From the sequence record PQ561395: a DNA stretch of 24,556 nucleotides; one strand, written 5' to 3'. Source of the stretch: Escherichia phage Ec1-ASingh. Positions 1 through 24,556 of the stretch are shown here, piece by piece; the first letter of the stretch is position 1; the number at the start of each line of letters is the position of its first letter. A program made the position numbers and the translations under genes. The notes under the pieces were generated by a model. That model did no database searches and had not been told where the DNA came from. It worked only from the letters and a program-made list of their open reading frames with translations.

Positions 1-541
1 GGGTATCGCCCTCTGTGACCCCATCAGCCTCAATATGTAGATGCCCCCGCCCGGCGTCATAGTACGAGTATTCTAGTAAATTCCCGATATTGTCGAACGC
101 CTTATACGTCTGCATCAGGTCATTAGGGATTGTCTGCACAGTCCCGCAGATGTCATAGGAGCGCTCGTAAGGACGCGGCTTGTTGGAGCGGTCAGTAAGG
201 CTGTTATTAGCGGATTTTGCTTGGTTATTTGTCGCTGTTACCGCCAGATTCGGTTTCTTAGTTAGTAAAACCGTAGCCGCGACGACGACCAACGCAACAA
301 GCGCACCTACTACAAGCGCGCCCCCACCAGCTCCTTCTACTATGTGATACACCGCGTCTTCGTCTTTAAGCGCTTCGAAGTCGTCCGTTACGTCTGTATC
401 ATCACCAATTTCGCCGAGGTAGACGCGCACAGGCACGCCGTCAGGAATACGGTTAACGACAAACTCCATCGGCATCCCGACGTGTTTTGTGCGGTCGAAA
501 ACACCGTTAGCATTTCGCGTGTAGTGCAGGATTATCGCCAA
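1..541 (-). CDS. tail assembly protein I-like (5' part; gene continues past window start)
   Basis: Minus-strand frame is open from ~544 to position 1 (no TTA/CTA/TCA in register). TTG start at 541 with GGAG ~9 nt upstream; alternative ATG at 475. Translation MPMEFVVNRIPDGVPVRVYLGEIGDD...VYHIVEGAGGGALVVGALVAVVVAATVLL has the ubiquitin-like N-part plus Gly/Ala-rich hydrophobic stretch of lambda gpI (from memory). Sits after the K-like gene. Confidence 0.45.
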   Translation of the reverse strand, partial: MAIILHYTRNANGVFDRTKHVGMPMEFVVNRIPDGVPVRVYLGEIGDDTDVTDDFEALKDEDAVYHIVEGAGGGALVVGALVALVVVAATVLLTKKPNLAVTATNNQAKSANNSLTDRSNKPRPYERSYDICGTVQTIPNDLMQTYKAFDNIGNLLEYSYYDAGRGHLHIEADGVTEGDT

Positions 542-897
542 AATTCAATCTCCGTGTACAGGTCGCTCAGGTCAACAAGCCGGTCTAGCCGTACCTGACG
601 GGAGGCCATCTCGCAATGACTCACCATTCCGTCAAAGTAGACCCCGGCGTGCCACACGATTCTGCCGCCGCGGCGCCTACCCATAAGAACCGCGCACAAG
701 TTCTCAGGCTTATCAATTTTCGTAAGCCCCTTCGTGTTGCGATGCCCTTCGTCAAACGCGTCGTTAATTGCCGTTGGGCTTGTAGCGTCGAACGCCGGTG
801 TGGCTAACCCGGCATCCGCACGGACAATACGCACGTGATGCCAGCAATTGCGTTTACGAAAGTCGTAAGGTATCCCCGTGTAGTCGTTAATGTTCAT
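532..897 (-). CDS. tail assembly protein K-like (NlpC/P60-like Cys/His motif)
   Basis: ORF track 121 aa; RNCWHHV...H motif; position between L-like and I-like genes; start overlaps upstream stop (ATGA). Confidence 0.45.
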   Translation of the reverse strand: MNINDYTGIPYDFRKRNCWHHVRIVRADAGLATPAFDATSPTAINDAFDEGHRNTKGLTKIDKPENLCAVLMGRRRGGRIVWHAGVYFDGMVSHCEMASRQVRLDRLVDLSDLYTEIEFWR

Positions 898-1409
898 GTG
901 ATTAACAGGCCGCGTAATAAAGGTATCTCTTTAGGTGTCATGAGTATACCAGTGCTTCGTTGGTTAAGCATAGGTGTCCCTAAATTAGCGGAGAATCGCC
1001 CCTTGTCCTGAGCTATGGTCTGCGCCTCGTATGCCACAGGGCCGTCTGCCGGGTAAGACAGGTCGGTGCTGACATAACGGCGAAATATGAACTTCGGCAA
1101 CTCAGTACTATCCATAGGGATATTATCCAGTTCATCGTCCAGTAAATTTCCGACGTCAGGAAGTGTAAACGTCGTCGTCTGGTCCATGTCGTTATTGTTA
1201 GCGGCTCCCGACGCTTCCATCGGTGTTGGCTCGAACGTGATTGTTTCGCCTGTCTCCAGTGTTGCCGTAAGTTCCTGTAGCCCTCGAACAAGATAGTACG
1301 TCTTCGACAGCAACGGGTGGCTGATTTGCAACGTGATGTAGTCCATCTCGCCGTCGGGATTCGAGGCCAGCTTACGGCGATAGGCGGCTTCTACAGATTC
1401 CTGGCTCAT
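894..1409 (-). CDS. minor tail protein L-like
   Basis: ORF track 171 aa; position directly after the M-like gene; weak resemblance to lambda gpL N-terminal region (from memory). Confidence 0.4.
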   Translation of the reverse strand: MSQESVEAAYRRKLASNPDGEMDYITLQISHPLLSKTYYLVRGLQELTATLETGETITFEPTPMEASGAANNNDMDQTTTFTLPDVGNLLDDELDNIPMDSTELPKFIFRRYVSTDLSYPADGPVAYEAQTIAQDKGRFSANLGTPMLNQRSTGILMTPKEIPLLRGLLIT

Positions 1410-1412
1410 AAA

Positions 1413-2810
1413 TTAACCGTCCACATTAAAATCAATACGAGTGATGTATTTACTACCCCACGCCGAATCCGCTTGGGGTATGGAGGCGTAACCGTCAACA
1501 GCCTGAACGTTTATCACGGAGCCGTCGGAGTAGGTAATGTCAATGCTTGTCGCGCTATTCATGGTTACTTTTGCTGATGCCGTCGTTCGGGTTACCGGTG
1601 ACGATTCGGTTACTATTGGCGACGTGGCAAAAGGTGATTTTTCTATTTGCATCGCGCACACTAATATCCCACTAACCCCGTCACCGACAAATGAACCAAC
1701 GGCGGAGTTGTTGTACACCCATGACGCTAAAAGCAGAGAAGATGCGCCGCCCTGGCGTATAGCTACCGTTTCTGTAAATCGATACCAACCATCGCCAAGC
1801 TCTGCTATATCGCTGCCGGGGGCGCCCGCGTAAATAACCCCTGTCGATAAGTTAGCAACACAATCCGCGATAAACCCAGCATCATCAGCGGCGCGAAGTC
1901 TCGCATAATTATAGCCATATGCCTTAGCAACGTAACTGAGAGTGTATACATCACCCTCCGCAAAAGCGGAAGACACCGATTGATATACGAGATGGCTGTC
2001 GTTTGTCTGGGTCGGGACTAGTGAGAACGTACCGCCGTTTAGAAATCCGTCAACGGCGTCCGACACTGTTGCTCTAGTTTTAACCCACGATGCGTCAGAT
2101 AATTTCGACGATTTAATCAGGATATTGCTGGATGTGGATTCTGGCGGCACACGCCCGACCGCAACACCATCAATGAACGTAAGAGGCCATTCATTGGCGG
2201 CGGACTGCACAAGATTGCCATTTCGGTTGATGTAGTAAACCTGTGGCCCATCGTAAACAATGCGGCTATCAAGAGTCGACGCCAGAAGGTTAATCGGTGG
2301 ATACCCGGCAGGCCCTTCATTGCTCCAGATGCGCGGGAACGTAGTTTCGTAGTTCGCGTATATTTTCAGGAAACATCCCAGCCCATCGCCATAGCAACCG
2401 TACAAATCTGGAAGATTGTTAATCAGACACTGGTTCTCTTGGTCCTGGAACGGCGATTTCTCGGCGGTTGCCGTGAAGGTAATCGTCCAGTTAATGCCGT
2501 CTTCGGTGGACTCCGCGATGGTGGATGTAATTGTTACCTGGTAATCCTCAATGCCCATGCCGAAGTCGTGCGCCATCCAGAAACTTGACGCACCGCCGTC
2601 TACTTTTTCGAGGAACGACAGAAACGCCTGCCGCCCCAGCGCCGATGTAATCAGAGTTACGCTTACCGGAAACACGTCATAATAAGTGTCACGGCCCTGA
2701 CGTACGCCGCCTCCGGCTAAATCTACGCTCCAGACGTTATTGCGTCTGGTCATTGAGTAGCCTTTTGATACCACAGGCTTAAGGCTACGTGGGAAATATA
2801 CTTCGCTCAT
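1413..2810 (-). CDS. minor tail protein M-like N-domain fused to ~350-aa C-terminal extension
   Basis: ORF track 465 aa; start overlaps tape-measure stop (TAATG). N-terminal ~115 aa (VSVTLITSALGRQAFLSFLEKVDGGASSFW) resembles lambda gpM (YSVTLSVPREEATVLESFLEEHGGWKSFLW); remainder unrecognised. Confidence 0.5.
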   Translation of the reverse strand: MSEVYFPRSLKPVVSKGYSMTRRNNVWSVDLAGGGVRQGRDTYYDVFPVSVTLITSALGRQAFLSFLEKVDGGASSFWMAHDFGMGIEDYQVTITSTIAESTEDGINWTITFTATAEKSPFQDQENQCLINNLPDLYGCYGDGLGCFLKIYANYETTFPRIWSNEGPAGYPPINLLASTLDSRIVYDGPQVYYINRNGNLVQSAANEWPLTFIDGVAVGRVPPESTSSNILIKSSKLSDASWVKTRATVSDAVDGFLNGGTFSLVPTQTNDSHLVYQSVSSAFAEGDVYTLSYVAKAYGYNYARLRAADDAGFIADCVANLSTGVIYAGAPGSDIAELGDGWYRFTETVAIRQGGASSLLLASWVYNNSAVGSFVGDGVSGILVCAMQIEKSPFATSPIVTESSPVTRTTASAKVTMNSATSIDITYSDGSVINVQAVDGYASIPQADSAWGSKYITRIDFNVDG

Positions 2811-5149
2811 TATTTAAACCCCGGCGCGTTTCTTGTGGCCTTGCGGGCCTTGCTAATCTTACTGTTGCTGTTCTGCAAAGATGCGGCCACTTGCTCTTCT
2901 ATGATGATGCGCAAACGGCCTTCGTCATCCTGCTCTGTAGATACGTTGCCAATCTGACTCGATGTGTTATTTACAATGGTAACATTAGATGGGCCGGAAG
3001 AAGACCCGTTTTGCCCCATAATTTCTTTCATCTGCTGCGCGGTTCGTACGCGCGATGCACCAGCAGGCATGATAACTTCTGGTTTACCGCGTTCGGCGAT
3101 GGTGGAAGCCTGCCCCGCAGATAACTGACCGCCCTGTTCACGTGCGGACCTGATAGCGGAAACCTGCGCCATACCTGCCCCAACGGCAGCGGCAGCGGCT
3201 ACAGGGGCCAGGAACGGGCCAACTACAGGGATAGCCGCCGTGGACTTGTATGCCTCAATAGCCGCGGTGTAAGTGGCGATAGTGGCCTGTACGATAGCGA
3301 ATGCCTTATACGCGCCAGAAGCCTCCCCCAACGCGGACCCGATGTTTGAAGCCATGTTACCGAAGGCGGCTGCCGTTGCGTCGGCGCGCTTCGTGGCGTA
3401 CTGCTCGTTGATGGCGTTGAGCGCGGCCTGATACTGCTTCTCGCTAATCAGACCCTGTTCACGGTACTTATCAGCTACCGCCAACTTCTGCTGTTCCTGG
3501 ATGTCGAGAAGCTCAAGCTCAGTGGCGTTCTGGCCCATAATCTGAGCCATGAAGTCGTCGCCTTTCTGCTGCTTTTCCTGCCGTTCTTTCTCCCGCTTGG
3601 CGAGTTCTTCCTGACGTGCGGTGTCCGCCTCCAGCATAATTTGAGTTTTGGCGTTCTCGTATTGCTGGTCGCTAAGAAGCTGGTTGCCGTAAAACTCTTG
3701 TAGCTTGGTTAACTGTTGCTCCTGATTAGCTTCTATTTTCTGGAATACGTCGTCATTGAGATGAATCGACTGGTAGTAGAAATCCTCCGCGGCTTTCTTC
3801 TGGCGCTCGAACGCGTCCGCAGCTTTCTTGGCGGCTTTTGCACCAGCATTATCATCTTCGGACCCGCCACCAGTACCAGTTACCTTAAATTTACTAAGCC
3901 CTTCTTCCTTAGCGGCTTCTTTGTCGATGTCATATGCCGCGCGTTTAAGCGCGACGATATTTTGCTGAGCCTCCACCTGTTCGCGGAAACTTTTACGGGT
4001 CAGGTCCGCAACATCGCGCTGAGTATCCAGTGCCATCCCTAGCTGGAAGTTAATGTTTTTTGCTACGTCTACAGATTCCCCTGGTGTGAAGGCTGCTTTC
4101 ACCAACCGGCCAGCGTCCTGCGCCCCTTTAACCATATCTTCAAAGAAGCGCTCCATCGCGGTAAATTCTTCCGCGATGAAATCGAGCGCATCGGCTGCTG
4201 ATTCCGCGATGGTTGTCGCCGTTTGTTCGCCGCTGTCGGTGATACTTTTACTGCTAAAATCCCAAAGTTCATTCAGTCCATTTATCGCGTCACCTACAAA
4301 ACCAAATGCCGCGTCGAACGACATCTCTATCGCGCCGCCCACTTCTGACGCGATGTCACCCCACATACGCATCTCAGCGGTGAGTTCGCCGGATGCTACC
4401 TGTGCGTTAAGTTCCTGGATTAAATCATCGATGTACCGGATAGGTTCCGCAAGAGCACCAACATCAAGGCTGGTAGCCAGTGTCATTTTTAACTGCGACC
4501 ATGAGTCGCTGGCACTGGCGATGGCCCCGTTAAGTGTGTTGGCCTGGTCCGCCATAGCCCCCGCGAAGTTTACGTTACCAATGTTGAGCAGGTATTGCTC
4601 GATGTCGGCAGCGCTCTTCTTAACTACCGTAGTGGTGCCCTGGAATGTAAATTCAACATCGTTTTTGTTCTGCTTGGCCTTGATACCAAATTCTTTAAGG
4701 CGCTCAAATTCAAATGTACTAGCGTCCGCAACGGCCTCAATCATCTGATTAAGGTCTTTACCCATAGCAGCGGCAGTGTTGCCATAGGAGCGCAACGCTT
4801 CTTCTGAGGGGGTAAGGCCGAGAGCCACCAGTTTACGGAATCCCTCTACCGCCTGTTCAAGGCCATACGGAGTGTCGCGCGCGAAGTCTTGCAGGATGCT
4901 TAACGCCTGTCTTGCCCCCTGCGTGCTTCCGGTTAGTGTTTTCAGGCTGGCGGACATCTTGTCCAGTTGCCGTTGGGAGTCTACCAGTTCCTGTGCGGCC
5001 TTGTACGCTGTCGCGGCGACAATTGAAGCGAGTCCAGCTACGGCTGCCCCCGCTACTTTTGCCGACTTGGAGAGATTATCAAGACGGTCCGATGTAGCTT
5101 TCGCGCCTTGCTCTGATACCTTTACAACTAAACTAGCTACATCAGCCAT
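2810..5149 (-). CDS. tail tape measure protein
   Basis: 779 aa, Ala/Gln/Glu-rich with long coiled-coil-like stretches; lies immediately downstream of the G/GT chaperone pair. Confidence 0.8.
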   Translation of the reverse strand: MADVASLVVKVSEQGAKATSDRLDNLSKSAKVAGAAVAGLASIVAATAYKAAQELVDSQRQLDKMSASLKTLTGSTQGARQALSILQDFARDTPYGLEQAVEGFRKLVALGLTPSEEALRSYGNTAAAMGKDLNQMIEAVADASTFEFERLKEFGIKAKQNKNDVEFTFQGTTTVVKKSAADIEQYLLNIGNVNFAGAMADQANTLNGAIASASDSWSQLKMTLATSLDVGALAEPIRYIDDLIQELNAQVASGELTAEMRMWGDIASEVGGAIEMSFDAAFGFVGDAINGLNELWDFSSKSITDSGEQTATTIAESAADALDFIAEEFTAMERFFEDMVKGAQDAGRLVKAAFTPGESVDVAKNINFQLGMALDTQRDVADLTRKSFREQVEAQQNIVALKRAAYDIDKEAAKEEGLSKFKVTGTGGGSEDDNAGAKAAKKAADAFERQKKAAEDFYYQSIHLNDDVFQKIEANQEQQLTKLQEFYGNQLLSDQQYENAKTQIMLEADTARQEELAKREKERQEKQQKGDDFMAQIMGQNATELELLDIQEQQKLAVADKYREQGLISEKQYQAALNAINEQYATKRADATAAAFGNMASNIGSALGEASGAYKAFAIVQATIATYTAAIEAYKSTAAIPVVGPFLAPVAAAAAVGAGMAQVSAIRSAREQGGQLSAGQASTIAERGKPEVIMPAGASRVRTAQQMKEIMGQNGSSSGPSNVTIVNNTSSQIGNVSTEQDDEGRLRIIIEEQVAASLQNSNSKISKARKATRNAPGFK

Positions 5150-5923
5150 CGTTTCTACCCTCGAAAATAGCGTCTAAGCTCATGATGATGTCAGATTCGA
5201 ACATGCCTATATTCTGGCCTGAAACGGTGCTGTATGCCACTAAATCCGACCATCTTAACTGTTCGCGCGGGTACATCTTGATGCCATCATCGTCCACTCG
5301 GCGGGTGAATTTGATTTCCCTGTACTTCTCGAAGGTGGTTAATAGCTCAGGGGGGCATTCCGGCCCTGTGTCCTGCGTTGCTTCCGGCGCGTCTTGCATA
5401 ACCCCCATAGCAATTAGCGCAGCTTTATGCCCGTCGGCAATACTGTCAAACTCCCGCCGTTTGTGGCGGGTTATGAAGTTCCAACGGGCAAACTGGAGCA
5501 ACGCGTCTACTTTTCCTGCAATTGATGAAGCTGTTCATTGTGGAAAACAACAACGTGTTCAGCGAGTCGTTTATATTGTGAGAAAAGAGTATTCAGGTTC
5601 TCTTTATTAAATTCATCGTCGAGACTCCAACCGTTAACCAGTTCAAGCGCTAACTGGCGGTTGAGGTCTGTTGCGGCGTCTTCCATCTTGATGTTGTATT
5701 CCGAGAAATCTTTCAGTTCCTCGCATTTATCGCGAAGCGGTTTCAATTTACCTAATGCCGCGCGGTACGCAAGTGTAAACGCCCTCATAGCTTTAACAGC
5801 AACGTCTGCCTCCGGTGAAACAACGTTCAGCCACTCCCCTGAATCGGTGCCGTCTTTCAGTGGTATCGGCATACGGGCGCCTTTTTCTGCCTCAGCTTCG
5901 TAATAAAAATCAGAAAGTTTCAT
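5142..5923 (-). CDS. tail assembly chaperone GT-like fusion (predicted -1 programmed frameshift product)
   Basis: The 119-aa ORF 5142-5501 has no own ATG/RBS (TTG only) and is open upstream into the 3' end of the G ORF in the -1 frame. mRNA reads CAG GAA AAG UAG; slipping at A-AAG gives ...QEK-VDALLQFARW... Confidence 0.5.
5507..5518 (-). promoter_or_regulatory. putative -1 ribosomal slippery site (G-GAA-AAG followed by UAG stop)
   Basis: Sequence read directly; A-AAG Lys-tRNA slip motif adjacent to stop codon. Not the canonical X-XXY-YYZ heptamer. Confidence 0.35.
5507..5923 (-). CDS. tail assembly chaperone (lambda gpG analogue)
   Basis: 138 aa acidic ORF between major tail protein region and tape measure; followed by an overlapping -1 frame ORF (5142-5501); AAGGA RBS upstream. 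Confidence 0.6.
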   Translation of the reverse strand: MKLSDFYYEAEAEKGARMPIPLKDGTDSGEWLNVVSPEADVAVKAMRAFTLAYRAALGKLKPLRDKCEELKDFSEYNIKMEDAATDLNRQLALELVNGWSLDDEFNKENLNTLFSQYKRLAEHVVVFHNEQLHQLQEK

Positions 5924-6030
5924 TCTTTAATCCTTTGGTTAAGAGGTTACTGGTTAAGGTTAATGCGCCAGACGGGAACCACCCGCTTTTCGTGTGCGAC
6001 ACTAGGCGCAAAATAATTCTAACACATTAC

Positions 6031-6059
6031 TTGCACACCCCAACATAATAGGATACTAT
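6031..6059 (+). promoter_or_regulatory. sigma70-like promoter (TTGCAC-17nt-TACTAT), copy A of a repeated 33-bp element
   Basis: TTGCACACCCCAACATAATAGGATACTATTCAC at 6031-6063, 30/33 identical to 15786-15818; followed by AACAGGAG RBS and ATG at 6101. Confidence 0.5.
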
Positions 6060-6100
6060 TCACTTACACCAACAATGTTAACTCAAACAGGAGCTACCCC

Positions 6101-6292
6101 ATGACAGGTATTACTATGTTCTTCTTAATCATTATCGTTTTAGTTTATTTTATCCCATTTCTCGTGGCGCATATGCGCAACCATAAAGCTAAATTAGCGA
6201 TATTCATGGCTAATCTGTTTCTCGGTTGGGTTCTGCTGCCGTGGGTATTTATTTTAATATGGGCGTGCAACTCGAATGTCAAAGAGAAGTGA
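6101..6292 (+). CDS. superinfection-immunity-like small membrane protein
   Basis: 63 aa, two hydrophobic helices; motif FIPFLVAHMRNHKAKLAIFMANLFLGWVLLPWVFILIW matches the P.I.A..R.H.N...I..N.FLGW..IGW pattern of the Imm_superinfect family as I recall it (PF14373); RBS CAGGAG. Confidence 0.55.
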   Translation: MTGITMFFLIIIVLVYFIPFLVAHMRNHKAKLAIFMANLFLGWVLLPWVFILIWACNSNVKEK

Positions 6293-6331
6293 GCTAGTAT
6301 AGGACAAATCCTAAACACGAGGAAGTAAAGC

Positions 6332-7462
6332 ATGGCTCATAAGAAAATAACCGACGAACAGTTACGGGAAGAATTGAACGCCGGAACAAAAATTATTGAT
6401 ATCGCACGTAAGTACGGAATCTCAGACCGCGTTATCCGTATCCGTAAAGCGAAGCTGGCTAAGAAAGGTGTAGGCCACGGTCGCGACGTTAGTCACCTTG
6501 TGCCTGACGGCTACAAGATTAAAGGTACGTCGTCTCTGGTGGACGAGTTCGGCAACACTAAACTGCAATGGGTTAAGACCGACACTGACGCAGAACGTCA
6601 GGTCGAGTTGATGAAAGCTGTAATCGAGGGCATGAAGTCAGAGATTACGCCGGTTGCGCCTGTTAAAGCCGTTCGCGCCAAACGTGACGATAAACTACTT
6701 AATCTTTACACTGTATCTGATTTCCATCTCGGTATGCTGGCCTGGGCCGACGAGAGCGGCGACGACTGGGATATGAAGATTGCGGAAGACCTGTTCTCTC
6801 GCTGGTTCGACGTGGCATTTCAGAAAGCGCCGGACGCGGGAACAGGTGTTATTAACCTGCTGGGCGACCTTGCGCACTTCGATAGTCTGGATGCCGTTAC
6901 ACCTGCAAGTGGTCACGTTCTTGACGCCGACACCCGTTATCAGAAACTTGTCCGCTACATGATTCGTATGGTTCGCCGTGTTGTTGATATGGCGCTGGTT
7001 AAGCATAAAAATGTTCGCTTGCTTATCGTGCAAGGGAACCACGACGAAAGCGGAATGATTTGGTTAGCTGAGATGTTCAGTACGCTGTACGACAACGAGC
7101 CTCGTGTGTTCGTCGATACGTCGCCGGATGTTTACAAGATGGTGCAACACGGTAAAACGACACTGTTCTTCCACCACGGGCATAAAGCACGATTCGACGC
7201 TATCGAACCGGTTATGATTGCTAAGTTCCGCAAAGCGTTCGGCGAGAGTGTTTACAGCTACGCCCACGTGGGCCACCTGCACCATCAGAAGATTGTAGAA
7301 AGCCGTAACATGATTGTTGAGCAACACCGCACCTTAGCGGCTAAAGACGCCTACGCCTCCCGCGGCGGATGGATGTCAGGCCGTAGTGCAAATGTAATTA
7401 CTTATAGCGCCGAATATGGTGAGGTCGCACGTTTAACTATTTCACCGGAGATGCTGGGATGA
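6332..7462 (+). CDS. HTH domain + calcineurin-like metallophosphoesterase
   Basis: 376 aa. N-terminal HTH-like segment (IIDIARKYGISDRVIRIRKAKL); then phosphoesterase motifs in order: SDFHLG, GDLAHFD, QGNHDE, FFHHGH, GHLHH. RBS GAGGAAG. Confidence 0.7.
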   Translation: MAHKKITDEQLREELNAGTKIIDIARKYGISDRVIRIRKAKLAKKGVGHGRDVSHLVPDGYKIKGTSSLVDEFGNTKLQWVKTDTDAERQVELMKAVIEGMKSEITPVAPVKAVRAKRDDKLLNLYTVSDFHLGMLAWADESGDDWDMKIAEDLFSRWFDVAFQKAPDAGTGVINLLGDLAHFDSLDAVTPASGHVLDADTRYQKLVRYMIRMVRRVVDMALVKHKNVRLLIVQGNHDESGMIWLAEMFSTLYDNEPRVFVDTSPDVYKMVQHGKTTLFFHHGHKARFDAIEPVMIAKFRKAFGESVYSYAHVGHLHHQKIVESRNMIVEQHRTLAAKDAYASRGGWMSGRSANVITYSAEYGEVARLTISPEMLG

Positions 7463-7659
7463 AAGACATGTATGAATGCACCGATGTGAGTCCGTACGCG
7501 GAGAAAAATGGATTCGAAGTAGGTGCTGTATATGAAGGGGTCACCCTAGAGAATGGCGACGTAAGAATGTATTCGCCTAAATATCGCAGCTTCTTTGAAA
7601 TAGGCAACATTAACGAATCAGGCATAGCCCGATTTAAGAGAGTTAACAGTGACAAATAA
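7459..7659 (+). CDS. hypothetical protein
   Basis: 66 aa; ATG overlaps upstream stop (ATGA), GGAG upstream; same operon. Confidence 0.45.
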   Translation: MKDMYECTDVSPYAEKNGFEVGAVYEGVTLENGDVRMYSPKYRSFFEIGNINESGIARFKRVNSDK

Positions 7660-7879
7660 ATACAACCGTACAATGACAAACACTCACGGCAGCACTATGA
7701 CTGTAGACGTTTATGATGTGCTTCGTGCTTTCGACATCCGCGACCCGGCGCTACAGCACGCATTGAAGAAACTGCTGTGCATGGGCTTGCGTGGCTACAA
7801 GGACACTGGAACAGACTTAGCGGAAGCAATTGAAAGTCTGGAGAAGTTACGAGAGTACAGGAGTAACATTGATGAGTAA
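7649..7879 (+). CDS. hypothetical small protein (weak DUF3310-like pattern, unverified)
   Basis: 76 aa from GTG 7649 (AAGAGAG SD upstream); alternative ATGs at 7673/7696. Motif DVYDVLRAF...ALKKLLCMGLRGYKD...DLAEAIESL. Confidence 0.4.
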   Translation: MTNKYNRTMTNTHGSTMTVDVYDVLRAFDIRDPALQHALKKLLCMGLRGYKDTGTDLAEAIESLEKLREYRSNIDE

Positions 7880-7883
7880 AACT

Positions 7884-7910
7884 AAGGCCCCGAAAGGGGC
7901 CTTAGTTTTA
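7884..7910. terminator. bidirectional rho-independent terminator
   Basis: AAGGCCCC-GAAA-GGGGCCTT hairpin flanked by A-run upstream and AGTTTTA downstream; lies between convergent genes ending at 7879 (+) and 7908 (-). Confidence 0.6.
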
Positions 7911-8540
7911 TCGTTGCGACTTAATTACAGAAACGACTCTTGGATATATCCTCCCGTCTATGGAATCCATAAGCGGCTTAAGTTCTTCTGCTATTTCCAA
8001 TTTCCGCAACGTTCTGGCCTTGATGGCTTCGTCCAAGTCAATAAAATCGCCTAAGTTTTCTCGTACCCCGGTTATGGGGTTGTTAACACGGCATCGTATC
8101 TTGCCGTTTGTTTTTCTATAAGTAAGGCCTATTGGCAGATCGCCCCTAACCGCTGCGCTGTCGGTTAGGAAGTTGTTTAAAACCCTTGGGACAAAGATGC
8201 ATGTCTCCGGTGAGTATTCTTTAGCATCTGTAAGTAAATCCTTGTCTACATGCCAACCATCTACGTAATTATCTTTATACCATTTAAAGTAGTTGGAGAA
8301 ATATAGCCAGTCTTCGCACACTACCACACCTGCGTATGTTGGGTGCTTGGCGGCCCCGTGGTAGCACCTGGATATCATCGCATACCAAATATCATATACT
8401 GGGTGGTTAACAGACTTTTTGCCGTTGAAAATACTAGTGGTAAAATCAGCGTCGTTGATACCGACACCGCAGATTGTTTTACGGCATGATACCGCCCGTT
8501 TTGATGCGGGTATCTTTTCAAATTCTTCATACAGAAACAT
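7908..8540 (-). CDS. hypothetical protein (conserved W-x2-M-x2-RC / aromatic-rich motif; nuclease- or DNA-binding-like, family not identified)
   Basis: 210 aa ORF; motif YDIWYAMISRCYHGAAKHPTYAGVVVCEDWLYFSNYFKW; located between major tail protein and the plus-strand cassette. Confidence 0.5.
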   Translation of the reverse strand: MFLYEEFEKIPASKRAVSCRKTICGVGINDADFTTSIFNGKKSVNHPVYDIWYAMISRCYHGAAKHPTYAGVVVCEDWLYFSNYFKWYKDNYVDGWHVDKDLLTDAKEYSPETCIFVPRVLNNFLTDSAAVRGDLPIGLTYRKTNGKIRCRVNNPITGVRENLGDFIDLDEAIKARTLRKLEIAEELKPLMDSIDGRIYPRVVSVIKSQR

Positions 8541-8647
8541 TATTCACCTCGTCAGGCTCGTGTATTTATCAGATAAAGGAAAGAGAGGGCACGACCCCTC
8601 TCTTTTTCGCCCGCTAAAGCTATCCTTTACACTTCTTATACCATAAG

Positions 8648-9814
8648 TTATACGTAACTAATACGTTGAATTACGATAGACGACTGGTACTGATTGCCTG
8701 TGGACTGCCCTTCAATGCTTTGGGTAATTGACTCTGGGCCTGATATTTCTGGTGTAACCGCCGTAAGCTCTGCACGTTTCAGACTGAAAGACATAGCTCC
8801 GTTTACCCCTGCCAGAATAGAGTTAATCTCAACCTGTTGCTCGTTGATAAACTTCTGAATCATAGCCATGTCATACAGCTTGCCGGAGATGGAGAATGTG
8901 TTAGCTGCACGGCCTCGCTCCACGAACGCGACGCTACTGTTGCCGAGTTCGAACTGCGCGGAAGCACCGTTGTCGTTGGTGATGGTCAGGGTATCGCAAC
9001 GCAATGGCGTAGAACCGTCGAACACGGAAACGTCAACCGAGGAGAACGGCTCGTCACCAAACGTAACAGTGGAGAAGTCAGAGCCTGCTGGCGGTACAGA
9101 AAGAATTTCCTGACTCAGACCGATGAACGGGAAGCTGCCTGTCACCATCGCGTTTACGGCCTGTTCAATGGTGAAACCGGAGATCTCCACGCCTTTGGTC
9201 AGCATGTACGCGCCAGGGTTATCGCACTGGCCTTTGAACCATGTCAGGATGGAGAACGTCTTACACACATTACCGGTTTCCAGTTTGTCGCCAGTTTTTG
9301 CGTCAGTGGTTACTGTCTCTGCTGTCAGCGTGTGCTGAATACCTGCGCCCGTAACTACCAGAGCGGAAACCGCGGTCACGATAAACGGTTTTGAGTTGTC
9401 GCCGGTTAAGTCGGTGAACGCAATCAGGTCGCCAACTTCTACACCGTCAGTAATGAAGCTACCGGCAGCGCGGGTGAATGTTTTACCTGCCGGGGCGACC
9501 GTAATTTCGGCGTCAGTAATCTCTACCCCAGCTTGCCACGTAGACGTCATCGCGCCCGCGAGGAAATCATCCTGACTACGTGAGCTAAGTTCGATGGCGT
9601 ACTCCCCGCTAACCTGTTTGTTACCGGTGCGGATGGATGTGGTTTCTCGGCTGCCGTCCAGTTCGTTGGAGGTCAGCGCATCGCGGGTTACCGCAGGAAC
9701 ACCGCCCGTATTGCGCAGCGGCGACCAGACAGGGTTGTCTGGGGTTACGCCCGGGGTCACTTCCGCCACATAGAATTGCGCTGTATTCGCGCCCTTAAAA
9801 GGAGTTGTAGCCAT
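8648..9814 (-). CDS. major tail (tube) protein, putative
   Basis: 388 aa Thr/Ser/Gly-rich ORF; position after neck/terminator genes and before G/GT chaperones. Confidence 0.55.
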   Translation of the reverse strand: MATTPFKGANTAQFYVAEVTPGVTPDNPVWSPLRNTGGVPAVTRDALTSNELDGSRETTSIRTGNKQVSGEYAIELSSRSQDDFLAGAMTSTWQAGVEITDAEITVAPAGKTFTRAAGSFITDGVEVGDLIAFTDLTGDNSKPFIVTAVSALVVTGAGIQHTLTAETVTTDAKTGDKLETGNVCKTFSILTWFKGQCDNPGAYMLTKGVEISGFTIEQAVNAMVTGSFPFIGLSQEILSVPPAGSDFSTVTFGDEPFSSVDVSVFDGSTPLRCDTLTITNDNGASAQFELGNSSVAFVERGRAANTFSISGKLYDMAMIQKFINEQQVEINSILAGVNGAMSFSLKRAELTAVTPEISGPESITQSIEGQSTGNQYQSSIVIQRISYV

Positions 9815-9816
9815 AT

Positions 9817-10233
9817 TTACAGCCTCTTGGTGAATGCAATAAAGTTAATTGACAATGGTCGTTTGGCCCATCCGTTTTCTACAATCAGCGGCCCCAGGCT
9901 TACCGATTGAACCTCGGCGCAGATGTCGTTACGCGAAAATGACTTACCCGCCTTAAACGCCGTGTTAAGTAAGTCTGCCATTTTATTGATTGGCGCGCTA
10001 CCTTTCACCGATGCGTAGTTAATGTCGACCTGATAGACACCGGCGCGTTGTTCCGTGAAGAACAAATCCGCCTGTTCCGTATCCGAAAGCAGCATGTAAC
10101 TTGCCAGATACGGCGTATCAGTTGACGTCGGCGCGTCGATGTTTTCAAGCGCAACCTTGATGCCGTTGGCGGTTCCGAAGGCTACCAGCGGCACGTCGAA
10201 CGCTTTTGTTAAGTCCTCAAAGTAGCCCATCAT
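9817..10233 (-). CDS. tail terminator / tail completion protein, putative
   Basis: 138 aa; synteny (immediately upstream of major tail protein); stop/start overlap with neighbours. Confidence 0.45.
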   Translation of the reverse strand: MMGYFEDLTKAFDVPLVAFGTANGIKVALENIDAPTSTDTPYLASYMLLSDTEQADLFFTEQRAGVYQVDINYASVKGSAPINKMADLLNTAFKAGKSFSRNDICAEVQSVSLGPLIVENGWAKRPLSINFIAFTKRL

Positions 10234-10625
10234 TTCACCTTGTTGGCTTCTTCGTTAATTAGTTGCTGGAAGCGAGACACATTCACCCGGACAAATCCTT
10301 GTGGCGCTTGCTGCGACCAGCCATACTCCAGCCGTTGTGCATACGGCAGATTATTTGTCAGCGTGAACTCGTGCCAGTCTGCGGCTTTCAGTACGAAACT
10401 TGTAGCGTTTCCGGTTGCCGTGTTTCCTGATTTATCGGTGGCGTCCGTAATCCCGGAAGCAGAAGTACCACCAGACGCCACCCAGTTCATACGAAAGCGG
10501 CCGGTGTCCACCGGACTCGCCTTTATGATAGCGGAAAACAGCTTGATAGACACCTGACGCATCACCTTCTCAGGATTCTTCTTCGCCTTTTCCACGAACT
10601 TAGAGACATCAAGCGCGAAACTCAT
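10230..10625 (-). CDS. HK97 gp10-like neck protein
   Basis: 131 aa; motifs PVDTGRFRMNW and LTNNLPYAQRLEYG resemble the HK97 gp10 family pattern (from memory). Confidence 0.6.
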   Translation of the reverse strand: MSFALDVSKFVEKAKKNPEKVMRQVSIKLFSAIIKASPVDTGRFRMNWVASGGTSASGITDATDKSGNTATGNATSFVLKAADWHEFTLTNNLPYAQRLEYGWSQQAPQGFVRVNVSRFQQLINEEANKVK

Positions 10626-10980
10626 TTTCTCACCTGAATAAAGTAGGCCACGACATCATCGTTAACCATCTTCTTCTCGATAGCTACGACAGACCATTGC
10701 TCGCCGCCGGATTGCACCTTGTCTTCCATTTTCGGGACGACACTGCAATCCGCTTTAACAATCATGTCGCCCGCCTGAATCGTCGTACCGTTCACCAGTC
10801 CTGCGTTAACAGGAACCGGAACAGCTTTCAACGGCAGCACTTCATTCGCGGACCGGACGTACTCACCGAGAACTTCATCCCACACTTTCGAGCCAGCGCG
10901 AACAAGAGATACCGTGCTACCGAATTTGGTTAGCAGGCGTGTACCGACGCCTTGCATACGTTTACTGAAAGCGGTGCTCA
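10622..10980 (-). CDS. head-tail joining (head closure) protein, putative
   Basis: Track ORF extends to 11062, but the ATG at 10980 (MSTAFSKR) has an AGAGGTG SD and avoids overlap with the upstream gene; size and position fit a head-tail joining protein. Confidence 0.5.
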
Positions 10981-11075
10981 TTTTAGCACCTCTTGCAGCG
11001 TCAAAAGAACACCGTAACTGTGCAAGACTACCGCGGTAAGAAAACCAAAAACTACACCACATGTGAACTTATTCA

Positions 11076-11690
11076 TCAGGCGGCCTCCAGTCTCGAAATA
11101 ACCAGTAATGCGGATGGTGCTGTACCCCATGCGGTTACGGTAGCAACTTGCGGATATACGCCGCCGAAGTTGGTCCTGGCACTATCCCGCATAATCTGAA
11201 CAGCAAACGTCTGGCCTGCGGTTGTGTTAATAACGACGCGAGATTCAATCGGGATTGTAGTATCAGCACTTACCAGTTTAGTAGCTGCTGGCGAGCCGTA
11301 CTGTGCGCCGTTAAGAAGAATGCGCGATAACAGGACGGACGTCCCGCTCGCTCCAGTGCACCCCGCCTGTAACTTGATGCGAACGGCGTAGTTGCCTGCA
11401 GTGTTGAACGTAACCAGACCCGATGCATTAATCATTACCGGGTCAGATGCGCTACCCTGCGCGGGACCGAAAGTTAACTGCAATGCCGTATCTACCGCGG
11501 TAGGCACTTGTGTTACGGTAGACGCGGCACGGAGAACTTCAACCTCTTTAACGCCAGGAGTGGCGTAAATAGGTGAGTCAGCCATCTGCGTAAGAACACC
11601 GCGCAGCTTGGCCGGAGTGATAAGCCCCGTCGTGTTGTCGGGTAACTCCTGCCCTATAAGGGTAAATATCTCAGATTTAGTCTTCGCCAT
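11076..11690 (-). CDS. hypothetical virion structural protein
   Basis: 204 aa ORF in the head-neck module; no recognised motif. Confidence 0.4.
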   Translation of the reverse strand: MAKTKSEIFTLIGQELPDNTTGLITPAKLRGVLTQMADSPIYATPGVKEVEVLRAASTVTQVPTAVDTALQLTFGPAQGSASDPVMINASGLVTFNTAGNYAVRIKLQAGCTGASGTSVLLSRILLNGAQYGSPAATKLVSADTTIPIESRVVINTTAGQTFAVQIMRDSARTNFGGVYPQVATVTAWGTAPSALLVISRLEAA

Positions 11691-11692
11691 TT

Positions 11693-12205
11693 TTAACCCC
11701 GGTACACATTAAACGAGAAGTCATTGTTAAGACCACCGCACAGTAACGGGCGTAAGGCGTCGTCCGCAGCGGTAATCGCGGTCGTAGCACCACTGCTGCC
11801 GTTGTTGAAGTAGGTCACTGTTACCGCACCCTCTACACGCTCAGTCTGCACGGAACGTCCATCGGAGTTAGCCCGAACATCAGTGCCTGCGCCATATGTA
11901 ACCGCGGCGATTACTTGCGCACGGATTAACTGCGACGGAATAACATTATCAGCTACGGTGAAGCCGTTTAGTGTTGTTCCTGTACGCGGGTACGCCAGCG
12001 ACTGTTCAGCGGATACACGTCTACCGCACATCTGCGGTTCTGCAAGCCCGACATAAGTAGCGCCGTTGCGCAGGGCTACTTCCGCGGCGGTATCGTCTTC
12101 TGGCAGCTCAAGGCCATAATTAGCCGCTAGCGCGCGGGCGTCAGCCAGACTAATGTAACTGTCGGCATTCGGGACGATTGCCCCAGTTTCCACGATTAGC
12201 GGCAT
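11693..12205 (-). CDS. head-tail connector/adaptor protein, putative
   Basis: 170 aa; N-terminal SLADARALAANYGLELPEDD pattern typical of phage head-tail adaptor proteins; synteny. Confidence 0.45.
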   Translation of the reverse strand: MPLIVETGAIVPNADSYISLADARALAANYGLELPEDDTAAEVALRNGATYVGLAEPQMCGRRVSAEQSLAYPRTGTTLNGFTVADNVIPSQLIRAQVIAAVTYGAGTDVRANSDGRSVQTERVEGAVTVTYFNNGSSGATTAITAADDALRPLLCGGLNNDFSFNVYRG

Positions 12206-12208
12206 AAA

Positions 12209-12388
12209 TTATTCCTCTGACTTACGGCGACGACGCTTAGTACCTCCGCCGTTGTTGTGCGCTTCTTCGTTGTCCGGTTGGGTTGCAACCAGTTCATCCG
12301 CTTCTACAACACCGCGAACTGGCATCACCTGACAGTCAACAATATCGACGTGGGTGTACTTTTCGCGGATTACATAATTATCTGCCAT
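12209..12388 (-). CDS. small hypothetical protein (59 aa, Arg/Lys-rich C-terminus)
   Basis: Hand-translated: MADNYVIREKYTHVDIVDCQVMPVRGVVEADELVATQPDNEEAHNNGGGTKRRRRKSEE; below 60-aa track cutoff; AAGG upstream; stop abuts next gene start. Confidence 0.35.
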   Translation of the reverse strand: MADNYVIREKYTHVDIVDCQVMPVRGVVEADELVATQPDNEEAHNNGGGTKRRRRKSEE

Positions 12389-12424
12389 GACCTTTCCTTA
12401 TTACGGCCCCGAAGGGCCGTTGTA

Positions 12425-12706
12425 TTAAGACACAGTTGCTACAGTGCTGCTGGAGATAATATTACCATACGCATCGTGAACAACCACTTTATACGTGCCT
12501 GAATCGACAGACGCGACAGTGGTGGCTTTGGTGTACGTAGCTGAGGTAGCGCCTGCAATGGCGTTGTTATCCTTGAACCACTGGTAGGAATAAGGTGCCA
12601 TCCCGCCAGTTGCCGCAACGATAAGCGTCAATGCGGCGGGTGCACTAACAGTGGGGTAGAAAAAGATGCTGGTGAGATATTTGCCATGTCGATTTCTACC
12701 TGACCA
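12425..12706 (-). CDS. Ig-like (Big_2/I-set-like) domain ORF lacking a canonical start
   Basis: Frame open 12706->12425; only in-frame start is TTG at 12631 with no SD. Sequence APYSYQWFKDNNAIAGATSATYTK...GTYKVVVHDAYGN is a typical phage Ig-like domain. Confidence 0.4.
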   Translation of the reverse strand, partial: WSGRNRHGKYLTSIFFYPTVSAPAALTLIVAATGGMAPYSYQWFKDNNAIAGATSATYTKATTVASVDSGTYKVVVHDAYGNIISSSTVATVS

Positions 12707-12774
12707 TCAGCCGGGGAGTCGTCAGAGACCCCAGTAATTCGACGTTTGATTACATCAACCATTTTTAAGCTCCT

Positions 12775-13074
12775 TTAGCTTACAGTTCCTGCGTTTTTAA
12801 GCGCAGTCAACAGATTTGCTACGGTAGTGCGCAGCGCGGTAACATCAGTTCGGAGTTTGTTGTACTCCGCTACAAGAGCATCGAACTCGGTCTTAGTCGG
12901 GGCATCAGCAGACGGCGCCCCTACGCCAGCGGTAATGGCCGCGGGTGCAGCCACAGTAGCTGACTTTTTAACCCCACCAACTACGCTGGTGGTAGCAGGC
13001 GTCACTGGGATATCAAAGTCGCCGAAATCGACATTCTGAAGGCTGCGCGGCAAGCCTTTTCCGGTCTTAGCCAT
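12775..13074 (-). CDS. hypothetical head protein (possible decoration/fibre; C-terminal coiled coil)
   Basis: 99 aa, AAGAGG SD; follows the major capsid gene and its terminator; C-terminal TEFDALVAEYNKLRTDVTALRTTVANLL heptad-like. Confidence 0.5.
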   Translation of the reverse strand: MAKTGKGLPRSLQNVDFGDFDIPVTPATTSVVGGVKKSATVAAPAAITAGVGAPSADAPTKTEFDALVAEYNKLRTDVTALRTTVANLLTALKNAGTVS

Positions 13075-13084
13075 AATTTACCTC

Positions 13085-13117
13085 TTAGTAAATGAAAAGA
13101 GGGACCGAAGTCCCTCT
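13085..13117 (-). terminator. rho-independent terminator downstream of major capsid gene
   Basis: AGAGGGAC-CGAA-GTCCCTCT hairpin (about 13098-13117) followed on the minus strand by TTTTCATTT; lies between capsid stop (13134) and next start (13074). Confidence 0.55.
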
Positions 13118-13133
13118 CGATTATAGCTTAACC

Positions 13134-14183
13134 TTAAGCCCCGACACCAGTTACCAGGAAGGCAATCGGTACGTGCTTGCGGTCAACCACACGGTTCCAG
13201 TTGGAGGCGTTCGCCAGGTCCTGCCAGGAAGCAGAGCGGGCTACTGTCTCAGTACCATTGCCAGTAATCACCGCGCTGGTGAAGCTGTAACCAAACGGGT
13301 GAAGCAACCAGGTCTTACGGGTCCACAGGGTTTCAACGCCGCCACCGTTACCACGAGACGCTTCGCGCTCGTATTCCAGCGGGTTAGACGGATCGCCTTC
13401 ACCATAACCGATAGCGCCGTTGCCGAAGATGATGGAGATGAACTTACGGTTAGAGCCGGTGCCGACTACGGTCATGCTGTCGTCAACAATCACGCGGTAG
13501 CCCTGGTAGGTGGCGAACATGGTGTTGTTGTCGGCGTCACGGATGAAGTCAATAAGCTGCTGCTTACCGGCCTGCGCATAAACGAAGCTGTGCATCGCGA
13601 TAGCACCCAGCACTTCACCGCCGTTGCCCATCAGCGCATCGCCCATAGTCTGGGTAGCGTCGATGAACGCACCTGCATCGAAGCCCAGAGTAGAGGACAC
13701 GTCGATTACCATGTCGTTCTGCTCGTGGTACGCGTCGGTAGCGGCTACGTTGTCGTTGTACAAACCGAGCGCGGTAGCGATCAGACGGCGTTGCGCCTGA
13801 CGCTGCCAGAAGTTATCCAGACGGGCTGCTACGGATTTAAGCGGGTCCTGGCGGGTAAGTTCAACGGTCAGATCCGCCTGACCAAAACCTTCGTTCAGGT
13901 AAGCTACGCGAACGTTCATCTCACCAGTCTGTACGTTGCGCGGGGTAGCGACGTCCTGATATACATCGTTCGAGTAGTTCGGCTCGATAGAGGTATCAAT
14001 AGCTTTCCAGTACGGCAGAACAGCTTTGTTGGATGGGCCGTTTGCGATAGCAGCGGCGTACGGAGTCGGGGTAAGGATACCGGACTGGAAGAACGCGGTT
14101 TTCTCTACCGGGTCCTCTGTCATGTAAGACAGAATGACCGATTCTTTACCAGTTACGATATCGCCGATAGTAGTAATTGCCAT
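13134..14183 (-). CDS. major capsid protein
   Basis: 349 aa; strong GAGGA SD; immediately downstream of scaffold gene and followed by a terminator; composition typical of coat proteins. Confidence 0.65.
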   Translation of the reverse strand: MAITTIGDIVTGKESVILSYMTEDPVEKTAFFQSGILTPTPYAAAIANGPSNKAVLPYWKAIDTSIEPNYSNDVYQDVATPRNVQTGEMNVRVAYLNEGFGQADLTVELTRQDPLKSVAARLDNFWQRQAQRRLIATALGLYNDNVAATDAYHEQNDMVIDVSSTLGFDAGAFIDATQTMGDALMGNGGEVLGAIAMHSFVYAQAGKQQLIDFIRDADNNTMFATYQGYRVIVDDSMTVVGTGSNRKFISIIFGNGAIGYGEGDPSNPLEYEREASRGNGGGVETLWTRKTWLLHPFGYSFTSAVITGNGTETVARSASWQDLANASNWNRVVDRKHVPIAFLVTGVGA

Positions 14184-14887
14184 TATTTTTTCCTCAGGGC
14201 TTTAAGTTGCCGTTCAAATTCGGCAGGGTTCGATTCGTACAAAGCGATACGCTCTGCTTCACTCATGTCTTTAAACGCTGGTGCGGCCCCGCCGCCTTTG
14301 CTACCGGAAGCCCCGCCGCCGGAAGCTGCATTTGCTTTAATCAAATGCGAAAACGCTTTGTGTTCGCGCAGGTATTTGCGGAACTGTTCCGGGTCAGTCG
14401 TGATTACGTTACCGTCTGCGCCGACAAACTTAGTAACCACGTCATCGCCTTCGAACTCAGTCTTAACGAACGGAGCAAGAATGTCTACTGCTTCCGGGGT
14501 AATAAAGTCACCTGCGAAAGAGCCTAACACCGCTTTACGTTCGCTGCCGAGGATGCGCTCAGCCATTTTGGTTATGCGACCATCTTTCTCGGCTAACACC
14601 GGGTCATACTGGCTACGAATCGTCTTTTCGAACTCATCCATCTTACCAGCGGCTTTTAATGCCTCCTGGTGTGCGCGCTGCCGTTCTTCTTCGGCCTCTT
14701 TTGCTTTACGGGCGGCTTCTTTCTTCTCCGCCAGCAATGCTTCCTGATTGGCCTTAAGCCCGGCGACTTCTTTCTCAATCAGCGCCTGAACTTCTTCAGC
14801 GGTGAACATTTTCGGCGCGTCACCGCCGCCAGATTTATCTTCTGCTCCAGCTTCTTCCTGGAACGGATAACGTAAAAAACGATTCAT
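14183..14887 (-). CDS. scaffolding protein
   Basis: Highly charged coiled-coil (EALLAEKKEAARKAKEAEEERQRAHQEALK); likely start is ATG 14887 (MNRFL...), since the track start 14941 is a TTG; directly upstream of major capsid gene. Confidence 0.6.
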   Translation of the reverse strand: MNRFLRYPFQEEAGAEDKSGGGDAPKMFTAEEVQALIEKEVAGLKANQEALLAEKKEAARKAKEAEEERQRAHQEALKAAGKMDEFEKTIRSQYDPVLAEKDGRITKMAERILGSERKAVLGSFAGDFITPEAVDILAPFVKTEFEGDDVVTKFVGADGNVITTDPEQFRKYLREHKAFSHLIKANAASGGGASGSKGGGAAPAFKDMSEAERIALYESNPAEFERQLKALRKK

Positions 14888-14969
14888 AGTCAGTATGTCC
14901 CCTGGACGTTGGAATCCGGGCCTCCCGGATTTACATGTCAAGGATAAATTATTCCAACATGCAAGGCAA

Positions 14970-15233
14970 CTATTCCAGAATATTCCTCACGTAATCCTGC
15001 AACATGAACACTTTCAGTCTCAGTTGCCGTACACATTCGGCATTCTGAACATCAATAGCTAAATCCTCGTCGGCGTCGCTACTTGGCTGAGCCAGTTTGC
15101 ACGGCGGCTGCATCATCGTCGTATCCGGGGATGGAATTGGCGTTGGTGGCGGCGCGGGACTTGAGCTGCACGCGCTCAGGGTCGAAAGTGCACACGCTGC
15201 GACCAGGCGTTTTAATGTACTTAACGACTTCAC
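14970..15233 (-). CDS. o-spanin (Rz1-like outer-membrane lipoprotein)
   Basis: GTG start with AGAGGTG SD; signal peptide with lipobox LSAC then proline-rich SSSPAPPPTPIPSP; starts inside the Rz-like ORF in another frame and extends 109 nt past its stop. Confidence 0.55.
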   Translation of the reverse strand: MKSLSTLKRLVAACALSTLSACSSSPAPPPTPIPSPDTTMMQPPCKLAQPSSDADEDLAIDVQNAECVRQLRLKVFMLQDYVRNILE

Positions 15234-15465
15234 GGGTTATCACCTCTGATTTCGTTTTGCCTTCGTTGTCAGCGGCGGCGGCCTTTGATTCATCCTGCTG
15301 CTGCCGTTGTGTTTTCTTCGCGAACTCAGCCAGTGCTTCCTGCTGTTGCTGCGAAACGAGATTCGCCCGGCCTTCGTTCCAGCCGCTGCGGTATTGAAAG
15401 TAGCCGTGTGCGTAAGCCAGGATGATGAAACATGCTCCTGCTACGACAGTTGCTTTAAGATTCAT
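15079..15465 (-). CDS. i-spanin (Rz-like; N-terminal TMD, Gln-rich periplasmic helix)
   Basis: 128 aa; AAGGAG SD; N-terminal hydrophobic anchor ATVVAGACFIILAYAHGYF; contains the embedded lipoprotein ORF. Confidence 0.55.
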   Translation of the reverse strand: MNLKATVVAGACFIILAYAHGYFQYRSGWNEGRANLVSQQQQEALAEFAKKTQRQQQDESKAAAADNEGKTKSEVITREVVKYIKTPGRSVCTFDPERVQLKSRAATNANSIPGYDDDAAAVQTGSAK

Positions 15466-15785
15466 GTTTCTCCTTTCTTGATAAGTAAAGCCCCGCCTTA
15501 AAGCGGGGCGCTAGTCCTTATCATTTAAACATAGAAACGGCGTAATCTCAGTAAACCAGTTACTTTTTACACAAGCAATAGAGTATGACCCTTCCGAACG
15601 CGTCAGCGGAACTACACTCAAGTGCTAAAGCACGCGTTGCGTTCCCTGCCGCGCCGCGGTCGCTTGTTCATACTTCACAAGCTCAGGTGGAGCTTATCAT
15701 ATTTTTAGTGAAAAGTCAACTATTCGAATAGTTTATTCCAACATTTACAATTGAGCGGAATAACTGGAATAGGTAAATAAATAGT

Positions 15786-15814
15786 TTGCGCACCCCAACA
15801 TAATAGGGTACTAT
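15786..15814 (+). promoter_or_regulatory. sigma70-like promoter (TTGCGC-17nt-TACTAT), copy B of the repeated 33-bp element
   Basis: TTGCGCACCCCAACATAATAGGGTACTATTCAG at 15786-15818; followed by AACAGGAG RBS and ATG 15842. Confidence 0.5.
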
Positions 15815-15841
15815 TCAGTTAACTTAAACAGGAGATGAGAA

Positions 15842-16363
15842 ATGATTACTACAGTAATTACTTTCCCTGCGTATGTAGGGGCGAAAATATGCAGGGCTAA
15901 AAATGATGTTCGCTACTATTTGAACGCTTTTTACATAGACCCTGAGGGATTGATAGTGTCTACGGACGGTCATAGATTGTTCTGCGACAATGTGAAGACC
16001 AACGTTGAGAAAGGGACTCTCATAGACATCAAAGGGAGAGAGCCTTCTAAATTTAACTACGCGGAGGTAAACCACGACAACGGCAGTGTATCTTTCTATG
16101 ACGATAATCGTGCGCTTATATGTACACTTCCGGTAGATGTTGTAGAAGGAAACTTTCCTGACTGGAGACGCGTGGCGCGCATTACTCCTGGTACCGTCGA
16201 TAGCATAGGGTTCTCTCTGCGCTATTTAGCAGACGCGCACAAGATTTCTAAGGCGTATAAAAATGAAATTGCTCGTTTCGATTTCCAGGACCAAACAAAC
16301 GGATGCAAAATATCATTTTCAAACACAGCATTTATGGTGTTAATGCCTGCGCGAGTTAAATAA
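15842..16363 (+). CDS. truncated beta sliding-clamp (DnaN) homolog: domain II plus C-terminal half of domain III
   Basis: 173 aa. Motifs matching E. coli DnaN (from memory): NDVRYYLN (DnaN 150-156 DVRYYLN), STDGHRLFC (ATDGHRLAVC 171-180), GNFPDWRRV (GRFPDYRRV 240-247), FSLRYLADA (FNVSYVLDV), C-terminal MVLMPARV (VVMPMRL 360-366). No domain I equivalent. Confidence 0.8.
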   Translation: MITTVITFPAYVGAKICRAKNDVRYYLNAFYIDPEGLIVSTDGHRLFCDNVKTNVEKGTLIDIKGREPSKFNYAEVNHDNGSVSFYDDNRALICTLPVDVVEGNFPDWRRVARITPGTVDSIGFSLRYLADAHKISKAYKNEIARFDFQDQTNGCKISFSNTAFMVLMPARVK

Positions 16364-16366
16364 ACT

Positions 16367-16390
16367 AAGGCCCCATAACGGGGCCTTTTA
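16367..16390. terminator. rho-independent terminator (shared by convergent genes)
   Basis: AAGGCCCC-ATAAC-GGGGCCTT hairpin then TTTATCATT; 3 nt after stop of 15842-16363 and abutting stop of minus gene at 16391. Confidence 0.55.
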
Positions 16391-16852
16391 TCATTCTGGC
16401 TTAGTGACCTTCGCCGCTTTACTGACGACCTCTACACCATCGTCATCGGTAACTTTAACGAAGTATTCACCAACTGCATTAACCGTCAGAGACAAAGCCT
16501 CTTCCGGGGCGTTGACTACTTCCTTGCCGTCTTTGTACCAGGTCAGCACATACGGCGCTTTACCCGCTTTAACTTCGACAGTGATGGTTGCGCTGCCGTC
16601 TGCCAGTTCAGCGTCCTGCGGTTGCACTGAGAAATACACGTCGCCAGCGTCCGCCAGATACGGAATCTCATAAAGCATACCCGCCGCGGGCAGCGCGATA
16701 CCGGTCTTGTCTGCAAACGGCATCTCGTCTACAGGTGTACCGAGTACACTTTCGTCTTCAATAAACACCACGTTCTCGCCGGAGCCAGACACGCGGGCGT
16801 ACTGGACCACACGACGCGACGGCACATCAGTTACTTTGAAAAAGCCCATCAT
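16391..16852 (-). CDS. Ig-like domain-containing protein (possible head decoration/accessory)
   Basis: 153 aa; start overlaps Mu F-like stop; C-terminal TITVEVKAGKAPYVLTWYKDGKEVV...GEYFVKVTDDDG is Ig-like. Confidence 0.5.
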   Translation of the reverse strand: MMGFFKVTDVPSRRVVQYARVSGSGENVVFIEDESVLGTPVDEMPFADKTGIALPAAGMLYEIPYLADAGDVYFSVQPQDAELADGSATITVEVKAGKAPYVLTWYKDGKEVVNAPEEALSLTVNAVGEYFVKVTDDDGVEVVSKAAKVTKPE

Positions 16853-18822
16853 TAATCCCCTTTCAGATAATCAGCAACACGTTTATCGAGTTCCGCCATC
16901 TGCTTAAGCGTGAGCGGATTCCCGAAACCATCTACAGATATTACGCGAAACTCCTCTGGTGATATACCGCTGTTGCGGAAAATCTTACCGCGGGTCGGCC
17001 CGAGTGCTTCATCGACGAACCACGCCGGTTGTTGTTTAAGGAACTCGTAATAGGTGGTGTCCGCGCTTACCTGAGTACCACCGTCTGCACCCTTAGCCGC
17101 ACGTTTTGCACCTTTATCGAGGAAGTCGAACTCGGAACTGATTACCGGAGCCGTGGTACTTCGGCACCCAAAATGTGCTGGCGGCATCGGCCCTTTACCG
17201 ATTTCCCACGTCATTCCGTCTCTGGCCCTGCAATTCTTGACTATCGCACTACCTGCTGTATAATATCCTTGACTACTAGAGAGGGTATAAACATGGCACG
17301 TTCTAAACTCGACGCTTATGCGGATGATATTTGTTCTTTGTACCGAGATGGCACTCCCGCCAGCATCATAGCCAAGAATTACGGCGTCACTACCACCACG
17401 GTAACAACATTTCTCAAGAAGCTCGGACTCATGCATGATCGACCCCGGGGTTGGGTTTCTAACGACACCATTTTGAATCAAAAAAGGGCTATAGAATTGT
17501 TCGAGTCCGGCGTCCCGCCTATTGAGTGCATAAGAAGGACCCAAGTAAGCAAAACAGTTTTCTATTCTATGGTCAAAACACTTGGCCTCGCTAAGCGCGG
17601 GCACACTCACAGGACATTCACCCCGGAGGAGAAAATCGCCAGAGCTATCGTCCGACAGCAAAGCGGCGCTATGAATAAGACTGAAACCCTCGCTTTTGAA
17701 TTGTTTAATTCCGCTGGCGTGGACGTAGTTCCGCAGTTTGCAATCGGCCCGTACAATGTCGATTTTGCCATTGAGTCCCACTCCATCGCCATAGAAATCT
17801 GTTGCCGCGGGACTCGTGCTTACCATTTTCCTGATGGGGAAATCAGCGAGCGTATTAAAAATATAATCCGCTCTGGCTGGCATGTTTATGTTCTTCACTG
17901 TTTCGAGCACAGTCACTTTGTCAACAGTGGTATACAAGACATGCTTAGTTGGGTCGAGTTCATCAAGCGGAGTCCATCCGTATTGCGTGAGTACAGGGTG
18001 TTTCGGGGTGCCACTGAACTTCTCGCCGTTGGAAAGTTCGATGGTAAGGATTTTTCCTGAATAGAGTCCGCGCATTACCGCGTCCATCCCCGCGATGGGC
18101 GCTAATTCTGTTTCAGCCGTGAAACACGTTGTACTGGTACGGCTGTCCAGCGTTGACACCCATTCGTACTTCTCGATGATGTCGTCGTTCTGGCGGTACG
18201 TCTCGTTACGTGCTTCGTTGGATACGTGCGACAGCGCGGTGCGTATTACGGTAGCTGCGTTACGTTCAGAGATATCAGCCAGGCCACCAGCACCAACAAC
18301 ATTCTTAACAATCTGCCGTGTTGTCTGGCCTTGTACAAAGCCCATCTTAACGCCTGTTACAAGGCGCGCGACTTCTGTTTCCCCCCAGCCCGACATCAGC
18401 TTAGTGAAGTCAACTGGCTTGTCGCTTAATGATAATGGCTGAAACTCGGCGGCGGACCACACCTGTTCAGCGGTCGGGGTAACAAATTCCGCATTAACGT
18501 TAGCCGTGAGTGTCTTCACATTCCACTCAGCCTCATACGCTGCAAGCTCCTTAAGGTCTTCCGTCAGCTTTGTCCGCCAGTCACCAGTAAGCCCTGTCAA
18601 TGCTTCTTCAAGGTCGAGTAACAGTTTATTCAGTCGCGCAGTGCTCCGCCCGTCGTCGCCGAATAACAGCACCTGCCGTTTGATTTCGTCCCGCATCTCC
18701 TTAATGAACGGCGCGAGGTCTTTCACCTCACCGGATGCAGTGCGTTGCAGCCATATCTGGTGGCTGATTAGAGATGTAAGTAAGCTCATAGATAAACCCT
18801 GTGGCGCTAAAGTTAATAGCAT
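16852..18822 (-). CDS. head morphogenesis protein (Mu F / SPP1 gp7-like) interrupted by an in-frame intein
   Basis: 656 aa. Exteins carry YEWVSTLDSRTSTT | CRARDGMTWEIGKGPMPPAHFGCRSTT, i.e. the family LD.RT...CR..DG ... PP.H..CR pattern is restored only after removing residues 233-530. Confidence 0.8.
   Translation of the reverse strand: MLLTLAPQGLSMSLLTSLISHQIWLQRTASGEVKDLAPFIKEMRDEIKRQVLLFGDDGRSTARLNKLLLDLEEALTGLTGDWRTKLTEDLKELAAYEAEWNVKTLTANVNAEFVTPTAEQVWSAAEFQPLSLSDKPVDFTKLMSGWGETEVARLVTGVKMGFVQGQTTRQIVKNVVGAGGLADISERNAATVIRTALSHVSNEARNETYRQNDDIIEKYEWVSTLDSRTSTTCFTAETELAPIAGMDAVMRGLYSGKILTIELSNGEKFSGTPKHPVLTQYGWTPLDELDPTKHVLYTTVDKVTVLETVKNINMPARADYIFNTLADFPIRKMVSTSPAATDFYGDGVGLNGKIDIVRADCKLRNYVHASGIKQFKSEGFSLIHSAALLSDDSSGDFLLRGECPVSVPALSEAKCFDHRIENCFAYLGPSYALNRRDAGLEQFYSPFLIQNGVVRNPTPGSIMHESELLEKCCYRGGSDAVILGYDAGGSAISVQRTNIIRISVEFRTCHVYTLSSSQGYYTAGSAIVKNCRARDGMTWEIGKGPMPPAHFGCRSTTAPVISSEFDFLDKGAKRAAKGADGGTQVSADTTYYEFLKQQPAWFVDEALGPTRGKIFRNSGISPEEFRVISVDGFGNPLTLKQMAELDKRVADYLKGD
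17237..17264 (+). promoter_or_regulatory. near-consensus sigma70 promoter (TTGACT-16nt-TATAAT) for the nested plus-strand gene
   Basis: Read directly; lies ~29 nt upstream of ATG 17293, with GAGAGGG SD at 17279-17285. Sits inside the intein block-G coding sequence on the opposite strand. Confidence 0.5.
17293..18060 (+). CDS. HTH-HTH + Vsr/DUF559-like (PD-(D/E)XK) endonuclease, putative homing endonuclease, nested antisense within the intein
   Basis: 255 aa from ATG 17293 (track ORF opens at 17029). Two HTH-like segments (GTPASIIAKNYGVTTTTVTTFLKKLG; GVPPIECIRRTQVSKTVFYSMVKTLG); C-terminal VVPQFAIGPYNVDFAIESHSIAIE...ERIKNIIRSGWHVYVL matches the DUF559/Vsr-like pattern. Own promoter and SD. 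Confidence 0.6.
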   Translation: MARSKLDAYADDICSLYRDGTPASIIAKNYGVTTTTVTTFLKKLGLMHDRPRGWVSNDTILNQKRAIELFESGVPPIECIRRTQVSKTVFYSMVKTLGLAKRGHTHRTFTPEEKIARAIVRQQSGAMNKTETLAFELFNSAGVDVVPQFAIGPYNVDFAIESHSIAIEICCRGTRAYHFPDGEISERIKNIIRSGWHVYVLHCFEHSHFVNSGIQDMLSWVEFIKRSPSVLREYRVFRGATELLAVGKFDGKDFS

Positions 18823-18846
18823 ACTATAAGAAAACCCCTTTCGGGG
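18823..18846 (-). terminator. terminator-like hairpin abutting the head-morphogenesis start codon
   Basis: Minus-strand CCCC-GAAA-GGGG followed by TTTTCTTATAGT and then ATG at 18822; lies between portal stop (18859) and the Mu F-like start. Confidence 0.4.
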
Positions 18847-18858
18847 CTATATGTGAAC

Positions 18859-20340
18859 TTACTGCTGAGTGCCATCTTGTTGCCGCGCCGACTGCGGAAT
18901 CTCTCCTACCACCTGAGTAACAGCACCTAACGGCAGAGGTGCGTCCTCAATAGCGTTCTGAATATCCTCGTCGGTCCAGTCAGTCACCCCTGCTTTACGC
19001 AACGCGGCGTAGTAAGCTGTAGCCGGTAACAGGCCTGCGTTAATATCCACCATCCACTGTGCACGGTCCTGAGCGGTCATCGGTTGCAGGAAGAACTCCA
19101 TGTTAAGTTTGAACTCAATCTCTGTGCCTTCACGCAACCCTAGCATCGCAGCCACCCAGCGCAACGAATCGGTGTACGCCATGCTTACGTTACGTGCGAT
19201 TGTCGCCATAACAGACGTATCCGCACCACGTTGCAGGCGGGCAGATTCAGCGGTTATTTGCTGCGTCGGGGTGATAAGCTGCGCGCCAATCTGGATGGCC
19301 TGATTCTCTTTATCCAGCATGTTCTGCTTAGCCAGGTTGTTCTCCTCTGCCTGAACCAGAAACGCGTTGCCGCCGTACCCGATGTTATGGCCTGAACGTG
19401 ACCCCATGCGCACGCCGTGTGGGTTGGCCTCTTTCCACTGTTCCATGCTCATGTTCTCGCCCGGGGCGATGAACAGAGTGGGCTGGCCTACAACGAAACT
19501 GGACTCTTCATTGTCCGCGCTGTTACGGAAATGCCCGATATTCAGCTCAGCTAACGGTAGCAAAGGTGCGTCGTCGATGGTGGCATCGTTGTTGCTTGCC
19601 CCGATGAACGTGAACGGGATTTTGCCGCGTAACTGTTCGCCAAGTTCAGGGAATATTTCGATTACTTCGCCCTGCGCGCCACCTTCGGCATCGAAGCGGT
19701 AAATGCGCTGGCGGTAGCGCCCGTCGATCAAATCGAGAACGCGGTATTGCTCACCGAATTTTGTTTCGAACTCTGCGCCCAGTTCCGAGTATTCCCACAC
19801 CTCGCGCAACACAACCATCGTCACGCGGTTAACAGAACCGACGCGAGTCAGTCGCCAGTTGATGATGTTCTCTGCGGTATAGAACGCAATGACCGGGTTT
19901 AATAGTCCCGCGTTCTGTTCGGCTGCCGTTGCTGCGGCGGTCTCTGGTGCATCAACCAGCAACCCGCCACGACCTACCGAGTCAATTTCCATCAAAGTAT
20001 CCTGCGCGTGCTGCCATAGCCCGACGCCCGAACCGTCAGCGTTGCGTAACAGGTACTCAAGTTCAGGCGGGATAATCTGCTCAGGGTCTTTACGCATAAC
20101 ACTGCCGACCATCCCCGCCAGGGTACGTTTAGTGAAGTTGTAGCAGATAGCGCCGTTCTCGTATTCTTCCTGGCGCTGTGCCGCATAGGTCGGGTCAGGC
20201 TCGTTCTTCCCGACGTTGCGCAGATAGCGAATAAGGTCGCCTTCCAGCGCGTGGCGTACCTTCTGCCATTTATCGAAGTGATGCAGCCATTCCCGGTGTT
20301 TTGTCTTAACACCCTGATTCTGACCGTTCATAGTTAACAT
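18859..20340 (-). CDS. portal protein
   Basis: 493 aa; position between terminase/HNH and head morphogenesis gene; size and composition typical of portals. Confidence 0.75.
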   Translation of the reverse strand: MLTMNGQNQGVKTKHREWLHHFDKWQKVRHALEGDLIRYLRNVGKNEPDPTYAAQRQEEYENGAICYNFTKRTLAGMVGSVMRKDPEQIIPPELEYLLRNADGSGVGLWQHAQDTLMEIDSVGRGGLLVDAPETAAATAAEQNAGLLNPVIAFYTAENIINWRLTRVGSVNRVTMVVLREVWEYSELGAEFETKFGEQYRVLDLIDGRYRQRIYRFDAEGGAQGEVIEIFPELGEQLRGKIPFTFIGASNNDATIDDAPLLPLAELNIGHFRNSADNEESSFVVGQPTLFIAPGENMSMEQWKEANPHGVRMGSRSGHNIGYGGNAFLVQAEENNLAKQNMLDKENQAIQIGAQLITPTQQITAESARLQRGADTSVMATIARNVSMAYTDSLRWVAAMLGLREGTEIEFKLNMEFFLQPMTAQDRAQWMVDINAGLLPATAYYAALRKAGVTDWTDEDIQNAIEDAPLPLGAVTQVVGEIPQSARQQDGTQQ

Positions 20341-20344
20341 TGTC

Positions 20345-20959
20345 TTACTCCGTAGTTAGTTTACGATATACAGCCGCGCACTTTCGCCCGCAGGTGACAC
20401 GAGGTTTATAGCGGTTATGCTCGTGAGTAGCGCCGCAGACGGGGCATATAGCTGTTACGTTATCTACCCCCGAAGCCCGTCTATGGGCTGCTAAGCATCT
20501 TTTAGAACAAAAACAATTCTCGCCCTTTGTCGGTATAGCCGTAAACTCTTTATTGCAATAAGAGCATATTTTTTCAATCTTAACGCGAAGTTTGTCTTTT
20601 GTGGCTTCGTAATGTGCCTTATGCCACTGCCGGCCTGCTTCACTGGCGTGCCACTCTTTAGTTAAATGCTGGTGCTTGCGGCCCATTTCGGCAGACCTGG
20701 CACGCGCTTCATCAGTAGAGAAATGCAGATAGCTATGGTCTGACGCCGAGAGCATCTCTAGATTTTCTATTTGATTATTTGAGCGGTCTTCGTCTTTATG
20801 GTGGATGTCATACCCTTCGGGGATTTCCCCGTTGAAATACGACCATACAACCCTGTGCAGCCTTTTAACAATTGACGAGTTCATAAAATAGTTACCACAC
20901 AAATAGTAACGCGTACCGTTAAATTCTTGGATTGCTGGGGATATAACTTTTACTCGCAT
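20345..20959 (-). CDS. HNH endonuclease with C-terminal Cys-rich zinc-ribbon region
   Basis: ATG at 20959 (MRVKV...) has an AGGAGG SD; track start 20986 is upstream of it. Motif GYDIHHKDEDRSNNQIENLEMLSASDHSYLH is HNH; C-terminus has CSYC...CFC...C...CPVC...C..C. Confidence 0.75.
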   Translation of the reverse strand: MRVKVISPAIQEFNGTRYYLCGNYFMNSSIVKRLHRVVWSYFNGEIPEGYDIHHKDEDRSNNQIENLEMLSASDHSYLHFSTDEARARSAEMGRKHQHLTKEWHASEAGRQWHKAHYEATKDKLRVKIEKICSYCNKEFTAIPTKGENCFCSKRCLAAHRRASGVDNVTAICPVCGATHEHNRYKPRVTCGRKCAAVYRKLTTE

Positions 20960-21015
20960 ATAGCCTCCTGATTGTTTACCTAACAATATCAGTAAGACCG
21001 ATGCGAGTAAATACG

Positions 21016-22251
21016 CTATAACGCGAATCTGACAGGAGTGTTGATAACAGGGCGGACAACAGGGAACAACCTATGCATACAATAACCTAAACTGTCATTC
21101 CAGTCGTCGATAGCCGGGTGAGTTTTAAACTTCTCCGGTTCGCCATTATCGTTATACCCCTGCGTCTCCAGTGACTGCGTTAATTTAGGGCATTTTGAAG
21201 TGTTAACCTTCAAACGGCTATGTGACAAAAGAGCGTTAACCGCGTTTATTCGGTCTTTAACGAATGGGTTCTTACTTGGAGCGTTAACACGCAAGCCGGC
21301 TTTTTCTATGATACCTATGTCGGATAATGATGCATTAGTGTGACCTGAGCGGCCTGATGCGTCGGGGTAAACCGTAACCGTATGGCCCGGATACCGTATC
21401 CTGACATTATTGACGAAGTCGTCGGTATTATGGCTGACAAACTCATCAACAACCGTCGGGTTGCCGTCTTCGATAACGCTCACGGTGGCGCAACAGCCGC
21501 CGATGTTAAAGTCCAGCCCTATGTGCAGAGCGTCTCCATTCTGCAAGGCGCGGGTGGAGTCATGTGTGCTTCGTTTGAAATAGTGGTACACCTTATTGGC
21601 AGTCAAACTGACAAATTCACCGTTGATATACATATCAGCCAAAGCCGCGTCGTAGTTCCTTCGTATCTGCTCGACGTAGCCTTCAGGTAAATATGGGTTC
21701 GACAATGTAGATGCCTTAATCAGTTCCGTAGAACTGTCGGCGTTAGTAACCCAATAGTCATACACAAATCCGGAGAATCCCTGGTCAGGTGTAGTCACGG
21801 CGGCAATACTGTTCCCACCCCTACATGGTTGTCGGGTACGCTCTGAAATCTTACGCCACACCAGAGACGCCTGTTCTTTAGTGAGAACGTCAAGTTCATC
21901 GGCGACAGAATGGGCTACTTCAAAAGCGATTAGACGATTCGGGTTGTCATATGACCTGAAAAACATAGTACCGTACCCCTTAACGTGGATACTGTATTCC
22001 GATTTGTTGAGGTCGTACTTAAGCCCCATCATATTCAGGTCGTCAATCACACCAGGGATGGCGCGCAGCTTCAACAGGTCATACGTAGGCATAGTGTATA
22101 GAGTGTTTATCCCGCGCTCGCGCAACATAAGATACAAAAGGCGCATCGTTGCCGCGCGGGACTTACCCGCCCCCAGTCCCGCGACAATAGCTGGATGTGT
22201 CTTTGTGCTGAATACAAAGTCCTGTTGTGGCTCTGTTAATGGGATATCCAT
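21016..22251 (-). CDS. terL: terminase large subunit
   Basis: 411 aa; Walker A-like AGLGAGKS near N-terminus; start overlaps terS stop (TAATG). Confidence 0.85.
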   Translation of the reverse strand: MDIPLTEPQQDFVFSTKTHPAIVAGLGAGKSRAATMRLLYLMLRERGINTLYTMPTYDLLKLRAIPGVIDDLNMMGLKYDLNKSEYSIHVKGYGTMFFRSYDNPNRLIAFEVAHSVADELDVLTKEQASLVWRKISERTRQPCRGGNSIAAVTTPDQGFSGFVYDYWVTNADSSTELIKASTLSNPYLPEGYVEQIRRNYDAALADMYINGEFVSLTANKVYHYFKRSTHDSTRALQNGDALHIGLDFNIGGCCATVSVIEDGNPTVVDEFVSHNTDDFVNNVRIRYPGHTVTVYPDASGRSGHTNASLSDIGIIEKAGLRVNAPSKNPFVKDRINAVNALLSHSRLKVNTSKCPKLTQSLETQGYNDNGEPEKFKTHPAIDDWNDSLGYCMHRLFPVVRPVINTPVRFAL

Positions 22252-22763
22252 TACTCGCCCCCCGGTTTAACAGCATTAACGAAACGAATCTCGATAGGTT
22301 CGGAACCCTCGCCAATCAATTCTTCTTTCTTATTCAGCCCCAGTTTAGCGGCAGCAAATGTAGCAGAGATGCCCGCGGCACCTGTCTCGGTGAAGTATGC
22401 CTCTTCCAGCGCTTGAGCTGTTTCCCAGGCTTCCGCAAATGCGGGAATCTCACGCAGCCACAGCTTAATAATCGGGATAGTGACGCCGATGTGTAAGGCG
22501 AAGCGGGCCAGTGACGGTGGCTTATCCTGAATCAGCGGACGTTCGTCACCCTTAGACGTAGGCACAAGTTCCCACGACGTGCGGTCGAAGAAACGAACCA
22601 ATTCGTCGCAATAGTCCGGGTCCCACAACGCAGCGGAATTACGGGATGATTGATAAAGGCTCTGTTTACCGCGCGGTCGTCTACGGCGACGATTTGCGCT
22701 AACAGCTTCTTCATGTGCAGCTTGCACCACCTCTGGCGATGGCTGCTTAAGTTTCAGCTTCAT
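22251..22763 (-). CDS. terS: terminase small subunit
   Basis: Directly upstream of and overlapping terL; basic region RRRRRPRGK. Preferred start is ATG 22763 (MKLKLKQ, AAGGGGA SD); track ORF begins at GTG 22802. Confidence 0.6.
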   Translation of the reverse strand: MKLKLKQPSPEVVQAAHEEAVSANRRRRRPRGKQSLYQSSRNSAALWDPDYCDELVRFFDRTSWELVPTSKGDERPLIQDKPPSLARFALHIGVTIPIIKLWLREIPAFAEAWETAQALEEAYFTETGAAGISATFAAAKLGLNKKEELIGEGSEPIEIRFVNAVKPGGE

Positions 22764-22854
22764 AGAATCCCCTTGCATATGCGTCTGACCATCAGAGCGC
22801 ACCAGACGCGCCCTACGCGCCTAAAGGGATTATATAAGGGGATTGGGCGAGATG

Positions 22855-22882
22855 TACAGAAAAGCCCTCCGTAGAGGGTTTG
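22855..22882 (-). terminator. terminator-like hairpin upstream of terS
   Basis: AAAGCCCTC-CGTA-GAGGGTTT hairpin; on the minus strand followed by CTTTTCT; separates the small-gene operon from terS. Confidence 0.35.
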
Positions 22883-22982
22883 TATCAGTTATATAGGCCG
22901 TGTCTTGGCGCTCTTTTACCATCTCCGCCGTAATGGTCGTTAGCTACGGGAATGGTCCAGGCGTTAGGGATGATTAGTAGTC

Positions 22983-23165
22983 TCATTTGAAAAACCACAA
23001 AAGGATGCCTGCGATGCCAGATAACCCCATGCCTAAAAACATAGGCCACCACAGATAGCGAGGAAGACTGTTAAACAAAGTCGGTTGTCTTATCAGCACA
23101 CCGAGAAAGGCCAACCAAAACACCAGGTCGCCCGCAGCATTTGTAGCCCTCAAAATCTCAATCAT
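22983..23165 (-). CDS. small membrane protein (two predicted TM helices; holin-like, uncertain)
   Basis: 60 aa; hydrophobic stretches LVFWLAFLGVLI and WWPMFLGMGLSGIAGILLWFF; ATGA overlap with upstream gene. Confidence 0.4.
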   Translation of the reverse strand: MIEILRATNAAGDLVFWLAFLGVLIRQPTLFNSLPRYLWWPMFLGMGLSGIAGILLWFFK

Positions 23166-23398
23166 TCCTCACTCTCCTCTTTAGCAATGCGTTGTTCTGT
23201 TTTAGTGACGCCCCGGCGCGTAAATAACACCGGGCTTGTCTTAACGTGCGTCATCAGACGGTTGTTATAAATTACGTGGCGCTCGCAATCAACGTCTTTG
23301 CTGTACTTCGCAATCGTCATTTCGTTGATGCCGGTTTGTCGGCATGTCTCCGCCATCGTGCCAAATTCTTTAATCAGGTTCGGAATGCTGGTAATCAT
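23162..23398 (-). CDS. putative HTH DNA-binding protein
   Basis: Track ORF starts at GTG 23422; ATG 23398 (MITSIPNL...) has a GAGGAA SD. Segment FGTMAETCRQTGINEMTIAKYSK looks like a helix-turn-helix. Confidence 0.4.
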   Translation of the reverse strand: MITSIPNLIKEFGTMAETCRQTGINEMTIAKYSKDVDCERHVIYNNRLMTHVKTSPVLFTRRGVTKTEQRIAKEESEE

Positions 23399-23571
23399 CC
23401 TAAGAAATTCCTCGTTGTCCACATCGCATTCGGATATTTGTTATCACGGTCCTGCACCACGGCAACCATGTTTCCTCGTTGCACCAGGCAGAAGTGCCGT
23501 TGTTGCTCACCGTTATAGCGCCGCCAGATTGCTTCTTCGATTGCAGCGTTGATGTCACTGAACATTAGTAT

Positions 23572-23754
23572 CTACCCCACTATCTCATCACCGAGCCACG
23601 CCGTTTCTCGTATATCATCAACCACACATGCGGCGTGCTCGCGGCTAATTGCAAAAATGTAGAAGCTAAACTTCTTCCCGTCGGCGTCGATGTGGTTAAC
23701 TGAGTAGGGTTTCCACAGGACGCCATCAATTACTACTGGCTTAGGCGACTCCAT
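23572..23754 (-). CDS. hypothetical protein
   Basis: Track ORF 23572-23838 overlaps the upstream gene by ~100 nt; the internal ATG at 23754 (MESPKPVVIDGVLWKPY...) with GGTGA upstream reduces overlap to 14 nt. Start uncertain. Confidence 0.3.
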   Translation of the reverse strand: MESPKPVVIDGVLWKPYSVNHIDADGKKFSFYIFAISREHAACVVDDIRETAWLGDEIVG

Positions 23755-23989
23755 ACGCTTCACCACATTTAATGCACGTGGCTCGATGTAACCCGCCAAC
23801 CACATGTAAGTAGTAGTCATGCGCACAAGGCTTTTCACCCTCTTTCAACTTATCAAGCAGCAACTTAAACGCCTCCAGTTGAAACTCACCGTTAATTGAC
23901 AGTTGCCTGCCTAACGTCTGTTTCTCCGACTCAAGCACCAGAATACGGCGCTCAAGCGATGCAATTGTGATTTTAGGCATTGGTGCCAC
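23741..23989 (-). CDS. hypothetical protein (C-terminal Cys/His cluster)
   Basis: 82 aa; C-terminal CAHDYYLHVVGGLHRATCIKCG. Confidence 0.4.
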   Translation of the reverse strand: MAPMPKITIASLERRILVLESEKQTLGRQLSINGEFQLEAFKLLLDKLKEGEKPCAHDYYLHVVGGLHRATCIKCGEAYGVA

Positions 23990-24158
23990 CTTTGTTCAGG
24001 TTGAAGCGGTTAATCAGTTCCCGGCGAGTCTCGTAAAGCGACTCCACCATTTGTTCCGCCGCGGCGATTTTAGTATTCAGGACGTGCATCACATGGCTAA
24101 TGTCTACGCCGCCGTTAACGGCCTCAACCATCATCTTTTCGTATTCACGGTCAGTCAT
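23973..24158 (-). CDS. hypothetical protein
   Basis: 61 aa ORF; start overlaps the stop of an upstream small ORF (ATGA-type coupling). Confidence 0.4.
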   Translation of the reverse strand: MTDREYEKMMVEAVNGGVDISHVMHVLNTKIAAAEQMVESLYETRRELINRFNLNKGGTNA

Positions 24159-24312
24159 TTTTACGCTCTCCCCACATGCGATTGAGATACTTGTTCTTGT
24201 CCGGCCCCGGGAAACTGTTACGTTTCATCAGCTCCTCGCGTGTCGGGAACGGGGTGTGATTGACTTTACGGCCTACTCGTAACGGTTGGCTTACTTCACC
24301 TTGTTCGCTCAT
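24151..24312 (-). CDS. hypothetical small protein (53 aa)
   Basis: Hand-translated MSEQGEVSQPLRVGRKVNHTPFPTREELMKRNSFPGPDKNKYLNRMWGERKND; below track cutoff; coupled to neighbours by overlapping start/stop. Confidence 0.3.
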   Translation of the reverse strand: MSEQGEVSQPLRVGRKVNHTPFPTREELMKRNSFPGPDKNKYLNRMWGERKND

Positions 24313-24458
24313 TTCTTCTCTCCTGCATAAGCTGCTTTCAGTGTCTGCATCGCGGCGAACCAGAACGCGTCCGCTGGAATACTGCTGCTCAGGTTACTAA
24401 CGGCGATACGCGCCATCAGTTGTGCGTCTTTGAATGCTTCGATATCTGTGATTTTCAT
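24309..24458 (-). CDS. hypothetical small protein (49 aa)
   Basis: Hand-translated MKITDIEAFKDAQLMARIAVSNLSSSIPADAFWFAAMQTLKAAYAGEKK; GGAG ~9 nt upstream of ATG 24458; stop overlaps next start. Confidence 0.3.
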   Translation of the reverse strand: MKITDIEAFKDAQLMARIAVSNLSSSIPADAFWFAAMQTLKAAYAGEKK

Positions 24459-24556
24459 TTCTCTCTACTCCGTTCTCGTTGTCGATGGAGTAAATATAAT
24501 AAGGTCCAAGGTAATAGTCAACTAGTCATTACAGAAAATAGATAAAAAAAAATCCC

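What the first reader, a model, noticed from the sequence alone, without database searches (positions are those of the whole stretch)
6031..7910. Plus-strand moron cassette in the tail module: Imm-like membrane protein plus HTH-metallophosphoesterase
A 4-gene operon runs against the late genes, between a promoter (6031-6059) and a bidirectional terminator (7884-7910), and sits between the major tail protein region and the G/GT chaperones. Gene 1 is a 63-aa two-helix membrane protein matching the superinfection-immunity pattern. Gene 2 (376 aa) fuses an HTH to a full calcineurin-like phosphoesterase motif set (DFHLG, GDLAHFD, GNHDE, HHGH, GHLHH). These motifs fit Mre11/SbcD-type nucleases and also cyclic-nucleotide phosphodiesterases or protein phosphatases. 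The two small downstream genes are translationally coupled. The combination suggests a superinfection-exclusion or anti-defence module (for example degradation of a signalling nucleotide, or a DNA-targeting nuclease), but the function is not established.
Basis: partly seen in the sequence, partly recalled or inferred. Interest (0 to 1): 0.65.

Follow-up and report, generated by a model that had tools for sequence, protein, structure and literature searches.

The report
Early-gene island inside phage tail genes
A virulent E. coli phage (Kagunavirus) carries, backwards inside its tail genes, a self-contained four-gene unit with a T4-Imm-like exclusion protein and a DNA-binding Mre11-like phosphoesterase; the layout is real and conserved but already annotated in hundreds of relatives, and the enzyme's role is still untested.

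Summary
The unit runs promoter (6031-6059), Imm homologue (6101-6292), HTH-metallophosphoesterase (6332-7462), two overlapping small ORFs (7459-7659, 7649-7879) and a perfect 15-bp bidirectional hairpin (7877-7910). It is antisense to the late genes, between the tail tube and G/GT chaperone genes.

The window is a virulent Kagunavirus (Guernseyvirinae), so lysogen-based readings do not apply. The same island sits at this position across the subfamily.

- Only the 376-aa enzyme is constant. The Imm slot and the downstream slots swap cargo.
- The enzyme belongs to a very large, uncharacterised phage family: about 2,000 phage genomes, including T1-like phages and Dhillonvirus.
- Its catalytic residues are invariant. 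Its closest folds are PolD-DP1, SbcD and Mre11. It lacks a capping domain and a Rad50 partner.
- The promoter is a 32-nt phage-specific sequence. It recurs in the window ahead of a RusA-like resolvase, and recurs four times in a complete relative.

Best reading: an early-type island combining entry exclusion (Imm) with a DNA-directed nuclease. A signalling-nucleotide anti-defence role is not supported. The components belong to known kinds and interest is modest.

The parts
6031..6062 (+). Cassette promoter. -35 TTGCAC is at 6031-6036 and -10 TACTAT at 6054-6059, with a 17-nt spacer, inside a 32-nt phage-specific conserved sequence.
   Evidence: The hexamers and spacing are invariant in 6 Guernseyvirinae. 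The 32-mer repeats at 15786-15817 (2 mismatches) and four times in phage fBC-Eco01. The fBC-Eco01 record annotates its copy as a PHIRE phage promoter.
6077..6093 (+). Shared leader and Shine-Dalgarno block, GTTAACTCAAACAGGAG.
   Evidence: The same 17-mer (1 mismatch) precedes the RusA-like gene at 15818-15834, and precedes both corresponding genes in fBC-Eco01.
6101..6292 (+). 63-aa membrane protein with two hydrophobic segments, a homologue of T4 Imm (superinfection immunity).
   Evidence: PF14373 E = 7.7e-14, 51.8 bits against a cut-off of 27.9; phrog_1039. BLASTP to T4 Imm gives 28% identity and E = 9e-12, with T4 R33 and W50 aligned to R26 and W43. Two hydrophobic segments are visible. omega is 0.03-0.09.
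6332..7462 (+). 376-aa HTH-metallophosphoesterase. Residues about 8-44 form a three-helix HTH, 61-104 a beta-hairpin plus helix, and 119-376 the phosphoesterase domain.
7459..7659 (+). 66-aa ORF of unknown function in a variable accessory slot. Its start overlaps the stop of the phosphoesterase gene (ATGA).
   Evidence: No Pfam, PHROG or NCBIfam match. It is found in only 25 Kagunavirus records. Relatives carry other genes in this slot.
7649..7879 (+). 76-aa conserved ORF of unknown function. It has a GTG start and overlaps the previous ORF by 11 nt.
   Evidence: phrog_2452 E = 1e-35. tblastn finds it in 773 phage records. omega is 0.02-0.03. The AF2 model (pLDDT 84.7) is a beta-hairpin plus three helices with no informative fold match, Z no higher than 5.3. 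It is absent from some Kagunavirus relatives.
7877..7910 (.). Bidirectional intrinsic terminator: a perfect 15-bp stem with a GAAA loop, flanked by an A-run and a T-run.
   Evidence: Folding z-scores are -7.4 and -7.3 on the two strands. It contains the stop codon of the 76-aa gene (7877-7879) and of the convergent HNH gene (7908-7910). The same hairpin core lies next to the tail tube gene in fBC-Eco01.

Best explanation
This is an insulated transcription island of the phage's own early-type promoter regulon, embedded antisense in the tail-assembly gene cluster of a virulent Kagunavirus.

How the unit is built:
- A phage-specific 32-nt promoter with a shared leader fires into four genes.
- A perfect bidirectional hairpin stops this transcript. 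It also stops the converging late transcript from the tail tube and HNH genes.

Gene 1 is a T4-Imm homologue. It most likely sits in the inner membrane and blocks genome entry of secondary phages by interfering with their tape-measure-protein channel.

Gene 2 is the only invariant component. It is a DNA-binding HTH fused to an active binuclear-metal phosphodiesterase of the Mre11/SbcD/PolD-DP1 structural neighbourhood, and it works without a capping domain or a Rad50/SbcC partner.
- I take it to be a DNA-directed nuclease of phage DNA metabolism.
- The most likely role is breakdown of host (or competitor) DNA and processing of DNA ends. T4 gp46/47 does this, and it has been shown or proposed for mycobacteriophage A10ZJ24 gp48 and T5 A1.

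The two downstream small genes are exchangeable passengers, not subunits.

Shown here: the anatomy, the homologies, the conservation, the fold and the promoter repetition.
Inferred: timing of expression, exclusion activity, nuclease activity and the substrate.
For: Anatomy and insulation.

Promoter regulon:
- The identical 32-mer and leader precede a RusA-like resolvase gene, closed by a similar hairpin, at 15786-16388.
- There are four copies in fBC-Eco01, one of them heading a rightward cluster of small genes outside the structural region.
- In Kagunavirus K1B4 RNA-seq, the imm gene falls in a different temporal class from the tail and capsid genes. It groups with the DNA polymerase and methylase genes (PMC12645636).

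Imm:
- establish the homology.
- A 2026 preprint reports that T4 Imm binds the tape measure protein, and that R33A and W50A weaken exclusion (10.64898/2026.03.06.709160).
- Relatives lacking Imm carry a signal-peptide protein in the same slot, so that slot holds envelope proteins.

Phosphoesterase:
- Catalytic residues are invariant in 98 sequences that are 31-50% identical to the window protein.
- Weak profile matches go to SbcD/Mre11 and the Pseudomonas putida MPE nuclease.
- Bona fide HTH domains of several Pfam types occur across the family.
- The gene is intact in every relative with enough flank.
- It is present in 2,043 phage records and 4,627 clusters at 50% identity, with omega 0.02-0.06.
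- Cargo placed next to it in relatives includes nucleic-acid and nucleotide enzymes: a PNKP-type HAD phosphatase plus a dNMP-kinase-like P-loop protein, and HNH endonucleases.

Precedents:
- An early mycobacteriophage MPE disrupts host DNA (PMC12287305).
- T5 A1 is needed for host DNA degradation and is described as similar to double-strand-break-repair and polymerase-proofreading nucleases (10.64898/2026.04.02.716235).
Against: - No experiment exists on any member of this HTH-phosphoesterase family.
- The window protein is below the Pfam gathering scores for Metallophos and Metallophos_2.
- Sequence relation to T5 A1 is limited to motif III (hhalign probability 17%). Relation to mycobacteriophage gp48 was not tested.
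- The gene's neighbours differ between phage groups: lysis genes and terS, a methylase and holin, or tail genes. Context therefore gives no consistent functional clue.
- The promoter matches sigma-70 consensus poorly, and 'early' timing is inferred. The one RNA-seq study has coarse, multi-cycle sampling.
- Guernseyvirinae are sensitive to ApeA, which senses deoxydinucleotides, but Dhillonvirus, which also has the enzyme, is resistant. That observation does not discriminate.
Confidence: 0.55

Rival explanations
1. Anti-defence phosphodiesterase. The 376-aa enzyme hydrolyses an immune signalling nucleotide (CBASS, Pycsar, Thoeris or type III CRISPR messengers) or NAD-derived molecules. The island would then be a counter-defence module.
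Against: - The N-terminal DNA-binding HTH is a family-wide feature.
- The best fold matches are nucleases.
- The gene behaves like a core gene. It is intact in every relative examined, has omega about 0.03, and is shared by several virulent siphovirus groups. Counter-defence genes are usually patchily distributed.
- To my knowledge, the characterised enzymes that degrade immune signals (Acb1, Apyc1, ring nucleases) have other folds.
- There was no PADLOC match, although that library holds defence proteins rather than anti-defence proteins.
Confidence: 0.1
2. Recombination and replication end-processing only. The enzyme acts on phage DNA (hairpins, stalled forks, concatemer junctions) as a stand-alone Mre11/SbcD analogue. 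It would work with the RusA-like resolvase under the same promoter, and would play no part in host DNA breakdown or exclusion.
For: It shares its promoter and leader with a Holliday-junction resolvase gene. Its structural neighbours are SbcD and Mre11. In Drexlerviridae it sits at the end of the replication and recombination gene block. Database annotation calls it a 'DNA repair exonuclease'.
Against: It has no Rad50/SbcC-like partner and no capping domain. A sequence-reading HTH is unusual for an end-processing nuclease. This rival differs from the best explanation only in which DNA is the target, and the present data cannot separate them.
Confidence: 0.2
3. Regulator. The HTH is the business end. 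The protein would be a transcription factor (for example a late-gene switch acting on the adjacent divergent promoter region), and the phosphoesterase domain would be a sensor or accessory.
For: The N-terminus weakly matches sigma-70 region 4, LuxR/GerE and 'late transcriptional activator' profiles. The gene lies beside a highly conserved divergent intergenic region. In Dhillonvirus it lies just upstream of terS.
Against: All metal-binding and catalytic residues are invariant across the family, so catalysis is under selection. The type of HTH is swapped among members, which suggests a generic DNA tether rather than one conserved operator-reading head.
Confidence: 0.07

Closest known systems
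T4 Imm (immunity to superinfection; Pfam PF14373)
   Same: Both are small inner-membrane proteins of the same Pfam family. They share 28% identity over 54 residues, and the functionally tested residues R33 and W50 are conserved.
   Different: The window protein is 63 aa against 83 aa for T4 Imm. It is encoded by a siphovirus, divergently from that phage's own chaperone and tape-measure operon. Exclusion activity and target range are untested. Relatives carry a second allele (about 70% identity) or an unrelated secreted protein in its place.
Mre11 / SbcD nuclease subunits and PolD DP1 proofreading exonuclease
   Different: Identity is only 12-17%. The window protein has no capping domain, no Rad50/SbcC or DP2 partner gene, and no OB domain. 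It has an added N-terminal HTH and a beta-hairpin/helix module. It is not a member of these families.
Mycobacteriophage A10ZJ24 gp48 (cluster A phage metallophosphoesterase)
   Same: Both are phage-encoded metallophosphoesterases with all five motifs. gp48 is expressed early, has phosphodiesterase activity and disrupts host genomic DNA (PMC12287305). It is the closest functional precedent.
   Different: In gp48, motif I starts at about residue 10 (mutant D10G), so there is no N-terminal HTH module. Homology beyond the superfamily level was not tested here.
T5 pre-early protein A1, with A2 and the two-TM protein T5.005
   Same: A1 is needed for host DNA degradation and is described as resembling double-strand-break-repair and proofreading nucleases, the same fold neighbours found here. 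The T5 gene order is DNA-binding A2, then a 65-aa two-TM protein, then A1. That parallels the two-TM Imm followed by the HTH-nuclease here.
   Different: Only motif III aligns (hhalign probability 17%). T5.005 is not detectably Imm-like (E = 0.06 and no Pfam hit). A1 is 556 aa. This is a resemblance in architecture, not membership.
Pseudomonas putida MPE / PdeM (ligase-associated Mn-dependent ssDNA nuclease)
   Different: It is much smaller (about 200 aa), has no HTH and sits in a different gene context. The similarity is weak.
Morons of temperate phages (for example in lambdoid late operons)
   Same: Both are autonomous promoter-gene-terminator units placed between late genes, with exchangeable cargo.
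   Different: This phage is virulent. The unit is fixed at this site across the subfamily. It uses the phage's own repeated promoter, and it carries a conserved enzyme rather than a host-fitness factor.

Membership tests
T4 Imm family (PF14373 Imm_superinfect) | Matches the family HMM above the curated gathering score. | tested here: met
   51.8 bits against a cut-off of 27.9, E = 7.7e-14, covering all 42 profile positions. T4 Imm itself scores 58.2 bits.
T4 Imm family (PF14373 Imm_superinfect) | Direct similarity to T4 Imm, including the residues shown to matter for exclusion (R33, W50). | tested here: met
   BLASTP E = 9e-12 with 28% identity over 54 aa. R26 aligns with R33 and W43 with W50. 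The residue data come from preprint 10.64898/2026.03.06.709160.
T4 Imm family (PF14373 Imm_superinfect) | Small membrane protein with hydrophobic helices. | tested here: met
   Two hydrophobic segments, at about residues 4-22 and 31-55, appear in a Kyte-Doolittle scan. No dedicated topology predictor was run.
T4 Imm family (PF14373 Imm_superinfect) | Blocks DNA entry of a superinfecting phage and binds the tape measure protein. | not testable with these tools
   This needs plating assays and co-purification.
Calcineurin-like metallophosphoesterase superfamily | The five motifs DxH / GDxxD(H) / GNH[DE] / H / GHxH, with the metal ligands conserved. | tested here: met
   D130, H132, G178, D179, N236, H237, H282, G314 and H317 are invariant, and H315 nearly so, in 98 family members.
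Calcineurin-like metallophosphoesterase superfamily | Pfam Metallophos or Metallophos_2 above the gathering score. | tested here: not met
   20.7 bits against 27, and 18.5 against 21.5. Only 18 of 98 relatives reach E = 1e-3. The family is too divergent for the Pfam models, so membership rests on the motifs and the fold.
Calcineurin-like metallophosphoesterase superfamily | The metallophosphoesterase fold (my description: a beta-sandwich flanked by helices). | tested here: met
Mre11 / SbcD | Nuclease domain followed by a capping domain. | tested here: not met
Mre11 / SbcD | Partner Rad50/SbcC ATPase encoded by the same genome. | tested here: not met
   The complete annotated genome of relative fBC-Eco01 has none, and neither do the loci examined.
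PolD small subunit DP1 | Phosphodiesterase domain together with an OB fold, in complex with the DP2 catalytic subunit. | tested here: not met
Moron (autonomous unit in a late operon) | Own promoter and terminator between late genes. | tested here: met
Moron (autonomous unit in a late operon) | Present in some close relatives and absent in others; expressed from a prophage. | tested here: not met
   The island is present at this site in all Guernseyvirinae examined; only its accessory slots vary. The subfamily is virulent, with no integrase in a complete relative.
Signal-degrading anti-defence enzymes (Acb1, Apyc1, ring nucleases) | Homology or shared fold with a characterised member. | not tested
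   No sequence or structure of these proteins was compared here. Based on my own knowledge, they have 2H, MBL and CARF-type folds rather than the metallophosphoesterase fold.

The most novel reading that the evidence does not exclude
The HTH-phosphoesterase would be the long-missing host-takeover nuclease of small virulent siphoviruses (T1-like phages, Dhillonvirus, Guernseyvirinae). It would be tethered to DNA by its swappable HTH and function as T5 A1 and mycobacteriophage gp48 do.

In Guernseyvirinae it would be deliberately paired with an envelope-level exclusion protein, next to the phage's own tape-measure operon. Imm (or its secreted replacement) would stop competitor genomes at the membrane, and the nuclease would destroy host DNA and any competitor DNA that gets in. 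Together they would form a compact two-layer exclusion and takeover island.
Probability: 0.2. Interest if true: 0.55.

Novelty: new member of a known kind. Interest (0 to 1): 0.3.

Why it matters
The 376-aa protein stands for one of the larger phage enzyme families with no experimental data. It is found in about 2,000 sequenced phages and more than 4,600 clusters at 50% identity. That set includes T1-like, Dhillonvirus, Jerseyvirus and Kagunavirus phages, which are used in therapy and in model collections such as BASEL.

Knowing whether it degrades host DNA, processes phage DNA ends or does something else would fill a gap in how these small virulent siphoviruses take over the cell. It would also help explain why some defence systems that sense DNA breakdown products act on them.

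The Imm homologue offers a siphovirus test case for the recently proposed Imm-tape-measure mechanism. The repeated promoter-terminator units show how a virulent phage threads early-type genes through its late gene block.

None of this is surprising to a specialist. The value is as a well-defined experimental target.

Tried and rejected
- Sequence search of the 376-aa protein against PDB: nothing significant as a single sequence. The profile gave only weak GerE, SbcD/Mre11 and P. putida MPE matches.
- NCBIfam and PADLOC: no usable hits.
- First large protein search: only hits of at least 97% identity among those listed. Diversity came from the 50%-cluster library instead.
- 76-aa protein: no Pfam hit. 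Only 20 homologues turned up in the word-indexed search. The structure model gave no informative fold match. One GenBank record labels it 'DUF3310', but Pfam did not reproduce this at E below 0.1.
- 66-aa protein: no family, restricted to 25 Kagunavirus records.
- Test of whether the 76-aa gene travels with the phosphoesterase outside Guernseyvirinae: it does not. Dhillonvirus gp33, downstream of the enzyme, is unrelated.
- Homology of T5 A1, T5.005 and A2 to the island's proteins: not detectable beyond motif III.
- A minus-strand sigma-70-like site at 6081-6053, overlapping the cassette's -10: rejected as chance. Its -35 is not conserved in Jerseyvirus or the Pantoea phage, and the scan finds no more sites than shuffles do.
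- Rfam on the whole window: no hits.
- Bacterial genome scan: only one informative locus, a prophage in Pusillimonas.
- Literature searches for functional work on this family in Guernseyvirinae, Drexlerviridae or Dhillonvirus found only genome announcements.
- The supplements of the K1B4 RNA-seq paper held no phage expression table.
Full report
**What the window is.** The region 5900-8000 matches 450 phage records at DNA level. Nearly all are Guernseyvirinae. The best matches are Escherichia phages of genus Kagunavirus at 92-94% identity. The rest of the window is the structural half of such a genome, on the minus strand:
- terminase small and large subunits (22251-22802, 21016-22251)
- portal (18859-20340)
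- head morphogenesis protein, Hoc-like protein, scaffold and major capsid protein
- tail tube (8648-9814)
- G/GT chaperones (5507-5923, 5142-5501)
- tape measure protein (2810-5149)

Kagunavirus phages are described as small virulent siphoviruses (PMC11990801). A fully annotated relative has no integrase or repressor.

**Check of the observation.** The four plus-strand ORFs, their overlaps, the motif set and the hairpin are all present at the stated coordinates.
- The hairpin is a perfect 15-bp stem with a GAAA loop, an A-run on one side and a T-run on the other. It is far more stable than shuffles on both strands, with z about -7.4.
- It contains the stop codon of the 76-aa gene and the stop codon of a converging HNH endonuclease gene (7908-8540).
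- The promoter TTGCAC-17-TACTAT is a poor consensus match and was not reported by the generic scan.
- Its two hexamers and spacing are nevertheless invariant in six Guernseyvirinae, including a Pantoea phage, while neighbouring positions vary.
- All four ORFs are under purifying selection. omega is 0.03-0.09 for imm, 0.02-0.06 for the phosphoesterase, 0.12 for the 66-aa ORF and 0.02-0.03 for the 76-aa ORF.

**The promoter is a repeated phage element.**
- A 32-nt sequence containing the promoter (6031-6062) recurs at 15786-15817 with two mismatches.
- It is followed there by the same 17-nt leader and Shine-Dalgarno block. Next comes a plus-strand gene for a RusA-like Holliday-junction resolvase (15842-16363), and then a hairpin with the same GGCCCC core.
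- In the complete genome of fBC-Eco01 the 32-mer occurs four times with 0-4 mismatches. The copies lie before the Imm island, before the RusA-like gene, before two small antisense genes in the head region, and at the head of a rightward cluster of small genes outside the structural region.
- The RusA-like gene occupies a different slot in fBC-Eco01 than in the window. These promoter-to-terminator units therefore exchange cargo.
- The island is thus part of the phage's own promoter regulon, not a foreign insertion with a foreign promoter.
- The one RNA-seq study of a Kagunavirus puts the imm gene in a different temporal class from the capsid and tail genes. It groups with the DNA polymerase and methylase genes. 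The sampling is coarse (PMC12645636).

**Gene 1.**
- The 63-aa protein matches PF14373 well above threshold. T4 Imm matches the same model.
- The two proteins align directly, with E = 9e-12.
- A 2026 preprint reports that T4 Imm binds the tape measure protein, and that R33A and W50A weaken exclusion. Both residues are conserved here as R26 and W43.
- In Guernseyvirinae the gene is transcribed divergently from the chaperone and tape-measure operon.
- It comes in two alleles (at least 93%, or about 70-75% identity to the window protein). In some relatives it is replaced by a 108-114-aa protein with a signal peptide (phrog_14165).
- That slot therefore holds envelope-directed proteins, which fits an exclusion role.

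**Gene 2.**
- It matches phrog_704 ('DNA repair exonuclease') end to end. Pfam's metallophosphoesterase models match only weakly and below threshold.
- tblastn finds full-length relatives in 2,043 phage records. These include Guernseyvirinae, Dhillonvirus, Drexlerviridae, Klebsiella Webervirus-like phages, and Vibrio, Rhodobacter, Aeromonas and Campylobacter phages.
- An exhaustive search of 50%-identity cluster representatives finds 4,627 clusters.
- In 98 diverse members every metal ligand is invariant.
- Many members carry N-terminal HTH domains of different Pfam types: Fis, LysR, sigma-70 region 4, GerE and others.
- The AlphaFold model is confident, with pLDDT 92.7. It shows a three-helix HTH, a linker, a beta-hairpin plus helix, and then the phosphoesterase domain to the C-terminus.
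- There is no capping domain, and a complete relative encodes no Rad50/SbcC-like partner. The protein works like an Mre11-type nuclease domain but is not a member of that family.
- Gene context outside the subfamily is inconsistent:
  - In Dhillonvirus it lies between the lysis genes and terS.
  - In Drexlerviridae it lies between a methylase or small genes and the holin.
  - In a Vibrio phage it lies after an OB-fold protein.
  - In a Pusillimonas prophage it lies after the lysis genes and near the integrase.

**Genes 3 and 4 and the variable slots.**
- The 66-aa ORF occurs only in 25 Kagunavirus records.
- Other genomes have different content at that position:
  - nothing at all;
  - a PNKP-type HAD phosphatase, which in locus L045 is followed by a dNMP-kinase-like P-loop protein;
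  - an HNH endonuclease;
  - an unrelated 161-aa protein.
- The 76-aa ORF is widespread, with 773 records. It is absent from several Kagunavirus relatives. It does not accompany the phosphoesterase outside the subfamily.
- Its fold is a beta-hairpin plus three helices and has no informative match.
- Jerseyviruses add a Rha/KilAC protein after the first terminator.
- In 39 metagenomic relatives the phosphoesterase gene is intact wherever the contig reaches it.
- The island is therefore one constant enzyme gene surrounded by exchangeable passengers.

**Most likely function.**
- The fused HTH, the nuclease-like fold, the invariant active site and the core-like conservation point to a DNA-directed nuclease. 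So do the co-regulation with a junction resolvase and the nucleic-acid and nucleotide enzymes found beside it in relatives.
- Two phage precedents exist:
  - An early mycobacteriophage metallophosphoesterase disrupts host DNA and thereby silences defence genes (PMC12287305).
  - T5 A1 is required for host DNA degradation and is described as resembling the same two nuclease classes.
- To my knowledge, T4 gp46/47 serves both host DNA breakdown and recombination.
- I cannot separate 'host DNA breakdown' from 'phage DNA end processing' with sequence data.
- I put about 0.55 on a DNA nuclease overall. Host or competitor DNA is slightly favoured as the target.
- A role in hydrolysing immune signalling nucleotides is possible in principle but has no specific support (about 0.1).

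**Comparison with the known, and novelty.**
- Every part belongs to a known family or superfamily.
- GenBank records of close relatives already annotate the island as 'superinfection immunity protein' plus 'DNA repair exonuclease', 'metallophosphoesterase' or 'phosphoesterase'.
- The following are not in the literature I could search:
  - any functional test of the HTH-phosphoesterase family;
  - the point that it is the only fixed component of the island;
  - the shared 32-nt promoter and leader;
  - the cargo exchange between slots.
- The finding is real and tidy, but ordinary in kind.

Noticed in passing
window 5964-6010 (minus strand), with 6016-6024: A roughly 46-nt element just upstream of the cassette promoter is more conserved than the synonymous sites of the flanking genes, across Kagunavirus, Jerseyvirus and Pantoea phages. 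On the minus strand it folds into an outer stem (GCGCC/GGCGC) enclosing two hairpins. In 13 distinct sequences, 95.9% of cells are paired against 86.6% in shuffles (0/500). Three pairs show compensatory changes. The G-U pairs fit only the minus strand. A conserved extended -10 (TGnTAGAAT, 6024-6016, minus strand) would start a transcript at about 6009, the 5' end of the structure. This looks like the promoter and a structured 5' leader of the chaperone and tape-measure operon. The folding z-score of the single sequence is only -1.6, and there is no Rfam match.
   Followed up: partly
window 15786-16388: A second plus-strand island in the late region. It has the same 32-nt promoter and leader, a 173-aa RusA-like Holliday-junction resolvase (phrog_3007), and a hairpin AAGGCCCC-ATAAC-GGGGCCTT followed by a T-run (z = -3.5). 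In fBC-Eco01 the homologous gene sits in a different slot, between the portal and head-morphogenesis genes. There, the slot corresponding to this window position holds two small genes under another copy of the promoter.
   Followed up: partly
window 7908-8540 (minus strand) and 20345-20986 (minus strand): Two HNH homing-endonuclease genes lie inside the structural block. One is between the cassette terminator and the tail tube gene. Many relatives lack it, and fBC-Eco01 has a 52-aa plus-strand ORF there instead. The other is between the terminase large subunit and the portal gene.
   Followed up: partly
window 5937-5962: Three to four GGTTA repeats sit directly upstream of the chaperone start codon (5923, minus strand). 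They are conserved from Kagunavirus to the Pantoea phage and occur once per genome. On the minus strand they read TAACC, within the leader of the chaperone mRNA. Their function is unknown.
   Followed up: no
L045 7121-8163; L002 4060-4548: Some Kagunaviruses carry, right after the phosphoesterase gene, a PNKP-type HAD phosphatase. In L045 this is followed by a dNMP-kinase-like P-loop protein. The pair resembles a split polynucleotide kinase/phosphatase or a nucleotide-salvage pair.
   Followed up: partly
L007 and relatives (Jerseyvirus), phosphoesterase gene: Jerseyviruses carry two very different alleles of the phosphoesterase at the same locus, about 88% and about 55% identical to the window protein. 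The neighbouring chaperone gene stays at 92%. This indicates allelic replacement by recombination.
   Followed up: no
L011 (phage T5) 1706-4134: The T5 pre-early region has the order A2 (DNA-binding), T5.005 (65 aa, two TM segments), A1 (nuclease-like, needed for host DNA degradation). This architecture parallels the Imm plus HTH-phosphoesterase pair here, but no sequence homology is detectable.
   Followed up: partly

Follow-up and report, generated by a model that had tools for sequence, protein, structure and literature searches.

The window analysed here is a 24,556-nucleotide stretch of Escherichia phage Ec1-ASingh (sequence record PQ561395), and all coordinates are counted from its first letter. 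The source phage is a Kagunavirus (Guernseyvirinae), an E. coli siphovirus with 92% identity to vB_EcoS_fFiEco03 (fFiEco03 below), in the reverse orientation. Ec1-ASingh is a virulent phage. No prophage counterpart of the window was matched among 5,426 complete E. coli genomes, and a prophage or moron-in-lysogen reading of the locus was discarded for that reason. No integrase is annotated in fFiEco03, and lysogeny genes are not reported for fBC-Eco01 (PMC9825357) or vB_EcoS-Golestan (PMC7203180). Structural genes occupy the minus strand of the window: those for terminase, portal, intein-containing MuF-like protein, Hoc-like decoration protein, spanin, scaffold, capsid, connectors, tail tube, HNH endonuclease, tail chaperone and tape measure protein. 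This region is broken by two plus-strand units, cassette A and cassette B. A tRNA scan found no tRNA genes in the window, and Rfam at gathering score gave zero matches across it. The features discussed below are the following.

6031–6066, plus strand: predicted promoter P_B of cassette B, TTGCAC-17 nt-TACTAT, core ATAATAGGATACTATTCA; repeat D3; published PHIRE consensus
6101–7879, plus strand: genes of cassette B, four ORFs
6101–6292, plus strand: superinfection immunity protein (cassette B)
6332–7462, plus strand: SbcD-like metallophosphoesterase/DNA repair exonuclease (cassette B)
7459–7659, plus strand: small ORF of 66 aa without family match (cassette B)
7649–7879, plus strand: small ORF of 76 aa, phrog_2452; 'ATPase' phrog_17613 (cassette B)
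7877–7910, both strands: predicted terminator T_B, a perfect 15-bp inverted repeat (I17)
7908–8540, minus strand: HNH homing endonuclease gene, convergent with cassette B (phrog_953, E 5e-71)
8648–9814, minus strand: tail tube gene; in most relatives T_B directly follows its stop codon (ACGCATAA-AACTAAGGCCCC...)
15786–15821, plus strand: predicted promoter P_A of cassette A, 92% identical to P_B over 36 nt
15842–16363, plus strand: cassette A gene, 173 aa, annotated as a sliding clamp in relatives
16367–16387, both strands: predicted terminator T_A, an 8-bp hairpin of about −15 kcal/mol on the plus strand
16391–16852, minus strand: Hoc-like head decoration gene, convergent with cassette A and last gene of the first late unit
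18833–18848, minus strand: small late-sense hairpin AGCCCC-GAAA-GGGGTT after the portal gene

The 76-aa ORF of cassette B aligns solely with the C-terminal third of families of about 235 aa, and together with the 66-aa ORF before it may be what is left of a longer gene, still whole in those relatives where the gap is larger. For the cassette A protein, the top PHROG is 'RusA-like resolvase'/processivity factor. The HNH gene is present between the tail tube gene and T_B in the window, in fFiEco03 and in one metagenomic contig (L053), and is missing in the other loci, approximately 40 in number. Its insertion (7908–8646) preserves the exact TAA-AACTAAGG junction, and a separate hairpin (8580–8605) is located upstream of the HNH gene. 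A homing target of this endonuclease was considered for the T_B hairpin and rejected, as the hairpin is found in about 40 genomes without the HNH gene. The MuF-like minor head protein (16852–18822, minus strand) has 656 aa in the window compared with 347 aa in fFiEco03; it gives a weak Intein_splicing match and is annotated as intein-containing in relatives. Opposite the major capsid and scaffold genes, the plus strand has an ORF of 551 aa (13092–14747); as it is annotated in no relative, it most likely arose by chance.

The two cassettes have a common predicted promoter (TTGCRC-17 nt-TACTAT), which bears out the shared promoter of the original prediction: 6031–6066 and 15786–15821 are 92% identical over 36 nt. 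The promoter core ATAATAGGnTACTATTCA is found at 6045–6062 and 15800–15817 in the window and in seven copies in fFiEco03 (L002; 4894, 14660, 30957, 33572, 33616, 37121 and 38600). The copy of the promoter at 37107 in fFiEco03 heads a small, mostly unannotated gene cluster opposite the replication block, which we infer to be an early operon. In fBC-Eco01 the motif was found by PHIRE as seven 'phage promoters' (PP1–PP7) and ascribed to a phage RNA polymerase (PMC9825357); the annotation of the related genome fFiEco03 includes no gene for such an enzyme. The core includes an inverted repeat (AATAG-N4-CTATT), and two of its copies in fFiEco03 flank a divergent region adjoining a DicA-like repressor gene; it may act as an operator in addition to providing the −10 region. 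A promoter-like site on the minus strand (TTAACA-17-TAGTAT, 6053–6081) overlaps the −10 of P_B and could make it a bidirectional promoter, from which transcription of the tail chaperone and tape measure genes would start afresh. This site is not conserved at the other cassette.

Each cassette ends in a hairpin. The two hairpins had been described as near-identical, and the sequences confirm both this and their positions: T_A and T_B have in common the stretch AAACTAAGGCCCC...GGGGCCTT, in which AAACTAAGGCCCC is the direct repeat D16. With at most one mismatch, ACTAAGGCCCC occurs three times in the window, compared with 0.27 expected, and none of 100 shuffled sequences reached three. Both cores consist of 8 bp, six of them G–C pairs, closed by loops of 4–5 nt (−12.4 to −14.9 kcal/mol). 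Each hairpin lies between convergent genes, as had been claimed; it occupies the 24–28 nt gap between the stop codon of the cassette and that of the structural gene, and begins 0–3 nt past the stop codons of ORFs 7649–7879, 7908–8540, 15842–16363 and 16391–16852.

T_B is formed by the arms TAAAACTAAGGCCCC (7877–7891) and GGGGCCTTAGTTTTA (7896–7910) around a GAAA loop (7892–7895), with the GC-rich core hairpin at 7884–7903. Its outermost three pairs are the TAA stop codons of the plus-strand ORF 7649–7879 and of the minus-strand HNH gene 7908–8540. The element is fully symmetric: taking only the 8-bp core AAGGCCCC/GGGGCCTT as the stem leaves AGTTTTAT as the tail of either strand, with the U-rich tract UUAGUUUUA. 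The RNA folding calculation called for by the original prediction gave −30.0 kcal/mol on the plus strand and −26.2 kcal/mol on the minus strand for T_B (z about −8 to −9). T_A is composed of AAGGCCCC (16367–16374), an ATAAC loop (16375–16379) and GGGGCCTT (16380–16387), flanked by TAAACT on the left, in which TAA is the stop codon of ORF 15842–16363, and by TTATCATTCT on the right, with 3 nt separating it from the stop codon of the minus-strand gene 16391–16852. It folds at −15.4 (plus) and −18.7 kcal/mol (minus), with z of −2.9 and −4.1, respectively, and its tails are T-rich on both strands (UUUUAUCAUU on the plus strand and UUAGUUUAUUU on the minus strand). A consensus terminator scan marked T_A as terminator-like on both strands and missed T_B only because it lengthens the stem to 15 bp and so counts the T-tract as part of it; this miss is no evidence against T_B.

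Intrinsic terminators are characterized by a GC-rich stem (about 5–14 bp) with a short loop (3–8 nt), an adjoining U-rich tract and a position after the stop codon at the end of a unit. In bidirectional ones, convergent genes are separated by one hairpin that an A-tract precedes and a U-tract follows, so that a hairpin and a U-tract are read on both strands. T_A and T_B have all of these features. A discriminant score calculated with the formula of d'Aubenton-Carafa et al. (1990) has a positive value for each of the four directions (3.5–21.2). Both hairpins have T-rich tails on both strands and the anatomy of terminators usable from either strand, as had been proposed. The score is 21.2 for T_A in the cassette direction compared with 3.5 in the late-sense direction, and 13.9 and 6.9 for T_B (6.9 being late-sense). 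The sides with UUAGUUUU score low (3.5–13.9), compared with 21–38 on the sides with a U-run (38 for T_B of fFiEco03). The UUAGUUUU tract is interrupted (UUAG) and is the one used by both late-sense directions in the window, so late-sense termination may be leaky or partial. The stop codons are also only 4–7 nt from the GC-rich stem (GGCCCC/GGGGCC), and a terminating ribosome could therefore disturb hairpin formation.

The comparison was extended to the complete genome of fFiEco03 and to about 75 related metagenomic loci. In fFiEco03 a third copy of the hairpin is located where the tailspike gene meets the replication genes, which run the opposite way, so that all three convergent junctions of this genome carry it. 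The consensus is TAA-AACTAAGGCCCC-N4-GGGGCCTTTT. In about 40 related contigs the hairpin follows the stop codon of the tail tube or HNH gene, the form at the tube site being ACGCATAA-AACTAAGGCCCC-N4-GGGGCCTTTTTCTTAC after the tail tube stop codon; it also follows the stop codon of the Hoc-like gene, and that of the tailspike gene regardless of the tailspike allele. A 36-mer of the element was found in 792 phage records at 1,961 places, mostly in Guernseyvirinae of Salmonella and Escherichia, with typically 3–6 places per record among the matches listed. A REP- or MITE-like element was rejected on these grounds, with 3–6 copies among the matches listed, always at gene ends and with terminator tails. 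The hairpin is found after a tail fibre gene in the unrelated siphovirus Bas81 (L243 2499–2545, PQ850630), with 100% identity over 29 nt, and after a gene for a 712-aa hypothetical protein (a putative tailspike) in Agtrevirus SKML-39 (L244 2499–2540, JX181829). Both phages are outside Guernseyvirinae. The TAA-AACTAAGG junction is present in both copies, and the downstream TTTTCTCTAT flank or the AAAC loop also matched, which suggests that the hairpin travels with receptor-binding-protein modules. It had been presented as a mark of the cassettes, and this restriction does not hold: it also ends late units such as that of the tailspike, stands at cassette-free sites and occurs in unrelated phages. 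The shared 5′ arm (AAACTAAGG) likewise fails as a cassette feature. Of 37 distinct contexts of the tube site (site B), 28 have ATAAAACTAA as their left flank, so the arm usually faces the late gene, and it stands on both sides in the window and L071 only. A different conserved element bearing the same 20 nt (ATTCTCAGGAAACTCAACTAAGGCCCCGATATTGGGGCCTTCACCATAAAAGGAGGCCC; ATTCTCAGGAAACTCAACTAAGGCCCCGATATTGGGGCCTTCACC) and devoid of a T-tract was observed in L126, L132, L140 and L147; it recurs in at least about 30 other viral contigs among the matches listed, many of them non-Kagunavirus.

Within the family the loops vary freely and the stems are kept, and more distant relatives have other stems at the same place (GGGGGCC/GGCCCCC or GGGGC/GCCCC). 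Covariation was assessed on an alignment of 21 distinct site-B hairpins, in which MAFFT mis-registered two divergent ones (L084 and L087). It was not significant within the genus (score of 0.063 compared with 0.050 in shuffles, with 44 of 500 shuffles reaching 0.063), as can be explained by the fact that the 8-bp core is almost invariant. Support for the structure thus comes from positional conservation within the genus, from the free variation of the loops and from the replaced stems of distant relatives rather than from compensatory change. Among close relatives (L051–L123, three sites) the loops occur as reverse-complement pairs: TTTC/GAAA, TTCC/GGAA, AAAC/GTTT and GTAA/TTAC, with GTTAA/TTAAC and ATAAT/ATTAT as further pairs. 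Six of the seven distinct loops of the tube site form such pairs, which points to repeated inversion of the stem-loop or to conversion between oppositely oriented copies. Perfect palindromes are rare (two of 29 distinct variants, namely the window and L071). Compared with T_B of fFiEco03, which has the same flanking genes, three clustered substitutions complete the symmetry in the window; this suggests that the palindrome may have arisen by templated correction or by copy-to-copy conversion.

The presence of the terminator at the tube site is linked to that of a convergent gene. L086, L089 and L042 have no gene between the tube and chaperone genes and no terminator there, while every relative with a convergent gene at this site has one, including Jerseyvirus-like contigs with a small membrane-protein gene and L087, the stem of which is different. 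The clamp/RusA-like cassette follows the Hoc-like gene in the window, but in L067 it is the portal gene that precedes it; the homology between these two copies (605 bp, 91% identity) starts inside the hairpin and ends just past the −35. The promoter–gene–terminator module of the original prediction is thus supported: one cassette is found at two genome positions, the tube-site terminator tracks convergent cassettes, and the comparison shows a real portable terminator–gene–promoter unit. The clamp-like cassette is present in 11 of approximately 47 genomes compared (window included), and other genes fill the same cassette sites in other relatives. Sites without a cassette retain a late-sense hairpin, as seen after the Hoc-like gene in about nine relatives (TAAACTGAAGCCCCGAAAGGGGCTTTTTAG) and at 18833–18848 in the window, which is the empty form of a fourth cassette site filled in several relatives.

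The cassettes had been called morons. Morons are reportedly promoter–gene–terminator units in the late operons of temperate phages, for example HK97 and HK022 (Juhala et al., 2000). The cassettes resemble them in being autonomous units between structural genes, with their own predicted promoter and terminator flanking the gene or genes, and in their presence/absence and positional polymorphism among collinear relatives; this part of the designation stands. The remainder does not, since the carrier is virulent rather than temperate, prophage expression of the cassettes is excluded by the virulence of the host phage, the genes are of early type and the promoter is the repeated core of the phage itself. 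Unlike morons, the cassettes run opposite to the structural genes, and their products serve DNA metabolism and superinfection immunity instead of lysogenic conversion. The 'late operon' that they were said to be insulated from is not single either: it comprises three or more minus-strand units, with a hairpin of this kind at the end of each.

Taken together, T_A and T_B are very probably bidirectional Rho-independent terminators, copies of one repeated Kagunavirus element placed at convergent junctions. Host RNA polymerase would read the hairpins and, in either direction, the transcript would fold into the GGCCCC/GGGGCC hairpin, with the U-rich tract straight after it (UUAGUUUUA or UUUUAUCAUU) releasing the polymerase. 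Once the transcript is free, pairing of the A-tract with the U-tract could extend the hairpin to a long stem (15 bp at 7877–7910) that shields the 3′ end. The plus-strand early-type units, presumably driven by the repeated core ATAATAGGnTACTATTCA, would meet the minus-strand structural genes head-on at both hairpins; both transcripts would then end within the 24–28 nt gap, limiting antisense read-through and polymerase collisions. The element would in this way mark every Kagunavirus convergent junction (after the Hoc-like, tail tube and tailspike genes) and move with promoter–gene units as a portable module, its sequence identity probably reflecting common descent and copy-to-copy correction rather than a sequence-specific function. 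The analysis shows the sequence, fold, position, copy number, conservation and portability of the hairpins; that they terminate transcription in vivo, how efficiently they do so in either direction, and that they insulate is what we infer. The proposed insulation from convergent transcription is plausible. If termination is efficient, downstream late genes would require their own promoters, and the search for a conserved late promoter downstream of each terminator gave a single candidate, at 6081–6053.

Other readings of the hairpins have to be weighed against these terminators. They could be elements of the late genes, either one-way terminators or 3′-end stabilisers that set the stoichiometry of the structural proteins, the cassettes having landed downstream and their own termination being incidental or weak. 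This would fit the late-sense hairpins at cassette-free sites (after the Hoc-like gene and at 18833–18848), the similar hairpins found after the capsid and tube genes, and the uninterrupted U-run, which faces the late direction at T_B and T_C in most relatives. We nevertheless consider it unlikely: the tube–chaperone terminator is missing without a convergent gene, the left flank is always an A-tract and so gives a U-rich tail on the other strand, the better U-tract of T_A faces the cassette, and the hairpin relocates together with the cassette. Alternatively, the repeated hairpin could work mainly as DNA: a homology 'linker', or hotspot of recombination or insertion, for swapping tailspikes and early cassettes, with termination secondary. 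Cassette homology does begin within the hairpin, various cassette genes and tailspike alleles all adjoin the TAA-AACTAAGGCCCC boundary, the same hairpin follows the tail fibre or putative tailspike genes of Bas81 and SKML-39, and the reverse-complement loop pairs indicate DNA-level rearrangement at the stem; moreover, Pas et al. propose that a terminator-like motif downstream of receptor-binding-protein genes is such a hotspot (PMC10408124). Yet the cassettes have no associated recombinase or transposase, a homology of 20–30 bp is short, and termination alone accounts for the canonical features and for the fact that the hairpins are placed strictly at convergent junctions. Insertions beside terminators are likewise what would remain after selection against operon disruption, and we find this hotspot reading distinctly unlikely as the main explanation.

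The sequence itself could also be what is kept. An arm (AACUAAGGCCCC) retained for a sequence-specific phage or host factor, be it an antiterminator, an RNA-binding regulator or a processing nuclease, would account for a core stem that is near-invariant across about 790 phage records, perhaps beyond the needs of pairing, and for the interrupting 'CUAAG' kept in all three copies. It is, however, very improbable given that the loops are unconstrained and even inverted, that the arm may stand on either side with one side lacking it in most copies, that unrelated stems occupy the same site in more distant relatives, and that no candidate factor was identified. Typical RNase III substrates are longer than the stem of this hairpin; an RNase III site was dismissed, a 15-bp stem being too short. 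Finally, the similarity between T_A and T_B as a coincidence, or as the convergence of two independent GC-rich terminators, is hardly credible. Terminators in general favour a GC-rich stem flanked by A/T, and the same 20-nt motif occurs in scattered unrelated viral contigs, but none of the 100 shuffles reached the observed count, the identity extends to the non-stem bases CT, and the third copy with hundreds of orthologous copies makes a family by descent; this explanation is effectively refuted. Going beyond bidirectional termination, it is possible, if rather doubtful, that TAA-AACTAAGGCCCC-N4-GGGGCCTTTT is a portable boundary element across unrelated families of enterobacterial phages, serving as a homology anchor for module swapping, as a hotspot for inversion and palindrome correction and, with the repeated promoter, as a 'plug-in socket' for accessory genes.

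Read as bidirectional terminators, the hairpins belong to a well-known class of ordinary elements, and earlier work has predicted them in related phages. In the Pseudomonas phage LUZ7, bidirectional terminators between convergent genes have been validated experimentally (the T60/T61 pair; PMC9163698). Such terminators are also described in bacteria (Ju et al., 2019, as cited within PMC9163698), and one has been predicted in phage tf (PMC3517423). The window copies have the same GC-rich hairpin with an A-tract and a U-tract, in a short head-on gap and on both strands. In contrast to the validated LUZ7 pair, the Kagunavirus element is a multi-copy, near-identical family at every convergent junction, predicted from sequence. 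The closest precedent is in the same genus: T1/T2 of fBC-Eco01 are the same hairpin (AATAAAACTAAGGCCCC-GTAGT-GGGGCCTTTTTCTTTACT), adjoining the same repeated promoter motif, which ARNold predicts as a terminator in both directions (PMC9825357, Supplementary Table S2). That paper lists the hairpin but does not mention that it is a repeated family, that it marks convergent junctions or that it is part of a module (PMC9825357). For Kagunavirus, Jerseyvirus and Guernseyvirinae, our search of the literature for transcriptomes found only in silico lists of promoters and terminators. What is modestly new is the repeated family at every convergent junction, its co-movement with promoter–gene units and the reverse-complement loop pairs.

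Two further comparisons are of interest. 'Motif three' is a conserved terminator-like 20-nt motif located 0–19 nt past the stop codons of tailspike (RBP) genes across lytic genera, and Kagunavirus is not among its listed carriers (PMC10408124). Our hairpin, which directly follows the tail fibre gene of Bas81, the putative tailspike gene of SKML-39 and the tailspike genes of Kagunavirus relatives, recalls this motif and might or might not be the same sequence, motif three being published only as a figure. Motif three concerns RBP genes only, and neither hairpin of the window stands behind a tailspike gene. As for the loops, the reverse-complement pairs and the three clustered substitutions that perfect T_B recall hairpin inversion and quasipalindrome correction. 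Small hairpin-mediated inversions and quasipalindrome correction are known from chloroplast non-coding DNA and from E. coli mutagenesis. Unlike in those cases, the pattern is found here at phage terminators, and the mechanism is one that the sequence patterns suggest.

The current understanding of termination is unchanged by these results, and their interest lies in the transcription map, in which the structural region is divided into at least three minus-strand units, and the dividing hairpins also close two early-type cassettes that run antisense. This is relevant to the annotation and engineering of Kagunavirus phages, which are under study for therapy, and cassette sites equipped with a promoter and a two-way terminator would be natural insertion points for payload genes. 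The repeated terminator also marks the exchange boundaries of accessory genes and tailspikes, which makes the recombination-linker idea testable with existing genome collections.

Other hairpins were observed in the structural region. In the distant relatives L086 (11161–11308), L089 (11155–11250), L042 and L087, a long imperfect conserved hairpin (TTGCCGTGGATAGG...CCACGGCA or AATCGTCGGC...GCCGACGATT, without a U-tract) lies just upstream of the tail chaperone gene and could be an element of RNA processing or translational control. The Rz-like spanin gene of the window (15079–15509, minus strand) is found within the structural block, distant from the holin/endolysin genes of relatives, and is preceded, approximately 25 nt upstream of its start codon, by a strong terminator-like hairpin (GCCCCGCT-TTAA-GGCGGGGC followed by TTTACTTATC, −17 kcal/mol) that is kept in most relatives.

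Follow-up and report, generated by a model that had tools for sequence, protein, structure and literature searches.

The repeated element described here is probably a lineage-wide promoter of Kagunavirus and Jerseyvirus phages, which would be read by the sigma-70 RNA polymerase of the host, heads non-structural transcription units that include exchangeable gene cassettes, and carries a dyad as its likely operator. It was found twice in a stretch of 24,556 nt from Escherichia phage Ec1-ASingh (record PQ561395), hereafter called the window, and it recurs in related genomes in a constant orientation to the genes that follow it, at the head of cassettes whose boundaries can be placed and whose cargo is shuffled among phages. 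The readings of the element as a promoter and of the cassettes as modules survived every comparative test that was run, whereas the lysogenic reading did not.

The window belongs to a Kagunavirus (Guernseyvirinae) and, across 82% of its length, shares ~90% identity with Escherichia phage fEg-Eco06. The gene order on its minus strand begins with small genes, terminase, portal, head morphogenesis, the Hoc-like protein and spanin, and continues with scaffold, capsid, neck and tail genes, tail tube, tail-assembly chaperones and tape measure, and two plus-strand gene sets break into this block of virion genes. Each set is preceded by the element TTGC(A/G)CACCCCAACATAATAGG(A/G)TACTATTCA, located on the plus strand at 6031-6062 (copy 1) and 15786-15817 (copy 2), with AT-rich flanks upstream, such as TAAATAAATAGT and AATAAAATTTAC. 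The identity of the two copies is 94% over 32 nt; over 33 nt they match at 30/33 positions and differ at 5, 23 and 33. The 32-mer TTGCRCACCCCAACATAATAGGRTACTATTCA matched the window at these two places only, tolerance of up to three mismatches added no other, and 100 dinucleotide shuffles searched with the same tolerance returned 0 matches. In copy 1, a -35 hexamer TTGCAC (6031-6036) is separated by a 17-nt spacer from a -10 hexamer TACTAT (6054-6059), and in copy 2 the corresponding hexamers are TTGCGC (15786-15791) and TACTAT (15809-15814). The original prediction had described two copies identical at 30 of 33 positions, with these hexamers and this spacer, lying antisense to the late operon and each followed by a TTAACT-type block and an ATG; the window search and the shuffle control bore out the repeat, the hexamer coordinates were correct, both gene sets lie on the plus strand opposite structural genes on the minus strand, and the blocks were found with their ATGs at 6101 and 15842.

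The block in question, TTAACTYAAACAGGAG, occurs in the window only at 6078-6093 and 15819-15834, against 0.02 expected occurrences, and in both cassettes the ATG stands 7 nt after it. The leader of cassette 2 (15818-15841, plus strand) has this shared ribosome-binding block, TTAACTTAAACAGGAG (15819-15834), directly after the element, whereas the leader of cassette 1 (6063-6100, plus strand) starts with a 15-nt sequence specific to its slot, CTTACACCAACAATG (6063-6077), followed by the ribosome-binding block TTAACTCAAACAGGAG (6078-6093). These 15 nt between element and block in copy 1 had been passed over by the earlier description. To judge from its sequence, the leader of copy 1 looks composite, with a start specific to the first slot and a ribosome-binding block typical of the other slots.

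The cargo of cassette 1 (6101-7879, plus strand) comprises four ORFs, the same genes being annotated in phage fEg-Eco19: an Imm-type superinfection immunity protein (6101-6292), a metallophosphoesterase or 'DNA repair exonuclease' (6332-7462), a 66-aa ORF (7459-7659) and a 76-aa ORF (7649-7879), all on the plus strand. Cassette 2 carries on the plus strand a single 173-aa protein (15842-16363) with weak sliding-clamp-like matches, which bears inconsistent database names ('RusA-like' or 'DNA polymerase III beta'), and the clamp-like gene is labelled 'possible moron gene product' in the fEg-Eco19 record. Both cassettes end in similar hairpins of the form ACTAAGGCCCC-loop-GGGGCCTT, located by a repeat finder at 7880-7909 and 16367-16389. 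The first scores as an intrinsic terminator on the plus strand, AACTAAGGCCCC-GAAA-GGGGCCTTAGTT followed by TT (-26.9 kcal/mol, z -8.2), and the second, AAGGCCCC-ATAAC-GGGGCCTT followed by TT (-15.4 kcal/mol, z -3.9), scores as a terminator on both strands and sits between the convergent cargo and Hoc-like genes. These shared terminators were absent from the earlier description. Promoter-like, ribosome-binding and terminator DNA are all common to the two cassettes, each of which has its own predicted promoter and its own terminator around the gene or genes that it carries.

The element is not confined to the window. A 66-nt query around copy 2 matched 177 phage records (Escherichia, Salmonella and a few others), typically in two to four places each, and 25 full copies were counted in eight genomes, with four to five in each Kagunavirus and two to three in each Jerseyvirus genome. 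These copies head two operons of small unknown genes adjoining the replication module, as well as up to three antisense slots within the structural module. Thus, further copies in related phages, raised by the original prediction, proved to be lineage-wide, and its claim that unrelated genes share regulatory DNA extends to the four to five transcription units that the same element heads in a Kagunavirus genome. What it had taken for two private insertions, however, are conserved Kagunavirus and Jerseyvirus slots with resident promoter, leader and terminator and with exchanged cargo. The 25 copies follow the pattern TTGC..A......A.A.AATAG..TACTATT, in which TTGC, AATAG and TACTATT are conserved and the spacer is partly variable, the second small-gene operon having ACTGAGAT in place of ACCCCAAC. 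An 18-nt core of the element was found in 82 stretches of IMG/VR contigs, nearly all from genomes of 41-45 kb, and a search of 185,579 bacterial and archaeal genomes returned seven scattered single matches in unrelated taxa, none of them enterobacterial. Since ~30 matches were expected by our own uniform-composition estimate, the core is not enriched in cellular genomes. In Cornellvirus, the repeated promoter was not found and only the terminators were shared.

The spacing of 17 nt between the -35 and -10 hexamers was identical in 25/25 copies from the eight genomes. Compared with the sigma-70 consensus, the -35 hexamer conserves TTG (3/6) and the -10 hexamer TACTAT matches at 4/6 positions, keeping T-12, A-11 and T-7, so that this architecture, here called class A, matches at 7/12 hexamer positions, which is weak. 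A simple sigma-70 scanner missed both copies because it requires at least 4/6 per hexamer and TTGCAC scores 3/6. Sigma-70 alone does not account for the conserved spacer positions C8, A13 and A15, nor for the TCA that follows the -10. A second promoter class was recognized on the strand of the replication genes, TTGACA-N4-AATAG-N4-CTATTATAGT, which reads as TTGACA, 17 nt and TATAGT, and the late strand of the window carries sigma-70-like sites of its own, TTGACT-17-TATATT (24521-24493) and TTGACT-17-TAAGCT (15719-15691). The sigma-70 geometry of the element, the near-consensus sister promoters and these late-strand sites make host RNA polymerase the parsimonious reader, and we infer that transcription would initiate at the 6031 and 15786 elements by the host holoenzyme, although unaided use of class A by sigma-70 is not assured by such hexamers. 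A search of the literature found no transcription-start mapping for Guernseyvirinae.

Within the element lies the dyad AATAG-N4-CTATT, present as AATAG-GATA-CTATT in copy 1 (6047-6060, plus strand) and as AATAG-GGTA-CTATT in copy 2 (15802-15815, plus strand). Its invariance among the copies is partly a matter of construction, as the copy searches required the dyad, and independent evidence is provided by its genome-wide enrichment: with at most one mismatch, it was found at 8-14 sites per Kagunavirus or Jerseyvirus genome, against ~1 expected from shuffles, and at one site only in the Cornellvirus FSL SP-031. The register of the dyad is not fixed relative to the promoters: in class A it overlaps the -10, in the replication promoters it is shifted ~6 bp upstream into the spacer, and late-strand promoters have partial copies adjoining their -35. 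A perfect 16-bp palindrome built from the half-site of the dyad, AACTATTCGAATAGTT, was also found at 15733-15718. A role of the promoter dyad as a hairpin or terminator was rejected on its weak folding energies, only -2.3 and -4.0 kcal/mol (z -1.05 and 0.06), which are no better than those of shuffles. The dyad is symmetric, occurs in several copies and overlaps core promoter elements, as operators do, and its different registers over such elements are best explained if it serves a dimeric DNA-binding protein as operator. This putative protein would most likely be phage-encoded and co-regulate all of these units, and is more likely to be a repressor than an activator.

Two candidate binders were recognized in relatives, a 71-aa Cro/C1-type HTH_3 protein and a 56-aa HTH_17 protein, both encoded by genes outside the window. 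The gene of the 71-aa protein sits in a divergent intergenic region that holds two dyad sites. However, Cornellvirus retains an HTH protein of 43% identity with a similar recognition helix and without the dyad, so that the Cro-like protein is not clearly the binder.

The alternative that survives best, although it is unlikely, is that the element would be an activator-dependent, middle-type promoter, in which weak hexamers and a box (ACCCCAAY plus the dyad) are read through a phage activator or a sigma-appropriating factor, with the near-consensus replication-strand promoters firing first and the cassettes later. Such a scheme would account for a match to sigma-70 of only 7/12, overlooked by the scanner, for a conservation of the spacer that exceeds what sigma-70 needs, and for the presence of the second class, TTGACA-17-TATAGT, in the same genomes. 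It would also agree with RNA-seq of the Kagunavirus K1B4, which leaves the Imm gene out of the four earliest genes; that gene was grouped there with DNA polymerase and methylase genes and not with structural genes. However, the sampling at 5-120 min in that study covered several infection cycles, with a latent period of 30 min, and is too coarse to be used for timing. Moreover, the dyad changes its register between the promoter classes, which is easier to reconcile with a repressor that occludes the promoter than with an activator of fixed geometry, and a bypassed -35 would have no need of the TTG and the optimal 17-nt spacing, both of which are retained. Direct reading by the host holoenzyme, with the dyad as a putative operator, is preferred here.

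Further evidence was obtained from the position of genes around the element. The loci were pooled into 138 copies, of which 110 were distinct and had enough flank for an orientation test. A Shine-Dalgarno sequence and an ORF of at least 30 aa were found within 75 nt downstream in 108/110, and on the opposite side in 13/110, and the start codon of these 110 distinct copies stood mostly 25-42 nt from the -10. This orientation bias and the fixed short leader are predicted by a promoter and are not predicted by a symmetric binding site. Together with the 17-nt spacing and the retention of T-12, A-11 and T-7, the orientation supports the promoter reading first made from the window alone. It is, by the same evidence, quite improbable that the element is a protein-binding or recombination site only, such as an operator or the target of a homing or site-specific enzyme, whose likeness to -35 and -10 hexamers would be incidental. 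The strong over-representation of the dyad, also outside the TTGCRC context, and the HNH endonuclease genes near some cassettes (e.g., 7908-8540 in the window) would suit such a site, but a symmetric site alone would not give a bias of 108:13, a conserved TTG exactly 17 nt from TACTAT would be left unexplained, the element is there with or without an HNH gene nearby, and the antisense cassettes would be left with no other evident promoter.

The core of the element had been noticed before. In phage fBC-Eco01, PHIRE predicted a 'phage promoter' with the consensus tgAATAGTa-ccTATTat-T, which was ascribed to a phage-encoded RNA polymerase (Arch Virol 2023, PMC9825357), and the same core motif was predicted by PHIRE in VB_EcoS-Golestan (Sci Rep 2020, PMC7203180), with seven sites per genome that include those before the Imm cassette and the gene of the spanin/Hoc slot (PMC9825357, PMC7203180). 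This published consensus corresponds to the reverse complement of ATAATAGG-TACTATTCA. The sequence is thus the same, but the two papers give a 20-nt core without the -35, mix two promoter architectures, offer predictions only, and note neither the dyad, nor the shared terminators, nor the shuffling of cargo. The element is a lineage-wide promoter motif that had previously been listed, by PHIRE, and that was left uncharacterized and partly misattributed. A promoter for a phage-encoded polymerase, as proposed in the fBC-Eco01 paper, draws on the recurrence of that core in two genomes and on the attribution made by its authors, but PHIRE detects repeated motifs and not the polymerase that reads them, and the fBC-Eco01 genome does not appear to encode the enzyme to which its sites were credited. 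No RNA polymerase gene was annotated in the eight relatives examined, and the ten largest fEg-Eco06 proteins, three of which gave no match at all and lie in the tail module, contain no Pfam domain of an RNA polymerase. With a sigma-70 geometry in the element and near-consensus sigma-70 sister promoters beside it, this attribution was rejected as very improbable, and host sigma-70 polymerase is retained as the predicted reader.

One annotation that seemed relevant to the polymerase was also considered. The 'RNA polymerase inhibitor (T7 Gp2-like)' of fEg-Eco06, if real, would bear on promoter shut-off. Its homologue in the window (~23575-23754, minus strand) gave this name no support and had no PDB sequence match and no Foldseek match at E <= 0.001.

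The exchange of cargo was examined by assigning slots according to the conserved genes that flank them. In this scheme, cassette 1 occupies the slot between tail-assembly chaperone and tail tube (slot 1), of which 34 copies with four different first genes were recorded, and cassette 2 occupies the slot between spanin and the Hoc-like gene (slot 2), with 25 or more copies and at least 12 unrelated first genes. A third slot, between head morphogenesis and portal, counted 10 copies and at least 9 cargos. It is empty in the window, where the portal/head-morphogenesis junction of 36 bp holds a degenerate dyad, AATAG-CATA-CTATA (18815-18828), beside a hairpin, whereas fBC-Eco01 and other phages carry a class-A promoter and cargo there. 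As the third slot of the window has only these 36 bp, promoter and cargo come and go together, as one unit. In seven phages of two genera, the spanin-side flank of slot 2, the promoter, the leader (mostly GTTAACTTAAACAGGAG) and the terminator TAAGGCCCC-N4-5-GGGGCCTT are conserved, while the DNA between the Shine-Dalgarno sequence and the terminator, ~200 to 800 bp, is unrelated. The cassettes are thus inserted between genes that are adjacent in relatives, and vary both in presence, as in slot 3, and in content, as in slot 2.

Cargo is also found in more than one slot. Five cargos occur in both the spanin/Hoc and the head-morphogenesis/portal slots, namely the 173-aa clamp-like protein, a 242/250-aa methyltransferase, and proteins of 94, 61 and 57 aa. 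In alignment with the clamp-like cassette that fBC-Eco01 has in slot 3, cassette 2 of the window shows homology that begins near the -35 and extends through the final T of the terminator, with unrelated DNA on either side. This homology, which ends in the T-run of the terminator, supports the view of modular, moron-like units suggested by the original prediction. Either the promoter moved with its cargo or the cargo was swapped between near-identical resident promoters, and the sequences would look alike in both cases. Breakpoints at the promoter/leader and at the terminator point to recombination as the probable mechanism of the shuffling. Copies were compared in search of concerted evolution within genomes, with 1.9 differences in 32 nt within the same slot, 2.15 between different slots of different genomes, and 2.15 within the same genome, so that copies of one genome were no more alike than copies from different slots of different genomes. 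The likeness of copies from different slots, close to that within a slot, argues for constraint or exchange and not for drift. A recent duplication whose copies share their origin and have no function, to which the 94% identity of the window copies over 32 nt and the 16-nt block shared by their leaders might be credited, is scarcely credible, because the element sits at the same slots in two genera whose structural genes are ~60-90% identical in DNA, the flanks of different copies are unrelated, and copies of different slots are as alike as orthologous ones.

These observations can be assembled into a working scheme, in which the element would serve Kagunavirus and Jerseyvirus phages as the promoter of accessory and small-gene units, read by host sigma-70 RNA polymerase. 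Each window cassette would consist of promoter, leader with ribosome-binding site, cargo gene or genes, and strong hairpin terminator, placed antisense in a conserved slot of the virion block, and this antisense orientation implies that the cassettes would be expressed independently. Each slot would pair two divergent promoters and add a terminator. From the class-A promoter, transcription would run away from the late genes and into the cargo, to be stopped by the far-end hairpin ahead of a collision with the late genes; the hairpin at 16367-16389, which scores as a terminator on both strands, probably also halts opposing late-strand transcripts. Behind cassette 2, next to its class-A promoter, a divergent promoter-like site on the minus strand (15691-15733; TTGACT at 15719-15714, 17 nt, TAAGCT at 15696-15691) would then restart late transcription. 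Because they recur at several places in the genome, promoter/leader and terminator may also provide portable homology for the replacement of cargo.

Regarding timing, early expression of the cassettes is plausible from this arrangement and is the most likely option, since the same promoter heads the small-gene operons that flank the replication module. The genome papers of fBC-Eco01 (PMC9825357) and VB_EcoS-Golestan (PMC7203180) describe virulent phages in which no lysogeny genes were reported. With no lysogeny genes reported in relatives and no match of the core in enterobacterial genomes, a lysogenic role was rejected. The suggestion of lysogenic expression that had accompanied the two copies is thereby set aside, the few scattered matches among the 185,579 genomes offering it nothing.

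The window cassettes resemble morons, as autonomous promoter-gene-terminator units that vary between relatives. The morons of lambdoid phages are reportedly autonomous units of this kind, lying between two adjacent genes of a conserved operon and varying among relatives in presence or content. The definition of classic morons was drawn from temperate phages, where the prophage often expresses them. Unlike them, the cassettes described here belong to virulent phages, have a promoter, leader and terminator that are common to all units and specific to the family, and lie in fixed slots, antisense to the operon. Likeness to a second system comes from the dyad. Cro/CI-type repressors control early promoters that bear operators, and here too a short dyad lies over the core promoter elements of many promoters of one phage, while in relatives a Cro/C1-type HTH gene is found in a divergent intergenic region with two dyad sites. 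The differences are that the operator is a predicted one, known from sequence, that the HTH gene lies outside the window, and that the HTH protein of Cornellvirus comes without the dyad.

A further comparison is offered by the PeSL (promoter-early stem-loop) cassettes of T4-like phages, in which a G+C-rich stem-loop terminator is fused to a promoter (Arbiol et al. 2010, PMC2839356; Comeau et al. 2014, PMC4122927). In those phages, the repeated early promoters and terminators supply homology for modular exchange, with mini-circles (PMC2839356, PMC4122927). The present system is similar in having repeated sigma-70-like promoters, AT-rich upstream, before hypervariable genes mostly of unknown function, in having terminators that insulate the neighbouring late genes, and in showing the boundaries of indels and replacements at the repeats. 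It differs in that the terminator is separate and stands at the far end of the cassette, the promoter dyad forms no stable hairpin, the copies number four to five against ~50, the phages are 45-kb siphoviruses, and recombination is here deduced from breakpoints. As the composite of promoter and stem-loop that defines PeSL is absent, the element was not classified as one.

New points are the reading of the element with both its -35 and its -10, the occurrence of one dyad in two promoter architectures, the likeness of the terminators and the exchange of cargo from slot to slot. The architecture is tidy and largely expected for phages, and no new kind of mechanism is revealed by it. It is possible, and proposed here only tentatively, that PeSL-like gene shuffling operates in a small virulent siphovirus, whose antisense docking slots would swap cargo through repeats of ~50 bp and ~25 bp and would be wired by the dyad to one regulator. 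If so, the accessory genes exchanged in this way would include those for superinfection immunity, methyltransferases and a clamp-like protein.

Phages of the genera Kagunavirus and Jerseyvirus are widely isolated for use against E. coli and Salmonella in therapy and biocontrol. For annotators of these genomes, slots bounded by promoter and terminator show where cargo for host range, superinfection exclusion or anti-defence may sit, and for engineers they are natural insertion sites with ready-made expression signals. The published attribution of the sites to a phage RNA polymerase is corrected, and one short dyad is nominated as a handle on the timing of transcription in Kagunavirus and Jerseyvirus phages.

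The two cassettes are plus-strand units of promoter, cargo and terminator lying antisense to the late-strand virion genes. The 173-aa cargo of cassette 2 (15842-16363, plus strand) carries conflicting names: some records call it a 'RusA-like Holliday junction resolvase', others 'DNA polymerase III beta / sliding clamp'. Both labels were matched when it was searched against PHROGs, and DNA_pol3_beta_2 was its only Pfam match, below threshold (E 0.006). In cassette 1, the 76-aa ORF at 7649-7879 (plus strand) matched several PHROG profiles of ~210-250 positions, one of them labelled ATPase, of which it covers the C-terminal third only, and exchange of cargo may have left it behind as a truncated remnant.

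Between the tail-tube gene and the cassette-1 terminator lies a late-strand ORF of 210 aa (7908-8540, minus). It matched the HNH endonuclease PHROG 953 (E 5e-71), with no match in Pfam, and is probably a homing-endonuclease insertion. Its counterpart in fEg-Eco19 is labelled 'hypothetical protein', and PNK and dNMP-kinase genes occupy the same position in fEg-Eco06.

Promoter-like sequences were also found on the minus strand. Opposite copy 1 of the class-A element, the repeated sigma-70-like promoter of the cassettes, two overlapping readings at 6045-6081 point toward the tail-assembly-chaperone gene: TTAACA-17-TAGTAT, called by the scanner, and TTGGTG-16-TATTAT, whose -10 is the left arm of the dyad, the proposed operator within the element. 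These readings could reflect a bidirectional promoter, or chance. At 15466-15733 (minus), a perfect 16-bp palindrome, AACTATTCGAATAGTT (15733-15718), adjoins a promoter-like site of the late strand at its -35. A ~200-nt leader containing a 36-aa ORF follows, and directly upstream of the spanin RBS is a terminator-like hairpin (15509-15490). This layout resembles a unit of promoter, leader and terminator, which might need antitermination. A near-consensus promoter-like site, TTGACT-17-TATATT (24493-24528, minus), is accompanied by part of the dyad (ACTAG-TTGA-CTATT). It is located just 3′ of the terminator of the lysis genes, heads the small genes preceding terminase, and was kept in every Kagunavirus and Jerseyvirus genome examined.

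The 551-aa ORF that overlaps the capsid and scaffold genes in antisense orientation (13092-14747, plus) is most likely a codon-bias artefact and not a gene; the corresponding frame has 385 aa in fEg-Eco06, and in Salmonella phage skrot it is split into pieces of 174 and 198 aa. The Mu F-like head-morphogenesis gene (16852-18822, minus) encodes 656 aa, whereas its counterparts in fBC-Eco01, K1H and skrot have ~347 aa; an intein is annotated in the fEg-Eco06 homologue, which also gives a weak Intein_splicing match in Pfam. The protein encoded at about 23575-23754 (minus) is 92% identical to one annotated in fEg-Eco06 as 'RNA polymerase inhibitor, similar to 2LMC_A (T7 Gp2)'. This label was unsupported, since phmmer against PDB returned no relevant match and the AF2 model (pLDDT 79.8; a helix and three strands) gave none in Foldseek against PDB at E <= 0.001.

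Outside these genera, the slots, conserved sites of the virion-gene block in which cargo varies between relatives, hold antisense cargo genes in Cornellvirus FSL SP-031 as well (24452-24469, 26310-26327 and 32851-32868), such as PAPS reductase. This genome shares with the window cassettes the AAGGCCCC...GGGGCCTT type of terminator but lacks both the class-A promoter and the dyad. Because slot cargo and terminators occur there without either element, the antisense slots are older than the class-A promoter family.

Follow-up and report, generated by a model that had tools for sequence, protein, structure and literature searches.

A class 1 intein in the MuF-like gene of an Escherichia coli phage, probably mobilised by an antisense Vsr-like endonuclease gene

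Background

Endonucleases encoded antisense within inteins have been described before. Gosselin, Arsenault & Gogarten (2025, bioRxiv 10.1101/2025.01.02.630785) reported antisense VSR-like endonucleases in class 1 inteins of actinobacteriophage MuF-like minor capsid proteins, entered in their supplementary table as 'minor capsid, MuF-like ... VSR -1 ORF', with the Gordonia phages Angelicage, Vivi2, Affeca, Fosterous and Malisha as examples. As cited in that preprint, antisense LAGLIDADG ORFs in inteins are also on record (Gorbalenya 1998; Synechocystis dnaX, Chloroflexus SpoVR-like). The fractured genes of Dassa et al. 2009 (PMC2677866), as set out in the passages devoted to them, carry a free-standing Vsr-like or GIY-YIG gene between the halves of a split intein.

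Here we analyse a 24,556-nt stretch of Escherichia phage Ec1-ASingh (PQ561395), referred to as the window, in which a head morphogenesis gene is interrupted by an intein with a second gene on its opposite strand. We consider it probable that this is a mobile class 1 intein whose homing endonuclease is encoded by that separate, antisense gene. An almost identical insert occurs in phage KMB36, and the available part of the paper on that phage notes a 900-bp intein and makes no mention of an endonuclease.

A precise intein insertion in the MuF-like gene

The interrupted gene and the parts of the intein lie on the minus strand:

16852–18822, minus strand: MuF-like precursor gene, 656 aa including the intein (ORF list)
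18127–18822, minus strand: N-extein, 232 aa, ending ...LDSRTSTT (comparison with the intein-less allele)
17233–18126, minus strand: class 1 intein, 298 aa (precise insertion, splicing-region matches)
17812–18126, minus strand: N-terminal splicing domain, about aa 1–105, blocks A and B (homology to the Snoke and Angelicage inteins)
17233–17295, minus strand: intein blocks F and G, His278–Asn298 (decoded sequence)
16852–17232, minus strand: C-extein, 126 aa plus stop, starting CRARDG (comparison with the intein-less allele)

The gene product belongs to the Mu F / SPP1 gp7-like family of minor head (head morphogenesis) proteins, with matches to Phage_Mu_F in Pfam (E 3.9e-8) and to TIGR01641 in NCBIfam (E 3.3e-11), and in GenBank relatives it is annotated as 'minor head protein with inserted intein'. 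The precursor is counted here from the first ATG; the internal Met12 is the annotated start in some of these relatives.

The precursor reads ...LDSRTSTT/CFTAETEL...AIVKN/CRARDG..., where slashes mark the junctions. The corresponding allele of phage vB_VIPECOTPH05A is uninterrupted (...LDSRTSTI/CRARDG...; an example of an intein-less allele in DNA is ...ACCAGTACGATT/TGTAGGGCCAGAGAC...), and the insertion is thus precise: exactly 894 bp, or 298 codons, in frame. The other intein-less alleles compared agree in placing an in-frame insertion at this conserved site. Both the position and length of the insert (298 aa between LDSRTSTT and CRARDG, 17233–18126) and the 894-bp indel expected against insert-less phages had been given in an earlier note made from the letters of the window, and both stand.

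The hallmarks listed in the same note are likewise all there: Cys1, the block B motif T40-P-K-H43, HVYTL in block F, the terminal Asn298 and Cys+1. In an alignment of five inteins, Cys1, the T and H of block B, the C-terminal Asn and the +1 Cys are invariant. Block G ends in ...AIVKN ahead of Cys+1, so that the penultimate His is replaced by Lys297 in the window and in the relatives at the same insertion site (site 1); relatives at a second site of the gene (site 2) mostly end in ...HN, with ...RN in Angelicage and ...SN in another (L023). The penultimate His is a common feature of inteins, not a strictly defining one, and some active inteins do without it. Taken alone, the window intein matches the Pfam family Intein_splicing (PF14890) at E 3.6e-4 with 20.8 bits, under the cut-off of 35.8, and all five aligned homologues match this family (best E 1.2e-10). 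A profile of the intein frame matches only solved inteins among PDB sequences (PI-MtuI, E 8.8e-8), and homology to the Snoke and Angelicage inteins spans aa 1–130.

A conventional endonuclease domain in the intein frame can be set aside: searches of this frame against Pfam, NCBIfam and PDB sequences returned only splicing regions, which bears out the earlier statement that no such domain is recognisable. A structure model of the intein frame from three sequences (pLDDT 30.7) was uninformative on the fold of the linker. KMB36, fEg-Eco06 and BEU35 have been isolated as viable phages with this insert in a head morphogenesis gene, from which we infer that the precursor is probably spliced.

Near-identical elements in diverged flanks

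The GenBank Kagunaviruses KMB36, fEg-Eco06 and BEU35 carry the element at 99.6–99.9% identity (1–3 differences per 894 bp), while the flanking gene sequence is 87–93% identical. Short identical tracts run past both junctions, with sharp edges ~30–40 bp outside them; in the N-extein, identity to KMB36 and fEg-Eco06 falls to 87–93% beyond ~27 bp from the junction. Judged from these alignments, such a near-identical element in diverged flanks is the signature of recent homing.

Searching GenBank with tblastn gave 47 phage records with a relative, every one of them under a MuF or minor-head gene, and relatives sit at two different conserved Cys sites of this same gene. The full-length endonuclease gene is annotated in none of the 47; vB_StyS-sam, with a partial 'hypothetical protein' ORF on the endonuclease strand, is the only record to have even that. 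One relative (L020/L021) is free-standing: it follows closely on an uninterrupted MuF gene, in convergent orientation, and matches DUF559. How large the family is, and how its free-standing and nested members are proportioned, is as given by a word-indexed search together with tblastn.

The antisense gene encodes two HTH modules and a Vsr-like domain

The second gene occupies most of the intein on the opposite strand:

17293–18060, plus strand: putative homing-endonuclease gene, 255 aa, with a pair of resolvase-type HTH modules ahead of a Vsr-like nuclease domain (ORF)
17311–17580, plus strand: two tandem HTH DNA-binding modules, aa 7–43 and 57–96 (AF2 helices, profile matches)
17677–18039, plus strand: Vsr-like nuclease core, aa 129–249 (invariant Glu131, Asp157, Glu168 and Arg187)

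Its ORF runs from an ATG at 17293 to a stop at 18060 in the antisense, codon-aligned (-1) register, and its C-terminal ~80 codons overlap those of the N-terminal splicing domain. Across both HTH modules there is a profile match to 2lvs (E 3.7e-6), with further matches to resolvase HTHs and to HTH_7 in Pfam (E 1.6e-4). A Vsr-like nuclease fold is predicted for the protein, and Pfam and PDB searches match it to Vsr-like nucleases as well as to HTH domains. The four residues given for the core are invariant in eight sequences with identities down to 23%, and Asp157 aligns with Asp196 of I-Bth0305I and Asp51 of Vsr.

The active site departs from the EDxHD pattern in two places. At the position of the general-base His (I-Bth0305I His213 / Vsr His69) the window has Arg175, and its homologues P0001 and P0002 have Tyr and Phe; the residue is His in P0003, L012 and L013b (...GW-H...) and is not His in Snoke. 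The likely equivalent of the final Asp (I-Bth0305I Asp222 / Vsr Asp97) is Glu186, beside the invariant Arg187, with Lys in P0002, although the HMM alignment puts I-Bth0305I Asp222 two residues off Glu186. Catalysis, if present, would proceed through a variant active site. Of the earlier proposal of two HTH motifs and a Vsr/PD-(D/E)XK core, the HTH modules and the Vsr-like fold hold, and the core proves incomplete at the EDxHD His.

These departures lend some weight to a different, though unlikely, reading, namely that the plus-strand protein is real and selected but is not, or is no longer, a homing nuclease, and acts as a DNA-binding regulator or persists as an inactive relic while the intein spreads by ordinary co-infection recombination. 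Neither the window protein nor either of its two closest homologues has the His where the alignment would put it, the final acidic residue varies, and among recognisable sequence features it is the two HTH modules that are conserved best. Against this stand the invariance of Glu131, Asp157, Glu168 and Arg187, the selection acting on the core of the nuclease frame (see below), the occurrence of relatives at two conserved Cys sites of one gene, and the nearly identical element in its 87–93% identical exteins with sharp edges ~30–40 bp out, as homing yields. It is a good deal less probable still that the endonuclease is active on some other target, such as DNA of a competing phage or of the host in interference or exclusion, with the intein as a safe harbour. 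The free-standing relative does show that the family needs no intein; however, the confinement of all 47 records to MuF or minor-head genes, and the movement of intein and endonuclease gene as one near-identical block with its edges at the insertion site, speak for homing into the MuF-like gene.

Both frames are open and the nuclease frame is selected

The earlier note held that the intein region has no TTA, CTA or TCA codons, which would read as stops on the opposite strand. There are in fact two: codon 8 is TTA, and codon 23 is TCA, which provides the endonuclease stop; the statement holds for codons 24–298, a run of 275 codons in which ~9.6 would be expected from local codon usage. Not one of 20000 synonymous re-encodings reached a run of this length. 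The exteins contain 13 such codons in 358.

Comparison with other phages is more telling. Both frames are open in 13 diverged relatives with identities down to ~25%: closure of the plus frame, which the earlier note had named as evidence against its reading, is found in none of them, and the intein frame has zero stops in all 13 distinct nested elements. Among them, the endonuclease homologues P0001, P0002 and P0003 are 52%, 45% and 26% identical to the one in the window and the plus-strand ORF of Snoke matches it at E 2e-11, each of the four being antisense to an uninterrupted intein frame in a diverged MuF gene. Further nested cases are L009, L012, L013 (with two inteins), Angelicage, L019, L022 and L023; P0004, apparently a chimeric palindromic contig, was left out.

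In the middle of the element, substitutions concentrate at position 3 of the endonuclease codons. Codons conserved in the endonuclease and changed in the intein outnumber the reverse by 104 to 19 at site 1 and 271 to 74 at site 2 (the pairs in these sign tests are phylogenetically non-independent and p-values are approximate). At the splicing ends, the two frames are equally conserved or the intein frame is ahead. This pattern indicates that purifying selection is acting on the nuclease frame mid-element and on the intein frame, or both, at the ends.

A 551-codon antisense ORF also runs over the capsid and scaffold genes (13092–14747); it lacks homologues, and in Jerseyvirus relatives the frame is interrupted. 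Because it exists, ORF length alone is weak evidence in this genome. That the plus-strand ORF is a chance product of codon bias, and the intein a mini-intein, or a degenerate one, whose linker has no meaning, is scarcely credible and can be regarded on comparative data as effectively refuted: functionless long antisense ORFs of the 13092–14747 kind do occur here and arise most easily in the codon-aligned register, but the frame is open in 13 elements whose 25–52% identity excludes assembly duplicates of one sequence, is better conserved mid-element in amino acids than the intein frame, resembles Vsr-like nucleases and HTH domains in Pfam, PDB and fold comparisons, and has a free-standing relative that itself matches DUF559. 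By the same comparisons, the plus-strand ORF is a genuine gene. The central proposal of the earlier note, dual coding by a contiguous intein and an antisense, separately promoted Vsr-like/HTH gene, thus gains support from conservation across 13 elements, substitution patterns, predicted fold, Pfam and PDB matches and the pattern of identity.

Candidate expression signals inside the splicing blocks

Candidate signals for expression of the antisense gene were found within the intein:

17237–17264, plus strand: sigma-70-type promoter-like site, TTGACT-16-TATAAT (11/12 consensus positions)
17279–17285, plus strand: Shine-Dalgarno-like GAGAGGG, 7 nt before the ATG (sequence)
18080–18112, plus strand: possible intrinsic terminator, hairpin and T-rich tail, after the endonuclease stop (pattern scan; RNA fold z = -2.75)

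TTGAC-N17-19-TATAAT has a single match in the whole 24.5-kb window, where 0.03 would be expected by chance, and the -35, the spacing and the -10 are retained in two relatives (L005, with CATAAT, and L006, with TATAAT). Since the hexamers overlap conserved intein residues (V-K-N and Y-Y), their conservation is not independent evidence of a promoter. GAGG(G/T)-N6-7-ATG is kept in both intein classes. The endonuclease frame starts on the reverse complement of the His codon of block F, an ATG in 9 and a GTG in 2 of 13 elements; this codon and the Shine-Dalgarno are preserved opposite block F H-V-Y-(T/N)-L. Promoter and Shine-Dalgarno had both been assigned to block G; the promoter does lie in block G codons, and the Shine-Dalgarno and start codon lie in those of block F. 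As for the terminator-like hairpin, a comparable one is present in L005 and an unconvincing one in L006, and it is listed as possible only.

Putting these elements together, we infer the following course of events, in which transcription from the promoter, translation, splicing, cleavage and the target site are all read from sequence. A late minus-strand mRNA would encode the Mu F-like precursor, from which the Hint-fold parts, comprising the N-terminal ~105 aa and the C-terminal ~40 aa, would excise the intein, rejoining the exteins at LDSRTSTT-CRARDG to give a working head morphogenesis protein. The ~150 codons between the splicing parts would serve mainly as a stop-free linker in the intein frame. 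On the other strand, the promoter, Shine-Dalgarno and ATG in the complement of blocks G and F would drive production of the 255-aa protein. In a mixed infection, this protein would cut the intein-less allele near ...ACGATT/TGTAGG..., and repair off the intein-bearing genome would copy the intein and the endonuclease gene along with ~30–40 bp of flank on each side.

A possible interlocked, dual-coded unit

We raise more tentatively the idea that the intein and the endonuclease gene may form an obligately interlocked dual-coded unit, the latter being possibly more than a passenger in the linker. The -35 is made from the Val-Lys-Asn codons, the -10 from the Tyr-Tyr codons, the Shine-Dalgarno from a Leu CTC and the start codon from the block F His, and at the other end the conserved C-terminal hairpin of the endonuclease, LREYRV, shares codons with TPxHPvLT of block B. 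If the two are interlocked, decay of either function would damage the other, which could explain why the nested relatives are without broken frames; head-on early transcription could time or dampen MuF expression; and the family would represent a widespread unannotated MuF feature in phages of Proteobacteria and Actinobacteria, with 47 GenBank records.

Inteins of this kind, with an antisense endonuclease, are present in the cultured, plaque-forming E. coli phages KMB36, fEg-Eco06 and BEU35 and, at the second site, in Snoke, and ideas on the gain and retention of homing endonucleases by inteins are genetically testable in these phages. In the codon-aligned register, intein-silent exchanges of Leu and Ser codons give stops in the endonuclease, and a TAT-to-TAC change at Tyr288-Tyr289 destroys the -10 hexamer and leaves the intein protein unchanged. 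The lack of a full-length annotation in any of the 47 records amounts to a systematic annotation gap, and in candidates for therapeutic phages, elements of this type would bring about local gene conversion.

Comparison with known systems

The inteins of Gorbalenya (1998), as far as they are represented in the citing text, resemble the one in the window in being contiguous with an endonuclease on the opposite strand; unlike it, they involve LAGLIDADG enzymes and cellular hosts, whereas the window has a Vsr-like protein and a phage host. With the fractured genes of Dassa et al., in the passages that describe them, the likeness is that of a Vsr-like gene with its own expression signals inside a phage intein region, with coding overlap. 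There, however, the intein frame is broken and the host gene split into two ORFs, while the window has a continuous frame and an antisense endonuclease; a fractured-gene or split-intein reading is ruled out, since neither the window nor any of the 13 nested relatives has a stop in the intein frame. I-Bth0305I (Taylor et al. 2011, PMC3239194) resides in a group I intron and has NUMOD DNA-binding motifs in place of the resolvase-type HTH modules of the window protein; it also has the general-base His where the window has Arg, and sequence similarity between them is weak (E 0.07). What the window protein shares with the EDxHD family is the Vsr-like fold, the conserved E and D and an additional acidic residue.

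The Angelicage-type inteins come closest: they too are contiguous, lie in MuF-like genes and have a Vsr-like ORF antisense to them in the -1 frame, and they are homologous to the element in the window (Angelicage vs window: E 3e-17 for the endonuclease, E 7e-21 for the intein). The earlier belief that the arrangement was undescribed fails on these 'VSR -1 ORF' MuF inteins. The element in the window resides in a Kagunavirus (Guernseyvirinae) of E. coli, in contrast to the actinobacteriophages of Gosselin et al., and the insertion is at the upstream Cys (SRTST/CRARDG), whereas those of Angelicage and Snoke are at a downstream, HPN/CRC-type site. Expression signals were apparently not analysed by Gosselin et al. 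('promoter' is absent from the text of 10.1101/2025.01.02.630785 and 'shine' occurs in an unrelated sense); in the window the endonuclease ORF overlaps block B and has its signals in blocks F and G. The element is an unannotated addition to the described VSR -1 ORF inteins, in a tractable E. coli phage.

An intein in the MuF-like head morphogenesis gene

The window belongs to the structural module of an E. coli Kagunavirus (Guernseyvirinae), and Kagunavirus genomes are ~90% identical to it over its whole length. The relevant features are:

16391-16852: Hoc-like decoration gene, next to the MuF-like gene on the side away from the portal gene
16852-18822, minus strand: MuF-like gene, 656 aa (Phage_Mu_F, E 3.9e-8; TIGR01641 SPP1 gp7, E 3.3e-11)
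17233-18126, minus strand: intein insert, 894 bp, 298 codons (LDSRTSTT, CFTAETEL...AIVKN, then CRARDG)
17237-17264, plus strand: promoter-like site TTGACT-16-TATAAT, 11/12 consensus positions
17293-18060, plus strand: endonuclease ORF, 255 aa, ATG at 17293 to TGA at 18060, in codon-aligned antisense register to the intein
18859-20340: portal gene, neighbour of the MuF-like gene

A precise, in-frame 894-bp insert with intein hallmarks, as claimed in the earlier note, is borne out by the translation, which has Cys1, T40-P-K-H43, HVYTL, the terminal Asn and Cys+1; the penultimate residue, usually His, is Lys. When the protein is aligned with its intein-less counterpart from vB_VIPECOTPH05A, the indel falls cleanly between STI and CRARDG. 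Megablast found the MuF-like gene in 275 phage records, only three of them with the insert; among the best matches listed, most align as two segments covering ~55% of the query. The window intein by itself matches Intein_splicing (Pfam) at E 3.6e-4, under the Pfam cut-off. The profile check proposed for the minus-frame insert came out positive through its homologues: Intein_splicing is the only family matched by any of the five aligned, and all five match it (best E 1.2e-10); their joint profile matches solved inteins only (PI-MtuI, E 8.8e-8). Domain searches of the intein frame in the window and its homologues returned splicing regions only, with no detectable LAGLIDADG, HNH or other nuclease domain, in line with what had been read from the sequence. 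The intein had also been said to contain no TTA, CTA or TCA codons; there are in fact two, TTA at codon 8 and TCA at codon 23, the latter serving as stop codon of the endonuclease ORF. None follows in codons 24-298, against ~9.6 predicted from neighbouring genes; this 275-codon run was not reached in any of 20,000 synonymous re-encodings.

Elsewhere in this otherwise minus-strand module lies a plus-strand gene (15842-16363), annotated in phage Snoke as 'DNA polymerase III sliding clamp' and matching PHROG 3007, 'RusA-like Holliday junction resolvase'. KMB36 lacks it (alignment gap 15819-16268) and in fEg-Eco06 its place is taken by other sequence, which marks it as a variable accessory gene; its annotations conflict.

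The antisense reading frame: gene or chance

The length of the antisense ORF is by itself unpersuasive, because a 551-codon ORF (13092-14747, plus strand) also occurs in the window, on the strand opposite the genes for the major capsid protein (13134-14183) and the scaffold (14183-14941). This longer frame has no PHROG match. Phage Sciku has it intact, fEg-Eco06 a shorter version, and Jerseyvirus relatives only pieces of 198-279 codons; the window's capsid gene has no TTA, CTA or TCA codons. A codon-bias artefact is the most likely explanation, and the frame is useful as a negative control. The endonuclease ORF is set apart from it by homologues, substitution pattern, fold and expression signals, which agree with the 255-aa plus-strand gene proposed earlier.

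A search of 5.8 billion proteins found three relatives of the endonuclease (52%, 45% and 26% identity), each on a metagenomic contig of ~1 kb where the other strand reads as an unbroken intein frame in a diverged MuF gene; an ORF with 100% amino-acid identity to that of the window is encoded on IMG/VR contig IMGVR_UViG_3300045988_006100. Snoke has a 272-aa intein 18 codons downstream of the window's site (PPAHPN, C...HN, then CRSTT), and the ORF antisense to it is homologous to the window endonuclease (25% identity, E 2e-11). Further nested elements are present in Gordonia phage Angelicage and at the loci L009, L012, L013, L019, L022 and L023. Homologues with the plus-strand frame closed by stops had been named as a finding that would refute the idea; instead, antisense ORFs recur over intein frames without a single stop in 13 of 13 distinct nested elements.

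In this register intein codon position 1 is faced by endonuclease codon position 3. Among the three elements at the window's site (site 1), mid-element differences amount to 0.41, 0.35 and 0.62 at endonuclease positions 1, 2 and 3. There, 104 codons are conserved in the endonuclease and changed in the intein, against 19 of the reverse, and five sequences from the downstream, Snoke-type site (site 2) give 271 against 74; p-values for these counts are approximate because the sequence pairs are phylogenetically non-independent, but the direction is consistent. In the intein N-terminal splicing domain the frames are about equal (endonuclease-conserved versus intein-conserved, 34 versus 23 and 114 versus 148). 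Past the endonuclease stop the intein frame is better conserved in site-1 elements (2 versus 10), and upstream of the endonuclease start it is ahead at site 2 (10 versus 61), with no difference at site 1 (9 versus 6).

An AF2 model (pLDDT 74, built from only four sequences) places two three-helix modules before an alpha/beta domain. PF18741 (MTES_1575) and HTH_7 are each matched by six of eight family members, and the endonuclease profile matches the two-HTH protein 2lvs (E 3.7e-6) and spans the full 3r3p domain (E 0.07). The two HTH motifs and a Vsr-like fold are supported as proposed, but the nuclease core is incomplete: where the EDxHD motif has its general-base His, the window has Arg175 and its closest relatives Tyr and Phe, although most site-2 relatives do have His. 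The last acidic position is variable.

Putative expression signals within the splicing blocks

The near-consensus promoter was read correctly, and TTGAC-N17-19-TATAAT occurs only once in the window (0.03 expected). It does lie in block G, its -35 hexamer drawn from the Val-Lys-Asn codons and its -10 from T290-Y289-Y288 (ACA TAT TAT), but the Shine-Dalgarno sequence, assigned to the same block, complements block F: GAGG(G/T)-N6-7-ATG is the complement of H-V-Y-(T/N)-L. The block F His codon, read in reverse complement, supplies the endonuclease start (ATG in 9/13 elements, GTG in 2 more), and both promoter hexamers are retained in the metagenomic loci L005 and L006. Because the same bases encode conserved intein residues, this conservation is suggestive, not independent evidence. 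At the other end, the endonuclease C-terminus (LREYRV) overlaps intein block B.

Mobility and proposed mechanism

The element differs from those of KMB36 and fEg-Eco06 at 1 and 3 positions in 894 bp, and the 150-bp flanking windows are 87-93% identical. Differences end at 17191 (KMB36) or 17215 (fEg-Eco06) on one side and restart at 18154 on the other, so that the identical tract reaches up to ~40 bp and ~27 bp beyond the junctions. Intein-bearing alleles read ACA ACG, insert, TGC; intein-less ones ACG ATT, then TGT. Judged from sequence, recent homing that co-converted short flanking tracts would be expected to leave such a pattern.

We suggest that a minus-strand mRNA, probably late, gives the 656-aa precursor, from which the Hint-fold ends would splice out the 298-aa insert, the middle ~150 intein codons being mainly a stop-free linker in that frame. 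Host RNA polymerase would transcribe the plus strand from the block G promoter, and a 21-nt leader with the Shine-Dalgarno sequence would yield the 255-aa HTH-HTH-Vsr-like protein. In mixed infections this protein would cut intein-less MuF alleles, and repair would copy the whole unit. An antisense Vsr-like endonuclease gene dual-coded with a contiguous intein is supported by the comparisons; splicing, plus-strand transcription and cleavage we infer.

Distribution and a second insertion site

Using tblastn, endonuclease relatives were found in 47 GenBank phage records (21 Salmonella, 11 Gordonia, 4 Escherichia, 2 Haemophilus (Aaphi23), 2 Aggregatibacter, 2 Idiomarinaceae, and 1 each Vibrio, Shigella, Cronobacter and Jerseyvirus). 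Among the matches listed all lie under a MuF or minor-head gene, and antisense orientation was confirmed in the three records checked.

At site 2, Snoke (MK931441; L002 1816-2631) and many Salmonella Jerseyviruses carry a different intein, also with an antisense Vsr-like ORF; the window counterpart (~17179) is empty (PPAHFG, then CRSTT). The 988-aa MuF-like gene of L013 (IMGVR_UViG_3300031576_000021, 2797-5763) has two inteins, one per site, each with an antisense Vsr/DUF559-like ORF. In the upstream one (376 aa) Cys-rich zinc-ribbon-like repeats replace the HTH, and similarity to the window endonuclease is marginal.

A relative at L020 2517-3191 and L021 1082-1756 (DUF559 and MTES_1575, canonical EIDGGNWH) is convergent with an uninterrupted MuF-like gene, overlapping its 3' end by 50 bp; stops in all three antisense registers mean that it is not intein-nested. 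Such a free-standing gene fits the model in which free-standing endonuclease genes invade inteins (bioRxiv 10.1101/2025.01.02.630785).

Metagenomic copies (L005-L009 and most search matches) are nearly all on ~1-kb contigs, about intein length, which fits assemblies that break off at the ends of the intein wherever alleles with and without it occur together; long contigs may therefore systematically under-represent such elements. One match, P0004, was set aside: its 1.5-kb contig (L010; GCA_001292545.1, CYGL01006417.1) joins a 99%-identical intein and endonuclease fragment to terminase-like sequence, with an inverted duplication on both strands, and is probably an assembly or amplification chimera.

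Relation to known systems

The suggestion that the arrangement might be undescribed does not hold. Gosselin, Arsenault and Gogarten (bioRxiv 10.1101/2025.01.02.630785, October 2025 version) describe contiguous actinobacteriophage inteins with LAGLIDADG or VSR-like endonucleases encoded antisense, and cite Gorbalenya 1998 for LAGLIDADG ORFs antisense to inteins. Gordonia phages including Angelicage, Vivi2, Affeca and Malisha appear in their supplementary table as 'minor capsid, MuF-like, IPR006528, class 1, VSR -1 ORF'. The Angelicage antisense ORF (26% identical, E 3e-17) and intein N-domain (34%, E 7e-21) are homologous to those of the window, whose element therefore belongs to the same family. 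The 900-bp intein in the MuF-like gene was noted in the KMB36 paper, the intein passages of which do not mention an endonuclease. We conclude that the observation is confirmed as an unannotated new example of a recently described arrangement. It extends the family beyond actinobacteriophages, in an experimentally convenient host phage; adds a pair of insertion sites, each at a conserved Cys of the one gene; and maps expression signals onto splicing blocks, with the overlap of endonuclease C-terminus and block B. In the 'fractured genes' described in the relevant passages of Dassa et al. 2009 (PMC2677866), Vsr-like endonuclease genes likewise reside in inteins, but there the intein is split, whereas the window's intein frame is continuous.
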